A DNA stretch of 64,000 nt from the IMG/VR virus record IMGVR_UViG_3300013383_000024, positions 35,392-99,391 of that record; one strand, written 5' to 3'. Each line of letters begins with the position of its first letter. Position 1 is the stretch's first letter. The notes under the pieces were generated by a model, which saw nothing but the letters and a program-made list of their open reading frames with translations, had not been told where the DNA came from and did not search any database. This DNA comes from a virus. Taxonomy: Duplodnaviria; Caudoviricetes. Of this stretch, positions 1 through 64,000 are shown piece after piece. The position numbers and the translations under genes were made by a program.

Positions 1-2
1 CT

Positions 3-824
3 ATCGCAAACGTTGAGACTTCGCGATACACAAACATCATCGGCGAAGTCGAGACTAAGTCGGTTTTTAACCGACACAATAAGCGCAAATACCTGACGAG
101 TACACTTTACGACTCCTCTCCTCTTGAGTTTGATATTGAGATTGTTGCTGAGGAGCCGTTAGACCCACACGAAATGCGTGAGCTTGAAAAGTGGCTCTTC
201 AATCAAAAAAGATATCGCGCTCTCTACGTCGATATGGACGATATAAAGTATGAGGGCTTGGACACTGTAAACAATCAGGCCATCGGAGAGTATCTCAACT
301 GCATCTTCCTCAATGCCAAAAAGATTGAGGGCAACGGCGGTATTATGGGGTGGAGCTGCACTATCCAGTGTGACTGCCCTATGGCTTGGCAGGATAAAAC
401 CAAAATCGTGTTTAGTACCGAAAGCACTCCGCGCACCGGTGAGGAGGGGTATACATTCCCCATACCTACCGACGGTACAAATCAAAGAATCGTAGAGGTA
501 ATAGTCGATACAGACATCAACGATTACACCTACCCTACTGTTACGCTGGACATAGTAAGCAACTCAGATACCTCCGTTGTAAATTTAAGCGATTCCGCTA
601 CGCGCCGTACTGAGTTCGTTCAGTTCAGCAACTCGTCGTCCGTATCTACCATCATAATGGATGGAGAACTAAACCAGTTAAGCGGTGCAGGTTCTGCCGG
701 AGATTATTACAGTGCCTTTTCAGAACGGAACTTCATTCGATTAAAGGATGGTCTGAATAAGATCGCCCTTTCCGAGAACATAGAATATATTTCATTTGAA
801 TGGCAGAACATGAGGTGGTTATAA
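3..824 (+). CDS. Distal tail (Dit-like) protein, 5'-truncated
   Basis: The frame of ORF 174..824 is open back to base 3. It has a 'CDCPMAW' (Dit-like CxxPxA) motif and an 'RLKDGLNKI' C-terminus, and lies directly before the tail spike gene. Confidence 0.65.
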   Translation: MANVETSRYTNIIGEVETKSVFNRHNKRKYLTSTLYDSSPLEFDIEIVAEEPLDPHEMRELEKWLFNQKRYRALYVDMDDIKYEGLDTVNNQAIGEYLNCIFLNAKKIEGNGGIMGWSCTIQCDCPMAWQDKTKIVFSTESTPRTGEEGYTFPIPTDGTNQRIVEVIVDTDINDYTYPTVTLDIVSNSDTSVVNLSDSATRRTEFVQFSNSSSVSTIIMDGELNQLSGAGSAGDYYSAFSERNFIRLKDGLNKIALSENIEYISFEWQNMRWL

Positions 825-3800
825 ATGATAGCAAGATTTGATAGCTTTAATCGTTATGAGACGCCCACTATCATGCTCTGCGGCGCAGACAGTGAATACA
901 AGAATGGCGTTGTCACCAGTGTGCTCGGATATCTCACTGATATATCCGACGAGGAGCTGGTATTGAATTTCAGCACCACTTCCGAGCTCAATTTCCGTGC
1001 ATACCGAATAGTGCGAGACGACGATGGCAGCAACGCCACAATGCTTGATTTGTATGACAAGCTCAAGAATCGTCGTCTGCTATTCGTTGAAGATGTTGGT
1101 TACTTTGCCATAACAAACATCGATGAACAGTTCTCAGACGGAATGTCGTACAAGGACATAACCGCCACTTCGTGCGAGGTCGAGTTTGAAAATCGCAAGG
1201 TTCCCTTTATCGGTAAGACTATCGAAAGTGAGGATGAAGACGGGAAAACAGAAGTAGACTATACTTATGCGTTTACCGACTTGCTTGACTTGCTGGTCGG
1301 CAGTGTTCCGAAGTGGACTTATGATATCAATGACATTGACACCGCCGTCATAAACAAGTCTCGAACTTTTGAAGATGTCGATGACGATGAGAACATCCTT
1401 GCGTTTATGCAAAAGGAAGTTCAAGAAGCATATGAGTGCATATTTGACTTCGACATTATAAATCGCATGGTTTCGGTTTATGACCAAAACGACTTCGCTA
1501 AAGAAACAAATATTCATCTGACGAAGGATGACCTGATCACAGAGCTGGATATTACGGAGAACTCAGACGATCTCTATACTGCACTGACGGTATTCGGAGA
1601 CTCCGATGATATCACCATTAACGGTGTTAACCCTTTAGGAACAAATGCGATATACAATTTTGACTACTACCTCCCTTGGATGTCCTCTGCTTTGCGCTCC
1701 AAGCTTGAGTCGTGGAAAGAGGACGTCAAGGCTGGAGAGAAAGTAATTCAAGAGAAGGCTTCAGACTATGTGACCAAGAAGCAGGCATACCTTGACCAGC
1801 AGCTTGAAATAGAGCGTCTGGATCAACTTATACAGCTTTACTCAAAAGCTGAGTCTAATATACGTGTTGCGCTAATGAGCGTCCCGGCTAAGGCTGAGGG
1901 TAGCGAGGATGTCGAGCAGGCTAAGACCGATAAAGCCAAAGAGATAATTTCTGAATATAACAAAGAGATTACTCGTATTTTCGGTGAAGATCGTCCTGAG
2001 TATAGGATTGACGACACAATTATAGATATTGAGAACAACAGTATAAGTATTCCTAAGGAGCAGGCCGAGGCAGACCTTGCTGAGGCTAAGTCTCAACTCG
2101 ACAGTCTCAAATCCGAGGTCGATGTGTACGACGATGAGTTCAATGCATTAGCGAAACAGCTAAAGCTCCAAACGTATCTTGGCGACGATCTTTTCATCGA
2201 ACTGGCCAACTATGTTTATGAGGGCAGTTATAGCGATCCGTACATAACCGTTACCGACAAGATGACTCAGGCTGAGATATTCGATCAATCCCTGACGCTG
2301 TACAATAGAGCAAAGGCTCAGCTAAGTAAAATCTCTGCACCAACACAGAAGTTCGATGTCGACACCGAGAGTTTTATTTTCGCTAAAGAGTTTTTACCGT
2401 GGAGTGAGCAGCTCAATACCGGCACATGTGTGAACGTAGAGCTTGAAGAGGGTGACATTGCTTCTCTGTTTTTAACTACGATTACGGTCAATTTCTATGA
2501 TAAGACTCTTAAGCTCACGTTCGGTAATCGCCTTAAGCGCAATGACCCCAAAGCTTTGTATGAGGACATTCTGGGCAATGTTCGTAAGACGGCTAATTCG
2601 CTCAGCTTTTTAAACGAGGTAGTCTCCCCTGTTAGAGTCGGCTTGCTTGATGACTTCGCACTTCAGCTCCAAAACTCTCGTAACCTGACTATGCGCAATG
2701 CGCTTGCAGCAGACAATCAGAGTTTTTCGATGGACAATTTCGGCATCACCGGCAGCTCTCTTAATGACGAGGGAGGCCTCGGACCGTATCAAATAAAAAT
2801 CACCAATGAGTCCATCGTCTTTACAACGGACGGATGGAAGACTTGCAGTACTGCCTTGGGTAGATTCTTCTATACAGACCCCGAGGACGGCAAGGATAAG
2901 AGCTCTTATGGCGTTAACGCAGAAGTTGTTGCGGGCGCAAAGATATTGGGTGCATACATCCTCGGCGGAGACATTGAAGGCACGGCTATCCATGGCGCTA
3001 CCATTTGGGGAACTGACATATACGCAAGTGCAGCTGATCCCCGCGAGCTGTCCGAAGAAGAGCAAAAGAAGCTTGCCTACATGAAGTACAATACAGCTAC
3101 CAAGCGAGGCGAAATATACGGCTTTACTGTTTCCGGTGGTACGATTTACGGAGCAGATATATATGCTACAGATACCGATCCTACCGGGCTGAGCGCCTCC
3201 GAGAAAGCAAAGCTCGCATATATGAAGTACAATGCCAAGGACAAAACCGGCGAAATCCATGGTTTTAAGATTACCGGTGGCAGTCTGAATATTAAAGACA
3301 ATTTTATTGTTGACGCTAACGGTAACCTTACGTTGAACGGCAATATCACATGGGGTACCGATAGCGGTAGTCTTATCTGCGCGTTATATGGCAGATCGAA
3401 TTACTCCAAACCGACAAGGGAATATTCATCATACCCCACCTCGTCATCGAGTGGTTGGCATACAGAGCTTAATACTTATTATGACTATTACGCTTCTTAC
3501 TCATATAACGGCGGCAACACTTGGACTGACGCTATAAAGATACATGGTGAAGACGGTACCGATGGTGTTGACGGCTCTGACGGCAGACCGGGCAGAGATG
3601 GTGTTGACGGTTCTGATGCAACTGTAACCCGCAGTGCCATAGCTGAGGCTCTTCTTGCCAAGAATGATGCGTTAAATTTGGGTGATGGTATATACTCAGA
3701 AACAGTGGATGGGCAACCTCGTATCCTCCTCAATGCGACCGCTATAAAGGCGGGTGCAATTAATGCTGATTTGATTGAAGTAGCCGGTTCGAAAGTTATT

Positions 3801-4523
3801 TTAAATGGTAGTTATATTAAGTTTTATGACAATTCCGATGATAGATATGTACAAATAAATGAGAACGGCATTATGCTGCAAATTAAAAGCGAAGACGACC
3901 ACATGGTAAAACAGGGACGTATAATCGGTATGACCGGTCAAGATACCCATGGCAACATTTCTGATGGCATTGCGATGGTAAATAGTCTTGATTATACGAA
4001 TCATTATATAATTGCAACTACAATGGGTACTAGAATGCAGTCAACGAACAGCAAGGTTGTTGCCGCCGGTGATGGAGCCGCAATATCTGCTAATGGTAAT
4101 GCGATATCAATATTTGTTAATACTTCTGGGTGTCACTCCTCACATACAATAGCAGTCGGTTCGGATAGACGCATGAAAGCCAATATCGATTATAATTACG
4201 ATAAATACTCAGACTTCTTTATGGCACTCAAGCCCGCTTCGTATACATACAGGACTATGTCCAACGATAAAACCCATACCGGCTTTATAGCTCAGGACGT
4301 AGAAGAAGCCTTAAAAAACTCCGGACTGCTTCCTGCTGATTTTGCGGGCCTATCAATCCCCTCGTCCCCGGATGAGGAGTTTTCCCTTGAAGACTGTTCT
4401 TCCGAAAACTCCTATATGCTTGCCTACTCCGAGTTTACCTCACTCAACACATACATGATACAGAAGTTATACAGTCGCGTTGAGGCTCTTGAAAAAGAGC
4501 TCGCCGAGCTACGCGGCGCTTGA
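825..4523 (+). CDS. Tail spike / Tal-like protein with coiled coil, short collagen-like repeat and C-terminal peptidase S74 intramolecular chaperone
   Basis: C-terminal SDRRMKANI...TGFIAQDVE...YSEFTSLNTYMIQKL is an S74 signature. It also has a GxDGxDG stretch and an internal tandem duplication (KLAYMKYN twice). Confidence 0.8.
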   Translation: MIARFDSFNRYETPTIMLCGADSEYKNGVVTSVLGYLTDISDEELVLNFSTTSELNFRAYRIVRDDDGSNATMLDLYDKLKNRRLLFVEDVGYFAITNIDEQFSDGMSYKDITATSCEVEFENRKVPFIGKTIESEDEDGKTEVDYTYAFTDLLDLLVGSVPKWTYDINDIDTAVINKSRTFEDVDDDENILAFMQKEVQEAYECIFDFDIINRMVSVYDQNDFAKETNIHLTKDDLITELDITENSDDLYTALTVFGDSDDITINGVNPLGTNAIYNFDYYLPWMSSALRSKLESWKEDVKAGEKVIQEKASDYVTKKQAYLDQQLEIERLDQLIQLYSKAESNIRVALMSVPAKAEGSEDVEQAKTDKAKEIISEYNKEITRIFGEDRPEYRIDDTIIDIENNSISIPKEQAEADLAEAKSQLDSLKSEVDVYDDEFNALAKQLKLQTYLGDDLFIELANYVYEGSYSDPYITVTDKMTQAEIFDQSLTLYNRAKAQLSKISAPTQKFDVDTESFIFAKEFLPWSEQLNTGTCVNVELEEGDIASLFLTTITVNFYDKTLKLTFGNRLKRNDPKALYEDILGNVRKTANSLSFLNEVVSPVRVGLLDDFALQLQNSRNLTMRNALAADNQSFSMDNFGITGSSLNDEGGLGPYQIKITNESIVFTTDGWKTCSTALGRFFYTDPEDGKDKSSYGVNAEVVAGAKILGAYILGGDIEGTAIHGATIWGTDIYASAADPRELSEEEQKKLAYMKYNTATKRGEIYGFTVSGGTIYGADIYATDTDPTGLSASEKAKLAYMKYNAKDKTGEIHGFKITGGSLNIKDNFIVDANGNLTLNGNITWGTDSGSLICALYGRSNYSKPTREYSSYPTSSSSGWHTELNTYYDYYASYSYNGGNTWTDAIKIHGEDGTDGVDGSDGRPGRDGVDGSDATVTRSAIAEALLAKNDALNLGDGIYSETVDGQPRILLNATAIKAGAINADLIEVAGSKVILNGSYIKFYDNSDDRYVQINENGIMLQIKSEDDHMVKQGRIIGMTGQDTHGNISDGIAMVNSLDYTNHYIIATTMGTRMQSTNSKVVAAGDGAAISANGNAISIFVNTSGCHSSHTIAVGSDRRMKANIDYNYDKYSDFFMALKPASYTYRTMSNDKTHTGFIAQDVEEALKNSGLLPADFAGLSIPSSPDEEFSLEDCSSENSYMLAYSEFTSLNTYMIQKLYSRVEALEKELAELRGA

Positions 4524-4539
4524 ATGAAAGGATAAAATT

Positions 4540-4923
4540 ATGACACTAAAACAATATACGAGAGCTTATATGGCGCTCAACACTTTAATGGATAAGGAAT
4601 GTGACTTCAGAACTGCATATGCGCTGTCCAAACTCCATGCTAAGTTAAAGCCGAGCGTGGAGTTTTTTATTAAGAAAGAGCAGGAACTCATCAATGAATT
4701 CACTGATAAAGATAGTGCCGGTGCTGTGATAACATCCGGCAGCAGACAGTTTTTATTTGCTAAAGACAAAGACCCCGCTGAGTTTACAAGGCTCCATAAT
4801 GACCTTGAGAATGTTGAGGTTGATGAGGATATTGTAAAAGAGCGCATTAAGGCTCCCGAGTCCATATCTGCGTCCAATTTGATGGCGCTTGAAGCATTTC
4901 TAGATTTTACTTTTGATGATTGA
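4540..4923 (+). CDS. Hypothetical tail-module protein
   Basis: AAAGGA RBS; lies within the tail operon. Confidence 0.6.
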   Translation: MTLKQYTRAYMALNTLMDKECDFRTAYALSKLHAKLKPSVEFFIKKEQELINEFTDKDSAGAVITSGSRQFLFAKDKDPAEFTRLHNDLENVEVDEDIVKERIKAPESISASNLMALEAFLDFTFDD

Positions 4924-5360
4924 TCGACGGAGAGGTGATACAAACGAGTAAGGTTAAGTTTGAATTAAATGTACTTCCGTCGATAGAAATGTACGGAGGC
5001 GATACTACCCCGTGGGAGATAACCCTTGTTCGTAAAGACGGAAGTAAGGTTTCTTATTACGGAACCGGTGAAAGCTGCAAGGCTACAATAAAGCTTGCAC
5101 CTTTAAACAATATCAATATGTTTGGCCACTCCCCTGTTTTGACACCGGTTCTCACTAAAGCTGCTGCTATCTCGATGATTGAAGAAAATGGCGGTACGTT
5201 AGCAACGTTCTCTTTTAAGACAGAGGACACCATAAACCTGTGGGGTAAATACATATATCAATTAGATGTCGGTTGGCCTGATGAAGGCGGCTCCGGTTCG
5301 AGAATTTATCAGGGTACGCTCACTATCATTCAGAACGTTGACCGAAGTACTGGGGGTTGA
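4920..5360 (+). CDS. BppU-like baseplate protein
   Basis: GDT motif and 'DTINLWGKYIYQLDV...QGTLTI' pattern. Confidence 0.5.
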   Translation: MIDGEVIQTSKVKFELNVLPSIEMYGGDTTPWEITLVRKDGSKVSYYGTGESCKATIKLAPLNNINMFGHSPVLTPVLTKAAAISMIEENGGTLATFSFKTEDTINLWGKYIYQLDVGWPDEGGSGSRIYQGTLTIIQNVDRSTGG

Positions 5361-5364
5361 GTGA

Positions 5365-5778
5365 ATGAACAGCTTATATTGGCGCAATAAAATCATGCGC
5401 ACTATGTACACCAATAACACAGACCCCTTCTATATCGGACTTTCTTCTCTGAAGCCCGATACGGATGCTAACAAAGCGTATGAGCCTACGGGCGGCGGTT
5501 ATAAAAGGGTCAAGGTCGGTCCGTTCACCGAGCCGGAGAACGGGCGCGTTTCTCTGAGTGACGCTGTCGAGTTTGGGCGCAGCACAGCTCCATGGTATGA
5601 GCACCCTGTCAGAGCTTGTTATTGGGTGCTGTTTGACGGAGACGGTGCAGACGCCCACATCTTATCTTATGGCGAACTGGATGAACCCAAATGTATCGAA
5701 ACTAACACTATAATCCTGATTGGCGCTCAATCAATCGTCGTCACGCTCAGCGACTATCAGGAAGCAGTAGGTGGGTAA
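5365..5778 (+). CDS. Tail/baseplate structural protein
   Basis: YIGL...EPTGGGYKR...F...W...LFD...G pattern typical of small phage tail proteins. Confidence 0.6.
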   Translation: MNSLYWRNKIMRTMYTNNTDPFYIGLSSLKPDTDANKAYEPTGGGYKRVKVGPFTEPENGRVSLSDAVEFGRSTAPWYEHPVRACYWVLFDGDGADAHILSYGELDEPKCIETNTIILIGAQSIVVTLSDYQEAVGG

Positions 5779-6208
5779 TATGCCGGGCTTTAAATTGCCG
5801 ATAGGAGTTCAGCCAAGGCGCTTATTTTGTCGTACCGCTGAAGACCTTTCGTTTTTGTGCGAAATCCCTAAGTGCATAAGCTTCCCTTGTTATGTTGAAG
5901 ATTACGGTACATATTTGCTCGTATCTTCGCAGGGACTAAAAATGGTTATTGCCACGTCCGACAGTGTTCTTACCAGCAAAGAAACCATCGCATCAACGAA
6001 GCGGCTGGGCAAAGGGCTTACTACGCTCGGGGATGTCGACAGTCTTACATTGAATGAACTTGATGGTTGTAGCTTTGACGAAATTACATTTGACACAGCA
6101 GAGTGGTTAGTTCTCACTGGCTCTGCGGCAAAGTTCGGGCGACTTCAAACGCTCGGAGATTTTGACAGATTCACCCTGGGAGAGCTTGACCGCCTCCCAT
6201 TACTATAA
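5771..6208 (+). CDS. Hypothetical protein with duplicated LGDxDxxTLxELD motif
   Basis: The motif occurs twice in the translation. Confidence 0.55.
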   Translation: MGNMPGFKLPIGVQPRRLFCRTAEDLSFLCEIPKCISFPCYVEDYGTYLLVSSQGLKMVIATSDSVLTSKETIASTKRLGKGLTTLGDVDSLTLNELDGCSFDEITFDTAEWLVLTGSAAKFGRLQTLGDFDRFTLGELDRLPLL

Positions 6209-6249
6209 AATTCGGGCGGTTTCTCCGCCTGTCCTGAAAGGAGGAGGCA

Positions 6250-9200
6250 ATGGCTCAAACAGAAAATCTTGGCCTTGTTCTGACCGAAGCCAGTGAAACT
6301 TCCATGAATTTCTTAGAGTGGCGTCAGATAATCAATGGTTCAAATGATTCAAACGTAAAGAAAATTGATGCGGCTATCGGAGAACTTCAGGATAAGTTCA
6401 GTAACTACGCTGATGGGCTTATCTACAATGCCGATACCGGTGTGTTGCAGCTCAGCAGCGGCGGAACAGCGTTAGAGGGCAATAATGCTTCCGTCACGAT
6501 AAAGCTCAGCGACTACTATACTAAATCGGAAGTTGATGAGCTTATAAAGAAGATACCCGGAGGTGGCGGCACAGTCGACCTCAGCGACTACTACACCAAG
6601 GCCGAAGCGGATTCAAAAATAAAAGAGGCAGTCGACAGTGTCCCAGAAGTTGACCTTAGTAATTATTATACCAAGTCTGCGACTGAAGCGTATGTCACTA
6701 ATGCCATGAATGACCTTGCTGGCAATTCGGCCATAGAGGATATTCATAGCCGTGCCGTTGGAGCGCTTGAGTACGATACCACCACATATGAACTTACCAC
6801 TAAGAATCTTAATGGTGAGACCATCGGAGACCCTATCGTAATCAAAGGCGGAGGTGGTGGTGGAGATTCATATGCTGTTCGACTCATAAACGGTATGCCT
6901 GCTACCATATTCACAGTTGCTTATGGCGCTCAGACTTTAATAAGTGCAACCTATAATGAGTATTACGGTACAGACCCCACCGGCAGCAGCGGCGTGTTGA
7001 CGGTCAGCTACAAGCCGTCTACCTCGGAAGACTGGACTGTATTTGCTAAACAGAATGTGCAGCACGGTGTAAGCTTCTCGCTCGACATTACAAGCCTTCT
7101 GCAGGAAGGCAAGACCATGGATATCGAGCTGAGCGTAGTCGGCGGCGAGTCGGGTCAGACAAGGACTTTAACGTACAGCATTACTGCCGTCGAAGCGACT
7201 ATTTCTGCCGTAAACTATGACCCTGCCGCCGTTTATACCGGAGATATCAACTTCCAGTATAAGTGCATGGGTCGCAATCTTAAGAAAACTGTTCACTTCC
7301 TGATAGACGGTGTTGAGTATGCACAGGCCGACATTGGCACAAGTCATAACGCAACTCTCACTCAGCAAATAAAGCTTGTGGGTAATTACTCATACGGAGC
7401 GCACTTGCTGACTGTGTATTTTGAGACTGACACCGGTGCAAAGTCTAACGAACTGAGTCTCGCCATTCTTTATAATGACGGTTCCTCCGCTGCTCCGATG
7501 ATAAGTGCGATACCCGTCACAGACGAGATAACGTATGGCGATTCGCTTGGCGTTAACTATATTGTATTTACTCCCGGACAGGAAACCACAGACGAGCTTT
7601 TAATCCGTGTGTATTCTTCCGAAGACGGAGATGAAACGGAGTATGCATCGACAGCTTTGGCAGACATTCCGAACAGTAAACAGTACACATGGCAGACAGT
7701 CAATTATCCGTCTGTCGGCACTGCATACATAGAGTTAGCCAGCGGCGAGACATCTGTAACTGTTCAGGTCTTGGTCAAGGAGATTCAGACCGAATACGAC
7801 CTGGATCCCGTAAGTACCAGCCTTGTATACAGCTACTCCGCATCGGGCCGAAGCAATAACGACAGCAACAAAGAGTTGTATGAGTATGAGTACACTACCG
7901 GCAGTGGTGTAACCACAAAAATCAAGGGCGTATTCGACGGATTCAACTGGGTCTCTAACGGTTATCTTGATGGTTCCTCTCTTACACTTAGCGGCGAGGC
8001 AAAACATACTATCAAGCTGCCTATATTCTCTACGAGTTATACGGATGACGACGGCCAGACTGTTAGCCTCGAGAGTTCCAGCGGCGCAAGTGTTACCACT
8101 AATGGCCGTACAGTTGAGATAGAATTTGAGTTAAGTAACGTTACCAATATTAATGCTCAGATCATAAAGTGTATGTCTGATGATCACGCCGGTTTTATCG
8201 TTACTCCTCAGACTTGCTACCTGTTGGCCTCTAACGGCGCAGATGCTGCTCTTGATGATACTGGCTTTATCGAGAACGAAGAGAGTATTGCCGCTGCATA
8301 TATAAAGGATAACAGTCGTATACGTCTCAGTTTTGTTATTGAACCCAAGGGGTCTGTTCAGTACGAAGATGACGGACAAACCATCACTGGGCAATGCGTC
8401 AACATCTACATCAACGGACAGTTTGCAAACTCGTTCCCCTATCCCGACAATGCCCGCTTTGGTCAGTCTGAATTTATATCTATTGGCGACAATAGCTGTA
8501 TTACAAATGTGTATGATGTTCGCATATATAATCGCGGCCTTTCCACTGCTGAGATATGCCAAAACTACAAGGCGTCTCCCATCTCGGTTCAGGATAGGAT
8601 TGCTCGTTTTGAAGACAATGATATTCTTACCGATGATGGAGATATTGACTATAACAAGGCTATAGAGAAGTATGCATGTCTGCTTATAACCGGTCCGCTG
8701 TCTCCTTATAAAGGAGCAAACGGTATAAAAACATCAGGCAAATACGAAAGCGGCGTAACACTCACCAAGCCTGACGGTAACGGTAGCTATACAGTCGAAT
8801 TCAATCTGCTTGATAAAGATTCAGATGGCGTATGGGTTAGTTCTAATAATGTACAAGGTACTTCTTCCGTCAAGTTTCCGGTTAAGAACTATAAGATTTA
8901 TTTGGCTAAGATGGTCACAGATGAGCTGGGTGCTCCGGTTAAGAAAAAGGTTAAGTACTCTCTTAAAGGGAAAGACCCTGTAACGGGTGACGACTTATCT
9001 ATTGGCGAGAGCACTCTCTGCTGGAAGGGCGACTACATGTCTTCCGATCATGCTAATACCTTTAACGCTAATCTTGCAGATACACTTTACAACGATGTTA
9101 CTGCGTCACAAGATCCTGCGCAGGGCGGTGATGCCCGTGTTCAGAATACAGTCTATGGTTTCCGCTGCTTACTATTTAGACGCGACGATATTGATAGCAA

Positions 9201-12200
9201 AATCGAATTCATTGGCGACGGTTGTTTAAACAATGATAAGGGCAATACAAAGACTTTTGGTCTTGAGTGTGATGAAGATTCCGGTAATGTTACCAAACGC
9301 CAGAAGTGGGAGTTTCTCAACAATACTGAGAGCCTTTGTTCTTTTCTCACAGATCGACTCCAAGAAGATATAGTTGCTGATACAGGCACTAAAAAGCGTG
9401 TTACGGCTGGTCTTGAATCATCTTACCCTGATCAGGGAGACCTCGAGGATGAAGGACTTACTCCTAATTATGACTATATACAGGCACTGTTCACATGGGT
9501 GTACCAGCGAGCGAACTTCTTACAGGCTTCCACTGATACGCTTGAGACACCTATAAGTTATAACGGCAGCTCTTATACCACACAGCGAGATTATCGTAAA
9601 GCCATATTTAAGAATGAATTCACACGGCATTTCGACCTTAATCATTCTCTTGTTTACTATCTCTTCTGTGAGTTTACCGCACTTTGTGATAACCGCGCTA
9701 AGAACATGTTTATGAAGAGCGAGGACGTTTTGGTAGAAAGTCTGCTCGATAAAAACGGTGCGGCATTAAATATAAACACCGTTATCGATGCTGGAACCGG
9801 CGAGGTACACGCTGACCAAATAGACTGGGAGAACTCCACTTTTGCCGTATGGTTCCCTGTGCTGTATGACCTCGACTCCTGTTTTGGCGTAGAGAACTCC
9901 GGTTATATGCAGATACCTTATTATGCAGATTGGAACTATAAGCTCAATGGCGTTCAAAAATTTAATGGCAGAGAGTCTCTTCTCTGGCTTATGTTTGAGG
10001 AAGCCTTTGCCGATGAGATAGAAGCTAAGGCAAAAGAGCTTACAGGGAGAGACAGCGGTAATGGCGGTTTGAATTACGAGTCTTTATATGATTATCATAT
10101 AAAAAACAACGCAAAACTGATGTGCCCCGCTGCTATTAACCGAGATATGGAGACCAAGTACACCGACCCGTGGATAAAAGGTTTCGTGAATTACTCGGTT
10201 GAAGGTAATCCCTTACAGCACATTTCAGACTATAAATATCTTCAGCGTGGCGATAGAACCGAACAAAAGGATGCTTTTATTTATAAGCGCTGCAATATGC
10301 TCTACAGCAAATATAGATGCGATAAGTTCCTGAATAATAATATCAACTTCCGTGTTGGTACTGATGGTGGCGTGCTCGCTGCGGACACAGGAATAACGAT
10401 AACCGCTTCGCAAGCTCTCTATCCTGCGGTTAAATATGGTGATGGTGCTGCCGCAGTAGTGTCTGCTTCTAAAACCGCCGCCGGAATACCAGTAACCATA
10501 GTTAAGCCGGGAACTACCGAGTACGACAAGGTCGGCTTCTCAGATACAGTCCGTATTGCTGGTGGTGGGTTACTGACCGACATAGGCGATATCTCTAAAT
10601 TCCGGCCTTATGAGTTACAGCTTCAGAATGCCACCGGTTTGAAAAAGCTTACTATTGGCTCTGCTGAAGATGGATATACCAACTTTCAAATTAAAGCCAT
10701 AGACACAAGTGCGTGTAAAATTCTTGATGAGTTGAATATCATGGGTTGTACAGGCATAGTCGGCAATGTCGACTTGTCTCGAAACGGACTTATTCGTAAG
10801 GTTTTTGCATCTAAGTCCGGGGCTTCCTCAATAACGCTTCCTGTTGGCGGTGTATTGGAGGAGCTGCACCTCGGGATGGTAAATGACATTGAGGTTTTGA
10901 ATCATACTGCGCTGCAAACATTCACATGCGATAGCTACTCCAAGCTTACCTCACTCAGAGTTGAGAATACTCCCAGTATTCCCGTTATGGACATTGTTAA
11001 AGAACGTCTCGCCTATCTCACCAGCGGCTTGCGTCTTGTCGGTATCAACGCTGATATTGGCGATGATCAGAGCATATTTGATTTACTGCTTAGTAACACC
11101 GCAAAGGGTAAGTACATAGATAATAATGGCACTCTGTCTGAGGACAAGGATGCCTATCCTTATATCAGCGGTACTATCACCTGCTCTAGGATAGGTTCTT
11201 ATGTTCTCGAAAATATGAATAAGGCATATCCGTATCTGACTATCAAGTACGCCACGCTTGTCAATCAGTACTCCGCCACATTCATGAACGGAGATGAAAT
11301 ATACGATGTTCAGTATATCATGCACGGCCAGTCCGCGCTCAACCCCATTACACGCTCCGTTAATCCTCTTCCCGCTCCTACAAAAGAAAGTACCGACGCA
11401 GTTGACTATACCTTCAGCGGTTGGTCGGGATCTTGGAAGAATGACAATGAAACTACGGCCATAACTTCCAACGTGATATTTAACGCGGAGTACTCAGAGA
11501 CCCCAAGAGAGTACACCGTCCGATGGCGGTACTATAAGGGCACCAACACCCAGGTATCGAAATCGGTTAAGATACTCTATGGCGAATCAGCCGAGTTTAT
11601 TGACGAAGATCTCGAAAACAACATCCCTATCAGGGCTGCGCAGAGCACAGACGATATGGGGCACTACTGGCTGTTTGACCATTGGGATAAGTCCACTGCT
11701 TGTGTCACCGGTGACATAACTGTTAACGCTGTTTTCTCTGAGGCATATCTAAACGATACTTGCACAAAATCTCTTAGTAATATGACTCCTGTAGATTTGT
11801 ATGCGCTGGTACAGGGCGGCAAGCTCGAAATGACTCGCGAAGGCAGTATGTTCAAGAATAATAACAGCTATATTTCTTGTGCCGATACGATCGATGTTAT
11901 ACTCGGCAGAGACTACGACTATGACAACATACGTAGTCTTGAGCTTGTTTCGACAGATGACCCCAAGGAATTCTCCGGCACAAGCGGAAGCTATTATCTT
12001 CCTCAAGATGGACAGGGTAAGGACGTAACACCCTTTAAGGATGGTGAGTCGTTTGTTCTTGCTGTAGACTTTGAATTCGATAAGACTGCTACCGAGAACA
12101 GAGTTCTCATGAGCTGTTTCAGTTCAAATAACGGATTCAAGCTGCAGTGTGCAAAGGTCGACAATTCATCTGTATTGAACGGATTCGTTTACGGCGGACA

Positions 12201-13113
12201 GAGCAAGACTTCTGTTTCGACGATAGCTATAAATAACGTTCGTTTTGATAATACTACCTCAACAGCTCCTGATCGTGAAATCGTAGTAATACGAAAAGTA
12301 AAGGGCGATGACAATTTATATATATATTCGTCCAACAAGTCCGAGAATTCTATAAGCGAGACTGTTCTTACAGGTGCGTTCCTGTCTGCTTCCGGAGATG
12401 GTGCCGCCAGTTACAAAAACGCCCCTATTGCTTTCGGTGCTAATGTCACTACCGTAGGTGTAAGTGCTGCGTGTAAGGGGAAAATCTACTGGTCTAAACT
12501 GTGGTACGGAGATATTGGTGTTGATGCGTGCAGAGAAATAGCTTCGTGGCCGAGACAGCGCATAACGCTGGTCGCAACAGGTAAAGACTCAGACGATGTA
12601 CACAACTTGTATGTCGATACAGTCGCGTCCGGTTCTGCGAGTCACTGCTGCTTCATCTCGCAAGGATTGCTTGGTGCAGTGCATACATTCTATTCTGCCG
12701 GGGAAATAGGAAGTTGGGAAAACAGTGATATAAGAAGCTGGATTTCTGCAAGATTAATCAAGGCGTTCCCGATGCAATGGCAGGGTCTTTTTGTCGACGG
12801 CAAGTTGCAGTCTGGCTGCTCTGATGGCAGTACTACGGAAACTGTCGATACTATATGGCTTCCGTCTGCTAAAGACATGGATGACAGTGTGGATACAGAA
12901 ACCACATCTCCCTTCACGATATTCTATGATTCAAGTAGCAGAACGAAGATATCTTCGATTACCGGTTCATCTGCTGGTTATTTCACAAGAACATTTGCTC
13001 CGAGCACCGCATCATATCGTTATATACGCGGAATAAGTAATGGCGGCGGTTTTGAAAACTTTACTGTTTCCAATACTACGAAGCGTGACGTCTGCTTTGG
13101 TTTATTCATATAA
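6250..13113 (+). CDS. Giant tail adhesion protein (LamG-like, CotH-kinase-like, LRR, InlB-B-repeat and DUF6273-like domains)
   Basis: 2287 aa with GGAGG RBS. Motifs: DNRAKNMF...YDLDSCFG (CotH-like), LKKLTIG/LDELNI (LRR), YTFSGWS repeats, and WENSDIRSW...DTIWLPS at the C-terminus. Confidence 0.65.
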   Translation: MAQTENLGLVLTEASETSMNFLEWRQIINGSNDSNVKKIDAAIGELQDKFSNYADGLIYNADTGVLQLSSGGTALEGNNASVTIKLSDYYTKSEVDELIKKIPGGGGTVDLSDYYTKAEADSKIKEAVDSVPEVDLSNYYTKSATEAYVTNAMNDLAGNSAIEDIHSRAVGALEYDTTTYELTTKNLNGETIGDPIVIKGGGGGGDSYAVRLINGMPATIFTVAYGAQTLISATYNEYYGTDPTGSSGVLTVSYKPSTSEDWTVFAKQNVQHGVSFSLDITSLLQEGKTMDIELSVVGGESGQTRTLTYSITAVEATISAVNYDPAAVYTGDINFQYKCMGRNLKKTVHFLIDGVEYAQADIGTSHNATLTQQIKLVGNYSYGAHLLTVYFETDTGAKSNELSLAILYNDGSSAAPMISAIPVTDEITYGDSLGVNYIVFTPGQETTDELLIRVYSSEDGDETEYASTALADIPNSKQYTWQTVNYPSVGTAYIELASGETSVTVQVLVKEIQTEYDLDPVSTSLVYSYSASGRSNNDSNKELYEYEYTTGSGVTTKIKGVFDGFNWVSNGYLDGSSLTLSGEAKHTIKLPIFSTSYTDDDGQTVSLESSSGASVTTNGRTVEIEFELSNVTNINAQIIKCMSDDHAGFIVTPQTCYLLASNGADAALDDTGFIENEESIAAAYIKDNSRIRLSFVIEPKGSVQYEDDGQTITGQCVNIYINGQFANSFPYPDNARFGQSEFISIGDNSCITNVYDVRIYNRGLSTAEICQNYKASPISVQDRIARFEDNDILTDDGDIDYNKAIEKYACLLITGPLSPYKGANGIKTSGKYESGVTLTKPDGNGSYTVEFNLLDKDSDGVWVSSNNVQGTSSVKFPVKNYKIYLAKMVTDELGAPVKKKVKYSLKGKDPVTGDDLSIGESTLCWKGDYMSSDHANTFNANLADTLYNDVTASQDPAQGGDARVQNTVYGFRCLLFRRDDIDSKIEFIGDGCLNNDKGNTKTFGLECDEDSGNVTKRQKWEFLNNTESLCSFLTDRLQEDIVADTGTKKRVTAGLESSYPDQGDLEDEGLTPNYDYIQALFTWVYQRANFLQASTDTLETPISYNGSSYTTQRDYRKAIFKNEFTRHFDLNHSLVYYLFCEFTALCDNRAKNMFMKSEDVLVESLLDKNGAALNINTVIDAGTGEVHADQIDWENSTFAVWFPVLYDLDSCFGVENSGYMQIPYYADWNYKLNGVQKFNGRESLLWLMFEEAFADEIEAKAKELTGRDSGNGGLNYESLYDYHIKNNAKLMCPAAINRDMETKYTDPWIKGFVNYSVEGNPLQHISDYKYLQRGDRTEQKDAFIYKRCNMLYSKYRCDKFLNNNINFRVGTDGGVLAADTGITITASQALYPAVKYGDGAAAVVSASKTAAGIPVTIVKPGTTEYDKVGFSDTVRIAGGGLLTDIGDISKFRPYELQLQNATGLKKLTIGSAEDGYTNFQIKAIDTSACKILDELNIMGCTGIVGNVDLSRNGLIRKVFASKSGASSITLPVGGVLEELHLGMVNDIEVLNHTALQTFTCDSYSKLTSLRVENTPSIPVMDIVKERLAYLTSGLRLVGINADIGDDQSIFDLLLSNTAKGKYIDNNGTLSEDKDAYPYISGTITCSRIGSYVLENMNKAYPYLTIKYATLVNQYSATFMNGDEIYDVQYIMHGQSALNPITRSVNPLPAPTKESTDAVDYTFSGWSGSWKNDNETTAITSNVIFNAEYSETPREYTVRWRYYKGTNTQVSKSVKILYGESAEFIDEDLENNIPIRAAQSTDDMGHYWLFDHWDKSTACVTGDITVNAVFSEAYLNDTCTKSLSNMTPVDLYALVQGGKLEMTREGSMFKNNNSYISCADTIDVILGRDYDYDNIRSLELVSTDDPKEFSGTSGSYYLPQDGQGKDVTPFKDGESFVLAVDFEFDKTATENRVLMSCFSSNNGFKLQCAKVDNSSVLNGFVYGGQSKTSVSTIAINNVRFDNTTSTAPDREIVVIRKVKGDDNLYIYSSNKSENSISETVLTGAFLSASGDGAASYKNAPIAFGANVTTVGVSAACKGKIYWSKLWYGDIGVDACREIASWPRQRITLVATGKDSDDVHNLYVDTVASGSASHCCFISQGLLGAVHTFYSAGEIGSWENSDIRSWISARLIKAFPMQWQGLFVDGKLQSGCSDGSTTETVDTIWLPSAKDMDDSVDTETTSPFTIFYDSSSRTKISSITGSSAGYFTRTFAPSTASYRYIRGISNGGGFENFTVSNTTKRDVCFGLFI

Positions 13114-13125
13114 GGGGGTGTTGGA

Positions 13126-13878
13126 GTGAGTTATAAAATAATTCAAAACGGTGAAGTTGTATCCGTTATAGATTCACCTGTATGGGTCACTCAGCTTTCC
13201 AATGGCTCAATAATCCGTAGTGGTCTGTCTAACGCTATGGGTGTAGTTTCGGCGGACGGAACTCGAACGTTTCATATTATCGGTGCAAAAAAGTTTGTTA
13301 ATGCCGGGCGTAAGTTTGAGGATGTAGAAGCTGTTTATATAAACGCGGCTGAGGCTGAGGAGCTTAAAACACTCCTGGAACTCGGTGCCTCTGTCAGCGG
13401 AGACGCAGACGTTACATGGGACGAGCCTACTGACGAACCCGAACCCGAGACCATTGAGGATAATGCTACTTTAGACGAGGCCAAAGATCGCAAGATAGCG
13501 CTGCTCTCCGAGGACTCCCGTCAGGTCATTTATAACGGTGTTGACGTAGAGACCACGGCTGGAGTTGAGCACTTTGCTTTGGGTATTAATGAACAGCTCG
13601 ACCTGATAACGCTCTATTCTTTAGCCTCGACGGATGTTGAACAGATACCCTATCACAACTCAGATGGCGATTGCCGCTATTACAGCGGTGAGGACATCCT
13701 TAAAATAATAAGCGCTGCGAACAAGCTCAAGATGTATCACTCGGCATATATGGACAGCCTGAAAAGATGGGTCTCTGCAATGCAGAGCATCTCTGAGGTT
13801 GGCCAAGTTAAGTATGGCGATACTATCCCTGATGCTTATTGCACAGATGTGTATCGGGATATAGCCTCCAGCGTTTAA
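13126..13878 (+). CDS. Tail fibre assembly-like protein (DUF4376-like C-terminus)
   Basis: 'AKDRKIALLS...IYNG...HF...QLDL...YH...C' pattern; follows the giant adhesin. Confidence 0.55.
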   Translation: MSYKIIQNGEVVSVIDSPVWVTQLSNGSIIRSGLSNAMGVVSADGTRTFHIIGAKKFVNAGRKFEDVEAVYINAAEAEELKTLLELGASVSGDADVTWDEPTDEPEPETIEDNATLDEAKDRKIALLSEDSRQVIYNGVDVETTAGVEHFALGINEQLDLITLYSLASTDVEQIPYHNSDGDCRYYSGEDILKIISAANKLKMYHSAYMDSLKRWVSAMQSISEVGQVKYGDTIPDAYCTDVYRDIASSV

Positions 13879-13883
13879 TAATA

Positions 13884-13909
13884 GCCGCCTGTCGTTTTAG
13901 GCAGGCGGC
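13884..13909 (+). terminator. GC-rich hairpin
   Basis: gccgcctgtc-gtttta-ggcaggcggc; no clear U-tract follows. Confidence 0.4.
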
Positions 13910-13936
13910 AAACTCTAAGTAAAGGAGGCGAACGAA

Positions 13937-14557
13937 ATGTATGTCATTAAAATGAATGCAGATAAGAGTCTGCAAACGACCATACATGCAAACATATATC
14001 AGGGCGAGAAAAACGCCGATACGCTTGTGTTCCTGATTCCCAAGCTATACGGTAATCAGAATGTGGCTGACTGCGATCTTCTGATGCGTTATATATTGCC
14101 CAGTGGATATGGTAGGTCTGAGGCTCTCGAATTGGCGCTTGAGCCCTACAATTCAGATTACTATCGTTATGACCTGAAGCTGGATACAAAGCTGACCGAG
14201 TTTGCCGGAGATATAGAAATTTGGTTAAGCGCTATTAGCTTAAACGACAACGTTGTGTTTAAGACCGGCAGTGTTGAGCTGACTGTTCTGCCGTCTAAGG
14301 ATATTGCAGACTACCTCGACCCCAAGAGCAGAGATCAACTGGATAAACTCAGTGAGAAGGTCTCCAAGCTTGAAGTCGAAAAAGCGGATAACATCTTTTA
14401 TGATGAAGAAGATAATTATCTTCAACTGTCCTCTAACGGCTCGGCAATCGGGAACAAGATCGACATGTCTAAGGTCAAAGGCGATGACGAAGTCATTGAT
14501 TTTGATCAAGTACCTGATATCCCCGATGACGATAATGACAACGTTATTTATTTCTAA
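13937..14557 (+). CDS. BppU N-terminal-like baseplate protein
   Basis: IYQGEKNADTLVF...LTEFAGDIEIWL pattern. Confidence 0.55.
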   Translation: MYVIKMNADKSLQTTIHANIYQGEKNADTLVFLIPKLYGNQNVADCDLLMRYILPSGYGRSEALELALEPYNSDYYRYDLKLDTKLTEFAGDIEIWLSAISLNDNVVFKTGSVELTVLPSKDIADYLDPKSRDQLDKLSEKVSKLEVEKADNIFYDEEDNYLQLSSNGSAIGNKIDMSKVKGDDEVIDFDQVPDIPDDDNDNVIYF

Positions 14558-14575
14558 AACAGGAGGTGATTAAAA

Positions 14576-14935
14576 GTGGGTGTAAGAGTTGCGTATGGCA
14601 GACGCGAAAAGATCCCTGCGGCGATTGAAAGCGGAACCGTGCCTAAAGATAGCATCATAATCACCAAAGACGACGAGGCTGAACTCTTATTCTACGATGC
14701 CTCTGGAAACTTGAGAAACATCCATGAAAGAACTCGGTTCGAAACAACCACTGAAGCCTTGACGTGGATAAAGAAGTATGGTTGTCTTGGCAACATAGTT
14801 ACGATCCATAACGGCGCTGATTGGACCCCGTTTGTTGTTCAGGATGGATATACGTTATCTCCCATCAAAAATGAACCCGGAGAGATAACTGATGTAAAAA
14901 GAATAGATGGCGGTAGACCCGGCGGCCTTATTTAG
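14576..14935 (+). CDS. Hypothetical tail-module protein
   Basis: GGAGGTG RBS and GTG start. Confidence 0.6.
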   Translation: MGVRVAYGRREKIPAAIESGTVPKDSIIITKDDEAELLFYDASGNLRNIHERTRFETTTEALTWIKKYGCLGNIVTIHNGADWTPFVVQDGYTLSPIKNEPGEITDVKRIDGGRPGGLI

Positions 14936-14980
14936 GTTGCCGGTTTTATTATATTTAAATTTTAATACAGGAGGTTCTAC

Positions 14981-16216
14981 ATGAGCGAAACAGTATTAAA
15001 AACTGTCCTCCAGTTAAGGAGAGGCACAACCGCCGAATGGGTTGAGAATGCCGACTGCATTCCCGCCGAGGGCGAACCTTGCCTTGATCTTGATACTGGA
15101 ATGATAAAGTATGGCGATGGTGTGAGCAAGTACAGCGAGTTGAAGTATGCTGGCGGCGGCTCTCAGGCATCGCACTATGAAGGTGTAAAGCAGGACAGCG
15201 AGGCTGACACTGCTGTTATTGAGCGTGTTCTCACTGAGTTAGGTGCGACCGCACAGAAGGACGACATTTTTGTCGTCAAGGCTCTAATTACAGAAGGTAA
15301 GTATTCTTATACCGCATACGTCTATGATGGCGCTGTTTGGGCTGCTATGGATGGCAACTATAGCGCGGAAAATGTCTACTTCTCCGAAGACCTTACATAC
15401 ACTGCTCCCATTGGCGTTATGACCGTTCCCTCTTCGGGCTCCGGTACTATTGCCGCTACCGGCAAGAATGTAAAGGAAGTATTCGCTTCCATCCTTGCAA
15501 AAGAAAAGAATCCTGCAGCAACTCCTCCTGCGGTTACTATAACTTGCGGCCAGGTCGGTGCATATGAGGTTGGCTCTAAGGTAACTCCTGCGTATAGCGC
15601 ATCTCTTAGCGCAGGCAGCTATACTTACGGCCCGGCAACCGGCATTGTTGCTACTGCGTGGAGTGTAACCGACGGCACTACCACTAAGGACACCGCAAGC
15701 GGCACGTTTGATGAGCTGACTGTCGGCGACTCTACCAGCTATACGATTACCGCTACCGCAACTCATGGCGAGGGCGCTGTTCCTAAGACTAACCTTGGTA
15801 ATGAGTATGCCGATGGTAAGATTGCTGCCGGTTCAAAGAGCAAGGCGACCGGCAAGATTACCGGCTATCGCAACAGCTTCTATGGCACTCTCAAAACTAA
15901 GGATGGCGAGGTTAATTCCGCTATGATTCGTGGCCTGTCCGGCAAGTCTGGCAAAGCACTCGCCAATGGCAGCACTTTTAATCTGTCTATCCCCGTTGGT
16001 GCTATCCGCGTAATGTTCGCATACCCTGCGACCCTGCGCGACGTAAGCTCTGTACAGGATATCAACGGCATGAGCGCCGAGGTTAAGACCGCATTTACTA
16101 TGAGCGTAGTCTCCGTTGAGGGTGCAAACGGTTACAACGCAATCGACTATAAGGTGTATGTAATGGATATGGCTAATGCTAACGACACTGCAAATACCTA
16201 CAAGGTTACAATTTAA
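14981..16216 (+). CDS. Tail fibre protein with Mtd-N/hyaluronidase-N-like anchor domain
   Basis: QLRRGTTAEW...EGE...KYGDG...LKY at the N-terminus; Thr/Ser-rich beta C-terminus. Confidence 0.7.
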   Translation: MSETVLKTVLQLRRGTTAEWVENADCIPAEGEPCLDLDTGMIKYGDGVSKYSELKYAGGGSQASHYEGVKQDSEADTAVIERVLTELGATAQKDDIFVVKALITEGKYSYTAYVYDGAVWAAMDGNYSAENVYFSEDLTYTAPIGVMTVPSSGSGTIAATGKNVKEVFASILAKEKNPAATPPAVTITCGQVGAYEVGSKVTPAYSASLSAGSYTYGPATGIVATAWSVTDGTTTKDTASGTFDELTVGDSTSYTITATATHGEGAVPKTNLGNEYADGKIAAGSKSKATGKITGYRNSFYGTLKTKDGEVNSAMIRGLSGKSGKALANGSTFNLSIPVGAIRVMFAYPATLRDVSSVQDINGMSAEVKTAFTMSVVSVEGANGYNAIDYKVYVMDMANANDTANTYKVTI

Positions 16217-16230
16217 AGGAGGTGCGAATT

Positions 16231-17505
16231 ATGGCTAATTTCGGTAAATTGAATTTCGCTGTCTCCTTTAATCCTGTAAGTGCATTTCCCATTGATGCAA
16301 GATATTATTTTGCTACACTGGCGGATGCACAGGCGGCAGCCGCTGCCGCCGTTGGAGTTGGCAGCTCTGACGGCGTATATTTTTACGGTGAAAACGTCTG
16401 CGTTGTCACCGAATCTTCTGCTGATCTTTATATCATCCAGCCCGATAAGACACTTAAGGCTGTTGGCTCCGAGGTTCTTGGCGACGACAAATCAGTTGAG
16501 ATCGTCGATGGTAAGGTTACCCTTAAGGGCTTTGCAGATGCAACGGCTGGTCAGCAGCCTCGCGTAAGCACTGACGGTGCAAGCATCGAGTGGTATACTC
16601 CCGATACTTCTACGGTCTCCGGTCTTGCTGACACTGTCGCCGGTCATACTCAGGATATTTCAAACCTACAGACCGATAAGGCAGACAAGGCGACTACGCT
16701 TGAGGGTTACGGCATTGCCGATGCACTGACCAAGGCTCAGACTGAGGCCGCTATTCAGGCAGCTATTGCTGGGACCGGACATGCTCAGTTCATAAAGGCC
16801 GAAGCTGTTCCTGCAAAGGAAGATGCTCAGGACAATGTTCTGTATCTTGTTATGAATGCAGGCACTGGCTTCTACGACATTTATGCCAAGGTCGACGGCG
16901 AGGTTGTCAGACTGGACGACACCAGTGTTAACCTTGCTGACTATGTGACCAATGAGGCTCTCACAGAGGCTCTTGGTGGTAAGGTTGATGTCGTTGATGG
17001 TTCTCGCCTTATGACTGACGTTGAGGGCGAGAAGCTCGCCGGTATCGCCGAGGGTGCCCAGGCCAATGTTATCGACGCTGTTTCTGAACAGTTTGAGATA
17101 GCTGACGGTAAAACTCTGAAACTTAAGACTGACGCGCTTACGCTGCCGATGGACAACATCGAAGGACTGCCCGCCGCACTGGCCGGTAAGGTTAACGCCG
17201 TAGAGGGCTCCCGCCTTATGACCACTGCTGAGGGCGAGAAGCTTGCGGCTCTTGTTGAGGGTGCGCAGCAGAATATCCTTGAGGTCATCAAGCTTAACGG
17301 CACAGCGCTTCCTATTGCTGAGAAATCCGTCAACATCCCCCTTGCGACCGCTGAGGCTCTCGGTGTTGTCAAGGGCACCCCTAATGATAACGGTATTGCT
17401 ATCGCCGAGGATGGTACTATGACCGTTAATCGCATAAGTCTGAGCAAGCTCTATCAGGATGAAGGCGAGACGCTTATTCTTGATGGCGGCAGTGCTGCCA
17501 GATAA
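16231..17505 (+). CDS. Tail fibre shaft protein
   Basis: ATTLEGYGIAD motif; duplicated KVxxVxGSRLMT...EKLAxxxEGAQxN repeats; C-terminal ILDGGSA. Confidence 0.65.
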   Translation: MANFGKLNFAVSFNPVSAFPIDARYYFATLADAQAAAAAAVGVGSSDGVYFYGENVCVVTESSADLYIIQPDKTLKAVGSEVLGDDKSVEIVDGKVTLKGFADATAGQQPRVSTDGASIEWYTPDTSTVSGLADTVAGHTQDISNLQTDKADKATTLEGYGIADALTKAQTEAAIQAAIAGTGHAQFIKAEAVPAKEDAQDNVLYLVMNAGTGFYDIYAKVDGEVVRLDDTSVNLADYVTNEALTEALGGKVDVVDGSRLMTDVEGEKLAGIAEGAQANVIDAVSEQFEIADGKTLKLKTDALTLPMDNIEGLPAALAGKVNAVEGSRLMTTAEGEKLAALVEGAQQNILEVIKLNGTALPIAEKSVNIPLATAEALGVVKGTPNDNGIAIAEDGTMTVNRISLSKLYQDEGETLILDGGSAAR

Positions 17506-17511
17506 GTGACC

Positions 17512-17538
17512 AAGCGCACCTGTTTGGGTGCGCTTTTT
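17512..17538 (+). terminator. Rho-independent terminator
   Basis: aagcgcacc-tgtttg-ggtgcgctt followed by a T run. Confidence 0.65.
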
Positions 17539-17574
17539 ACAACATAATTCTAATTACCATACGAGGTATTAATA

Positions 17575-18732
17575 ATGGCTAACGAAACTATTTTCAATAC
17601 AAGGCTGAAGCTCAAATATGATACTTATGCCAACTGGACTACTGCAAATCCCAAGCTGCTTGAGGGTGAGATTGCCATAGTAGTTGTCCCCGCGCAGGCT
17701 GGTGCAGTTGTTCAGGAGCCTGCTGTTCTGTTCAAAGTTGGCGATGGCACTTCCCTGTTCAATACCCTCAGCTTCGCAGGCGGTCTCGCGGCTGACGTTC
17801 ATGATTGGGCTAAAGCGGCAAGCAAGCCTGAGTATAAAGCGTCTGAGATTAGCGGTCTTGCTGAGTACGTCTCCGGCAAGGTACAGGATACCAACACCAA
17901 GTACAAGATTGAGAAGGACGCCGAGAACGGTCGTAAGTTTACTCTGTCCTATCAGGAGCTCGGCGGCCAGTGGACTGTTCAGGACACCATCGAAATCCCC
18001 GAGACTGCTTACACTCTCGCCGAGGGTACCGAAGACGGTACTGTGAAGTTTAACGGCAACGACGTTAAGGTACATGGTCTTGGCACTGCGGCTTATAAGG
18101 ACGCCGGTGCATTTGATGAAGCTGGCGCTGCGGCACAGGCTCTTCAGGATGCAAAGACTTATGCGGATGGTAAGGTTTACGACGATACCACACTGGCAGG
18201 CCGCGTATCCGCCAACGAGACTGCAATCGAGACCCTGAACGGCAGCAAAACGACCGAAGGTTCTGTTGCTTATCAGATCGCACAGATCGTTGCTGATGCT
18301 GATGCGAGCTACGACACTCTGAAGGAGATCGCAGACTGGATTAGCACTCATACCGGTGACGCTGCGACTATGAACTCCAACATTACCAACAATACCAATG
18401 CTATCAATAGTCTTAAGACTATCGTTGGTGATACTGCTGTTGCGACTCAGATTACAAATGCTATTGAACCGCTTGCAACCAAGGAGGCTCTCAAGGCTGT
18501 TTCCGACGGTCTTGGCGCACTCGCAGCTAAGGATAAAGTCGCAGAGGCCGATCTCGATACTGAACTGGCGGCTAAGCTTAACGGTAAGGTCGACTCTGCC
18601 AGCTGTGGGGATATCATCAGCCATAATGCTGATGAATTTGCTGTGACCGGTCATACCCACGATATCTCCGCCCTGACCCAAGAATCCGGCTATATCATCT
18701 TTAACTGTGGTTCTGCCACGACTGTAATCTAA
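17575..18732 (+). CDS. Tail fibre protein with Mtd-N-like anchor domain
   Basis: DTYANWTTANPKLLEGE...KVGDG; YDTLKEIADWI coiled-coil motif; HTH-DIS; IFNCGSA tail. Confidence 0.7.
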   Translation: MANETIFNTRLKLKYDTYANWTTANPKLLEGEIAIVVVPAQAGAVVQEPAVLFKVGDGTSLFNTLSFAGGLAADVHDWAKAASKPEYKASEISGLAEYVSGKVQDTNTKYKIEKDAENGRKFTLSYQELGGQWTVQDTIEIPETAYTLAEGTEDGTVKFNGNDVKVHGLGTAAYKDAGAFDEAGAAAQALQDAKTYADGKVYDDTTLAGRVSANETAIETLNGSKTTEGSVAYQIAQIVADADASYDTLKEIADWISTHTGDAATMNSNITNNTNAINSLKTIVGDTAVATQITNAIEPLATKEALKAVSDGLGALAAKDKVAEADLDTELAAKLNGKVDSASCGDIISHNADEFAVTGHTHDISALTQESGYIIFNCGSATTVI

Positions 18733-18872
18733 CTCCGTTTTTGTCCCGAGTTCTATATAGGATTCGGGACATTCTTATGTAACGAATAATATATAAAATT
18801 CGTGACAACTAATTAGAAGCAAACCCCGTCGTAGCAATACGGCGGGGTCTTGTCAGCATAAGGAGGTTATTC

Positions 18873-20741
18873 ATGGGCGACAAAATTTACAACGCACGAA
18901 TTAAACATAAACGCGATACAAGCGCCAACTGGACTAGTTCCGATCCTGTCCTGTTGGATGGCGAAATAATCATAGTCGACACCGACAACGGTGTTCGGAC
19001 AAAGACCGGAGACGGAGAAAAGAAATATACACAGCTACCATTCGACGACGAATTTATTAACGCAAAAATAGATCAGAAATTAGACAAATCCGGCGGTACT
19101 ATGACCGGCGATATTGATATGAACGCCCATGATATTACGGGCGCTTCTAAAATTGATACTGGTACTGTACACGCCACGAGTCTCAAACTTAATGGAGTTT
19201 ATATGGAGGCAAGCTCTGAAGGAGCTTCGACAGCCGAACGCAAAGTTACTATTACTGGCACTGCAAATGCAGATGACCCTGTAAGATTGGGTGGAGTGGA
19301 GACGCCGACGGAGGATAATGATGTTGCTAACAAACTTTATGCGGATACAAGAGTTGTTCCTGAAGCTTATTTTGTTACCCTGTTATCTTCGGGCTGGACA
19401 GGCTCGTCTGCTCCTTACTCACAAACAGTTTCCGTCAGTGGAATTTTAGCAACGGATACGCCTTTTGTTATGCCGATCATCGGTAGTGCAAGTTCTACGG
19501 CGGTCTCGCAACAGCAAGCTTGGAACTTGGTAAGTGCGGCAGAGTCCATTGATGGTTCAATTATATTTACATGCTTTGAAGAGAAGCCTGAAACTGATAT
19601 CCGCTTAAAAATAGAGGTAGCGCATTACGATTACAGTGTTGCGCAAAATGCTATTCCCAATTATATAGAAACTGCTGCCACTGAACTTGCGGGCAAAATA
19701 AATGCTGTGCAGCAAGATGATAGCATTACTTTTATTGCTGCGGCGGATGCACATCAGGACGTTTTTGATGCAAATACAGTAATCGGTAACAAGCATGCAG
19801 GGATGGCAATGAAAACTCTCAGAGGGTTAGTCCCAAATATTGATTTTGCTTGTTTCCTTGGCGACTACACCGTTGATACCGGCACGACAACTCTTGCCGA
19901 GGGCAGGCAGCATTTTGCCGAGATAAACGCCGTACTCAAGGATGGCTTTGCCGATATCCCGCAGTTCAGAACTCCCGGCGAGTGCGACGGCCTGAAAGCC
20001 TCATGGCTGTACAACGAGGGAAGCCTGCAATCGGAGGAGATATACTCCTATGTCGGCAAATACAACGAGGGCGCGACCTACGGCAGCACCACAGAGGGCT
20101 ACTGTTACCGCGACTTTACCGAGAAGAAGCTGCGCGTTTTCTGCCTGAACACCTCCGTGGGCGGACAGACTTTAGACACGATGGGCACGCCGCAGCTGCT
20201 GTGGTTTGCGCGTATGCTGCGTGCGGTCGGCATGAAGACCGGCTGGGGAGTGGTCGTCCTTTCGCACTATCCGCCGGATTTCACCGACAGCGAGCTTTCC
20301 GATGCGGCGAGCACGATCGGCTCGATACTCTATCAATATGTCACGGGCGGTTCGTTCGAGGTCGGCGGCATGACGATATCCTATAAAAACTGCAACAAGG
20401 CGAAGATATACGGCGTTTTCCACGGTCATACGCACAACTTCAAGGCTGCAAAAATAAGCTATGTTCAGGAATCAGGCAATACTGAGTTTGACGTTATGCG
20501 CATCGCAACGCCGAACATGTGCTATTTCTACAATAACGAGCTCGGGCAAAACGAGGGCGCGGACGCATACGGTATCGAGTTTGGCGAGGAGACGACCTAC
20601 GCGAAAACGCACGATACCGCAAACGACACATCCTTTGTCGTAAACGTCATAAACCCGACGGAGGGGAAGATACATTCCTTCTGCTACGGCGCGGGCTACG
20701 ACCGCGAGATAACTATCCCGACTGCAGGAACGGAGGCATAA
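18873..20741 (+). CDS. Tail fibre: Mtd-N-like anchor fused to a calcineurin-like metallophosphoesterase domain
   Basis: RDTSANW...KTGDG anchor; DAH, GDY, GECD (GNHD position), SH and GHTH metal motifs in the C-terminal half. Confidence 0.7.
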   Translation: MGDKIYNARIKHKRDTSANWTSSDPVLLDGEIIIVDTDNGVRTKTGDGEKKYTQLPFDDEFINAKIDQKLDKSGGTMTGDIDMNAHDITGASKIDTGTVHATSLKLNGVYMEASSEGASTAERKVTITGTANADDPVRLGGVETPTEDNDVANKLYADTRVVPEAYFVTLLSSGWTGSSAPYSQTVSVSGILATDTPFVMPIIGSASSTAVSQQQAWNLVSAAESIDGSIIFTCFEEKPETDIRLKIEVAHYDYSVAQNAIPNYIETAATELAGKINAVQQDDSITFIAAADAHQDVFDANTVIGNKHAGMAMKTLRGLVPNIDFACFLGDYTVDTGTTTLAEGRQHFAEINAVLKDGFADIPQFRTPGECDGLKASWLYNEGSLQSEEIYSYVGKYNEGATYGSTTEGYCYRDFTEKKLRVFCLNTSVGGQTLDTMGTPQLLWFARMLRAVGMKTGWGVVVLSHYPPDFTDSELSDAASTIGSILYQYVTGGSFEVGGMTISYKNCNKAKIYGVFHGHTHNFKAAKISYVQESGNTEFDVMRIATPNMCYFYNNELGQNEGADAYGIEFGEETTYAKTHDTANDTSFVVNVINPTEGKIHSFCYGAGYDREITIPTAGTEA

Positions 20742-20743
20742 CG

Positions 20744-21049
20744 ATGGCAACAGCATTTTTATGCGGGCAAACGACAAATAGCTACACTACTGACGAAAAA
20801 ACTAAACTCGCAGGCATAGCAACGGGAGCTAACAAAACAGTTGTTGATAGCTCTTTGTCTGCGTCTTCAACTAATCCAGTACAGAACAAGGCTGTAAAAA
20901 CAGCATTAGATAATAAGCTTGACACTGCCGGAGGTACTATAAGCGGAAGGCTTGATTTGGATGGGAAAATTGTCTTATCCTCTGCGTCTTACGGCTCCTC
21001 TCTACCGTCTTCCGGCGTGACAGGTCAGGTGTTTTTCTTAAGGGCGTGA
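20744..21049 (+). CDS. Small tail fibre-associated protein
   Basis: EKTKLAGIA, DSSLSASSTNPVQNK and GQVFF motifs. Confidence 0.65.
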   Translation: MATAFLCGQTTNSYTTDEKTKLAGIATGANKTVVDSSLSASSTNPVQNKAVKTALDNKLDTAGGTISGRLDLDGKIVLSSASYGSSLPSSGVTGQVFFLRA

Positions 21050-21059
21050 GGTGAAATAG

Positions 21060-22508
21060 ATGGCAACACCAGTCGTAGGTACACTAAACAGTATCACTCG
21101 CGAGCAGATATATAAAGGCTTATACAGCTCCGATCAAACTATAAAGTTTAGCGCCAGTCAATCTGGATATTTATACGTATATTCTCAAAGAGACCAAAAA
21201 TGGTACAAGAAAACAACATCTAAATCAACTTCAGGTTCTATTATAATTGACAAGAATGCTTCTGCAACAAGTTTGGCTACGGGATACAGCTGTGCCTTAG
21301 TAACAAACGATATTGGGAGCTATTATTCCGGCGGTCTAGACCCATATCGAATTGTCACCATTCCAACTTACGCCTTCCAAGGGTATGTTAATTCGTTTAC
21401 TCCGACCGAAATAAACAGCTCGGATTATTCAACACCTACACCAAAAACCGCACCGAGCGGATATACTTTCTATGGATGGACAGGCAGTAGTTCGGTTGTC
21501 ACCACTGTAGGTTGTCCAGCAGGAACGGCCTGGACAGACTCTACCCGTGGTGGCAAGTGGTTAGATGGCGGCATTTGGTATGCTGTATTTAAAAAACCCG
21601 GATCTACAACTTCAGTCACCCTTAAATCGCAAGGCACGACTAAAACTGCCTCTAAAACAACGACCGATGCCTATATCGGTGGTGTAGGGACGACTACGTC
21701 CGGAGGTACTACTTCATATACGAATAATACCGATCCGACCTATGGCAGCTACAGTTTTCAGGGCTGGGCTACAAGCTCTACATCGACCTCTACAACATAC
21801 AGCACCGCAAAACAGGCATTAGATGCCGGATATACGGGAACTCTATATGCTGTATTTTATAAGAGTTTCCCGTCAAGCAGTGTTACACTGAACGCAAACG
21901 GAGGCAGTTGTTCTTATTCATCTGCCAGCAAATCAACAACCCCTGAATATCTTTACGGAACCAGCGGTACATCAGGGGGAGATGATAGCTACTACCCTTC
22001 CTTTTCTGTAATACCTAGTCGTAGTGGATACGAGTTCAAAGGGTGGTCAACCAGCCCTTCTGCTACATACGTGACTTACGGCAGCTCCATTACAGCATTG
22101 GACGCAGGTTATACTGGCACTCTCTACGCCGTTTGGGACGAAGAAACCTACACCGCTTATTTTAGTGCTAACGGAGGCAGCGGCTCTGTATCCAGCAGAT
22201 CGGCAACTTACGATTCCGCCTTTACATTCCCGTCGGGCGGCAGCTTGTATTTAGACGGGTATGAATTTCAAGGATGGTCAACGGACAGCAGTGGCTCAGG
22301 AATTATCTACGGAGCCGGTGAAAGGTGGGTATGGTCGTGGACAGAAGATATGATATTTTATGCTGTGTGGGTAGAAGTACCAAGAGGGGTAAGAATTTTT
22401 ACTTCTTCAACATCGAGCGGCTTGTATTCCGTCTATATTTATAATGGTAGCTCATGGGTGCTCTACGCGCCATACGTCTATGATGGTGGTTGGAGGGAGA
22501 TGGGATAG
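21060..22508 (+). CDS. InlB B-repeat (Flg_new) adhesion protein
   Basis: Four GYxFxGW...YAV[FW] repeats; Ser/Thr-rich. Confidence 0.7.
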   Translation: MATPVVGTLNSITREQIYKGLYSSDQTIKFSASQSGYLYVYSQRDQKWYKKTTSKSTSGSIIIDKNASATSLATGYSCALVTNDIGSYYSGGLDPYRIVTIPTYAFQGYVNSFTPTEINSSDYSTPTPKTAPSGYTFYGWTGSSSVVTTVGCPAGTAWTDSTRGGKWLDGGIWYAVFKKPGSTTSVTLKSQGTTKTASKTTTDAYIGGVGTTTSGGTTSYTNNTDPTYGSYSFQGWATSSTSTSTTYSTAKQALDAGYTGTLYAVFYKSFPSSSVTLNANGGSCSYSSASKSTTPEYLYGTSGTSGGDDSYYPSFSVIPSRSGYEFKGWSTSPSATYVTYGSSITALDAGYTGTLYAVWDEETYTAYFSANGGSGSVSSRSATYDSAFTFPSGGSLYLDGYEFQGWSTDSSGSGIIYGAGERWVWSWTEDMIFYAVWVEVPRGVRIFTSSTSSGLYSVYIYNGSSWVLYAPYVYDGGWREMG

Positions 22509-22547
22509 TGTTGATAGCTCAACAAATTTTATATGAGGTGACGCAAT

Positions 22548-22919
22548 GTGAATAGTACCTATAATTCACGGATCATCACAAAAACCGATACATATGCTAA
22601 TTGGACTGCTGCGAACCCCGTACTCCTTAACGGTGAGCTCGTCGCTGTAACCAACTGTAAATATAATGACGCAGATGACCTTGGAGTTCTTTTCAAATTC
22701 GGAGATGGAGTATCGAATTTCAACAGTCTCCCATTTATTAATGCAACGATAATTGATACGGTCTATCAATTAGTTCAACTTTACGGTGACCACGACACGG
22801 ATATAAAGTCGCTGCAAACACAGGTGCAGAACTCAGTTGTCGTTTATGTTGGTTCAGGTACTCCAACCACAGAAATCGGTAATGATGGTGATTTGTATAT
22901 AGATATCAGTTCGAGTTAA
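22548..22919 (+). CDS. Short Mtd-N-like adaptor protein
   Basis: DTYANWTAANPVLLNGE...KFGDG; C-terminal GNDGDLYI. Confidence 0.65.
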   Translation: MNSTYNSRIITKTDTYANWTAANPVLLNGELVAVTNCKYNDADDLGVLFKFGDGVSNFNSLPFINATIIDTVYQLVQLYGDHDTDIKSLQTQVQNSVVVYVGSGTPTTEIGNDGDLYIDISSS

Positions 22920-22930
22920 AGGAGAATGCT

Positions 22931-23188
22931 ATGAGTGAAATAGATGTTCTAACATATAGAGATTTCTCCGCAGGCTATACTGCAGGAGACGGCATGGCGA
23001 TACTCGATTCCGACACGACCGTGGACGAGCTTGTCAATTGGGTTTTCAGTGATAAGCCTCTGTGGTTCTACGACGGAGTCAAGTATCGCTTAATAATTCA
23101 ATTCGAAGCAATTGAGAATGGCGGCATCATTTATTACTTCGATGATGAGGGCAATATAGTCAGTCATCAATTTGGTGGTGAGAGCTAA
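22931..23188 (+). CDS. Hypothetical protein
   Basis: AAGGAG RBS; coupled to the next gene. Confidence 0.55.
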   Translation: MSEIDVLTYRDFSAGYTAGDGMAILDSDTTVDELVNWVFSDKPLWFYDGVKYRLIIQFEAIENGGIIYYFDDEGNIVSHQFGGES

Positions 23189-26031
23189 TGGCAACGATTG
23201 TTACCAAAAAACTCAGCATTAATGAAGATAATATAGAGAACTATTGCAGCGCAGATAACGTATCGTTTAGTGTTAGCGGCCACGCTTGGCGTAAATGGCT
23301 CAATGGCAGCACAGATGGCTATGTAATACTTAAAGATAACGGCAAGTCAGAGCTGTACCCGACAAGTACAGCTCACCCGTTCAAAGCAGATTCCACAATG
23401 TCTGCATCTCGCTCTGCGGGCACTTGCACCGTCGACCTACAATTTGCAGGAACTAAAGTTCACGAGGAATCATACACGTCAGGCTCTCAAACGAGCAAGT
23501 CAAAGCAGAATATAACCGATAGCGCTGTGACCAATAGCACCAGGGCGACAGAAATCAAATGGCACGTCTACGGCAAAAACGGAGACAACCAACGCGGTGA
23601 TTTGATCGAGCTGACTCTGTACTTCAATCAGTACAGCGCTCAGGCATTGATCGGTGACGGCGCTAACGGTATTCAATCGGTTAGTGTATCGAATGTTTCA
23701 CCTTACTACGGTGACACTATCGCTTTTGGTATTAAGATGGTGCAAGGTGCGACATTCGATGGCTGGTATAGCGATTCCGCCTGTACTCAGTTAGTAAGTG
23801 CTGAGACTACTTATTCAATGGCTCCGACCGCCGATGTGATACTCTATGCTAAAGCCACTACAGATGCTACTTTGTATAATGTAAGTGCAATTGCAGGAGC
23901 AGAAATTGCAAGCGTAAGTGTGAGTGATAGTATCGTTCCCGAGGGCGGCACAGCTACATTTACTGCTCAGGTCAATGAGGGATGCTCTTTTGAAGCGTGG
24001 TATTCGGATGATACATGCACCACGGTTGTGAGCACAGAGAATCCTTATACTGCGACTATAACTGCTGATACTACGCTATACGCTAAGGCACATAGGAACA
24101 GCCTCAGTATGTCTGTGGGCACTGCTGAACATGGTACTGCGACTGTCAGCGCTACGACCGTTGTTTGGGGCAACGACGTTACTTTTACGTTTACGCCCGA
24201 AGATGAGACGTGGGAGCTGTATGGGTGGTATTCTGATGAAGGGTTGACGCAGCTTGTTAGTGAAGAAAATCCGTATACGTTTACGGCTACTGAGAATGTG
24301 ACGCTATATCCGAAGGTGGGTGCTAAACGATATACAATTACACTTAAACGTAATCTATATATAGGCAGTGGTATAACACATAATTTGACTATTGCTTCGT
24401 TGTATGAAGATCAATTAACAGATACAGAACGGAAGTATATTAAAACCGGAGAATTTAGTAAAATTGATCAAACAAAAATATTTGATATAACAACAGTTAA
24501 GGGTAATGATATGATTAGTATCATTACTGCAACATTAAAAGCACCAAAAAATTTATTATGTGTTTTATATCATACAATGTCGGGTTTTGGCAGTGCAACT
24601 TATTATACATCAGGATTTGCTCTTAATAAGGACCCCGGAAAAGATTCTGATGGGATGCAAGATAAAGTAACGGACCCTTCCGTCGTTTGTGCATGGAACT
24701 ATTATTCATTTTATCCTACTGCCGCAGATACTTACTATGTAATAGTAGGATATACATGTGATTGTTTTGCTATTGCTAAAGATGGCATTGCTGATGTTTC
24801 CGTCCCACTTCGCGTAATGCAATACGCTAAAGCTCCATTTAGTGCTGAGCTCTCCCCGGGCTATGCATTCACAGGGTGGTATTCTGATGATGCTTGCACT
24901 AAATTAGTAACAACTGATAATCCTGCTCAGATAACATGCCCATCTTATACGGGCGATTCAGTGTCTTCTACTTCCCTCACCCTCTACGCCAAAGCCGCTA
25001 AAGCAACTTACTCCATCGGTGTAGGAGCAGCAGAACATTGCACAGCTTCTGTGAGTGCTGCTACAGCTCAGTATGGAGATGAGGTAATATTTAGCTGCGT
25101 AGTTGACGAGGGGTATGAGTTCAAGGGTTGGTACTCCGACGAGGGGCTGACTCAACTTGTGAGTGAGAGTGCAGAGTATGTGCATAGTGTGACGGGAGAT
25201 GTTACGCTGTGGGCGAAGGTGGAGTTAATACAATATACTATTACACTTACACGGCCAGGGAAAATACTACAGCAATTTAACCCTTCACTCAAATTAGCTG
25301 TAATTAATTATGCGGCGCTGACAAGAGAGGAAATAAACCAGCTAAAAACAGGGGACTATGATAAGATTGAGCAGTCAAAAGTTCTCAAAACTGCGAAAGC
25401 TTCTGGTTTGGGAGGTTCTGATGTAATCGCCAAAATCGAGTGCCCATATGGTCTGTATGTGGCTATGCATGTGTCGTTTAATATTCCTGCCAACAACACC
25501 TCAAAATATACTCAACCATACATTAACGACACTACCTGGTGGCCGTATTATTGGTACGCTCCTACTGGCGATGAGAATTTCACAGTTGGAGAATCGGGCT
25601 ACCGTTGTGATTGTACGGCGCTTCCTCTTGGCGGCATAGAATATGTGGATGTTACGACTCCTGTTGTCCAGACGAAGAAAGCTATTTTTACTGCCGAAGT
25701 TAAGCCCGGACACAAATTCGATGCTTGGTATTCAGATGAAACATGCACCATAAAAGTGTCTACCGATAATCCTGCTACAGTTACCACACCTCAAGGTGAG
25801 TTGATTAACGACTTGTACAACCAATACGGTCTCGCTTCTCTTACACTTTATGCGAAAGCAATATCCACTACCGCCTCAGCTACAGGCATCTCCCTCAAAC
25901 GCAACAGTTCTTGGTCAGAAGCAAAATCGGTGTATAGGAAGGTTAGTGACACCTGGGTAGCCGATACCGACTACTGCAAAACCCTATTATCTCAAAAAGA
26001 CCGCATAGGTACTTTTGTTCATATCGTGTAA
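23188..26031 (+). CDS. Multi-repeat InlB-B/Flg_new adhesion protein
   Basis: Six GWYSD/AWYSD...TLYAK repeats and two paralogous insert domains. Confidence 0.75.
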   Translation: MATIVTKKLSINEDNIENYCSADNVSFSVSGHAWRKWLNGSTDGYVILKDNGKSELYPTSTAHPFKADSTMSASRSAGTCTVDLQFAGTKVHEESYTSGSQTSKSKQNITDSAVTNSTRATEIKWHVYGKNGDNQRGDLIELTLYFNQYSAQALIGDGANGIQSVSVSNVSPYYGDTIAFGIKMVQGATFDGWYSDSACTQLVSAETTYSMAPTADVILYAKATTDATLYNVSAIAGAEIASVSVSDSIVPEGGTATFTAQVNEGCSFEAWYSDDTCTTVVSTENPYTATITADTTLYAKAHRNSLSMSVGTAEHGTATVSATTVVWGNDVTFTFTPEDETWELYGWYSDEGLTQLVSEENPYTFTATENVTLYPKVGAKRYTITLKRNLYIGSGITHNLTIASLYEDQLTDTERKYIKTGEFSKIDQTKIFDITTVKGNDMISIITATLKAPKNLLCVLYHTMSGFGSATYYTSGFALNKDPGKDSDGMQDKVTDPSVVCAWNYYSFYPTAADTYYVIVGYTCDCFAIAKDGIADVSVPLRVMQYAKAPFSAELSPGYAFTGWYSDDACTKLVTTDNPAQITCPSYTGDSVSSTSLTLYAKAAKATYSIGVGAAEHCTASVSAATAQYGDEVIFSCVVDEGYEFKGWYSDEGLTQLVSESAEYVHSVTGDVTLWAKVELIQYTITLTRPGKILQQFNPSLKLAVINYAALTREEINQLKTGDYDKIEQSKVLKTAKASGLGGSDVIAKIECPYGLYVAMHVSFNIPANNTSKYTQPYINDTTWWPYYWYAPTGDENFTVGESGYRCDCTALPLGGIEYVDVTTPVVQTKKAIFTAEVKPGHKFDAWYSDETCTIKVSTDNPATVTTPQGELINDLYNQYGLASLTLYAKAISTTASATGISLKRNSSWSEAKSVYRKVSDTWVADTDYCKTLLSQKDRIGTFVHIV

Positions 26032-26036
26032 AAAAA

Positions 26037-26064
26037 AAGACCGCATCATTACGATGCGGTCTTA
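26037..26064. terminator. Hairpin with flanking A tract
   Basis: aagaccgcatc-attac-gatgcggtctt. Confidence 0.55.
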
Positions 26065-26084
26065 CTTGATGAAAGGAGAAATTT

Positions 26085-26375
26085 ATGGCTCTGCCTAAAT
26101 ATGAAAATATTATCGCCAAGGATAACTATCTCGCCGATAGCGAAACCGGCAACAAGGTTGTGTTCTACGAATGCGACCCCAAGAAAAACTGCGAGTGTGC
26201 CGATAAAGGTATGTGCAATCCCTTGTCTGCTGAAGACAGTCGTGGTGTAGGCGGCTGTTCCAAAACCGTTAACCCCGCATTCCGCAAGGACGGCGGACGT
26301 TGTTGGTTTGCAGTTCTGAAGACTCCTGAGGACGGTGAGCCTTACTGGGGCCGCGAATACATAGAGGAGGCATAG
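26085..26375 (+). CDS. Small Cys-rich hypothetical protein
   Basis: GAAAGGAG RBS; YECDPKKNCEC...C...C. Confidence 0.6.
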   Translation: MALPKYENIIAKDNYLADSETGNKVVFYECDPKKNCECADKGMCNPLSAEDSRGVGGCSKTVNPAFRKDGGRCWFAVLKTPEDGEPYWGREYIEEA

Positions 26376-26378
26376 GTT

Positions 26379-27302
26379 ATGGCTCTGTTTAAAAATGCCG
26401 CAGAGGCAGTTAAGTACGCTGAAAGCCATATGGTCGTGCAGTACGCCACCAATAGTGATTGTTACCGCTCGGGCAGAAATATCACTCCTAACGGCTGCGT
26501 TAATCACTCCATTGGAGTTGCTCAGCCGAACGCAAAAGTTATATATAACATGATGAATCGCTCCGGCGCAGGCTGGGGCGTTAATGCTATTCTCGGAGAC
26601 TTCCATACAGGCGAAGGCAAAATCATTCTCGCTATGCCATTGCAGAGGCGGCCTTGGGGATGCGCATCAGGCTGGAACGGCAGTTGGAATAACTCACGTA
26701 TACAGTGGGAAGTTTGTGAGCCTGCCGGTCATACATATGCCGGTGGCACTATGATCAATTACAATGTAGCTAATAATGCCGGATACTTTGAGCGCATGTG
26801 GAAGCTGCTCGTCGCGTGGAATGTGTATTGCTGCGTGAAGCTCGGATACAACTCCAAGACAATTGCAGATCACGCGGAGAGTTACAGAGCCGGATATGGC
26901 TCTAACCATAGTGATATGGGACAGTGGCTGCCTAAGCACGGCAAGAGTATGGATGCTCTCCGTCGTGAGGTGCAGGCTATTTTAGATTCTAAGGAGGACG
27001 AAGAAGTGACTCAGGCTGAATTTGATAAGATGTTTAATACTCATATGGCGGCTCTCGCTACTAACAACGGCAGCACATGGAGTGAAGCTGCTCGCAAGTG
27101 GGCAGTCGAAACAGGTGTATGTGCCGGTGATGGTAAAGGCGGCTACAGCTGGCCTATGTATGTCACCCGTGAGCAGATGGTACAGTTCCTTTATAATCTG
27201 AACGAAAAGGTTATTAAGAACATCTCTGCTCCCGGTGTAGATAAAGAGGCGCTCGCCAAAGATGTAATCAAGACGATCGCCGATACTTTACAGGAGGTGT
27301 AA
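26379..27302 (+). CDS. Endolysin: N-acetylmuramoyl-L-alanine amidase (Amidase_2) with SLH-like C-terminal domain
   Basis: NHS...WEVCE...H...SNHSD Zn motifs; WSEAARKWAVETG...TREQM SLH-like motif. Confidence 0.85.
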   Translation: MALFKNAAEAVKYAESHMVVQYATNSDCYRSGRNITPNGCVNHSIGVAQPNAKVIYNMMNRSGAGWGVNAILGDFHTGEGKIILAMPLQRRPWGCASGWNGSWNNSRIQWEVCEPAGHTYAGGTMINYNVANNAGYFERMWKLLVAWNVYCCVKLGYNSKTIADHAESYRAGYGSNHSDMGQWLPKHGKSMDALRREVQAILDSKEDEEVTQAEFDKMFNTHMAALATNNGSTWSEAARKWAVETGVCAGDGKGGYSWPMYVTREQMVQFLYNLNEKVIKNISAPGVDKEALAKDVIKTIADTLQEV

Positions 27303-27305
27303 GTT

Positions 27306-27512
27306 ATGAAAGATTGGATGGTAAGAGCGATTAAAACATTCATTCAGGCAGCAGGTTCTTTCGTGATTGCCGACATCGCAGTTATCAACAATGCCCTGCT
27401 CGACTGGAATACCGGTAAGCACGCACTGGCGACCTTGCTTGTTGGTGCTCTTGCGGCAGGTATTTGTGCGGCTTGGAATATCATAGATGAGCATCTGACC
27501 GCTAACAAATAA
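27306..27512 (+). CDS. Holin-like membrane protein
   Basis: RAIKTFIQA N-terminus, two hydrophobic helices, adjacent to the endolysin. Confidence 0.75.
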   Translation: MKDWMVRAIKTFIQAAGSFVIADIAVINNALLDWNTGKHALATLLVGALAAGICAAWNIIDEHLTANK

Positions 27513-27528
27513 GTAAGGAGGTCAGCTC

Positions 27529-27933
27529 ATGACCGACACAGATATTAAAAAGCTGGCCGAAGTGGATCAGCGGTCGAGGTCTAATGAACACAGATTGGAT
27601 AACCTCGAAGACAATGTCGCTGATCTACGGAAGGAACAAAGTGCTATCTATCAACTTGCCGCTTCTGTTCAGGTGATTGCCGAGCAGACCAAGACGACAA
27701 GCGCAGACGTTAAGTTACTCAGCGCTAAAATTGATGAGCAAGGCAAAAAGATAGATAAGCAGGACAAAGATAGAGTAAGTGCAGAAAAAGCACTTGAGGA
27801 CAAGATAGTTGCGGTTCAGAGCGCACCGGCAGTTGAGAAAGCGGATACTCTTGATAAGGTTAGAGTAGCTGTTATAACTGCGGTGTGTTCGGGTATAGCG
27901 ACATTGATACTGGGTAAATTGCTTGGTATGTAA
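27529..27933 (+). CDS. XhlA/hemolysin-like holin accessory protein
   Basis: RSRSNEHRLDNLE motif, coiled coil and C-terminal TM helix. Confidence 0.7.
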   Translation: MTDTDIKKLAEVDQRSRSNEHRLDNLEDNVADLRKEQSAIYQLAASVQVIAEQTKTTSADVKLLSAKIDEQGKKIDKQDKDRVSAEKALEDKIVAVQSAPAVEKADTLDKVRVAVITAVCSGIATLILGKLLGM

Positions 27934-27995
27934 TCTGAGATGTGTGGGTGTTATCTCAGGTTGTGATTAAGCAAATCAGGATTAGAAAATAATAA

Positions 27996-28021
27996 AGGCG
28001 GAGCGCATTTGCGCTCCGCCT
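27996..28021. repeat. 26-bp palindromic hairpin, copy 1 (lysis-module terminator)
   Basis: aggcggagcgcatttgcgctccgcct, identical to 29495..29520. Confidence 0.9.
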
Positions 28022-28038
28022 ACTTTATATGAGATGCA

Positions 28039-28067
28039 TTGACATTCTATTTAGTTTGTGATAATAT
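28039..28067 (+). promoter_or_regulatory. SigA-type promoter of the kinase cassette
   Basis: TTGACA, 17-bp spacer ending TGa, TAATAT. Confidence 0.7.
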
Positions 28068-28115
28068 GTAACTAAATTAATTTCATTACATATATCTGAA
28101 ATGAGGTGATACGTT

Positions 28116-28688
28116 ATGACAGACTACAGGCAACTTTGTATAGACCTGTTTGGAACAGATGATGAAGATGAAATTCGCAAAATTGCCGCAGAAAAGAACG
28201 CTCGTAATGCCGGGCGAAAGAAAAAGTTTACTCAGCAAGATATCGATGACATGGCAGAGATGCGTTCTCGCGGAGTTACGCTTAAGGATATAGCTGTATC
28301 TTACGACACATCGAGACAGGTTATCAGCAGGTATCTCAATAACGCCCCCGAACCTGGATACACCATGCGTATGGTTTATATGTATAACGCCACGCCTTGT
28401 TCCGATATAGATGTCAATTTCCTCGACAGAAAAATTAGAGTTCGCAATTATACCGATGACCCCCTGCATCGAGCCTTTGGTGTGCTTACTGACCCTACAT
28501 GGAATGATTTTGAGGACTTCCTTGAATACCGCTGTTTCCCTAATACTAGAGGCGATGCTAAGAGGCTTCTTAACCAACTGGGTGTCGATAGCTATGACCC
28601 ATTACAAATAATCGAAAAGACACGCGGCAAAATAACTGACGATAACATGTGGATAAAGGTGAAATACTATGACCGTGGAAACATTTGA
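28116..28688 (+). CDS. HTH domain fused to a HipA N-terminal (HipS-like) domain; putative antitoxin/regulator
   Basis: NAGRKKKF...TLKDIAVSYDTSRQVISRYL HTH; FLEYRCFPNTR...DDNMWIK resembles the HipA N-terminal subdomain. Confidence 0.6.
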   Translation: MTDYRQLCIDLFGTDDEDEIRKIAAEKNARNAGRKKKFTQQDIDDMAEMRSRGVTLKDIAVSYDTSRQVISRYLNNAPEPGYTMRMVYMYNATPCSDIDVNFLDRKIRVRNYTDDPLHRAFGVLTDPTWNDFEDFLEYRCFPNTRGDAKRLLNQLGVDSYDPLQIIEKTRGKITDDNMWIKVKYYDRGNI

Positions 28689-29490
28689 TTTTAATCGTTT
28701 TTCAAGAATTCACACAGAGGAGCATTCCTCTAAAGGCGATCAGCCAAAATGGTATTTAGGTGGCAAATGGTATAAGGCTGATCAAATGGGATACGAATCC
28801 TTGGCTGAGGTCGTCATATCTCACTTATTGAAGAAATCCAATATTGCCGATTATGTGTTATATGAGCCTGTAATTATTAAACACTCCGACAATGAATCCG
28901 TTGGATGTGTAAGCAATAATTTCAAAGAACACCATGAGCAAATCATTCCCTTTGAGCGACTGCATCGAGTCTATAACGGAATTGGCTTAGCTAATGCTTT
29001 GGCAAAGTTCCCGACCGCGCAAGAAAAGATTATTTACACAGTACGCTTCATCGAGGGCATAGCCGGTCTAAAGAACGTCAGTCAGTATATTACAACTATA
29101 CTTGAATTAGATGCATTCTTTTTGAACGAAGATAGACATACGAATAACCTGGCCGTCATAAGAGACGAAGAAACTCATACTTTTCGCTTCTGCCCCATAT
29201 TCGATAATGGACTTGCATTACTCTCTGATATTCGCGACTATCCTCTTTCAGGCGATATATATGAAAGTATAAACAACGTAAAAGCTAAACCATTCGATAT
29301 GAGCTTCGACGAACAATTAATTGCTGCCGAGCAGCTTTATGGCTGTTGCGTGGAATTTAGTTTCACAAAACACGATGTCAACTCCATAATCTCAGAGATT
29401 CGTGATGTTTATGACGAACATCTTCTTAACCGCGTGGAGAGTATAATATACGAACAAATGAGAAAATATCCGATATATTTTAAAAAATAA
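28669..29490 (+). CDS. HipA/CtkA-like Ser/Thr kinase (C-terminal kinase domain only)
   Basis: SKGDQPKW P-loop, WYKAD, DAFFLNEDRHTNN catalytic loop, PIFDNG Mg-binding motif. Confidence 0.85.
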   Translation: MTVETFDFNRFSRIHTEEHSSKGDQPKWYLGGKWYKADQMGYESLAEVVISHLLKKSNIADYVLYEPVIIKHSDNESVGCVSNNFKEHHEQIIPFERLHRVYNGIGLANALAKFPTAQEKIIYTVRFIEGIAGLKNVSQYITTILELDAFFLNEDRHTNNLAVIRDEETHTFRFCPIFDNGLALLSDIRDYPLSGDIYESINNVKAKPFDMSFDEQLIAAEQLYGCCVEFSFTKHDVNSIISEIRDVYDEHLLNRVESIIYEQMRKYPIYFKK

Positions 29491-29494
29491 AAAC

Positions 29495-29520
29495 AGGCGG
29501 AGCGCATTTGCGCTCCGCCT
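29495..29520. repeat. 26-bp palindromic hairpin, copy 2 (cassette terminator)
   Basis: Identical to 27996..28021 and followed by ttt. Confidence 0.9.
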
Positions 29521-29638
29521 TTCTGTCAACATTTTATAACATCAAAACGTTAAAAGCAGGTTGTACATCATGCATAATATAACTTCCTTTTAGCGCTTTG
29601 GATTAGTTAATTTGCCTATCTTGGTTCGGGTGTGCTGC

Positions 29639-29696
29639 GTTTTAAGATGTTAAAAGTACACCGACCTCACTGGGTGTAGTTTTAACATCTTAAAAC
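29639..29696. other. Candidate attP site (long imperfect inverted repeat)
   Basis: 17-bp perfect arms gttttaagatgttaaaa/ttttaacatcttaaaac plus inner tacacc/ggtgta, lying just 3' of the integrase. Confidence 0.55.
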
Positions 29697-29732
29697 ACGA
29701 CCCCAGAACGGTTGTAACTTCCATCTTTTGTT

Positions 29733-31409
29733 TTATGCCGGTTGTTTTTGGATAATTTCCGGCTTTTCTCCTATAAATCGATAATAAATGTGTATTGTCT
29801 GTCGATAAGGTATCTTCCCTCGAGCTGACACTTTTGTTCCCTCAGGATACACCTTTGGCTCAACAACAATTTTGTCAATGAACATTCTGAGCACTTCACT
29901 TGTTAATACGTCTACATGATCTACCTCGTCGGCTAATGAGAAAAATCTCTTATAATCCGCTTCTATGTCCTCTGCCTCTTTAAGTTTTTGGCTTAAGTCT
30001 TCCATGCTTGACAGCAGCACTTCTGTCTCATCACGATACTTATCCAAAAGCCTTTGACCTCTGTCTTTGGGGAGAGTTCCTGCGCACATATCTTCATATA
30101 TGCGTATTGTCATTTGATCAATTGTATTAAGCCGTTGCTCAGATTCTTCGATTTTTTGTTCTGCCGTTGCTTTAATATTGTTTTCCCTAAACGTTTTTAC
30201 CGCATCGTGCACAATTTCGCGTTTTTGTTCATCAGTCATTGTTAAGAGTTCATTTAACTCTTTTCGTATAACTTCCATTAGAACATCATACTTGATTCTT
30301 GCTCCACCGTTACACTGATGTCGGCTTCGTTTAGGAATATTAAGGCACGTCAAATACCAGTATTTATTCTTTTCTCCTTTGTAGACTGTCCCTCCGCTGC
30401 ATAGCGGGGCTCCGCACGTTGCACAGTATACCAACCCGGCGAACTCATTACGTCTTACATTAGCTATTTTCTCGTAGGCTTCTCGGCGTCTACCTAAGTT
30501 CTTTAATGCCGTATCGAACTCTTCTTGAGTTACAAGCGGTTCGTGGGTATTTAAGGTAACACGCCATTCTTCCCTTGGGAGTTGTCGCTTTGCGTCTGAC
30601 TTTGGGCTTACCTTCTTACTCCTGCCAAGAGCTGTATGACCGAGATAGACTTCATTAACCAATATCCGTTTAACGGTCGTGTTATTCCAGTCATCACTCA
30701 TGTAGTCGGCATTCCCCGAGCGCCGTCCCTCGATTTTAAGAACCCTATACTTCAAAGGTGGGTATACCCCATCGTTAGACAGTGCCTCTGCTATGCGCCA
30801 TGTGGAATAGCCTTGTGCAGCCATGTGAAATATCCTTTGTACGACAGGTGCTGTTTCATCATTAGGGATGAGCTTATGATTATCGTCCGCATCCTTTTTG
30901 TATCCATATGGGGCTCTAAAGCAATATTCTCCATGATCCATCATCGCGTGGAGTGCCGTCTTCACCTTCTTTGAAGAGTCTCTAAGGTAAACATCGTTTA
31001 TGGCAAATTGAAACGGAGCTAACAGATTATCTTGCTCAGAGTCGAAATTGTCATACACCGCAATGTACTGGATACCTCTTTCGGGGAAGTACCTTTCTGC
31101 ATAATAGCTTGATTCGCTCATGTCCCTGCCCAGTCGAGAAAGGTCTTTCGTGATAACCATATCCACCTCATTCTCTGTTTCGAGCGCTCTGATCATCGCC
31201 TGAAACCCTGGTCGTTTAAAATTACCGCCTGAGTAGTCATCATCAACGAATTCCTGGGCTATTGCTATTCTATTCTTTTTACAGTAGTCTTCGAGAATTT
31301 TTCGCTGGTTGGTTATACTTCCTGATTCGCCTTGTTTTTTATCTTCGTTTGATAGCCGCAAGTAAATATAGGCAACTCTTGTTCTTATTTTTCTTTGGTT
31401 CGTTGCCAA
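29733..31409 (-). CDS. Large serine recombinase (integrase)
   Basis: YLRLS catalytic Ser, DDYSG, KDLSRLGRD, recombinase domain PYGY, CATCG Zn ribbon, coiled coil. Confidence 0.95.
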   Translation of the reverse strand: MATNQRKIRTRVAYIYLRLSNEDKKQGESGSITNQRKILEDYCKKNRIAIAQEFVDDDYSGGNFKRPGFQAMIRALETENEVDMVITKDLSRLGRDMSESSYYAERYFPERGIQYIAVYDNFDSEQDNLLAPFQFAINDVYLRDSSKKVKTALHAMMDHGEYCFRAPYGYKKDADDNHKLIPNDETAPVVQRIFHMAAQGYSTWRIAEALSNDGVYPPLKYRVLKIEGRRSGNADYMSDDWNNTTVKRILVNEVYLGHTALGRSKKVSPKSDAKRQLPREEWRVTLNTHEPLVTQEEFDTALKNLGRRREAYEKIANVRRNEFAGLVYCATCGAPLCSGGTVYKGEKNKYWYLTCLNIPKRSRHQCNGGARIKYDVLMEVIRKELNELLTMTDEQKREIVHDAVKTFRENNIKATAEQKIEESEQRLNTIDQMTIRIYEDMCAGTLPKDRGQRLLDKYRDETEVLLSSMEDLSQKLKEAEDIEADYKRFFSLADEVDHVDVLTSEVLRMFIDKIVVEPKVYPEGTKVSARGKIPYRQTIHIYYRFIGEKPEIIQKQPA

Positions 31410-31411
31410 AC

Positions 31412-31612
31412 TTAAGCCCTCCTTTTTTGCGGCACACCTGAACCGATTTTAATTATATCATTTGTTGGTTCACGTGTCAAAGAGCCATCTTCTTGCGCCA
31501 AATATAAAATACACCTTTTAACTACATCCTGAGCATATTCTTTCCCGATGTAGTTTCTATTAACGCTTATCGTCCCGTTGTCAATTTTATACTCTCTCAT
31601 CTTGGTATACAT
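31412..31612 (-). CDS. Small hypothetical protein upstream of the integrase
   Basis: GGAGG RBS; 66 aa. Confidence 0.5.
   Translation of the reverse strand: MYTKMREYKIDNGTISVNRNYIGKEYAQDVVKRCILYLAQEDGSLTREPTNDIIKIGSGVPQKRRA
31452..31480 (-). promoter_or_regulatory. Consensus SigA promoter for the integrase
   Basis: TTGACA-17-TATAAT with extended TG, inside the upstream ORF. Confidence 0.8.
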
Positions 31613-31684
31613 TGTTATCGCCTCCTGACGAAATTGTAACCACTTAAATATGTATTTATAAAAAATAGAGGGCGCAAAGCGCCC

Positions 31685-32029
31685 TCATAATAATTCTATG
31701 TACAATTGCTCTTTTAACTCTTCAATACTTTTGTCTATCTCCTCTTTCCTGATAACGTCTGCATCTTTATTAAGCCACTTATCCTTAAAATACTTGGCAT
31801 CTGTCTGATAGGTTTCCTCTCCGGTGTCTCCGGACTGATACCAGTCCAAACTATGCAGCAAACAAAACATATCCCAGCACAGCTCAGACAGCTGCTTATC
31901 ATCGAATGGATTGATCTTGCGAGCTTCTTTCGCCTTAGAGAATCCATGCTCGCCGTAATCCGGCGACATCCAATTGAACATCTCTTGGCAGGCTCTATCG
32001 TTCGTGTAGTTAAATGCTCCTCCGCTCAC
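31685..32029 (-). CDS. Conserved phage hypothetical protein (MSGG N-terminus)
   Basis: MSGGAFNY...LHSLDWYQSGD. Confidence 0.7.
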   Translation of the reverse strand: MSGGAFNYTNDRACQEMFNWMSPDYGEHGFSKAKEARKINPFDDKQLSELCWDMFCLLHSLDWYQSGDTGEETYQTDAKYFKDKWLNKDADVIRKEEIDKSIEELKEQLYIELL

Positions 32030-32274
32030 TATTCTTTGCCCTCCTTTGCTTGTTTTCGTCTCAGCACTAACTCTTTCGCTCGCTGAGAGTATTCAGCTCG
32101 TTGCTCCTCTGTGAGGGTACGCTTAAGGTAAGGATTTTTACCAAGTCGGAACTCATGCAGCTGGCAGTTACACGCAGGGCATTGCTTCACTTCCCAGTTA
32201 CTACGACCGCAGCATTCAAAACAAAATTGTTTTATAGCTTTTATCGGAGACGTTATCTTTTCATCTCCGGACAT
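32029..32274 (-). CDS. Small Cys-rich phage protein
   Basis: AIKQFCFECCG...C...C.L..FRLGKNP. Confidence 0.7.
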   Translation of the reverse strand: MSGDEKITSPIKAIKQFCFECCGRSNWEVKQCPACNCQLHEFRLGKNPYLKRTLTEEQRAEYSQRAKELVLRRKQAKEGKE

Positions 32275-32786
32275 TATCCATCGCTCCTATCGGTCGAGCC
32301 GAAACCACCATTACGTTCAGCAGTCGTAGTGTCATCCTCTGTAACACCAAACGGCAAGAATATACCCTGCATAAACTTTTGACCGTACTCAATTTCAACC
32401 TGGTTTTTTGAGCACACCTTTGCCATGATATGCCCTTCGTTATCCGAGTGATAATAATCGGCATCAATAATTCCAACGGTATTTGCTAACGACATGCCGT
32501 GCTTAAATCCCAACCCACTGCGAGGAGCACACATGAGCAGCCAACCATCAGCGATTCTTACTCTGATGCCCGTAGGCACCACGATAGGCACTCCCGGAGC
32601 AACTGTGAAGCCCACGGGCGCATGAAAGTCGTATCCTGCCGAACCCGATGTTGCGCGAGTTGGCAACTCAATATCTTCCCACGATTGCTTTATTTCCTCA
32701 TCAGTCCAATCGCTGGGCAACAGAGGCTTTATCGCTTTGTAGTATTCATCAAAGCTTACCTTTTCAAATTTCGCTACTGTATTCAT
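32274..32786 (-). CDS. dut: Trimeric dUTPase
   Basis: SAGYD, PRSG, GIIDADY, QG and RNGGFGST motifs. Confidence 0.95.
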   Translation of the reverse strand: MNTVAKFEKVSFDEYYKAIKPLLPSDWTDEEIKQSWEDIELPTRATSGSAGYDFHAPVGFTVAPGVPIVVPTGIRVRIADGWLLMCAPRSGLGFKHGMSLANTVGIIDADYYHSDNEGHIMAKVCSKNQVEIEYGQKFMQGIFLPFGVTEDDTTTAERNGGFGSTDRSDG

Positions 32787-32810
32787 ATAAGTCCTCCGAT
32801 TTATCTCCTT

Positions 32811-33005
32811 TTAGCTTTGTGCATAATATAGTTCGCAATGACAGAACCCAGGCTCTCCTCTGTCTATCTGTTCGCGGAACTCTTTGCACATACACTTTGT
32901 ATCCTTGGTTTTCTCTATCACACACGGACAGTGTCCGTTATTAGCCTTCAGCTTTGCTCTGACTTCTTTTACATACTCAGCATCAGGATTGAGTGAAACT
33001 TTCAT
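32811..33005 (-). CDS. Ferredoxin:thioredoxin reductase catalytic-subunit-like protein
   Basis: CPC...CMC...CHC triad of CxC motifs. Confidence 0.8.
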   Translation of the reverse strand: MKVSLNPDAEYVKEVRAKLKANNGHCPCVIEKTKDTKCMCKEFREQIDRGEPGFCHCELYYAQS

Positions 33006-33051
33006 ATAATCTCCTATAGTTTAAGCGGCCTTGTTAGGCCGCTTATTTTTT

Positions 33052-33537
33052 TTAGCATATTCTTTTTGCAAACTGGTTATCAGATGCCAGCTCTACACCG
33101 AGCACTTCGTCATATCGATGAGGTTTATTCGGAATATATCTTCCGAACTTTACGATAATATTCCCATAGAATTTTAGCAGTTCAATTTCAGTAACGATTT
33201 CATCCGGATAATAGCCCGTATATATCACCACATCGTCATTACACTTGTATTCATTACGTAGTGCAGCGAGTAACCCACACAATTCGGAGAACTGCTCAAA
33301 AGGCTCAAGTCCGCCAATAACTATCGCACTGGTAATGCTGTTGTTCAGATACCGCCTGCAAATATCCGAATCCTCAACGAATATCGGTTCTGCTTTACGC
33401 CACTCATCATTCTGACATATCGACAGTGGGATACCCGCTTCAACGCAGCACTTGCCGCCACAAAAGGCGGTTCCAATGAACATTGAGGGGACTTTGTAGT
33501 TGACGAAATCTTCATCTATAATTGTTTTTAACAGCAC
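33052..33537 (-). CDS. nrdG: Anaerobic RNR activase (radical SAM)
   Basis: CGGKC...CQN, GGLEP, IYTGY and SDNQ motifs; adjacent to nrdD. Confidence 0.85.
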   Translation of the reverse strand: MLLKTIIDEDFVNYKVPSMFIGTAFCGGKCCVEAGIPLSICQNDEWRKAEPIFVEDSDICRRYLNNSITSAIVIGGLEPFEQFSELCGLLAALRNEYKCNDDVVIYTGYYPDEIVTEIELLKFYGNIIVKFGRYIPNKPHRYDEVLGVELASDNQFAKRIC

Positions 33538-33539
33538 AA

Positions 33540-34432
33540 TTACAGCTCCTCCATGGCGTTCAGATCAAACCAGTCTCTCATACCGAACTCTTCTTTGCGT
33601 TCTTTAGAATAGGTCTTCTCAGCCGTTATGAAACCGACTATTCGCTGGTAACTGGTGACTTTTGGCCCGCCGCACACTGGGCACACGTCTCCGTAAAAAC
33701 CGTGATTATGCTCACAGGCGCTTATCCTTGTATTAAACGCAAAATAGGTCACTCCTGAGTCTGCTACGTAATTCAGCATCTCCCACGCAGTATCGAAATC
33801 CTTAAATGGGGCGTCAATATTTATGTGCGCTATGCTGCCGCCCGAACAGGCATCGTCGAGTATCGCAGACAGCCTTACCTTCTCCTGAATGGAAGTCTTT
33901 ACTCCGAGAGGAACCCATTGATTGCCGTAAAGAGGCAGCTCATACTCCTCATTAGGGAAAAACAACTTGTCCTTCTGCATAAGAATACTGGCCGCACGCT
34001 CTCCCGGTATCTGTTCTATGTTGATCATGTAGTCTTTGTCTGCCGCAAATTCATTCTTAACCTCGTGGATCGTTGACAGAATTCGTTTTGCAAATTCAAT
34101 GCCTTCATCTGTGTAATATGTATATCCCAACTGGTCTTTATATGTGAGTCCGTACTTTTGCAGAGCCTCGTAAATACCGATTATGCCAATTGTGTTGTAC
34201 TGAGACCGCATATTAAGGATACCAAGAGAGTAATTGGGCAGAAGACCTTTTTCAACGTTTCGCTTAATTATATGACGCACACAATCAAGTGCTTTCAGGC
34301 AAAGTACCACTCTGTCTTTGAGCTTGTCAAAGTATTCGTCGGGAGTATTCTCATACGCCAACCTTGCGAGATTGATGGTATTGACCTTCACGCTGCCAAC
34401 CTCAAGCGCTGTGCCACCGATGGAATTAAAAT
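33540..34432 (-). CDS. nrdD: Class III ribonucleotide reductase, exon 2
   Basis: FNSIGG...VNTINLAR, TIGIIG, PGE, SGGSI, CEHNH...CPVCG, RIVGF glycyl-radical motif. Confidence 0.9.
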
Positions 34433-35369
34433 CAAGTTGTCCATTACTTTCGTAAGGCTTGGACTATTTCTTATACACATAATGTGCATACCTACATTTC
34501 CACTGGCGTATCAATAGCCAGCGTACTCCTCTTGGCGAGGATAGTCTCTACAGACTGAGAGTTCGCTCTTCCTCTAAAATTACGAATAGGATATTTAATA
34601 TTCTCAGAATAGTGGTTTCGTCCAGCATTTATAGCTTTTATTGAAGAAGTATCCACTCCAAAATACTTTGCAATTTCTGAACAGGTGCAAATGCTGTTCT
34701 TTAACAAATAAACAATCTTATCGAAATCTTCATCGCAGATATGATATTTGCTTGTTTTAATAATTGGGTATTCGATACCATCTTTGCGATGCGTTGCCCC
34801 TCTGTTGATCGCCGTAACCAGTTGTTGACTAACACCATATTTAAGCTGAATTTCTTTTTGAGAATATTGCCTGCTTAAAAGATCGTCTATTATACTATCA
34901 ACCAATTCTTGCGAATATACGGAATTGTGGTGCTCTTCCCCGTATCGATGAGGAGGTTCTTCTCCGCCAGACATTATGTTGTAACCATTTGGGACAAGAG
35001 AATTATACAGTTTAATATACTCTCTTTCCTTCTCGTTATAATCTTCGAACCAACCGATAACAGAGAATGTAAAATTTTCGATTCCTCTTTCCCGCAAAGC
35101 ATCATATAAGGGGACTTTCCCTTTACCTAAATTCGTTTTTGCATGTGATTTGTGAGATACCCATCTGTGCATAGGATCGTTTGATTGACCAATATAGCAC
35201 TTATTATTCAAGTTATTCGTAATCTTATAGATTGCTTTTTTCACGAAGTCTCCTTCCACGAGATTGGCATATCCACTCGGTTCAATGGACTTAGCTTTCC
35301 TCGTTAGCATGTTTTTACTGCATACCCCTACCGATTCGTAGGAAAATAGGTAATCGGGCATTTATGTTT
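34433..35369 (-). mobile_element. Group I intron in nrdD (937 nt)
   Basis: Exon 1 ends in U with a P1 pairing GGGU/GCCC; the intron ends in G. R element GAGACUAU (34541-48) and S element AAGAAAUAGUCC (34461-72). Splicing restores ...ELG-Y-FNSIGG in frame. Confidence 0.9.
34492..35244 (-). CDS. Intron-encoded GIY-YIG homing endonuclease
   Basis: AIYKITN...YIGQS...R...E...NGYN motifs; two C-terminal HTH-like repeats; GAAGGAG RBS before GTG at 35244. Confidence 0.9.
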   Translation of the reverse strand: MKKAIYKITNNLNNKCYIGQSNDPMHRWVSHKSHAKTNLGKGKVPLYDALRERGIENFTFSVIGWFEDYNEKEREYIKLYNSLVPNGYNIMSGGEEPPHRYGEEHHNSVYSQELVDSIIDDLLSRQYSQKEIQLKYGVSQQLVTAINRGATHRKDGIEYPIIKTSKYHICDEDFDKIVYLLKNSICTCSEIAKYFGVDTSSIKAINAGRNHYSENIKYPIRNFRGRANSQSVETILAKRSTLAIDTPVEM

Positions 35370-36408
35370 ACCCCAGTTCTTTGATATTTGACTTAAGCCT
35401 ACAGCAGTTGCTCAAACTATTAATGTCGTCGCTAATGAAGAAGTTACTGTCAGCCCACTTCATATTGTGAGCACAGCACCACTTGGCAAACTTCTCATCG
35501 ACAAACTTGCCATCCTTGCGAAGAAGCGCGAATGACATTACCGGGAATGTCATCATATTCTGTTCTCTTATGCGGCTGAGCACCTGCATGAACTTCTTTT
35601 GGTACTCCAAAATCTCATCTATTTGATCGATTATAAATGTACCGTCCGGGAATTCTTTGCCGCCAAACAGCGCTTCAAGATACGATTTGTCGAAGATGGT
35701 GAAGTTAGTGAATGCTGACTGTATGCCGCCCCTGAGGAACGGCTGATTGAGCTTATAGATTATCCGTTGGAACTCTTGATCTCTATAATAATCGGGGTCT
35801 CGCTGGCAGTAACCGCTTTTAACGTCCTTCATCCAAAAGTAATATGAGTAGACAAGGAAGCTCGGTACACCAACTGCGCCTGAAGTTCTATTACAGCACC
35901 ACGATATAAACTCCGCGACAAAATCAGTGTAAGTAATAAGGTGTTGAGGCGGCTGTGAGTTGAAGTTCTCGATAAAATACAGTCCTCTATTCACTAGTTC
36001 CTCGATGTCATACGCAAAACAATATGGTTTATATGTGGTGTTGTAGGCATCATGCATATAAAAGTGCCCGTCCCATTCTCCTGTAAGCCACTCAACAGCG
36101 GTCTGATACCCATACTTCTTATTGATTTCGTAGAATATCTTATTAAAGCCGAGCAGCTTTGAATGAGGCTTACTCATTTCATTTTCCAAAGAAACTATAT
36201 CCTTATGTCCGACATTTGCATTGCCGTCTATGCTGGCATCGGCTACTGTACACTTGTCTACGAAGTTATCGATGAAATCTGTGTAGCTAAGCTGTTCATC
36301 AGAAAAGCCATTCAGCTTTGCGAGGGTATCTCCACCCTCATTTTTAAGTCGGTTGAATATGGTTGTAAAGTTCCTATCAAGTTTTACGCTTATATCTATA
36401 TTGCTCAC
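35370..36408 (-). CDS. nrdD: Class III ribonucleotide reductase, exon 1
   Basis: YMHD, YCFAY, QSAFTN, TFPV and SNCCRL finger loop; no ATP cone. Confidence 0.9.
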
Positions 36409-36611
36409 CCCTTACATTCATTAATCCATCTGTTTGCATCTGCGAAGCTCATCAGCTCTCCGTCTACGGACAGAACGGGTACATGACTAATCCCCAGTTC
36501 TACCATCTCATCGACCTGGTTATTCTCTATGTACTCAATTCCTTTCGCTTCAAGCTTTTTCTTTAAGATTGAGCACTTCGGACATCCGGTTGAATACAAT
36601 ACTATCTTCAC
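36405..36611 (-). CDS. Glutaredoxin/NrdH-like redoxin
   Basis: YSTGCPKC and VPVL motifs; GTG start at 36611. Confidence 0.85.
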   Translation of the reverse strand: MKIVLYSTGCPKCSILKKKLEAKGIEYIENNQVDEMVELGISHVPVLSVDGELMSFADANRWINECKG

Positions 36612-37195
36612 TCTTTTTCCTCGCTTCCAAATACCTCTAAGTCTAATGCGTAATCTAATATCATGTTGTATGCATCTCGCCAATTGCTCACTCTGTTTAT
36701 ACCGTAAGCTTCGGCATCAAACTTTCTGTTATGTGGGGCATCCATTAATATCTTCAAGCCATCGCAGCCTTTAAGGTTGTGTACCCCGTCGTCTACTCGC
36801 ACATCTCCTCTAATCATTTTCTTGTTGTAAGCAACGATAACATCTGTTCTACGTATATAAGGGAAATATCTGAGAAGCACCTTCTCCATTTTAGTTTTGT
36901 ATGTTTCGTGGTTGGTCGCCGTTACGATATATACCTTATGCTCACGTTCAATGAGCCGCCTGAGATAGTAGACCGCGTCCTCACGCGGTCGTACTCTATC
37001 CCAAAGCGCCTCATCTTTTAGCGGCGCATATACTTCTTCCTTTGTGAGCTCGGGAAATGCTTTCTGAATTTCCCAACTCGTCAGATCTTCGACGCGAACA
37101 TTGGTTCCATATCGCTCGTTGAGCATACCGATCCATGCTTCGGCCAAATACTCGATCGTATCATCTGCATCAACGAGGATTGTTAGCTCTCTCAA
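36608..37195 (-). CDS. 5'(3')-deoxyribonucleotidase (NT5C, HAD)
   Basis: DADDT, IVTA, K, DDG...N and APHN motifs. Confidence 0.9.
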   Translation of the reverse strand: MRELTILVDADDTIEYLAEAWIGMLNERYGTNVRVEDLTSWEIQKAFPELTKEEVYAPLKDEALWDRVRPREDAVYYLRRLIEREHKVYIVTATNHETYKTKMEKVLLRYFPYIRRTDVIVAYNKKMIRGDVRVDDGVHNLKGCDGLKILMDAPHNRKFDAEAYGINRVSNWRDAYNMILDYALDLEVFGSEEKE

Positions 37196-37857
37196 ATATT
37201 GTCGAGCTCCCTAGTTGCGATTTTAAAGAACTTTACTACTTCCTCAGGCTCAAGCCTGCTCATAGCGCACTGGACAAAATCCTTGGCAGCAATCAGCATC
37301 GAAGTGTACTTCTCCTCTGTCATCTCTCCGGTGATCCACTTAGTGATGTCCTCTACCGTTTCCTTGAGTTCTGCCAGCGATCCGGAGTTATCTATCTCGA
37401 AGTCGCACTCCATATCGTCGAGCGCATGTTCAGACTTATGAGCCTTAGCTTTGTCCGTGAGAGGACTATCAAAGCCGTCCCTATTTACGCGGATATGGTA
37501 TACCTCGTAGCCGTCTTCCCACCAGTTGTCTATTTCGTTCGGGAAGCGGCAGTCGTCGATTATCACATAGTCCCACTCGTCCTTGAAGAAATCCATCATG
37601 CCAAGCAAGAACTCTACCCAGTAATCAGGGTCACGCTTCCTAACGATATCCGTACCTACATACTGCAGCAGCGCACGGCCTGCATCGTCCTTATTACCAT
37701 CCCAGCCAAAGAACGTCTTACAGACATACTTGACGAGACCTGCATTGCTCGCGACAAGAACTCTCTCATCCTTAGCTTCAAGATAGTTTTTCATAAGATT
37801 AGCTGTGGTGGTTTTACCGTGCTGAGCTTTACCTGAAATGCAAATAACTTTTTTCAT
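37192..37857 (-). CDS. Deoxynucleoside monophosphate kinase
   Basis: SGKAQHGKTT, R.LLQ.VGT, DCRFPNE and HKSE motifs. Confidence 0.9.
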   Translation of the reverse strand: MKKVICISGKAQHGKTTTANLMKNYLEAKDERVLVASNAGLVKYVCKTFFGWDGNKDDAGRALLQYVGTDIVRKRDPDYWVEFLLGMMDFFKDEWDYVIIDDCRFPNEIDNWWEDGYEVYHIRVNRDGFDSPLTDKAKAHKSEHALDDMECDFEIDNSGSLAELKETVEDITKWITGEMTEEKYTSMLIAAKDFVQCAMSRLEPEEVVKFFKIATRELDNI

Positions 37858-37862
37858 ATGTA

Positions 37863-38471
37863 TTATTCTCCTATAATTAATTCTTTGGCGTAAGGGAGCG
37901 TCTTGATCCATGCGCAGAACTCATTCCACTCAGATAAGCGGTGGTCTTTGCGTGCATGGTAAATATTTTTCAGAACCGCATAATTGGCCTGCCATGTATA
38001 ACGGATGTTATATCCTTGCGGAAGTGTCTGTCGGATCATTCTGAAATATTCAAAGTCTTTAGTTTCGAGATATTTGTTGCGCCAGCAATTTAATATTTCG
38101 ACGATGTTAGCCAGCGCTTTTTCTTCGTCTGCGTTATGCTCGATGGTGAAGTCAGCAAGTTCGAATGGCTTACTAACACCCTTGTGCATAAAGCTGCATG
38201 AGTTGCGTACTGTCCCGACCTTATAAGTGTCATGTTCTGCTATCCAATACATTGGCGCTGTTATGTCGCAAGTCACGTTAATCATCCTCAGGAACTTGCC
38301 ATGATCGCTGCCCGCATTAGCAAGTGTTTTTGCGAGTTGAAGGTCATTGGGGCCGAGAGTGTTGTCCGGCAAACTGAGACTATCAGATCTGCTCCAACTG
38401 TTCTTGGCGTTACGGGCAGCATAGACTGCTCTTACGATGTTATCTACATGCACATTTTCAATTTTCAGCAA
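37863..38471 (-). CDS. ThyX-like (FAD-dependent thymidylate synthase family) protein
   Basis: DHGKFLR, ITAPMYW, LPQG, NY..L..IY..R..H...EW motifs; the canonical RHR motif is divergent. Confidence 0.65.
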   Translation of the reverse strand: MLKIENVHVDNIVRAVYAARNAKNSWSRSDSLSLPDNTLGPNDLQLAKTLANAGSDHGKFLRMINVTCDITAPMYWIAEHDTYKVGTVRNSCSFMHKGVSKPFELADFTIEHNADEEKALANIVEILNCWRNKYLETKDFEYFRMIRQTLPQGYNIRYTWQANYAVLKNIYHARKDHRLSEWNEFCAWIKTLPYAKELIIGE

Positions 38472-38507
38472 TAAACTCTCATCCTTTCAGTCTAAAACGC
38501 ATATAAA

Positions 38508-39050
38508 TCAGTAATTGCTCCTGAACACATTTTCGTATCCTGTACCTGTGAACCACAGAAAACATGGGTCGAGCTCTCTCGTAACTTCTGCGCCTTGCTT
38601 TTCCATGCTCCAGCGCGTCATTACATCCTGCGCAATAGAATATAAGTTATCCCACACCGGGAAGTTGCTTGAATAGCCATGAAACTGGCCGGGCTGTGAA
38701 AGCACTCCGATTATAGTGTCGGGAAACCTGTCGTCATCTACACGATTAAGAACGCACCATACCACCTGTTGCTGGTTCAACAGTTCGCAGCCTCGTGCTT
38801 CGCCATATAGTACTTGCGCCATCGCTATAACATCCTTATCTGTGTAATACATTTTATATTCTGGCGTGGGTGTCGGTTCAGGAGTTGAAGTTACAGTTGG
38901 TGTCTCCGTCGGAGCTGGCGTGGGTGTGACAGTCGGAGTAGCTGTCGGCTCGGCTGAGGTTTCTGTGGGTTTTATAAATAAGCCGCCGAAAAATACTCCA
39001 AGCAACAACAGTGCAAATAATATCAGTACAATTTTTTCGTTTCTATTCAT
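38508..39050 (-). CDS. SleB-like cell wall hydrolase (Hydrolase_2) with signal anchor and Pro/Thr linker
   Basis: YGEARG...VLNRVD...FPDTI..V..QPGQF. Confidence 0.85.
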   Translation of the reverse strand: MNRNEKIVLILFALLLLGVFFGGLFIKPTETSAEPTATPTVTPTPAPTETPTVTSTPEPTPTPEYKMYYTDKDVIAMAQVLYGEARGCELLNQQQVVWCVLNRVDDDRFPDTIIGVLSQPGQFHGYSSNFPVWDNLYSIAQDVMTRWSMEKQGAEVTRELDPCFLWFTGTGYENVFRSNY

Positions 39051-39083
39051 TATATCCTTTCCGGCTTTCAGCCTTTCATGTAG

Positions 39084-39377
39084 TCAGTTCTCTGTCCCGA
39101 CCACCTCCTTCTCTAATGAATCAATGTATTTCTCAATTTCCGTTGTATCAAACGCTTCTTCCTCTTGGGGTTCTGCTGTTGCGTAAGTAACAGCAGTTCC
39201 TGTCTCACCCCAATTTGTTGTTGGGTGTACTCTATTTATCCTGTCAATCAGTTCATCAAAATCCTCAAGTGTAAATCTGAAGTCACGATCGTATGTCCAT
39301 CCTGCAGCATCCGATAATGTATACTCGTTCACGAATATATACTCATCCGCATTCGTTGTCACATAGTTAACTGGCAT
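39084..39377 (-). CDS. Hypothetical protein
   Basis: ORF within the operon; start inferred from RBS position. Confidence 0.5.
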   Translation of the reverse strand: MPVNYVTTNADEYIFVNEYTLSDAAGWTYDRDFRFTLEDFDELIDRINRVHPTTNWGETGTAVTYATAEPQEEEAFDTTEIEKYIDSLEKEVVGTEN

Positions 39378-39597
39378 TTGATTCACCGCTTTCTGCAAGG
39401 ACAACATCGGAAACACGAATAAACGGGTCTATTACACACGCGCGTGTAACTCTGTCAAAACAAGCACAGCAAAGTTTCAGGTCTACTTCTTCCCCATCAT
39501 GTACACTTCCATATCCGATTTTCTTTGATATTGCGAAGTCCGACATAATATCAAACTCGTCCATTTCTTTGCCGCAGAAATTACATTTTATATTCAA
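39367..39597 (-). CDS. Zn-finger hypothetical protein
   Basis: CNFCG...GYGSVHDG...LCCAC. Confidence 0.7.
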   Translation of the reverse strand: MNIKCNFCGKEMDEFDIMSDFAISKKIGYGSVHDGEEVDLKLCCACFDRVTRACVIDPFIRVSDVVLAESGESNAS

Positions 39598-39608
39598 GTA
39601 TATTCTCC

Positions 39609-40169
39609 TTATGTATTAAGCTCATTACCCCAGCAGTCCCATCCCGATCGTTCCTGCCGAGCATACAGCTCAAGCTTTCTTGCATTGGGATACAGACGCT
39701 GCATTATTTCAAATGATATCTCAGGCTTTTGGCTGTGTCGTCTTGCCTTTTCTCGGAACACCGTATGTATCTTTCCACGCTCACCTGTTGCGACAGGCGG
39801 CAATCTACCCTTATACATGTACAGCAAATACTCATGACCGAACCTGACTGTAAACGCTGCGGGAATACCGGTCACTTTATCCCAAACCATACGTGCATGA
39901 AGTTTATAACCGAGTTCTTCCGCTATGCGCTGGGCATCAAAAAGATATTTATCAATTGTCCATAAAAAAAGCACGGAGTTTTCTCCGCACAATTCAGATG
40001 CTGTTTTTAGATGCTCCTTTATCTCATCAAGCGAACATGTGGGATACTCCAATTGAGTACCACTGCTATTAGGTCTAACGCTTTTTTTGCCGCCCTTCGA
40101 TTGCTTCCACGGCGGGTCGGCGCAGATGAGATCATACTGGTTGTCTGTATTATAAATATCCACAATCAT
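39609..40169 (-). CDS. MT-A70 family amino-methyltransferase B
   Basis: ADPPW, LFLW, VWDK, HSQKP, LELYAR, GWDCWGNE. Confidence 0.9.
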   Translation of the reverse strand: MIVDIYNTDNQYDLICADPPWKQSKGGKKSVRPNSSGTQLEYPTCSLDEIKEHLKTASELCGENSVLFLWTIDKYLFDAQRIAEELGYKLHARMVWDKVTGIPAAFTVRFGHEYLLYMYKGRLPPVATGERGKIHTVFREKARRHSQKPEISFEIMQRLYPNARKLELYARQERSGWDCWGNELNT

Positions 40170-40705
40170 GCTTCGTTACCCCATCTATCCCAACCTTCAA
40201 ACTCCTGGCGTGCAAACAATTCAATACGGGGTTCGTAACTAACCGTCTCTATCATCTCTCTCATTTTAATCGGTTTCCTGCTATGTACTGTTTTAGGTTC
40301 ATAAAATCCGGTAGTGCCTTGGCAGCGCCGCCCCTCATTATCAAGTTTGTATGGCAGACGCTTTTTTGTTGTTCCAAACAAGCAGTGTTCGGTAATTCCT
40401 CGGTAATATTGCCCAAGACCTATACGATCCTTTGTCCATGTAATCGTTGTTATATATTCAAATCCCCATGCCTTAAGACAATCAAGACCGTCTTGCAAAT
40501 GGTTATTCGTGACCCACATGTATATGTGACATCCATCTTGGTCGACCAAACGCGGTACTGGCAACAACATTATTTCGTCTGTCTTCATTAAGCTGTAGTG
40601 CTTATCTGCGCCTCGCTTAATCTTCCCTCCGCCGGTTTCATTCCACGGAGGGTCTAAATAAATAGTTTTGTATTTTTTGTCTGTATTATAAATATCTACA
40701 ACTAT
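40166..40705 (-). CDS. MT-A70 family amino-methyltransferase A (probable ATA start)
   Basis: The frame extends upstream of 40588 to include YLDPPW; also HSRKP, ELFAR and WGNE. AGGAGG lies 8 nt before ATA at 40705. Confidence 0.85.
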   Translation of the reverse strand: MVVDIYNTDKKYKTIYLDPPWNETGGGKIKRGADKHYSLMKTDEIMLLPVPRLVDQDGCHIYMWVTNNHLQDGLDCLKAWGFEYITTITWTKDRIGLGQYYRGITEHCLFGTTKKRLPYKLDNEGRRCQGTTGFYEPKTVHSRKPIKMREMIETVSYEPRIELFARQEFEGWDRWGNEA

Positions 40706-40717
40706 TCAAACCGCCTC

Positions 40718-43700
40718 CTATGCATATAGGTGTTCATAATCGTTAAGTATGTAATACCCTCTGTCTCTCCGAAATTTCTTGCAGACTATAACATCATCCT
40801 TTTTTATCGGGTCTTTGTCATATTCTCTGTTGTAAACTGTGAATTTCCCGTCTTTGCCCGAACCGAGCGATTGAGTAAGTATATTATATCCAAACCGTCT
40901 GCCAGCTCTGCTCGTCACAGGGAAGACATTCTTCACAAATAACTTTCGTCTGTCTTCTTCTTTACCGGACACATATCCTGCGTAACCCATAATATCGTTG
41001 AAATTCCTCGACTTCATTACAATACTTAGGTCTTCCAGTTTAGCTGCCTTTATTACATCCTCACAGTCTCTGCAGATTGGCATAACATCGAGTAACGTAT
41101 AGTTTTTTGACTCTTTGCCTGCTTTAGTTGTGCCCACTGCATGTTTTATAACAGCTGGCTCAAACGGCGTCCCATCTATGATAGATCGCTTAATTTGTTT
41201 TGCCTTACCCCTTTTAAACCACTCATAAAACAGTTCAACTATTCTCAGCAATTCTCTCTGGTTGCCAAACCCCGAAAAGAAATCAAGTTTTATAAGTATA
41301 TCAAGTTGGCGCGTATTCAAGCTTGTGCACTCGTCGATATCCCTCAGCACATCTACAAAGTATGTATAGGTTTTCCCGTGAGACAAATCATACAGTTCGT
41401 CAGCAATGTCGGCATTCATGTACTTTACAGCAGTGAGTCCTTTAGCTATGATATTGCGCTCTTTGTCAAAAAAGTATTTACCCCTTGACAGCCCCCATTT
41501 AGGCGATGTCACTCTAATTCCTACTTTATTGGCATACCCTGTTATGCTTGCCGTCTTTTCGAGATTGTCTCCAAATATATTTAATGCCGCCGTTAAAAAC
41601 TCTAGTGGGTGGTAGTATCTGAGATAGCCGCATATGTAACCAATCGCGGAGTAAGGGTCACTATGGTTCCAACTAAAGCTGTATGCCGAAGCGTCCAGTA
41701 TAATTTGCAAGAAAGGTTTTATGATTTCCTCACATCGAACTTCAGTCATATCATATTTTTTTGAACAGAACTCCACAAATCTGTGTTCAATCTCTGGCAA
41801 CAGTGTCTCTGTCCCTTTCTTCTTGGCTATAGCTCGCCTAACAAGATCTGATTCAGCTGCAGAATACCCGCAAAACTTCACGAGAAATTGCATTATTGTT
41901 TCCTGCATTGCAATACGACCAGCCTCGGGCATCAAGAATTCATTTAAAGCCTCAAAACCATTATCATATAGCTCGCCTTGAGCTACGCTATCACGAAAGC
42001 TGGCGCAAGCCGGGCGGATTAATCCATTACCAAATGAAAGCCATTTCAATGTGGAGAAGTTGGGAGTTCTTGCTCTTGCTATTTCCAATGTTCTGTCCGA
42101 CATGAATTGCTTGAGAAAATGCTGCGCACTGTTCGATTCCCATTGAAAGATCAGTGTGGTATCATCTCTGATACTTCGCCATACAGCTGGGTCTTCCATA
42201 TCTGTATTGTCAGGCGTTAGCCGCTCGATACCGAGCATTTTACACGTATCATTGATAACGCCTATGTTATCAAGCCCAAGTATGTCCATTTTCACATACA
42301 TCAAATCATCCAGCTCTTTCATGTTTATCATGGACACCGGATAGTCTGATGTTGAAATCGAACATAACCCAATCATTTGGTCAATGGGGAGATCGCTAAT
42401 TAACACTCCGCTGGGATGAGTTCCGACCGACACTATAGTACCATTTACTATATCAACGTACTTAAAAACATCGGGGTGGTTCTTCCTCGCAAGTTCTTCA
42501 TTAGTTTCGGCTATCTTGCAAATTTCATCCGCAATTTTTATATGGTTTACTCTTTCGTCGTCTTTGTAGAGAGCTCGGCATACATCCCTTATGGCACCTT
42601 TAAGTGCTATGGTATTAAATGTGATTATTTCAGCCGAATTGATGTTAGGAAGATTCAACCTGTCTTTTAGCAAGAACCTTTTAACGACTTCACGATCCTT
42701 ACCTGAGTAGTCCGTATCAATATCAGCATTGGTAACACGCGCCGGGTTCATAAATCGGAAGAAGTTGAGGTCGAACCTCATGCTGTCCATTTGAGTTATT
42801 CCAAGCAAATACGCTATCATGCTGCCGGAAACTGACCCTCGTCCATATCCGCACTGAATACCATGCGTTCTTTCCCACTCGCGGAGATAGGTCTGAAGCA
42901 GCATAAAATCAATCGACTTAGTTGTTTTATAAACTTCAAGTTCTTTTTCAACGACACTTTCCAACTCTTCGCGGCTATGATTTTTAAGCGCATAAGGGTG
43001 ATTGTCAATGGCCTCGCTAATCTTCTGAACAAATGTCTCTTCGGGGTTTGTATAAATGTGAGGATATTTGGTTCCACGGTCTAGCTCAAACGGCTCAACC
43101 ATATCCGCCAGCAGGTTTGTGTTTTCAATAGCCTGCATATACTCGGCTTCCGGTAACGAACCCTGCGCTTGATAGGCTGCGACCAACCCGTCGTAAGTTT
43201 TGAACTTCAAGTCCCAACGCTCCTCGCCATCAAACGTAATGTTTTTGGACGCCTGTAAGATACTTCTTCCTTTTTCATGTTCTGTATTGAGGACGTGCGT
43301 ATCAGTTCCTGCAATCAAAGGTACGCCGGTGCTCTTGCTAAGCAACAGTAGTTTTTCGTTGTAATTGACCTGCTTCTCATCCATGTGGTGTCCGACTTCT
43401 AAAAAGCAACGATGCTTATTTCGCTCAAGGAAGTCCAGATAATACTGCTGAACCTGTTCGTCACCTTTCCCGAGAACGCCACCTATACAAGCCGTGGTGA
43501 TGATAATGTTGTCAGATGTCGCAAACAGTTCATTGAACGTGATTCGTGGAACATAGTAAAAGTGGTTGTCGGTTCTGCAGAAACTCTTAGACACAAGGCT
43601 GTTGAGTTCTAAGAACCCCTCGTAGTTCTTCGCAAGCAAGACACAGTGGTAGTTGTCTCTGATTTTTTCGTCCAATGTGGTGGTGAGGTATGCTTCAACA

Positions 43701-43915
43701 GAATGCACATATTTGAGACCGTTCGCTTCAATAGCTTGTTTCTTATGCCACCACTCCATGACACTACCGTGTTCGCTAAAAGCCAGCGCTGTCATACCGC
43801 ACTTTTGGGCTGCATCAACATAATCTTGAAACTTGGTTACACTATCGATATTTGTAACGGCATTGCTCAAATCCGAGTGGAGATGATAGCAAAAATAATT
43901 ACGCACTGTTGACAT
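40718..43915 (-). CDS. dnaE: DNA polymerase III alpha subunit with PHP domain
   Basis: HLHS, SEHG, DTH (PHP); GRGS, DIDTD, HPSG, KMDILGL, YSFSWNHS. Confidence 0.95.
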   Translation of the reverse strand: MSTVRNYFCYHLHSDLSNAVTNIDSVTKFQDYVDAAQKCGMTALAFSEHGSVMEWWHKKQAIEANGLKYVHSVEAYLTTTLDEKIRDNYHCVLLAKNYEGFLELNSLVSKSFCRTDNHFYYVPRITFNELFATSDNIIITTACIGGVLGKGDEQVQQYYLDFLERNKHRCFLEVGHHMDEKQVNYNEKLLLLSKSTGVPLIAGTDTHVLNTEHEKGRSILQASKNITFDGEERWDLKFKTYDGLVAAYQAQGSLPEAEYMQAIENTNLLADMVEPFELDRGTKYPHIYTNPEETFVQKISEAIDNHPYALKNHSREELESVVEKELEVYKTTKSIDFMLLQTYLREWERTHGIQCGYGRGSVSGSMIAYLLGITQMDSMRFDLNFFRFMNPARVTNADIDTDYSGKDREVVKRFLLKDRLNLPNINSAEIITFNTIALKGAIRDVCRALYKDDERVNHIKIADEICKIAETNEELARKNHPDVFKYVDIVNGTIVSVGTHPSGVLISDLPIDQMIGLCSISTSDYPVSMINMKELDDLMYVKMDILGLDNIGVINDTCKMLGIERLTPDNTDMEDPAVWRSIRDDTTLIFQWESNSAQHFLKQFMSDRTLEIARARTPNFSTLKWLSFGNGLIRPACASFRDSVAQGELYDNGFEALNEFLMPEAGRIAMQETIMQFLVKFCGYSAAESDLVRRAIAKKKGTETLLPEIEHRFVEFCSKKYDMTEVRCEEIIKPFLQIILDASAYSFSWNHSDPYSAIGYICGYLRYYHPLEFLTAALNIFGDNLEKTASITGYANKVGIRVTSPKWGLSRGKYFFDKERNIIAKGLTAVKYMNADIADELYDLSHGKTYTYFVDVLRDIDECTSLNTRQLDILIKLDFFSGFGNQRELLRIVELFYEWFKRGKAKQIKRSIIDGTPFEPAVIKHAVGTTKAGKESKNYTLLDVMPICRDCEDVIKAAKLEDLSIVMKSRNFNDIMGYAGYVSGKEEDRRKLFVKNVFPVTSRAGRRFGYNILTQSLGSGKDGKFTVYNREYDKDPIKKDDVIVCKKFRRDRGYYILNDYEHLYA

Positions 43916-44555
43916 TCCTTTCTACCGGAGTGCTAATGGCACGCTCAAAGTCCCATCCGAATACAAAAATCCGTGCCCTTAGCGTTCCGTATTTAATTCC
44001 GCTCTCCTCCGACCACTTTTTGAGATTTTGCGTTTTCCCACCATATGTAAACAAAAGTGAATTTCTACGGTTATCAGACTGAGCCGACTTACTAATCCAT
44101 TCGCAATTTTCTGGGCAATAGCCTCCATTCACATCTTTTCGCTCCAGAGTAAACTCGTCCGTATAGCCATTTTCTATAGCCCATTGCTTAAATGGAATAT
44201 AACTATTCCATTTTTCACAAACCGAAATGCCACGACCGCCATAATCCTTATAGGCTATTCTGTTAGGATTGCTGCATCTGCTAATCATTCCACACCAGAT
44301 AGCGTATAACCTCGTTTTGCTTTCGCCATGAATTCGACGCATGACACCAATGTTATTTCGACTGCTATTACACCCACATGAGGTTGTGCGCAGACCTTTA
44401 AGGCTTTGCGCACAAACCGTGACGGTGTTTCCGCAGTCACATTTGCATTTCCAGTACGCTTTGGGTTGGTCGCTCGGTGTTTTATGTGTATGGTCATATC
44501 CCAAGACTGTCAACCTGCCGAACTTGCGTCCTGTCAAATCGTCTCTTACCGCCAT
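43899..44555 (-). CDS. Free-standing HNH-type homing endonuclease
   Basis: DLTGRKFGRLTV, WKCKCDCG, SCGC, YGGRGI, ERKDVNGGYCPENCEW, NRR. Confidence 0.85.
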   Translation of the reverse strand: MAVRDDLTGRKFGRLTVLGYDHTHKTPSDQPKAYWKCKCDCGNTVTVCAQSLKGLRTTSCGCNSSRNNIGVMRRIHGESKTRLYAIWCGMISRCSNPNRIAYKDYGGRGISVCEKWNSYIPFKQWAIENGYTDEFTLERKDVNGGYCPENCEWISKSAQSDNRRNSLLFTYGGKTQNLKKWSEESGIKYGTLRARIFVFGWDFERAISTPVERNVNSA

Positions 44556-45538
44556 AACAGCCTCCCTTCGTATAATTTTCTCCATATTTCTTCTCCTGCA
44601 TCTACAGGACTATCCTTATTGCCTATCAAACCTTTAGTGTCTTTAACATATTCCACCTTAACGAATCGCTTAAGCTTTCGGATATTTTGATCGTCAGTTA
44701 TTTTCACATCTTTATCAAGGGCAAAAACCACCCTGCAGCCAAGCTTTATAAGTATTTTCATTTGTTCAGGACTAAGGTGTGAGGTTAAAACCGCACCGCA
44801 GTTATCAAAACCCCACACGTCAGCCTGCATTACAGACTTAGCCCCCTCGAAAAGAATCACTTCGCCTTTTTCTCTAATGCTTTCCATATTGTCTGACACC
44901 CCATAGATGGTGGACTGGACGCCCAAAGGGTAGAAATATGTATATTTTCGCAGTTTTCGTTCCTTAAAGTCAGGAAAGAGTGTTCTGCCGTGGATATTTA
45001 TGATATCTCCGTTTATATTCTTGATCGGGTAGACTATTCTATTAGACACTGCGTCATAAGCAACCTGATATTTCTCCATAACTTCAGGTGTTATGCCCTC
45101 TGCTTCCCAAACTGCAAGCTTGTCCGCACGCTTTTCGTACTTTTCCATACAGTCAGGCGGTAAAATCACCGATTTTTCAATTTTCTGATGGTTTTTCGGT
45201 GGCTTAAATCGTTTTGCCACTGCTGTGGCGGGCAGCTTCTGTCTTTGAGTTATTTCTCCTGTTACTCCGGCATATGTTTTGAGGATATCGAGCGCTTTGG
45301 GGAAGCTGCATTTAAAATAGCACTGGATAAAACTTAACACATTCCCGCCTTTGCCCGAAGAGAAGTCATAAAATTGCTGGGTTTCTCTCCGAACCGAGAA
45401 AGACGGTGTCTTTTCCTCTTTTAAAGGGGAAAGAGCCCAATACTCATCGTTCTTCTCCTCAAAATCCGTAAACTGCGATATGTAATCTAATATATCCACC
45501 GATTCTACGAGCTCAGATATCTCCAAAACACTATTCAC
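44546..45538 (-). CDS. dnaG: DNA primase (degenerate CHC2 domain + TOPRIM)
   Basis: EKTPSF, RIVYPI, GR, KY, FEG and ALDKD motifs. Confidence 0.9.
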   Translation of the reverse strand: MNSVLEISELVESVDILDYISQFTDFEEKNDEYWALSPLKEEKTPSFSVRRETQQFYDFSSGKGGNVLSFIQCYFKCSFPKALDILKTYAGVTGEITQRQKLPATAVAKRFKPPKNHQKIEKSVILPPDCMEKYEKRADKLAVWEAEGITPEVMEKYQVAYDAVSNRIVYPIKNINGDIINIHGRTLFPDFKERKLRKYTYFYPLGVQSTIYGVSDNMESIREKGEVILFEGAKSVMQADVWGFDNCGAVLTSHLSPEQMKILIKLGCRVVFALDKDVKITDDQNIRKLKRFVKVEYVKDTKGLIGNKDSPVDAGEEIWRKLYEGRLLWR

Positions 45539-45544
45539 CTCACT

Positions 45545-46882
45545 CTAAAACGGTGTATAAACTGCATGCTGTTTCGCCTGTTCGTATGATACGAGATTGC
45601 CCTGGAAATTCAAATCTATGTACTCATCGTCGGTCATTTGAGCACCGTTTCTATTAAGAATAACTCTCAGTTTTTTATTACCACAATCAGCACCATCCAA
45701 TGCTATCTCATCCGGAGTTTTGTCAGTAATGATTGCTATAGTAGAGGCATTTCTTCCGATTTTTGCACTATCAGCCACTCTGCCAGCAGAGTTTAACTGC
45801 GCTGCACCTATACCCGCTATACCCATTTCGCCGCAGACCTTATTTTTAATGCAGTCAACAAACCTACCCAATTCCTGATAAGAGTCAAAAGCATCTCCAC
45901 TACCGCTGGACTTGAAATAGTCAACGATGAGAACATCAAGTCCTTGAGTATGCCTTACCTTCTTGACTGCCGTATAAATGGTCTGCATATCAAACATCGG
46001 TATGTACAAATGTGTGAACTTTCGTGTTTTAAGCCATGCAATAGCTTCCTCTATCTTAATAGACTCTTCTTCGGAGTACGAACCGTTCTTAACTCTGCCA
46101 AAAGGTATTGCAGTCAAGTGTGACACCAAACGAGTGGTAAACATCCGAGTATTAAGCTCGCTGTCTATATACAAAACGGCCAAATCTTTTTTCATAAGAT
46201 CCACCGCCTCGTTCAGAAGCATCATACTCTTACCTTGCTTAGCTTCAGCTGCAAATATGAATAGCTCCCCCGGTTCTATAGTCGCATATTTGTTAAGCTC
46301 CGGGAACTTAAACGGGATACCTGAGACATCTTCTCCTTGTCGAGAAACTATCTCCGCCCAAATGTCATCGATTATATCTTTGAACTGAGGAACCTCGCTC
46401 GTGCTGGCAAAGTCCATCATCACATCGTCAATTGCAGTGTAGATTTTCTGTTCGACATCCTTCATCCCCATGTCTCCACACATCTTCTGACAGCTTTGAA
46501 GCATTTCAAACATGTCTCTACGAAACGCTGCATCGACCACATTGGATACGAGCAGCTTGTACTCTTCCAATGTATCACGGGCAATTCCTGCGCTCGCATC
46601 AATGAACTCATTAATACTCTCAGCTGTTAGTGCCGACGGATAACTTCGCGTTGCTTCATCAGAGTTCAACGCCTCAAGGATATTGAACGCATCTATACAC
46701 ATGATATCCTTACGAGTCAGAATTGATATCGCAAGATACATATATCTGTTACAGGGGTCCGAAAAATGCTGAGGAAGTAAATCCTCTGAATAATAAGCGA
46801 AGTCAGGATGTCTAAAAAGCGTAGCAATTATACCGGACTCGCTCTCAATGCACGTTATATCTGATGCCCTAATTCTTATCAC
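45545..46882 (-). CDS. dnaB: Replicative DnaB-like helicase
   Basis: AEAKQGKS Walker A, IVDY, AQLN and NRNG motifs. Confidence 0.9.
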   Translation of the reverse strand: MIRIRASDITCIESESGIIATLFRHPDFAYYSEDLLPQHFSDPCNRYMYLAISILTRKDIMCIDAFNILEALNSDEATRSYPSALTAESINEFIDASAGIARDTLEEYKLLVSNVVDAAFRRDMFEMLQSCQKMCGDMGMKDVEQKIYTAIDDVMMDFASTSEVPQFKDIIDDIWAEIVSRQGEDVSGIPFKFPELNKYATIEPGELFIFAAEAKQGKSMMLLNEAVDLMKKDLAVLYIDSELNTRMFTTRLVSHLTAIPFGRVKNGSYSEEESIKIEEAIAWLKTRKFTHLYIPMFDMQTIYTAVKKVRHTQGLDVLIVDYFKSSGSGDAFDSYQELGRFVDCIKNKVCGEMGIAGIGAAQLNSAGRVADSAKIGRNASTIAIITDKTPDEIALDGADCGNKKLRVILNRNGAQMTDDEYIDLNFQGNLVSYEQAKQHAVYTPF

Positions 46883-47652
46883 CCCTCGTTTGTCTGATAG
46901 TATTCACATGCCGCATTCTTCCCGCATAAATACCTACATCTGAAGAACTCTAAGCTAGGATGCCAACTTTCATTACTGGCGATTTTCTCAGGCTGTTCTC
47001 CGAACTTCTGCAAAATCGTATCATACTTATCTTTACTAAACGGCTCTGAGATAATCGTCCCCGTTCTGAAGCAATTGAACTCTAAAAGGTCAGGAAATTT
47101 TCCATAGAGCTCGTACACCGGTTTGCAATACAAATACAGCTGCTCATAATACTTATCCAGCTCTTTATCGCTCAACGTCGGCTTCTTCCTATTAGACCTG
47201 GGCTTTAATGCCCTGGATTTATGATCGCCAAGAATCAGCAAGTCATTGTCCTGTCGTATATAATCTATAAAACCTGTGAACTTATAACCGTTGAGCTCAA
47301 AATCTACCGGGAGTTCTACCGCCACTGTATTCTTAGGAGATAGAGGGCAATTTCTCAGATAATCATATCCGCTGCTGAAATAGTTTGCGAACACCTTATC
47401 GTTCGGAGCCTTGCCCTCCACCTCATTCTGAAAGTTCAGGATGTAGTGTTGCGCCAGCTCATCTTTTTGCAGTTCTCTGTTTAAATAAGATGCAAGAATT
47501 GCGTGGACGAAGCTGCCAAAAGACGCAAAAAAACTGCGTTCTTCCGGATAGCACTTTATATATGTGAGAAAGAATTTATATGGGCAATCTTCAAAACACC
47601 TTATCCTGGAGTAGCTCCAGGTCATTTGCTCAATGATGTATCGAAGATTCAT
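46879..47652 (-). CDS. PD-(D/E)xK nuclease, Cas4/AddB-like with 1+3 Cys
   Basis: SYSRI..F..CP, GFID, DHKS, QLYLY and C..LC.....C motifs. Confidence 0.85.
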   Translation of the reverse strand: MNLRYIIEQMTWSYSRIRCFEDCPYKFFLTYIKCYPEERSFFASFGSFVHAILASYLNRELQKDELAQHYILNFQNEVEGKAPNDKVFANYFSSGYDYLRNCPLSPKNTVAVELPVDFELNGYKFTGFIDYIRQDNDLLILGDHKSRALKPRSNRKKPTLSDKELDKYYEQLYLYCKPVYELYGKFPDLLEFNCFRTGTIISEPFSKDKYDTILQKFGEQPEKIASNESWHPSLEFFRCRYLCGKNAACEYYQTNEG

Positions 47653-47660
47653 ACATCAAA

Positions 47661-48050
47661 TCAGAAGGGCAGCTCGTCCGGATCGGGTTCGGAAGCCTTA
47701 CCTGCGGGGGTCGATGCACCGGAGCCGGTGCCCTTATCGCCGCAGAAATTAGCCTTATCGACCACAATTTCCGTTATCTTACGAGCAAAGCCTTCCTTAG
47801 TCTCATAGCTTCTCGTCTGAAGTCGACCTGTAATTGCGATCATACGCCCCTTAGTGAAATACTTGCTGATAAAATCCGCTGTACCTCTCCATGCGGTGCA
47901 ATCAAAAAAGTCCGTCTGCTTTTCCTCGCCCTTGGCCGCATACTCCCTATCGCATGCAATCGCAAACTGAACCACAGAGGTTCCATTGCCTATCGTTTTG
48001 AGTTCGGGGTCTTTTACCAGTCGTCCCATTATTGTTACATTATTAAGCAT
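47661..48050 (-). CDS. ssb: Single-stranded DNA-binding protein
   Basis: GRLVKDPEL, GRLQTRSY, acidic DELPF tail. Confidence 0.95.
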   Translation of the reverse strand: MLNNVTIMGRLVKDPELKTIGNGTSVVQFAIACDREYAAKGEEKQTDFFDCTAWRGTADFISKYFTKGRMIAITGRLQTRSYETKEGFARKITEIVVDKANFCGDKGTGSGASTPAGKASEPDPDELPF

Positions 48051-48063
48051 ATCCTATGTCTCC

Positions 48064-48768
48064 TTATTTTATATTCTCTTTAAGTGCCTTAAGCAGTTCT
48101 GTTGCTACCCCGGGGTCAGTGATGCTGAGATAGTTACCACTGGGTTTGCCATTGATCTTGACATACTTCTTTGTAATGGCGATTATATCGTCTCGCTGTT
48201 CGGGGTGTGCAGCCAACGCATCATTGACAAACGTATTGATTTCCTCGACCAGCTTTTCCGCTATCAATTTGCTCTCTGTCAGTTCGGCTTCCTTCTGCTT
48301 ACTTCTCCAACTGTCGGGGTCTTCTCCGTCAAGCGTTGCAATTTGGAAGAACTGCATCATGAACTGGCGTAAACCATATGTAAGACCGCTGCCGAAAGCC
48401 TGCGCCGGGTCTTGCTGACTACCGACCACAAACCACGGTACTTCTATGTAGTCATCGGGATTGTCGTTATTGACCCACGTATACACTATCGATGCGTGAG
48501 TAACGATCTCATTAACCTGTTCTGTGTACTGCGTACCATCTTTGGCAAACTTCGTCTTTTCATACTGATTAGGTTCAACACTCTCGGTCCCCGACATCAC
48601 TTTAGGAATAAGGGAAACCCCGTACTTATCCATGCCAGCAGTTACCCTGGCAAGGATCTCATCGATTGAGGTGTATTTATAATTGAAGCCCTTTTTGTTC
48701 TTCTGAATAACCTCGGTCATCTTTCTGATCTTCGCAAGCTTTTGGAGTAAGTTTAATTCTTCTGCCAT
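48064..48768 (-). CDS. ERF-family single-strand annealing protein
   Basis: YKY, QAFGSGLTYG.R and DPD motifs. Confidence 0.85.
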   Translation of the reverse strand: MAEELNLLQKLAKIRKMTEVIQKNKKGFNYKYTSIDEILARVTAGMDKYGVSLIPKVMSGTESVEPNQYEKTKFAKDGTQYTEQVNEIVTHASIVYTWVNNDNPDDYIEVPWFVVGSQQDPAQAFGSGLTYGLRQFMMQFFQIATLDGEDPDSWRSKQKEAELTESKLIAEKLVEEINTFVNDALAAHPEQRDDIIAITKKYVKINGKPSGNYLSITDPGVATELLKALKENIK

Positions 48769-48772
48769 TCAA

Positions 48773-49336
48773 TCATCCTCTCAAATTTTCAATCACGTAA
48801 GTTGCCATTCCGTCCGCTATATGTAAAAACCAAGCCAGCGTAAACTGTTCAAAAGTTGCGCCGACTTTGTCGTTATCGAAAGCCCCCATATGCGTGTTGA
48901 TCGAAGCTGCCTCTTCAGGACTCAGCTTCATAAAATTCTGCACAAGGTAAACTGATTTGCTACCGTGCCCACCAAAACAGAACTTTTCCTTAATACTGTA
49001 GGCATCATAGGATTCCCACTGGCCTGTTTCGGAGTTCTTACGGTTTCGTTTCTCCGTTGCATAGAAATTAACCTTGCATAAATCGTGGAATAAAGCCACG
49101 ATAGCCAACGATTCAGGATCAAAATCAAATTCAGGATAGTGATTTGCGAGCCTGACCAACGCCTTATAGACGTTAATCGAGTGCTCACACAGGCCGCCTA
49201 CGTAGCTACCGTGATATCTTGTACTGGCCGGAGCCTCAAAGAAATCGCTACTTTCAAGCCACTTAAGCAAATCGTCTATCCCGGCTCGCTTAATGTTCTT
49301 CTTGCATATTTCGATAAATAATTCTTTATTGGACAT
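48773..49336 (-). CDS. HD-domain hydrolase
   Basis: APASTRYH, GGL.EHS, HDLCK, GHG, HMG, AD; ATG at 49336. Confidence 0.9.
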   Translation of the reverse strand: MSNKELFIEICKKNIKRAGIDDLLKWLESSDFFEAPASTRYHGSYVGGLCEHSINVYKALVRLANHYPEFDFDPESLAIVALFHDLCKVNFYATEKRNRKNSETGQWESYDAYSIKEKFCFGGHGSKSVYLVQNFMKLSPEEAASINTHMGAFDNDKVGATFEQFTLAWFLHIADGMATYVIENLRG

Positions 49337-49610
49337 ACGTCTCTCCTTTAGGTCTTTTATTGTGAAGTGGGTGAGCTGGTTTAAACTGTGGATGTCTCCA
49401 TCTGCTGCGGCAGGCATCATAAGCGCAGTCTCGCTCGCAATTATAAACATAGTACGAATGCTCGCAATAATCGCAGAGTTCTTCGTGCTTTGAAATTATT
49501 GCTTGCTTTATGTCTTCTACCAAAGTACCATGAGATGTTTCATGTATCTCACACTCGTCGGGGTCTCTGAATTCCCTACCACAAGTATCGCATTTATAAA
49601 TAATCTTCAT
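49326..49610 (-). CDS. C2H2/Cys-rich hypothetical protein
   Basis: YKCDTCG..F....C..HE..H. Confidence 0.65.
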   Translation of the reverse strand: MKIIYKCDTCGREFRDPDECEIHETSHGTLVEDIKQAIISKHEELCDYCEHSYYVYNCERDCAYDACRSRWRHPQFKPAHPLHNKRPKGETYVQ

Positions 49611-49767
49611 GATAATCCTCGCTTTGTGGTTGAGCTGGTTTAAAAAGCTCTTCTACCTCAAACTCTTTTGCAGCAATAGTGACGCGACCCGATCCCTCTT
49701 TTACAGAAGCACCATAAGCCTTACAGATTTCCAGCACCTCTTGCATACTGAGATTAGATATACTCAT
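49594..49767 (-). CDS. Small hypothetical protein (57 aa, not in ORF track)
   Basis: GAGG RBS; MSISNLSMQEVLEICKAYG...; fills an operon gap. Confidence 0.45.
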   Translation of the reverse strand: MSISNLSMQEVLEICKAYGASVKEGSGRVTIAAKEFEVEELFKPAQPQSEDYHEDYL

Positions 49768-49810
49768 TCAACAAACGCCTCGTCTCTGTTTTAGGTATAA
49801 AAAATACACC

Positions 49811-50161
49811 CTACTGAGTGTCATCAACCTTGATCAAATCGCCACTCCAAAATAACCATCGTGGCTCCTCGACCATACTTATCATATTTTCTCGTTCAAC
49901 GTGAGCCGTAAAAACCGTGTCCTCATTCTGCTCAACAAACTTTCGATAACGTTCGGCCATTCTCGGATAGTTCTTTCGAGCTTTAATAAGCTCAGAATTC
50001 AATCTAACCTTATCACTTTCCCTTATCTCTTGTGGCGGTGATGGGGTCCCCGATCCTTCATTCACGATGAATGCATATTTTTCAGCATCAGCTTTACTGA
50101 CACCTGCTTTACGAGCGCTCTTCGTAAAAGCCCGCTTACCTGCTCTATTGATAAAAATCAA
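49811..50161 (-). CDS. Hypothetical protein
   Basis: ORF on the operon strand. Confidence 0.6.
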   Translation of the reverse strand: MIFINRAGKRAFTKSARKAGVSKADAEKYAFIVNEGSGTPSPPQEIRESDKVRLNSELIKARKNYPRMAERYRKFVEQNEDTVFTAHVERENMISMVEEPRWLFWSGDLIKVDDTQ

Positions 50162-50206
50162 CTCCTTTTATTTATCGAACCGACACGGATAATTTGTTCT
50201 TATTCT

Positions 50207-50527
50207 TCATCCGTATATACTCTGCTTGATTCTTTCATCAAATCTCTCATCGTCTTCGTCGCTAAGCGTCATCATTACAATTTGCCCGCCAAGCACGCTT
50301 TGAAGAACCAAACCAGCCTCGTCAACTAAGTATTTGCCTGCATTAGTACATGCCTCTTTGGATGCCACAAACGGCTCCGGGATTGTTGTTTTTAATTCAT
50401 CAGCTAGGAACTTCAAGTGGTCGACTCCCACGTCAGAGTAGGTTGCTATCGGAAGGCCGGTGGCGTGAGACTCCTGAACCAAAAGACTGGATTTTCCTGT
50501 ACCTCTTCTTTGATAAAATGTCGTCAT
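50207..50527 (-). CDS. Small P-loop protein
   Basis: RGTGKS Walker A and LVDE Walker B. Confidence 0.65.
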   Translation of the reverse strand: MTTFYQRRGTGKSSLLVQESHATGLPIATYSDVGVDHLKFLADELKTTIPEPFVASKEACTNAGKYLVDEAGLVLQSVLGGQIVMMTLSDEDDERFDERIKQSIYG

Positions 50528-50711
50528 GTTTTTCTCCTTATATTAATACTTAAATTTATTTTTCATTGTTTGCGCAAATTCCTCGTCCGAGAGTGTTCGG
50601 TCTGATACAATTATCGTCTGCTCTGTGTATCTATTGGGACAAGCTACATGTTCACATCCGTAAATGCTCGAGCTCGTATTATAACGAAGCCCACAGTTCA
50701 TATTCTTGCAA

Positions 50712-51182
50712 TCAGTCATCACTATACTTTGTTTTAAGACTTTCTAAATACTCTTTATATTCTTCTCTAATTTTTAAAACTACCGCCTTATCTACCCCTT
50801 CATATCGTTTCCATATATCCCGAGGAGCGTATCTTGTATTACCCGGGCAACACTTATGCCACAGGCTTTTGTCCCATCCTTCGCTCTTTTTGTATTCCAC
50901 AGGAACATAACCATAATCCGGCGTGACCTCTATAAAAGCATCGAAATCTTTGGATTTAATCCATCGAATCTTATTATCCGGACACAAAATAAGCCCGCGT
51001 TCATTAAGTTTATGAAAATTAATGATGCATCCGTATATTTCGGCAAAAATCACCGCCGCCCATACTGCCGGTCCGCAGAACAGCGCTCCATAATCTTTGC
51101 CGTGATCTAAAATCTCTATTCCTATAAAGGCAAAGACACTCATAATACAAACACCGCATATAAAACCCATCCAAAAATTCAT
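50712..51182 (-). CDS. Membrane-anchored hypothetical protein
   Basis: AAGGAGG RBS; two N-terminal hydrophobic segments. Confidence 0.6.
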   Translation of the reverse strand: MNFWMGFICGVCIMSVFAFIGIEILDHGKDYGALFCGPAVWAAVIFAEIYGCIINFHKLNERGLILCPDNKIRWIKSKDFDAFIEVTPDYGYVPVEYKKSEGWDKSLWHKCCPGNTRYAPRDIWKRYEGVDKAVVLKIREEYKEYLESLKTKYSDD

Positions 51183-51210
51183 TCGTTCCTCCTTAGTTTT
51201 GAGCATGGAA

Positions 51211-51234
51211 AAGCACCCTCTTACGAGGGTGCTT
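51211..51234. repeat. Hairpin family B, copy 1
   Basis: aagcaccctc-ttac-gagggtgctt. Confidence 0.85.
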
Positions 51235-51259
51235 AATTATGTGGCGGACTAATCCACCC

Positions 51260-51288
51260 TTGCTTTTACGCTGGATGTATGATACAAT
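51260..51288 (+). promoter_or_regulatory. Promoter of the small toxin-like peptide
   Basis: TTGCTT, 17-bp spacer ending TGa, TACAAT. Confidence 0.65.
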
Positions 51289-51380
51289 CCAACCGTGACT
51301 TTCCACGACCTTATCATGACCGAAAACCAGTAGGTTTGACAGCTTGACTGAACATTTTCGGTCAGGAAAGGTGGTGGTCT

Positions 51381-51473
51381 ATGGTAAACGCAATTATCTC
51401 CAATATTATCTCCGGACTTATCGTCTGGGTAATAGGCGAGTGCGCAAAAGCCGTATGGCGTAAAATACGCTGA
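51381..51473 (+). CDS. 30-aa type I toxin-like membrane peptide (not in ORF track)
   Basis: MVNAIISNIISGLIVWVIGECAKAVWRKIR; GAAAGGTGG RBS; own promoter and terminator. Confidence 0.7.
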   Translation: MVNAIISNIISGLIVWVIGECAKAVWRKIR

Positions 51474-51478
51474 GTCGC

Positions 51479-51502
51479 CGAGCCGCTAATGCGGCTCGTT
51501 TT
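51479..51502 (+). terminator. Terminator of the peptide gene
   Basis: cgagccgc-taat-gcggctcg-tttt. Confidence 0.7.
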
Positions 51503-51935
51503 ATATTTTACCGAGCTGCTTCATCCTGCTCCGGCAAGTTTGAAATTCCCTACCATTTACTCCAACGAAGCCCGGTTCAGAATACTTCCATCTACGCAGA
51601 TCATCATCGGCGGCCTCTTGTGTGGCCGCAAAATAACACCACGAACTTCTCTTGCCGTATTCCAGGCTTTTCATACTATAGCTTCCAATCAACCTTTTAG
51701 CAAATCTCCCATTTGAAAAGAATGATCCGAGGACATCCAAATGCTTCTTCATAAACTTTAAAATATCATCTTCGGTTACGGACTCGTCGAAGCTGATCCA
51801 AAACATAGACATATTTGTGTCGTTATGCCCTTGGCACGACATGTAAGTTTTCAATCCGGATTCATTAAAGTACTCTACCATAGGAATAACACCCGGATCT
51901 AATCCAAGTGCTTCATAGTCTATTTGTTTTATCAT
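51501..51935 (-). CDS. Hypothetical phage protein (LD...N..GL.T..SCQGH family)
   Basis: N-terminal motif of Tyw3-like fold phage proteins. Confidence 0.65.
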   Translation of the reverse strand: MIKQIDYEALGLDPGVIPMVEYFNESGLKTYMSCQGHNDTNMSMFWISFDESVTEDDILKFMKKHLDVLGSFFSNGRFAKRLIGSYSMKSLEYGKRSSWCYFAATQEAADDDLRRWKYSEPGFVGVNGREFQTCRSRMKQLGKI

Positions 51936-51951
51936 ATTATCTTCCTTTTCA

Positions 51952-51980
51952 TTGACATATTGTATGATATTAGTTATAGT
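51952..51980 (+). promoter_or_regulatory. Near-consensus SigA promoter
   Basis: TTGACA-17-TATAGT. Confidence 0.75.
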
Positions 51981-52012
51981 ATATTTACAATTAGTAATTG
52001 GAGGTATAATAT

Positions 52013-52150
52013 ATGGAACAATCTAAGGTTGCATGTTCTTCATGTGGAGAGCAATTCCCTTCAGATCAGGGTAGTTTTGATGATAATTGTAATCCCATTT
52101 GCCCCGACTGTTTAAAAAAACTTGCAGAACAAGAAGACGACAAAGCTTAA
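52013..52150 (+). CDS. 45-aa acidic Zn-ribbon microprotein (not in ORF track)
   Basis: GGAGG RBS; MEQSKVACSSCGEQFPSDQGSFDDNCNPICPDCLKKLAEQEDDKA. Confidence 0.75.
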   Translation: MEQSKVACSSCGEQFPSDQGSFDDNCNPICPDCLKKLAEQEDDKA

Positions 52151-52152
52151 GA

Positions 52153-52176
52153 AAGCACCCTCGTAAGAGGGTGCTT
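52153..52176. repeat. Hairpin family B, copy 2 (loop inverted)
   Basis: aagcaccctc-gtaa-gagggtgctt. Confidence 0.85.
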
Positions 52177-52186
52177 AAATTTGGTA

Positions 52187-52450
52187 CCACACATCAATTG
52201 TTCAACAGCGAAACCCGCCGCAACTAGTCAATACGGCACGGATAAAAGGAATCTTATCTTTGCGAACAATGGGATAAGTGTGGCTTATGGAATTGCGCCG
52301 GAGTCCAGGGAAAACAAAGTGGGGAAAATCCAGTGGTGTTGTGACCACTGGATTTTCTATATCAAACAACTGGCAGGGCGGCGTATCCTGCATCTCAGAT
52401 TCCTCTTACGAGGAGTGCCGGGAGTCTTTCCGACCTCAGTTGTTATTGAT
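52187..52450. ncRNA. Candidate structured non-coding RNA block
   Basis: Three consecutive stem systems in a ~265-nt gap with no credible ORF. Confidence 0.4.
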
Positions 52451-53696
52451 ACCTTGTCGGTAATTCTGCACAGCCGTATTCTTCTTCGGGCGGCGCAGGA
52501 TTTTTAAACCACGGTTTATTGGCATCAGGGATATACCATCCGTCTTCGATAGCCAATCGCCGAAACATATCAAAGTAGTCTTCTCCTCGGGCAAAATCCT
52601 GTCCGGTTATATTCTTGAATTCCTGCAGCAGTTCTTCATAGTGACCCGGTTTCTCTGCTCTTATATGTTCTTCCCCGTTAACAAGATCGAATACGAGGTT
52701 TGACCATTCGTTGAGCTTGGTGGGATTTTCGTGAGCCTTTTTACGGCGGGCAAGTTCTTTATTATATACTTCTTTACCATTGACGCCATTGATATTCCAG
52801 AAACCATAATCACCACAGTAGCAGAGACGTCCGAAAATCAAACTAGCATATCCCATAGAGTATGCTATGTACCCAGCATAATAAAATCTCAATTCTATCT
52901 TAGATTTTTTATCTTTACACTCGCTGTCCTCTTCTAATAAGTTTCTTATAGAGAGACCTTTGGGATGAACATGCACGACATCGTCCAAAGTAATCTTAGT
53001 TAAGCCGAGTTCTATATGTTTAAAGCGCTCCTCATAACTCATCAATTCTTCTCTGTCGCTTTCCCAACCTATTAAGGCTGCATCAATCAACGCGAGCAGC
53101 TTTGGCTCCAACTCCGGGTCGATTTTCAAATAATTTCGAGGATGTTCATCTAAATAAGGTTTATATCCGATACTCTTTTCGTTTTCGAGTTCAAGCCATG
53201 TGGGCTCGTCAGGATGTTTTAAACAGCATTCTAAGGCTCTATCTGATAAATCCGGTCGCCATCCTTCATATTCAGCAATTTTGATGATAGCCCATTTAAA
53301 ATATTCAAAACCAGTTATCCATTTAAGCTGTTTAGCCTCACGAACATTAATCGGGCGTTTGCTTCCCTCGCACAATGTATTATCATGACGTACACTTGCG
53401 GCATAAGCAGTGAACTCTATATTCTTCTCCGGGTCATCATAGTATCCTGGAATGCTCTTTGCCTTGTCTGCGTCATAAGGCCAATACTTATCTATGCAAC
53501 CGGCAACAAACAGCCCTGCCAAATACCGCTGTCTTGCATGGTCATATTCAAAACGATGCTGTAGAGAATAATCACTTACCACAGGCGTACTCGAAGTCGA
53601 AGCAAATGCAGCATCGTGCCAAGTGTTCTGAATACCTTTGCCTGCAATATAGGAGCCTCCTGCTAATAACCATAAAAAGCTCGAAAATATCCCCAT
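52443..53696 (-). CDS. Hypothetical protein with N-terminal hydrophobic anchor
   Basis: 417 aa; coupled to the MrpR-like gene. Confidence 0.65.
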   Translation of the reverse strand: MGIFSSFLWLLAGGSYIAGKGIQNTWHDAAFASTSSTPVVSDYSLQHRFEYDHARQRYLAGLFVAGCIDKYWPYDADKAKSIPGYYDDPEKNIEFTAYAASVRHDNTLCEGSKRPINVREAKQLKWITGFEYFKWAIIKIAEYEGWRPDLSDRALECCLKHPDEPTWLELENEKSIGYKPYLDEHPRNYLKIDPELEPKLLALIDAALIGWESDREELMSYEERFKHIELGLTKITLDDVVHVHPKGLSIRNLLEEDSECKDKKSKIELRFYYAGYIAYSMGYASLIFGRLCYCGDYGFWNINGVNGKEVYNKELARRKKAHENPTKLNEWSNLVFDLVNGEEHIRAEKPGHYEELLQEFKNITGQDFARGEDYFDMFRRLAIEDGWYIPDANKPWFKNPAPPEEEYGCAELPTRYQ

Positions 53697-53699
53697 CTC

Positions 53700-54650
53700 T
53701 CACACCTTATCCTTATACATTAAATACTTCCATATATAATACTCGTCTTTGAGTTCCGCATTTATCGCGGCTCTACGAATTGTCAGTCTTCCACCAGTCA
53801 ACTTTTCTGTCTTCTTTATCAGGTATGAGAAATCTACATCCATACCGGCTGCCTCAGCTTCATACTGTCTGTAAAAAATTCCGGAGTGCAACACTGAACG
53901 ATAAGAAAGTCTCTTAACCTCCGGATTTTTCTCGTATGCTATTCTTGACTTCTTCTTGATTTCACTCGCTATCCATATACTGTCGGCATCGGCCTTGATC
54001 CCCCGCAGTAATTTATCACTGTTTATTCTATTGCTTGAACGGGTATAATTAGGGTGCTCGTAGATGAACGCCGTACTCTTTAGTACTAGGTCAAATGCCT
54101 CGATTGCTTGGGGATATATTGGGTAGGCATCTCCGTTGTAAAAAAAGATGCGTTTGTCTAAATCAACATCGTCTGCTGTCGCAGAGTTGGCAAAATGTTT
54201 GTTTCTTACTCCGGCGAATGCCATCCACAGAAAACATCTGTATATTACATCTATTGTACGCTTATTTTCTGCATCGAATATTTTGTCAAGCGAGACCTGA
54301 AGATGTATCGGCCCCGATACGATCGTTTTTTTGTACTCGCTTAGTCCTTCCAATATATGATTAATTCCCTCAGACGCGTTAATATCTACATGTCCGGAGT
54401 GGCACCATTCAAGATACCTCAGCATAGATGCTCTATATCTCATTGGCAGCATTTTTAGATTTTCATCTACAAGTTTTTCAAACTTGGCAAGCTCATCGGA
54501 GTCAAATGCTGCGAGATCTTTCCCAAACTCTTTCTCGAGCTCTGATGACAATGCAAACAACCTTTTATATGCATTGTATGCTACCGAACCATGTCTAATA
54601 TATTCCTCGTTATCCCATATAAACCTGGCTTTTATATCTCGATTGTACAT
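53700..54650 (-). CDS. Degenerate tyrosine-recombinase-fold protein, SPbeta MrpR/YopR-like repressor
   Basis: MYN.DIK.RF...LF...E..FGKDL..F...YLEW core-binding N-terminus; FAGVR; the HxxR position reads YRSVLHSG. Confidence 0.65.
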   Translation of the reverse strand: MYNRDIKARFIWDNEEYIRHGSVAYNAYKRLFALSSELEKEFGKDLAAFDSDELAKFEKLVDENLKMLPMRYRASMLRYLEWCHSGHVDINASEGINHILEGLSEYKKTIVSGPIHLQVSLDKIFDAENKRTIDVIYRCFLWMAFAGVRNKHFANSATADDVDLDKRIFFYNGDAYPIYPQAIEAFDLVLKSTAFIYEHPNYTRSSNRINSDKLLRGIKADADSIWIASEIKKKSRIAYEKNPEVKRLSYRSVLHSGIFYRQYEAEAAGMDVDFSYLIKKTEKLTGGRLTIRRAAINAELKDEYYIWKYLMYKDKV

Positions 54651-54665
54651 GATAGCAGCACCTCC

Positions 54666-55106
54666 TTAGCTCTTGTAGCGCGTGCGCGTGTTCATAGCCG
54701 CCACTCTGTTTCTAACCGATATCAGAGTGTCGATATCTAAGAACGCTACAACTCCGGTCGCTACCAAGCTTCCTTCAGCGATTTTCTCCATATATGCATC
54801 AGATAAGGTGCATATGTAGTTGCCGATACGAGCCTTGTTCATTCGCTCGGGGTTCTCGCAAAGAACTATGCTATCTCTAGCAAGACCCGAATCTTCAGCC
54901 ATTACTTTAACATGTGTAGGCTGCGACTCCTTCTTAATTGCTGATGTGAGAGGTACTGCTATAACGTTAGGACTGAACTTATTGCCGATATCGTTCTGTA
55001 TAATCACACCGGGTCTCCACCCGTTCTGTTCGCTGCCCGAGCCTTCAAACTTCATAGTGTATACCTGCCCGATTTTCGGCGTTTCGTTGATTTTTTGTTG
55101 GTACAT
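54666..55106 (-). CDS. MazF/PemK-family endoribonuclease
   Basis: GSEQNGWRPGVIIQND.GN..SP.VIAVPLTS...S.VLCE; GAAAGGA RBS before ATG at 55106. Confidence 0.9.
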   Translation of the reverse strand: MYQQKINETPKIGQVYTMKFEGSGSEQNGWRPGVIIQNDIGNKFSPNVIAVPLTSAIKKESQPTHVKVMAEDSGLARDSIVLCENPERMNKARIGNYICTLSDAYMEKIAEGSLVATGVVAFLDIDTLISVRNRVAAMNTRTRYKS

Positions 55107-55144
55107 GTGGTATTCCTTTCTCAAATAATCTCTTATCTGAGCAT

Positions 55145-55173
55145 AGAATACCATAGTTTTTCCGCTTTGTCAA
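55145..55173 (-). promoter_or_regulatory. Promoter of the mazF-mrpR-like operon
   Basis: TTGACA, 17-bp spacer ending TGg, TATTCT. Confidence 0.65.
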
Positions 55174-55496
55174 GACCTTTTTTTCGAAGTGGGGAAAAAT
55201 ATGTAGAAACTCTTCGGATGCATTGAGTCCCTAGCTCGGCAGACTAGTTCGATTTCAATATTTCCGAAAAAATCTTCGCTATACTTTACTTTTTCAACAC
55301 ATTTGAATTTAACGCTGCTACTACCGACTGATAGTCTCACAGCGTGAGCCTCTGCACAAACGGCTATTTTCTCAAGCTCCATTTTTAATTCGCAAAATTG
55401 TCTGGCTGTTTCATCTCTCCAATTTGCGATATACCTTATCTCATTCCTTCCTTTGCAAAACTCTTCAAATTCACTAAGTGTCATTTCTTTTTTCAT
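55170..55496 (-). CDS. Hypothetical protein
   Basis: 108 aa; GGGAG RBS. Confidence 0.6.
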   Translation of the reverse strand: MKKEMTLSEFEEFCKGRNEIRYIANWRDETARQFCELKMELEKIAVCAEAHAVRLSVGSSSVKFKCVEKVKYSEDFFGNIEIELVCRARDSMHPKSFYIFFPTSKKRS

Positions 55497-55563
55497 ACTC
55501 TCGCTCCCTATGAGTCGATATCTCTAACTCGGAGATTATCTCGTCAGTTATTATCTAATTAAG

Positions 55564-55593
55564 ATATTATCACACTTAATAATCTCTTGTCAA
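55564..55593 (-). promoter_or_regulatory. Promoter with AGAT(A/T)AT-rich operator-like region
   Basis: TTGACA-18-TAATAT with extended TG; palindrome GAGATTATCTC downstream. Confidence 0.6.
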
Positions 55594-55613
55594 GATATTT
55601 TTCGTTTGCATAA

Positions 55614-55844
55614 TTACTTTGTAGCATCATTGAGAGCGTCTATGGCACTATCGCAATAGTCGTATGCCCTTTCTAAGGCATCACATGCATCCTCCATTCG
55701 TACATATCTTTCACTTGCCTGGAGTGCTTCAGGAATATTATCCATGCTATCTTGTTCCTCGAAGCGGACATCATCGATTATGCCATAAGCCTTCTCGATG
55801 AAATCAATCGCCCGGTGGAGCTTCCCTCTCCTCTTGTCGTTCAT
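55614..55844 (-). CDS. Conserved helical phage protein (MN..RR family)
   Basis: EEQDSMDNIPEALQ.SER motif. Confidence 0.75.
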   Translation of the reverse strand: MNDKRRGKLHRAIDFIEKAYGIIDDVRFEEQDSMDNIPEALQASERYVRMEDACDALERAYDYCDSAIDALNDATK

Positions 55845-56086
55845 TTAACCTCCTTCGATTTTGTACTGCAGTTTTTGTGTTCATTGCTTTCCTCCCATAA
55901 TTCTTCAACGGCCATTTGTAATACGCGAGCTATCCTTATAGCCAGTAGAACATTCGGCAGCCTTTTACCGGACTCTATCTCCGCCACAGATGAATTGCCC
56001 GTTCCGGCTTGCGCCGCCAATTCTCTCTGTGTAAGGCCATGATATTCTCTATAGTATCCAACTCTGCATATCACTGTCGCTCTCAT
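55841..56086 (-). CDS. Cro/XRE HTH regulator
   Basis: LTQRELA...SSVAEIESGKRLP...IARVL...VEELW. Confidence 0.85.
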   Translation of the reverse strand: MRATVICRVGYYREYHGLTQRELAAQAGTGNSSVAEIESGKRLPNVLLAIRIARVLQMAVEELWEESNEHKNCSTKSKEVK

Positions 56087-56191
56087 TATACCACCTTTTC
56101 CCTGAATCCTTTAAAATTGCTCTGAAATCAGACCAAAGGTAGTATGTGTACCTATTACGGGATCATACATCCACATTTTAACACACAAAAA

Positions 56192-56213
56192 AGCACCCAC
56201 TTATGTGGGTGCT
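56192..56213 (-). terminator. Hairpin family B, copy 3 (compensatory variant)
   Basis: agcacccac-ttat-gtgggtgct with a U-tract on the minus strand. Confidence 0.7.
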
Positions 56214-56224
56214 CAACACATTTT

Positions 56225-56551
56225 CTACACATTTATAGTCAGGGTCAACTGGATTTCGCCTTCTCCCTCCCCGGCAACCTGTCGGAACTCAAACTTATCT
56301 GCCATCTCAATAACGTCATAAAGATCTCTGTCTTCCTGGTACTTGATAACGATTTCGGGGCACTGAACAATTATTTTGCAAACTCCGGGTTCAACGCTGT
56401 AGTCAATATCGGTTACATTTATATTCTCATTAGAGCCTTCAAAGCCCACAAGGATATCACTCATATCTTCAATTCTGTCAAGATCAGATTGCTTCGGAAT
56501 GATACCTTGATACTCAAGCTCCCTCACAAAACTCCCAAATATGTAGTTCAT
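56225..56551 (-). CDS. Hypothetical protein, paralogue of 56551..56940
   Basis: Shared ...MADKFEF...IQLTLT / LANNMEV...IRLTFT C-terminal pattern. Confidence 0.6.
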   Translation of the reverse strand: MNYIFGSFVRELEYQGIIPKQSDLDRIEDMSDILVGFEGSNENINVTDIDYSVEPGVCKIIVQCPEIVIKYQEDRDLYDVIEMADKFEFRQVAGEGEGEIQLTLTINV

Positions 56552-56940
56552 TATCCTATCTCCTTTGTAATACCGTAAAACGTAAACGTCAGTCTTATGC
56601 CGCCAGTCGATAAAGGATAGACCTCCATATTATTTGCAAGACTGCCTACTCTGGCTAACCATCGCGTGTCATCCATCGATATTGTTTTGCCCTCAAGCGA
56701 GATATAGGCCGAACATTCTACCGGCTTATGTATCTCGCATTCCATATGGATATTTTCGCCGCCAACAAACCTGTTCAGCACCGCTGCGCACAAGCGCACA
56801 TTATCCACTCGCATGGGGTTAAGTATTCTGACGCTGCCGTCGTCAGGTTCTATAGCTCCCCGAATGTCTTCTATGAGGTCGTCTAAAGCTTGCTCAAACT
56901 CCTCTTCGCTTTCGTAATCAAAATCGTATTCTTCTTTCAT
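56551..56940 (-). CDS. Acidic hypothetical protein
   Basis: GGAGG RBS; own promoter. Confidence 0.65.
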   Translation of the reverse strand: MKEEYDFDYESEEEFEQALDDLIEDIRGAIEPDDGSVRILNPMRVDNVRLCAAVLNRFVGGENIHMECEIHKPVECSAYISLEGKTISMDDTRWLARVGSLANNMEVYPLSTGGIRLTFTFYGITKEIG

Positions 56941-56967
56941 TCGTTACCTCCCTCGGATAATAATTTT

Positions 56968-56996
56968 AGTATAGCGCTTATCTGCGCTATTCGCAA
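56968..56996 (-). promoter_or_regulatory. Promoter with palindromic spacer
   Basis: TTGCGA-17-TATACT; spacer ATAGCGC-AGATAA-GCGCTAT. Confidence 0.55.
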
Positions 56997-57002
56997 GAAA
57001 AA

Positions 57003-57635
57003 TCAGTTAATAATAATGCATTTGATATCTATTTGCACCGGCCTGCCTTTGCCGATGGTCAGAGCAAGCGAGTTTCTTATAGCATCAGCGTCAAAGTTTC
57101 CGCTGAAGCTCATAGATATCTCCTTCATATTAAAGTCGCTGGCCTGACTAATACATTTAGGCATAAGTTCGTGTGCAGGCAATTCAGCGACGCTCTCATC
57201 CTCGTAAGAATTAAGCGCATTTTCCGCTTCTGTCTCCGATTCGCCCGTAAACTCCCGAAAAGAATTCTTCTGTTCTTTGGTCATGCGTTTGCCGGGATCA
57301 AATGTTATGCCCAGCGTCGACTTGCAGTACTTAGTTATCGTCGAAGGAACACACCCAAAAAACCTGGCTAAGTCTGTAGCTGTCGTGTTGTACTTGTCCC
57401 TCAGGGAAGTAATATACTCACGCTGGAGGTCATCGGGCATTGCTTTGAACTGATCCCATGACATAGGCGAACTAAGATTATAGCTCATAATAGTTCCGTT
57501 TCTCTCCTTCCACTGTTTTTGAGTCATACCGTCGCTTGTGAGCGAGCAGCGTTTACTCTTACTTCCGTTTTTCTTATTTCGATAGCCTCGCGCTATCCTC
57601 TTCTTAAGATACACATCATAATCGAAATCATTCAT
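57003..57635 (-). CDS. Hypothetical protein with HTH-like segment
   Basis: Basic N-terminus; TATDLARFFGCVPSTI. Confidence 0.6.
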   Translation of the reverse strand: MNDFDYDVYLKKRIARGYRNKKNGSKSKRCSLTSDGMTQKQWKERNGTIMSYNLSSPMSWDQFKAMPDDLQREYITSLRDKYNTTATDLARFFGCVPSTITKYCKSTLGITFDPGKRMTKEQKNSFREFTGESETEAENALNSYEDESVAELPAHELMPKCISQASDFNMKEISMSFSGNFDADAIRNSLALTIGKGRPVQIDIKCIIIN

Positions 57636-57924
57636 CTGTATCCTCAGCTGCGCCATTGCGCAGCTCAAACAAATAGCCTTGCAGCATATCGTACTCATCC
57701 TCGGTTATTGACTCAAGAAAGACCATATCCTTGTCAAAGCATTCGTATCCTATATGCCGCAGGAATAGATTAATAGTTCTTGCAAGCATCGATATTTCAT
57801 CGTTCCCATAATCAGGGTATGTATTTGCTGTTTCGCTTATCTCATACTCGCTGCCAAACTCATTACGAAAATATAGCTTTATAGCTATTCTGTTGTCTTT
57901 TTCGGCGCTATTCATTATTTCCAT
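57628..57924 (-). CDS. Hypothetical protein
   Basis: GGAGG RBS. Confidence 0.6.
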   Translation of the reverse strand: MEIMNSAEKDNRIAIKLYFRNEFGSEYEISETANTYPDYGNDEISMLARTINLFLRHIGYECFDKDMVFLESITEDEYDMLQGYLFELRNGAAEDTDE

Positions 57925-58183
57925 CGTAAGCCTCCCTAATGGAATTATCTAAGCGTTCCATCCATGTGCAATCAGCCGGTTCACACGGCTCCTCTGAATG
58001 TAACTCGTTGCAAATGCCGCAAAGTATTCGCCTCACATTTCCCTTCGGTACAACATCGGCGGCGGGCATACTGGCTATCTTATCAAGAACGAACAAAACC
58101 CCTTCAGCGAATGTTCCGTCGCCCTCGTCAGTTTCGTTCCACGCAATGCACTCTAGTGCATCTGTATCTATATATTTTCCCAT
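57908..58183 (-). CDS. Hypothetical phage protein (YID...PAADV family)
   Basis: MGKYID...MPAADVVP with a Cys-rich tail. Confidence 0.6.
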   Translation of the reverse strand: MGKYIDTDALECIAWNETDEGDGTFAEGVLFVLDKIASMPAADVVPKGNVRRILCGICNELHSEEPCEPADCTWMERLDNSIREAYDGNNE

Positions 58184-58266
58184 TCTCTCTTCTCCATTCC
58201 GAGCAACCACCATTTCGTCTCCAAACACAGCGCTCGCACTTCCCATAGCAAGGTTTATGTTCCATA

Positions 58267-58452
58267 TTACGTACCTTGTATTTTACCCAAGAGCAATAAA
58301 AGTGCAGCATCTGTAAAGCTTATATCATAAGCCTCTGCTTGTTTCTTGATTTCTTCGATGTCGAAGCTCGCATCGCAACTCTCGCACAGCATTGAACCAG
58401 GCAGGCGAGTACAGCACTTGCACATAAACCTATCAACAAACGAGTTGGTCAT
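58267..58452 (-). CDS. Small Cys-rich hypothetical protein
   Basis: AAGGAGG RBS; CxxC pairs. Confidence 0.5.
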   Translation of the reverse strand: MTNSFVDRFMCKCCTRLPGSMLCESCDASFDIEEIKKQAEAYDISFTDAALLLLLGKIQGT

Positions 58453-58467
58453 TGCAATTCCTCCTTA

Positions 58468-58818
58468 TCAAATTGTGATGTGCTTTGGATAAATAACCTT
58501 GTACTCCGCGCCCATATCATTCAGTATTTCCTGCACCTTATCTTCGGCAGAATCATGCGCTATCATAGTATCGACTGCGGCATGCACCAAACATTCGAGG
58601 TTAGATAAGCCAACCTCATTTAAGCCACGAATTGCAACAACAAAGTCAAAGCCGTCCTCAGCTCCGCCCGCATCGCTACAGAACTCAACGAATGAAACGT
58701 CATCAAACATTGTTACCTCAGGCAGCTGGGTAAAAACACGTTTCACGGAAGCTTTGTACGGAAGGTCATTGGGTAAATGCTCAAGAGCATAATCTACATC
58801 AACAAGTTTCATTTTCAT
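58468..58818 (-). CDS. Hypothetical protein
   Basis: Coupled operon ORF. Confidence 0.6.
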   Translation of the reverse strand: MKMKLVDVDYALEHLPNDLPYKASVKRVFTQLPEVTMFDDVSFVEFCSDAGGAEDGFDFVVAIRGLNEVGLSNLECLVHAAVDTMIAHDSAEDKVQEILNDMGAEYKVIYPKHITI

Positions 58819-59318
58819 TCTCCCATCGTAATGGCAAAAAGCTCTACCATCGTCATATTATTATACTTAGCCATGTCTGTCGCTAAAGCTGCTATATTGC
58901 GAGGCCGTGAAGCTCCAATTTCCCCAGAAAAGTACGTCAGCAAGTCCGGAAATTTACGTCGTCCATAACATTCATCGAGGTCTTCGTCGGTACCCTCGCA
59001 GGCAGTGGCAGTGCAGCCGCTGCACCAATTTGTGCGTTCATCGTCCCACGCCAGCAAAGTATGCCCGTTAATAATATACTCTGCATTAGGAGCACCCATA
59101 TTTGAACCGCTGGCATGCCACCACCAACCCCAATGGTCAGGCCAATCCCTATCATCAATAGCAGCGAGCCTTTTCATATCAGCCTCTTCGATCTCCCACA
59201 CTGTAAAATCCTCACGACAACCGTTGCCACAGAATTTATAAGTCATGGCCGCATCAATGCTGTTTTCTTTAAAGGCATTTTCAATGCTACCACCTGCAAG
59301 AATTTCAACTTTGCTCAT
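58815..59318 (-). CDS. Hypothetical Trp-rich protein
   Basis: Coupled operon ORF. Confidence 0.65.
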   Translation of the reverse strand: MSKVEILAGGSIENAFKENSIDAAMTYKFCGNGCREDFTVWEIEEADMKRLAAIDDRDWPDHWGWWWHASGSNMGAPNAEYIINGHTLLAWDDERTNWCSGCTATACEGTDEDLDECYGRRKFPDLLTYFSGEIGASRPRNIAALATDMAKYNNMTMVELFAITMGE

Positions 59319-59324
59319 ACGCCC

Positions 59325-59561
59325 TCACTTTCTTATCTCATTGAGCACATCAAATGTGCTTTCAAGTTTCTTCGGGTCAGTTCCTCTCCCCAGCTTTGTA
59401 ATGTTCTCTCCCGATGCCTTGTATAATGTAAACCCGCCACTATCTTTTTGGGTCATTATAAAAAGAAGCTCCCCATTGGCTGTGTAGTAACCAACTTTAC
59501 CGTGCTCGCCCTTAGGAAATTTCATTTTCACCACAGGGGCTAAAGCCTGAAAGTATGCCAT
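59325..59561 (-). CDS. Small hypothetical protein
   Basis: Operon ORF; true start may be MKFPKGE. Confidence 0.55.
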   Translation of the reverse strand: MAYFQALAPVVKMKFPKGEHGKVGYYTANGELLFIMTQKDSGGFTLYKASGENITKLGRGTDPKKLESTFDVLNEIRK

Positions 59562-59862
59562 GCCCTATCATCAGGTCTAATACTTTATCATTAAACATAT
59601 CAAAGTCATACCACTCAAGGCCGAAATAATAGTCGAGCAGCTCCTGATATTTATCACCGGGATTTTGTACCCTTACCGCCTTTGTAAAGGCGTCTACCCA
59701 CCCCGCAGTAGTTTCTAAATAGAAGCACGTGTACGGATTATCTGCTTGTGGGAAGAGGGTCAGCAGATTTGTTGCAAACTGCGCAAGAACTTCTTTAGTA
59801 ATCAGCTCTCTGTATCCTTCAGGAATATCATACTGAACAATCTCTCCATTAATTACTGGCAT
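59512..59862 (-). CDS. Hypothetical protein
   Basis: AAGGAGG RBS before MPVING. Confidence 0.6.
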   Translation of the reverse strand: MPVINGEIVQYDIPEGYRELITKEVLAQFATNLLTLFPQADNPYTCFYLETTAGWVDAFTKAVRVQNPGDKYQELLDYYFGLEWYDFDMFNDKVLDLMIGHGILSGFSPCGENEIS

Positions 59863-59940
59863 TACAATCCTCCTTATAGTATTCAAGTACATCTTTACCG
59901 CAGGCGAGCCCCGGCAGTATGATTGGGGAATATTATCTGC

Positions 59941-60573
59941 TCATACAGTGAAAGTTTTGAGAATCCGTCGTTCCCCACCACCCATTTTACCGGCATTGGA
60001 TTTCTCATTTGCTTCCCTCCATTCAGCAAAATCGTAGATTATCGTGTCAAGTGGCCTAGGTATATACTTAATCCACGGCATCATCGCTCCGACATTATAC
60101 ATTTTGCACGGATGCCCATAGAGCTCTTCCATTAAGAATTTATCGTGCAGCATCATGTTGTGCTCAAACGAATTATGAACGTGGCCGTAAAGATGATACC
60201 ATCCCGAGAAATGATTTTTAAAACACGGTATAGGATAGTGCGAAAGCACGACCTTCCTACCGTTATCATCGATCTCAAGATAGTCTGCAATTTTTATGAA
60301 ACAGCGATCAAAATCTTTATTGCCCGTTCTATCGTGGTTGCCTTTTACAAGAACCTTATTACCATTTAGCTGCTTAAGAATCGGAACTGCTTCGCTGGGT
60401 TTGCACCAAAACATATCCCCAAGAACATAAACCGTGTCTTCAGACTTGACCTCTACATTCCAGTTGTCAACAAGCGTCCGATTCATTTCTTCGACTGTCG
60501 CAAACGGTCGATTATCAAGCGCAAGAATATTCTTGTGCCCGTAATGCCAATCAGCTATGTACAAATTCCTCAT
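59941..60573 (-). CDS. Calcineurin-like metallophosphoesterase
   Basis: DWH, GD, GNHD, HYP and GHVH motifs. Confidence 0.9.
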   Translation of the reverse strand: MRNLYIADWHYGHKNILALDNRPFATVEEMNRTLVDNWNVEVKSEDTVYVLGDMFWCKPSEAVPILKQLNGNKVLVKGNHDRTGNKDFDRCFIKIADYLEIDDNGRKVVLSHYPIPCFKNHFSGWYHLYGHVHNSFEHNMMLHDKFLMEELYGHPCKMYNVGAMMPWIKYIPRPLDTIIYDFAEWREANEKSNAGKMGGGERRILKTFTV

Positions 60574-60983
60574 ACAATAATTCTCCCGGTCTCATATGTT
60601 TCTTTGAATATATCATCGATCTCTGCTGCTACCTCCGGAGGCAGCCACGCACTGGCTTCTTCGTTTCCCCAGTACAGCTCAACGCAATTCCCGCCCGTAT
60701 TTACACAAATGTTCGGACCGCCGCATGCAATCATCACGGTTACGCTGCGATATTCATGGTCTCCGCCTATAGCGTATTCAACATCATATATGTACTGGTC
60801 GTCAAGTGGAGCTATCGGTTCCCACTCATCTTCCGATTCCATTTCGCCGCACTCACAAACACCTACCGGGTCAGTAAATACCTCGCCGCACTCCAAACAG
60901 CGCTTTACCCTGCCTTCGTAGCACGCTACCAAATGATCTCTGATCCGCTCGCAGGTTTTATAATTTTCCTCACTCATTTTCAT
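60570..60983 (-). CDS. Zn-ribbon hypothetical protein
   Basis: CLECG...CECG; ACGGPN motif. Confidence 0.65.
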   Translation of the reverse strand: MKMSEENYKTCERIRDHLVACYEGRVKRCLECGEVFTDPVGVCECGEMESEDEWEPIAPLDDQYIYDVEYAIGGDHEYRSVTVMIACGGPNICVNTGGNCVELYWGNEEASAWLPPEVAAEIDDIFKETYETGRIIV

Positions 60984-62149
60984 TGCTCACTCCATATTAA
61001 GCTTGACACGCAATCTGCTATTATGCGTGCTCCTTCTTGAATCTCAGCTAATGTGTTGTATGTTGAAAAAGATATTCTCACCGTACTGCGAGCCTGCTCT
61101 TCGGTAAGTCCAATTGCAAGCAGCGCAGGGCTGGGCTTAATATCATGTGCTCTACAGGCAGAACCGGCAGATATACATACTCCGTGCATATCTGCTAAAA
61201 GCACCAAGGTCTGAGCATCTACGCCATCAAAACGCAGGCTCAAGACCTTGGGCACGCAATTCACCAAGTTTCCATTGATATGCATAATATCGGCCAATCC
61301 GTTTGTGCTAAGACACGAGCGAAGTATTTGGAGAAATTCAGATCGCAGTTTTGCAACATACTCCATATTGGCCGCAAGGTTTTCTTTTACTATCCTGCAC
61401 GCCTCTCCAAATCCAACGATTCCTGCTACATTCTCAGTGCCGCCGCGAAGTCCGAACTCCTGATCGGCACCGCCGCATATAAGTGGATCGTAACCGTCCG
61501 CATTCCTCACATAGAGAGCTCCGACGCCCTTCGGGCCGTGTATTTTGTGCGACGAAAAAGAAGCCGACTGACAACCTATATCCCGAACGTTAACGGGAAC
61601 GGAGCCTAAAGCCTGTACGCAGTCAACATGTAAGTTGATTCCCTTTTCATCACATATCTTCGCAAGTTTGTCTACTTCAGTCACAGATCCGATCTCATTG
61701 TTTACAAACATAATAGCCGCTGTGCGTATATGATTCCCTCCGGTATAACGCTCAAAGCTATCTATGTAGTCTGCAAAGCCTTCAGGAGTGACTACGCCAT
61801 GGCTATTGACGGGAAGTCTATCGTTCACCATCCACTCAAAACTATGAGCTGCCTCTATTACCGAGTCATGCTCCATCTTAGTGGTAACAATCGGGCGGCT
61901 CCATCTCTGTCGAATAGAAAACGCAAGGTTGTTCGCCTCACTGCCACCTGACGTAAAAATCACTTGGTCTGGGCTGCAATTAATAAGCTCAGCCGCTTGC
62001 TCTCTTGCCCTCGCGACAGCGAGCTTCGCCTCTCTGCCAAGGCCGTACAAAGCCCCAGGATTACCATACTGCTCTTTAAGATACGGCAGCATCGCGTCGA
62101 AAACTCTGTCGTCGATCCTTGTGGTAGCGGCATTATCAAAATAAATCAT
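60980..62149 (-). CDS. iscS: Cysteine desulfurase (IscS/NifS, PLP-dependent)
   Basis: YFDNAATT, FTSGGSEAN, HVD.VQ, SSHKIHGPKG, GTEN, SAGSAC; AGGAGG RBS before ATG at 62149. Confidence 0.95.
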   Translation of the reverse strand: MIYFDNAATTRIDDRVFDAMLPYLKEQYGNPGALYGLGREAKLAVARAREQAAELINCSPDQVIFTSGGSEANNLAFSIRQRWSRPIVTTKMEHDSVIEAAHSFEWMVNDRLPVNSHGVVTPEGFADYIDSFERYTGGNHIRTAAIMFVNNEIGSVTEVDKLAKICDEKGINLHVDCVQALGSVPVNVRDIGCQSASFSSHKIHGPKGVGALYVRNADGYDPLICGGADQEFGLRGGTENVAGIVGFGEACRIVKENLAANMEYVAKLRSEFLQILRSCLSTNGLADIMHINGNLVNCVPKVLSLRFDGVDAQTLVLLADMHGVCISAGSACRAHDIKPSPALLAIGLTEEQARSTVRISFSTYNTLAEIQEGARIIADCVSSLIWSEQ

Positions 62150-62239
62150 GTGTACCTCCTTGTAACACACCGGACAATACCCCGTGATTTCGCCAAACTG
62201 TATGTTCACATGATGCCACATCTTGGGCAGCGAATAATA

Positions 62240-62635
62240 TTAGTCATACAACTTGTCCTTGATCACCAGCTCGTCGTAAACCTCTTTTGGCACAACTGCC
62301 ACGCTCGCATACTTTCTTTTCCTATCTTCGCGTGTCATTATGCAGTCGGACTTGATATTATCCCAAAGAAGCCTTGAAAATTTCTCGTCTTCATACCAAG
62401 GTGCCCATGTTGCCGGAATCGAAACCGTTACACACCTAATCTTATTTACGGTATCTATGATTCCTTTATAAGCTTCCACTGTTTCGTCGTATTTCTTCTG
62501 CATTGATTTAATGGCCATAGCAGCCTCAGCCATGTCGTTGTAATGAGCACCGGCATCCACCACATCAAAACAATCAAAAAGCCAGCTCTTGACTTTCTTA
62601 TCAACATTATCTAATAAACTCATATTTATGACCAT
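62240..62635 (-). CDS. Hypothetical protein
   Basis: Operon ORF; start may be 62623. Confidence 0.55.
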   Translation of the reverse strand: MVINMSLLDNVDKKVKSWLFDCFDVVDAGAHYNDMAEAAMAIKSMQKKYDETVEAYKGIIDTVNKIRCVTVSIPATWAPWYEDEKFSRLLWDNIKSDCIMTREDRKRKYASVAVVPKEVYDELVIKDKLYD

Positions 62636-62729
62636 TCCTTTCCGCTGCGCTGCAAGGCACCAAAGGGGGGTGAAACGCAGTACCCCTAACGCAGCAAGTC
62701 GTAATTTGTTAGAATAAGCTTTTTGTTTT

Positions 62730-63211
62730 TTAGCCCCATTGTTCCGCCATAGCCTTTGCTATGCCGGGAAATGTTTTACTGCGTAGTTGTGCGCGGTCTT
62801 TGCCTGATATACTATCTTCCCAGTAGCCCGCTTTACCCGAAGGATAAACGCCGTACATTTTAGCAAGATCAGGTTTGGTCGGTCGTTGCCAATAAGTTTC
62901 GGCAGCCCTTTCAGCCACAGGCAAGTACCTTTCATCACGCATTTCATCTGATTGTCCACCGTGCACCCACGCGCTTCGCCGTACAGCATCTGCGCAAGCG
63001 ATATAACATCGGCTTCGGTGAAATACATTTCGTATTCCGGTTCTGCCACTTCCACGACGCACAGGCCGTTTGTGTCCACTTCGGGCGGCACACCGTCTGC
63101 GTCGGCTTTGTTCGCCTTGCCGTCTATCGCAAGCAGTATCAGCAGTATCAGCGCCAGCAGAACGGCGCACACCTGCGCTATGATGATCGTGTATTTATTC
63201 ATCGGCTTCAC
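62730..63211 (-). pseudogene. Chimeric remnant: truncated SleB-like hydrolase joined to a frameshifted C-terminal fragment of a phage methyltransferase-like gene
   Basis: LAQMLYGEARG is followed abruptly by KGTCLWLKGLPKL; RSKTFPGIAKAMAEQWG lies in the -1 frame. Confidence 0.7.
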
Positions 63212-64000
63212 CTGTTATTGCTTTATAGATCGCGTCATCGTATTCGGGCATCGCCTTGATATATTCACGCAGTTCGCGCGGCATTTCGGCATAGACCTCC
63301 GATGCTTTGCGGCCGATGATCTTGAAAACCGGTGTGTTTGCCCATCCATCGTTGCCGCCGTATTTGCGTTTTAACTGCTGCGCGTTTGTAAAATCAGGCT
63401 TCCATTCGTTAAGCTTGTCCCATACTTCGTCAAAACGTTCGACAGTTACAGGCTTGTTGAATATCATCAACCTTGCACCTTCAAGGCCGTCGCAGAATAT
63501 GCAGCGCGATATACCTTCACATTTACGGCAATGCATTGAAATATTTACGCCGTTGCCGTAGCTGATGCCGTTGCCGTTGCTGATGCCGTATCCGTTGCTG
63601 ATGCCGCTGCCGTTGCTGATGCCGTATCCGTTGCTGATGCCGTATCCGTTGCTGATGCCGTTGCCGCTGCAGATGCCGTTGCCGTTGCTGATGCCGTTGC
63701 CGCTGCAGATGCCGTTGCCGCTGCTGATGCCGTTGCCGTTGCTGATGCCGTTGCCGTTGCAGATGCCGTCGCCGTAGCTGATGCCGTATCCGTTGCTGAT
63801 GCCGTTGCCGTTGCAGATGCCGTTGCCGCTGCGGATGCCGTTGCCGCTGCGGATGCCGTTGCCGTAGCAGATGCCGTTGCCGTTGCTGATGCCGTATCCG
63901 TAGCTGATGCCGTTGCCGTTGCAGATGCCGTATCCGTTGCTGATGCCGTTGCCGTTGCAGATGCCGTTGCCGCTGCGGATGCCGTTGCCGCTGCGGATGC
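63195..64000 (-). CDS. Repeat-rich (xGxGIx hexapeptide) phage protein, 5'-truncated by the window
   Basis: The frame of 63195..63536 stays open through the repeat to the window end; C-terminal IFNK...MPEYD..IY..ITG domain. Confidence 0.8.
   Translation of the reverse strand, partial: IRSGNGIRSGNGICNGNGISNGYGICNGNGISYGYGISNGNGICYGNGIRSGNGIRSGNGICNGNGISNGYGISYGDGICNGNGISNGNGISSGNGICSGNGISNGNGICSGNGISNGYGISNGYGISNGSGISNGYGISNGNGISYGNGVNISMHCRKCEGISRCIFCDGLEGARLMIFNKPVTVERFDEVWDKLNEWKPDFTNAQQLKRKYGGNDGWANTPVFKIIGRKASEVYAEMPRELREYIKAMPEYDDAIYKAITGEADE
63549..64000. repeat. 18-bp tandem repeat, ~25 units
   Basis: Consensus gctgatgccgttgccgtt with a few recurrent variants. Confidence 0.95.

Follow-up and report, generated by a model that had tools for sequence, protein, structure and literature searches.

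A phage-borne MazF encoded with an MrpR/SroF-family repressor: a putative lysogeny-control operon of SPbeta-like gut phages

We found that a 64,000-nucleotide stretch of phage DNA (hereafter, the window) carries a phage-type mazF immediately ahead of a gene for an MrpR/SroF-family repressor. Homologies, synteny, residue conservation and site distribution lead us to favor, with modest confidence, the view that this locus is a lysogeny-control operon of an SPbeta-like temperate gut-phage family, in which an active phage MazF supports lysogeny. The window is contained in a 99-kb phage record with SPbeta-like traits, i.e., a YonO-like RNA polymerase (E 7e-32), a match to PolIII alpha (E 4e-17), a serine integrase and a size class of ~100-140 kb (relatives' genomes are 114-139 kb). 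The hosts of this phage family are gut Clostridia, mostly Oscillospiraceae. Relevant features of the window are as follows.

55564..55593, minus strand: promoter of ORF108, sigmaA-like, near-identical in the related loci L106 and L003
55170..55496, minus strand: ORF108 (108 aa), its own transcription unit
55200..55205, minus strand: UACAUA near the ORF108 3' end
55145..55173, minus strand: promoter of mazF-mrpR, TTGACA-17-TATTCT with TG
54666..55106, minus strand: mazF of the phage clade, 146 aa, PF02452
54813..54818, minus strand: UACAUA inside mazF, shared with L106
54661..54666, minus strand: Shine-Dalgarno of mrpR, directly abutting the mazF stop
53700..54650, minus strand: mrpR, 316 aa, MrpR/SroF family, MrpR_N_CB
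52443..53696, minus strand: ORF417, accessory gene assigned to no family
52866-52871, minus strand: single UACAUA site in ORF417
52153..52176, minus strand: terminator-like hairpin (10-bp stem, -17.6 kcal/mol), probable transcript end
29733..31409, minus strand: large serine integrase, context outside the operon

The mazF gene starts at an ATG (55106) preceded by the Shine-Dalgarno sequence GAAAGGA; a 162-aa version starting at 55154 was rejected because its start falls inside the promoter. The original prediction had placed a single promoter ahead of mazF and a recombinase-fold gene 15 bp behind it, and both elements were confirmed: the spacing to the mrpR ATG is exactly 15 bp, and a sigmaA-like promoter lies ~40 nt 5' of the mazF start in the window and in 60 of 62 related loci. 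Motifs like that at 55173-55145 are common in shuffled sequence too. Its -35 box overlaps the ORF108 stop codon, and no SOS box was found near the locus. The spacing between mrpR and ORF417 is 3 bp, and a search between mazF, mrpR and ORF417 revealed no terminator. Because of the short spacing and the lack of a terminator between the genes, we infer that mazF and mrpR are co-transcribed.

The pairing proved to be conserved. It was present in 173 of 186 MrpR-seeded loci, 77 of 79 MazF-seeded loci and, in spot checks of distant repressors, 8 of 8 informative cases, counts in which related sequences are non-independent observations. At E < 1e-30 there were 813 repressor clusters (50% identity), in part of which pairing was checked. 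Besides, MazF pairwise identity tracks that of MrpR (Mantel r 0.44; highest permuted value 0.32). A MazF-MrpR fusion was seen in a single case, L152, and was rejected as Rosetta evidence: compared with L024 it carries one extra base, which probably reflects faulty assembly or an isolated frameshift. P0161 was rejected as well, being a duplicated MrpR domain. When longer forms were sought, one MazF-integrase protein came up. In the openly accessible literature, we came across no account of an MrpR operon that includes a phage mazF.

The 316-aa protein is a homologue of MrpR (YopR) of SPbeta and SroF (phi3T_97) of phi3T (PMC10516654, 10.1101/2025.11.27.690993). It matched PF22822 (MrpR_N_CB) with 46.2 bits (cut-off 27), profile A1 of the repressor matched solely YopR/MrpR within PDB, and profile A3 aligned phi3T SroF with 34 bits. 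The fold comparison agreed: with an AF2 model (pLDDT 89), MrpR/SroF were the top 7 Foldseek matches and the top 5 VIA matches (Z 13.6-14.8, 265-277 aligned, rmsd 8-11 due to domain motion) along the full-length recombinase fold, although structural identity was 14-16%. As anticipated for an MrpR/YopR-like protein, the active tyrosine recombinase site (R-K-HxxR-H/W-Y) is not intact. HxxR, also lost in MrpR/SroF, is missing from the 316-aa protein and was present in none of 142 homologues, and the Arg-I position was variable, R149 of the window being outside its four commonest residues. Tyr304, present in all homologues, and the Gly matching MrpR G136 are kept as in MrpR/SroF. Since integration is covered by the serine integrase at 29733-31409, as the original prediction had pointed out, the recombinase-fold protein is not needed for that function; its homology suggests that it acts as a master repressor. 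A repeated word that may be an SPBRE-like operator, TCAA-N3-AATT, occurred in 4-6 intergenic copies in four genomes (G410, G412, G406 and G003), and an inverted copy was found at the mazF promoter in 35 of 62 loci (1 expected). De novo and PWM searches detected no clear operator copies in the window's genome, and INPHARED contained no MrpR match.

The phage MazF matched PF02452 with 84 bits (cut-off 23) and has the PemK/MazF fold with the catalytic Arg and Thr of NdoA-type RNases. Its RP (R31-P32) and PLTS (T54) motifs, which had been read as intact, align with R25/T48 of B. subtilis, and R31, T54, K59, H65, S79 and E84 were 100% conserved in 61 sequences (mean identity 62%). Residue roles other than those of the equivalents of G18, E20, R25, P26 and T48 are presumed. 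Between the window and L106, mazF differed by 28 synonymous and 4 non-synonymous codon changes. NdoA/EndoA of B. subtilis, S. aureus and Listeria (PDB 4MDX) share the fold (TM 0.87 by target), ~40% identity and those five equivalents, and roles of the catalytic residues have been described (PMC8634880, PMC7354611). In contrast to NdoA/EndoA, there is no MazE, CENP replaces LEQI, and a C-terminal helix adds ~25 residues. Both the C83-E84-N85-P86 segment and the extra helix (125-138) are clade-specific, and the invariant N85/P86 differ from Q79/I80 of B. subtilis, a departure that might alter activity. The phage MazFs form a single, long-branched clade (SH-aLRT 96 in a quick tree) apart from host MazFs.

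These features bear on an unlikely alternative, in which the phage MazF is a subunit with little or no activity that attaches to the host orphan MazF as heterodimer partner or competitor and tunes it, and the host enzyme cuts the sites. The hosts do encode a canonical, apparently antitoxin-less MazF; the clade-specific segment and helix are, we assume, in or near the dimer-forming region; and the phages yielded no MazE-like mimic of the AimX/YosL kind, so another handle on host MazF would be needed. However, all six residues from R31 to E84 listed above are invariant, whereas loss of catalytic residues, which took place in MrpR, would be expected of a decoy. The core mazF lacked an adjacent mazE in 5 of 5 lysogen genomes examined, so that the earlier suggestion of host MazE titration by the phage protein finds no support. 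A search of five host MAGs for AimX, which had no positive control, gave no match.

The expectation that no MazE/AbrB/RHH antitoxin adjoins mazF was borne out, and a MazE-like motif was present in no phage ORF. Since neither an inhibitor nor an inducer of MazF came to light and host MazF could cut the same sites, the self-contained switch first proposed is still a candidate. The co-transcribed upstream MazE of type II MazEF systems is missing, the mazF promoter lying ~40 nt ahead of mazF itself. The idea that ORF108 is a non-canonical antitoxin was not sustained: it has its own promoter and no MazE motif, and its homologues (163 of 186 loci) persist in lineages that lost mazF. ORF108 is beta-rich and conserved yet fast-evolving; it matched no Pfam family, and its Atlas model resembles YojF/DUF5335 (TM 0.64-0.68). 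Homology of ORF108 to Sar was rejected, as the protein is not acidic and profiles gave no match. A third gene, ORF417, does follow mrpR. The N-terminus of its product, which had been read as a membrane anchor, is no more than moderately hydrophobic (best 17-residue mean 1.41), and the gene, present in 7 of 186 loci, is a lineage-specific accessory passenger. Orphan MazFs with no evident antitoxin (checked for Perkons) are also borne by Psychrobacillus phage Perkons and by Enterocloster and Lactobacillus phages; the Perkons MazF differs in being host-like and having no MrpR neighbor.

It has been reported that MazF RNase activity is required for phi3T lysogeny, with host MazF tuned by the MazE mimics AimX and YosL and the MazE binders SroA/SroB (PMC10769878; 10.1101/2023.04.27.537455), and that U^ACAUA specificity is conserved in Bacillota (10.64898/2026.08.06.743204). 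In an unbiased 6-mer test, TACATA came out as the most enriched sense-strand 6-mer of the downstream genes (109 observed, 40 expected), and neither TACAT[CGT] nor the antisense word showed comparable enrichment. In contrast, the mrpR coding sequence had 1 versus 6.8 expected in this test, 55 kb of such sequence held only 2 sites, and mrpR of the window had none. Genome-wide, TACATA ranked 3 of 4096 in the window's phage (1.88x) and first in the phi3T control (2.48x), and was enriched 1.5-2.5x in other mazF+ phages. The sense/antisense ratio showed no significant difference between mazF+ and mazF-less genomes (two of the latter; Fisher p = 0.27); eight mazF+ genomes had 36 leader sites, where ~11 were expected, and two mazF-less ones had 2, where 3.3 were expected. 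ORF108 genes (n = 40) contained 19 sites versus 4.9 expected; the site within mazF, rare in the family, may be due to chance. Because the motif is enriched elsewhere and nearly absent from mrpR, RNase action is favored among the roles first proposed for this MazF. This footprint, with the invariant active-site and RNA-binding residues, points to an active enzyme that cuts U^ACAUA.

UACAUA also occurs just 5' of the mrpR ribosome-binding site in 37 of 58 loci, with divergent flanks and a predicted cut point 20-29 nt ahead of the mrpR start, and 3' of the mrpR hairpin in 26 of 57 loci, an arrangement identical to that of phi3T sroF. The window has neither site, similar to ~19 of 62 relatives. 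Both are absent from mazF-less lineages (n = 3), one of which has TACACA instead. Unmasking of the mrpR Shine-Dalgarno by junction cleavage was rejected, since the predicted gain (0.41 to 0.70) was comparable in site-less loci (0.34 to 0.60).

The phages resemble SPbeta and phi3T in having a separate serine integrase and a YonO-like polymerase, and phi3T in having site-enriched transcripts and a site-free repressor coding sequence. They differ in clostridial hosts, lack of mazE next to host mazF where examined, the junction site, and mazF rather than sroA-E ahead of the repressor, so that the RNase gene, host-encoded for phi3T, is phage-borne and within the repressor operon. Single phi3T queries, which distant homologues escape, found no AimR/AimP/AimX, SroA-E or Sar in the phage genomes searched.

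In the operon model, where activity, specificity and direction of effect are deduced, MazF made together with the repressor would break down mRNAs that are rich in sites, those for replication and other lytic functions, and the site-free mrpR coding sequence would be spared, favoring and stabilizing lysogeny. The phage enzyme would thus do the job of host MazF in phi3T without MazE-mimic relays. In most relatives, a cut at the 3' hairpin-UACAUA would detach any transcript that continues into lytic genes. A junction cut would separate the mazF and mrpR messages and probably limit MazF synthesis, a self-damping loop that could account for tolerance of the missing antitoxin. More tentatively, MazF may have been internalized as an antitoxin-free, self-limiting RNA-processing switch, which eliminates lytic transcripts and cleaves its own operon before and after mrpR, so that programmed mRNA processing, not an antitoxin or host toxin, would set lysogeny.

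Several points weigh against the operon model: host MazF could by itself account for the sites, the sense/antisense ratio does not set mazF+ phages significantly apart, the window has neither bracketing site, N85/P86 might alter activity, and no inhibitor of the kind that lytic growth would need was found. In addition, a 5' UTR or neighboring site lowers downstream expression too in B. subtilis, and the junction site could therefore reduce MrpR. It is rather unlikely that the RNase acts chiefly against the repressor or as a rheostat, lowering MrpR to give an inducible prophage or lysis. The strongest conserved site is indeed in the mrpR leader, and 5' UTR sites cut reporter output in B. subtilis; however, sites are purged from the mrpR coding sequence and enriched in replication genes, cleavage has a stronger lowering effect on the gene ahead of the cut than on the gene behind it, and ~1/3 of loci, including the window, retain the pair without a junction site. 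We consider it quite improbable that MazF serves superinfection exclusion or host remodeling in the lysogen instead of the initial decision, destroying site-rich RNA of related phages that enter the cell. Lysogens would produce MazF along with the repressor, every relative is site-rich, and antitoxin-less SPbeta and phi3T are restricted by MazF non-abortively (10.1101/2023.04.27.537455), but the conserved sites bracketing mrpR and their loss in mazF-less lineages would be left unexplained. Exclusion is compatible with the operon model as a side effect. Finally, it is very improbable that TACATA belongs to a DNA operator or is an artefact of AT richness, with mazF a passenger or an ordinary TA toxin whose antitoxin is ORF108: the repeated operator-like word abuts the 3' site and ORF108 lies upstream in most loci, but enrichment is sense-strand, within coding sequence and exact through the sixth base, junction flanks are unlike the operator, and ORF108 is separately promoted and also occurs without mazF, as described above.

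The way in which MazF promotes phi3T lysogeny is described as not yet settled (PMC10769878). With only two genes and conserved cut sites in fixed places, the present family brings this mechanism within reach of single-base mutations, and it draws attention to the overlooked hairpin-UACAUA 3' of phi3T sroF. MrpR/MazF control would reach beyond Bacillus and take in a large set of clostridial phages of the gut and, if the model is true, a toxin with no antitoxin next to it would have been domesticated for phage regulation. These observations suggest that a dormancy-control tool which Bacillus phages borrow from the host is here built into the virus.

The locus occupies the minus strand and has the order originally predicted, namely a promoter, MazF, a 15-bp gap and a recombinase-fold gene. 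The features read from the sequence are:

55593-55564, minus strand, promoter 5' of ORF108
55496-55170, minus strand, ORF108 (108 aa)
55173-55145, minus strand, promoter 5' of mazF
55106 (ATG) to 54666, minus strand, mazF (146 aa)
54650-53700, minus strand, mrpR, the 316-aa gene, 15 bp after mazF
53696-52443, minus strand, ORF417 (417 aa), 3 bp after mrpR
52176-52153, minus strand, terminator-like hairpin 3' of ORF417

The 99,391-base virus record that is the source of the window encodes the predicted serine integrase along with PolIII alpha, primase, DnaB and a YonO-like polymerase, and on this gene content the phage is SPbeta-like. Its relatives were viral genomes of 114-139 kb and prophages in MAGs, mostly Oscillospiraceae. 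Genes for an 81-aa Cro-like HTH protein and for phrog_4068, a conserved helical protein of 76 aa present in 149 of 186 loci, lie 5' of ORF108 (55614-56086, minus strand) and probably belong to its regulatory region. Elsewhere, an HTH gene and a PADLOC PDC-M03A-like gene (28116-29490, plus strand) are flanked by the lysis genes on one side and the integrase on the other, and the first of the two has TACATA in its leader. An IscS/NifS-like cysteine desulfurase gene (60980-62221, minus strand) also occurs near mazF-mrpR in 22 related loci.

The 316-aa protein scored above the Pfam cut-off for MrpR_N_CB, its family profile matched only YopR/MrpR in PDB, and its AF2 model (pLDDT 89) was closest to MrpR, YopR and phi3T SroF, followed by Xer and Cre. 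The profile of the 142-sequence repressor family aligned most of the length of SroF. None of the 142 members has HxxR; the residue at the position of the first catalytic Arg varied (R149 in the window protein), and Tyr304 was invariant. MrpR has the same residue pattern, sharing the loss of HxxR and the retained Tyr (PMC10516654). Homology to MrpR and the missing HxxR thus agree with the predicted MrpR-like protein and speak against an active recombinase unrelated to MrpR. Related locus L101 has a second mrpR-like gene in tandem after the first, and protein P0161 (locus L380) has a duplicated MrpR N-terminal domain.

The structures nearest to the phage MazF were NdoA-type enzymes of Bacillus and Staphylococcus. 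Over 61 phage MazF sequences, the equivalents of R25, P26 and T48 were invariant, in line with the intact active-site motifs first noticed, as were K59, H65, S79 and E84; G18 and E20 equivalents were conserved in >90%. Unlike NdoA-type MazF, the phage clade has C83-E84-N85-P86 in place of LEQI and an extra C-terminal helix, and it forms one branch apart from host-like MazFs. The phage mazF is under strong purifying selection, MazF distances track MrpR distances, and mean conservation is 62% for MazF versus 43% for MrpR. MazF-like proteins with a Cys-rich C-terminal extension were also seen beside sigma-factor-like genes on host mobile elements (L286:2019-2582, L310 and L311).

The predicted pairing proved to be conserved: of the 186 loci retrieved with the repressor, 173 contained mazF, and mrpR was directly downstream in 77 of 79 MazF-seeded loci. 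Many loci were near-duplicates, with 63 left at 85% MazF identity. Of the 13 loci without mazF, seven stop at the edge of a contig; the others fall into four lineages, in one of which mazF carries an internal deletion. Distant repressors showed the pairing in all eight informative spot checks. Because more distant MrpR-like genes in three genomes (G130, G226 and G227) had no adjoining mazF, the pairing is, as judged from these genomes, peculiar to this clade. ORF417 homologues occurred in 7 of 186 loci. In five loci (L044, L168, L127, L162 and L170) mazF was frameshifted or internally deleted with mrpR intact behind it; L170 retains the promoter, the last 40 mazF codons and the junction site. 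In one complete 114-kb phage (L238, G407:C1:31283-31714) the clade MazF precedes NAD-salvage-like genes rather than mrpR; this phage has only a weak MrpR-like match elsewhere, and its UACAUA enrichment is still 1.97x.

All 4- to 6-mers were scored against synonymous-codon shuffles with no motif presupposed. Among 6-mers, TACATA had the strongest enrichment both in downstream genes (109 observed, 40 expected) and in ORF108 genes (19 versus 5). In mrpR it was depleted (1 versus 6.8), which bears out the motif depletion that had been proposed as a check. Its antisense word was observed 39 times (27 expected), and TACAT followed by any other sixth base showed no enrichment in this test. U^ACAUA is the reported six-base MazF site in B. 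subtilis, Listeria and S. aureus (10.64898/2026.08.06.743204). In whole genomes, sense TACATA was enriched 1.88x in the window's genome (rank 3 of 4096); the value for phi3T, used as a control, was 2.48x (rank 1). Other mazF+ phages gave 1.5-2.5x and two mazF-less phages 1.3-1.5x, and host DNA, with small counts, gave 0.95-1.6x. The sense/antisense ratio distinguished mazF+ phages from hosts (p = 5e-5), and no significant difference was found between mazF+ phages and the two mazF-less genomes (p = 0.27).

Sites were also positioned around mrpR. Of 58 non-redundant loci, 37 had an exact TACATA no more than 60 nt from the mrpR start, and in 35 of these it lay at 20-29 nt, just 5' of the SD. It was the second commonest 6-mer there, behind AGGAGG, with unrelated flanks; the 55 kb of mrpR coding sequence contained only 2 sites. 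A second TACATA followed a strong hairpin 3' of mrpR in 26 of 57 loci, often taking the place of a good U-tract. After this site comes a repeated word, which in inverted form overlaps the mazF promoter in 35 of 62 loci (1 expected) and is likely an operator. Leader sites were about threefold enriched in mazF+ genomes, with no enrichment in the two mazF-less genomes. Three mazF-less lineages had neither the junction nor the 3' site, and one of them reads TACACA where the 3' site would lie. Both sites are also missing from about 31% of mazF+ loci, so co-loss of mazF and the bracketing sites is suggestive only. The window's lineage itself lacks both, with a single TACATA each in ORF108, mazF and ORF417.

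On balance, and with moderate confidence, we favor a phage MazF that is putatively active and UACAUA-specific and is made together with MrpR. It would remove lytic mRNAs and sever read-through past mrpR; because a MazF cut in B. subtilis lowers the gene 5' of it more strongly than the gene 3' of it, the phage MazF would also damp its own synthesis through its own cuts.

Among the rival readings, action as a modulator of host MazF appears unlikely, an anti-repressor rheostat is less likely again, superinfection defense we regard as improbable, and a mazF that is a passenger or part of an ordinary TA pair as very improbable. The five lysogen MAGs examined (gut Clostridia, L305-L309 in G001-G005) all encode a canonical chromosomal mazF, so host MazF may be the cutter. 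None of these five genes has an adjacent mazE, which weakens the earlier idea that phage MazF titrates host MazE; orphan mazF is on record in some Bacillota, and one of the five lies directly 3' of alr. Of 63 relatives, 31 carry a divergent CI/LexA-like gene 5' of ORF108, which suggests an induction input there; the window's genome has no such gene. The CI/LexA-like gene encodes an HTH and an S24 peptidase (L392:535-1329, minus strand; ~1.1-2 kb 5' of the mazF stop codon), and in its region a conserved antisense sigmaA-like promoter overlaps the ORF108 ribosome-binding region. MazE-like peptide, AimR, Sar and SroE were not found in the phage genomes searched. The suggested antitoxin role of ORF108 is unsupported, because it has its own promoter, diverges down to 10-30% identity, resembles YojF/DUF5335 in fold and is retained where mazF is absent (homologues in 163 of 186 loci).

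MrpR/SroF repression and MazF-dependent lysogeny are already known in Bacillus phages, and in the searchable literature we found no phage-encoded MazF that shares an operon with the repressor and is accompanied by conserved cut sites flanking mrpR. The hairpin-TACATA arrangement occurs both in many relatives of the window's phage and in phi3T, where it directly follows sroF (phi3T_97) and precedes a SroF-box-like sequence matching the published SroF box (L344:24776-24830); phi3T_93-97 themselves have no TACATA site. We noticed no description of this arrangement, which is directly testable in the model phage.
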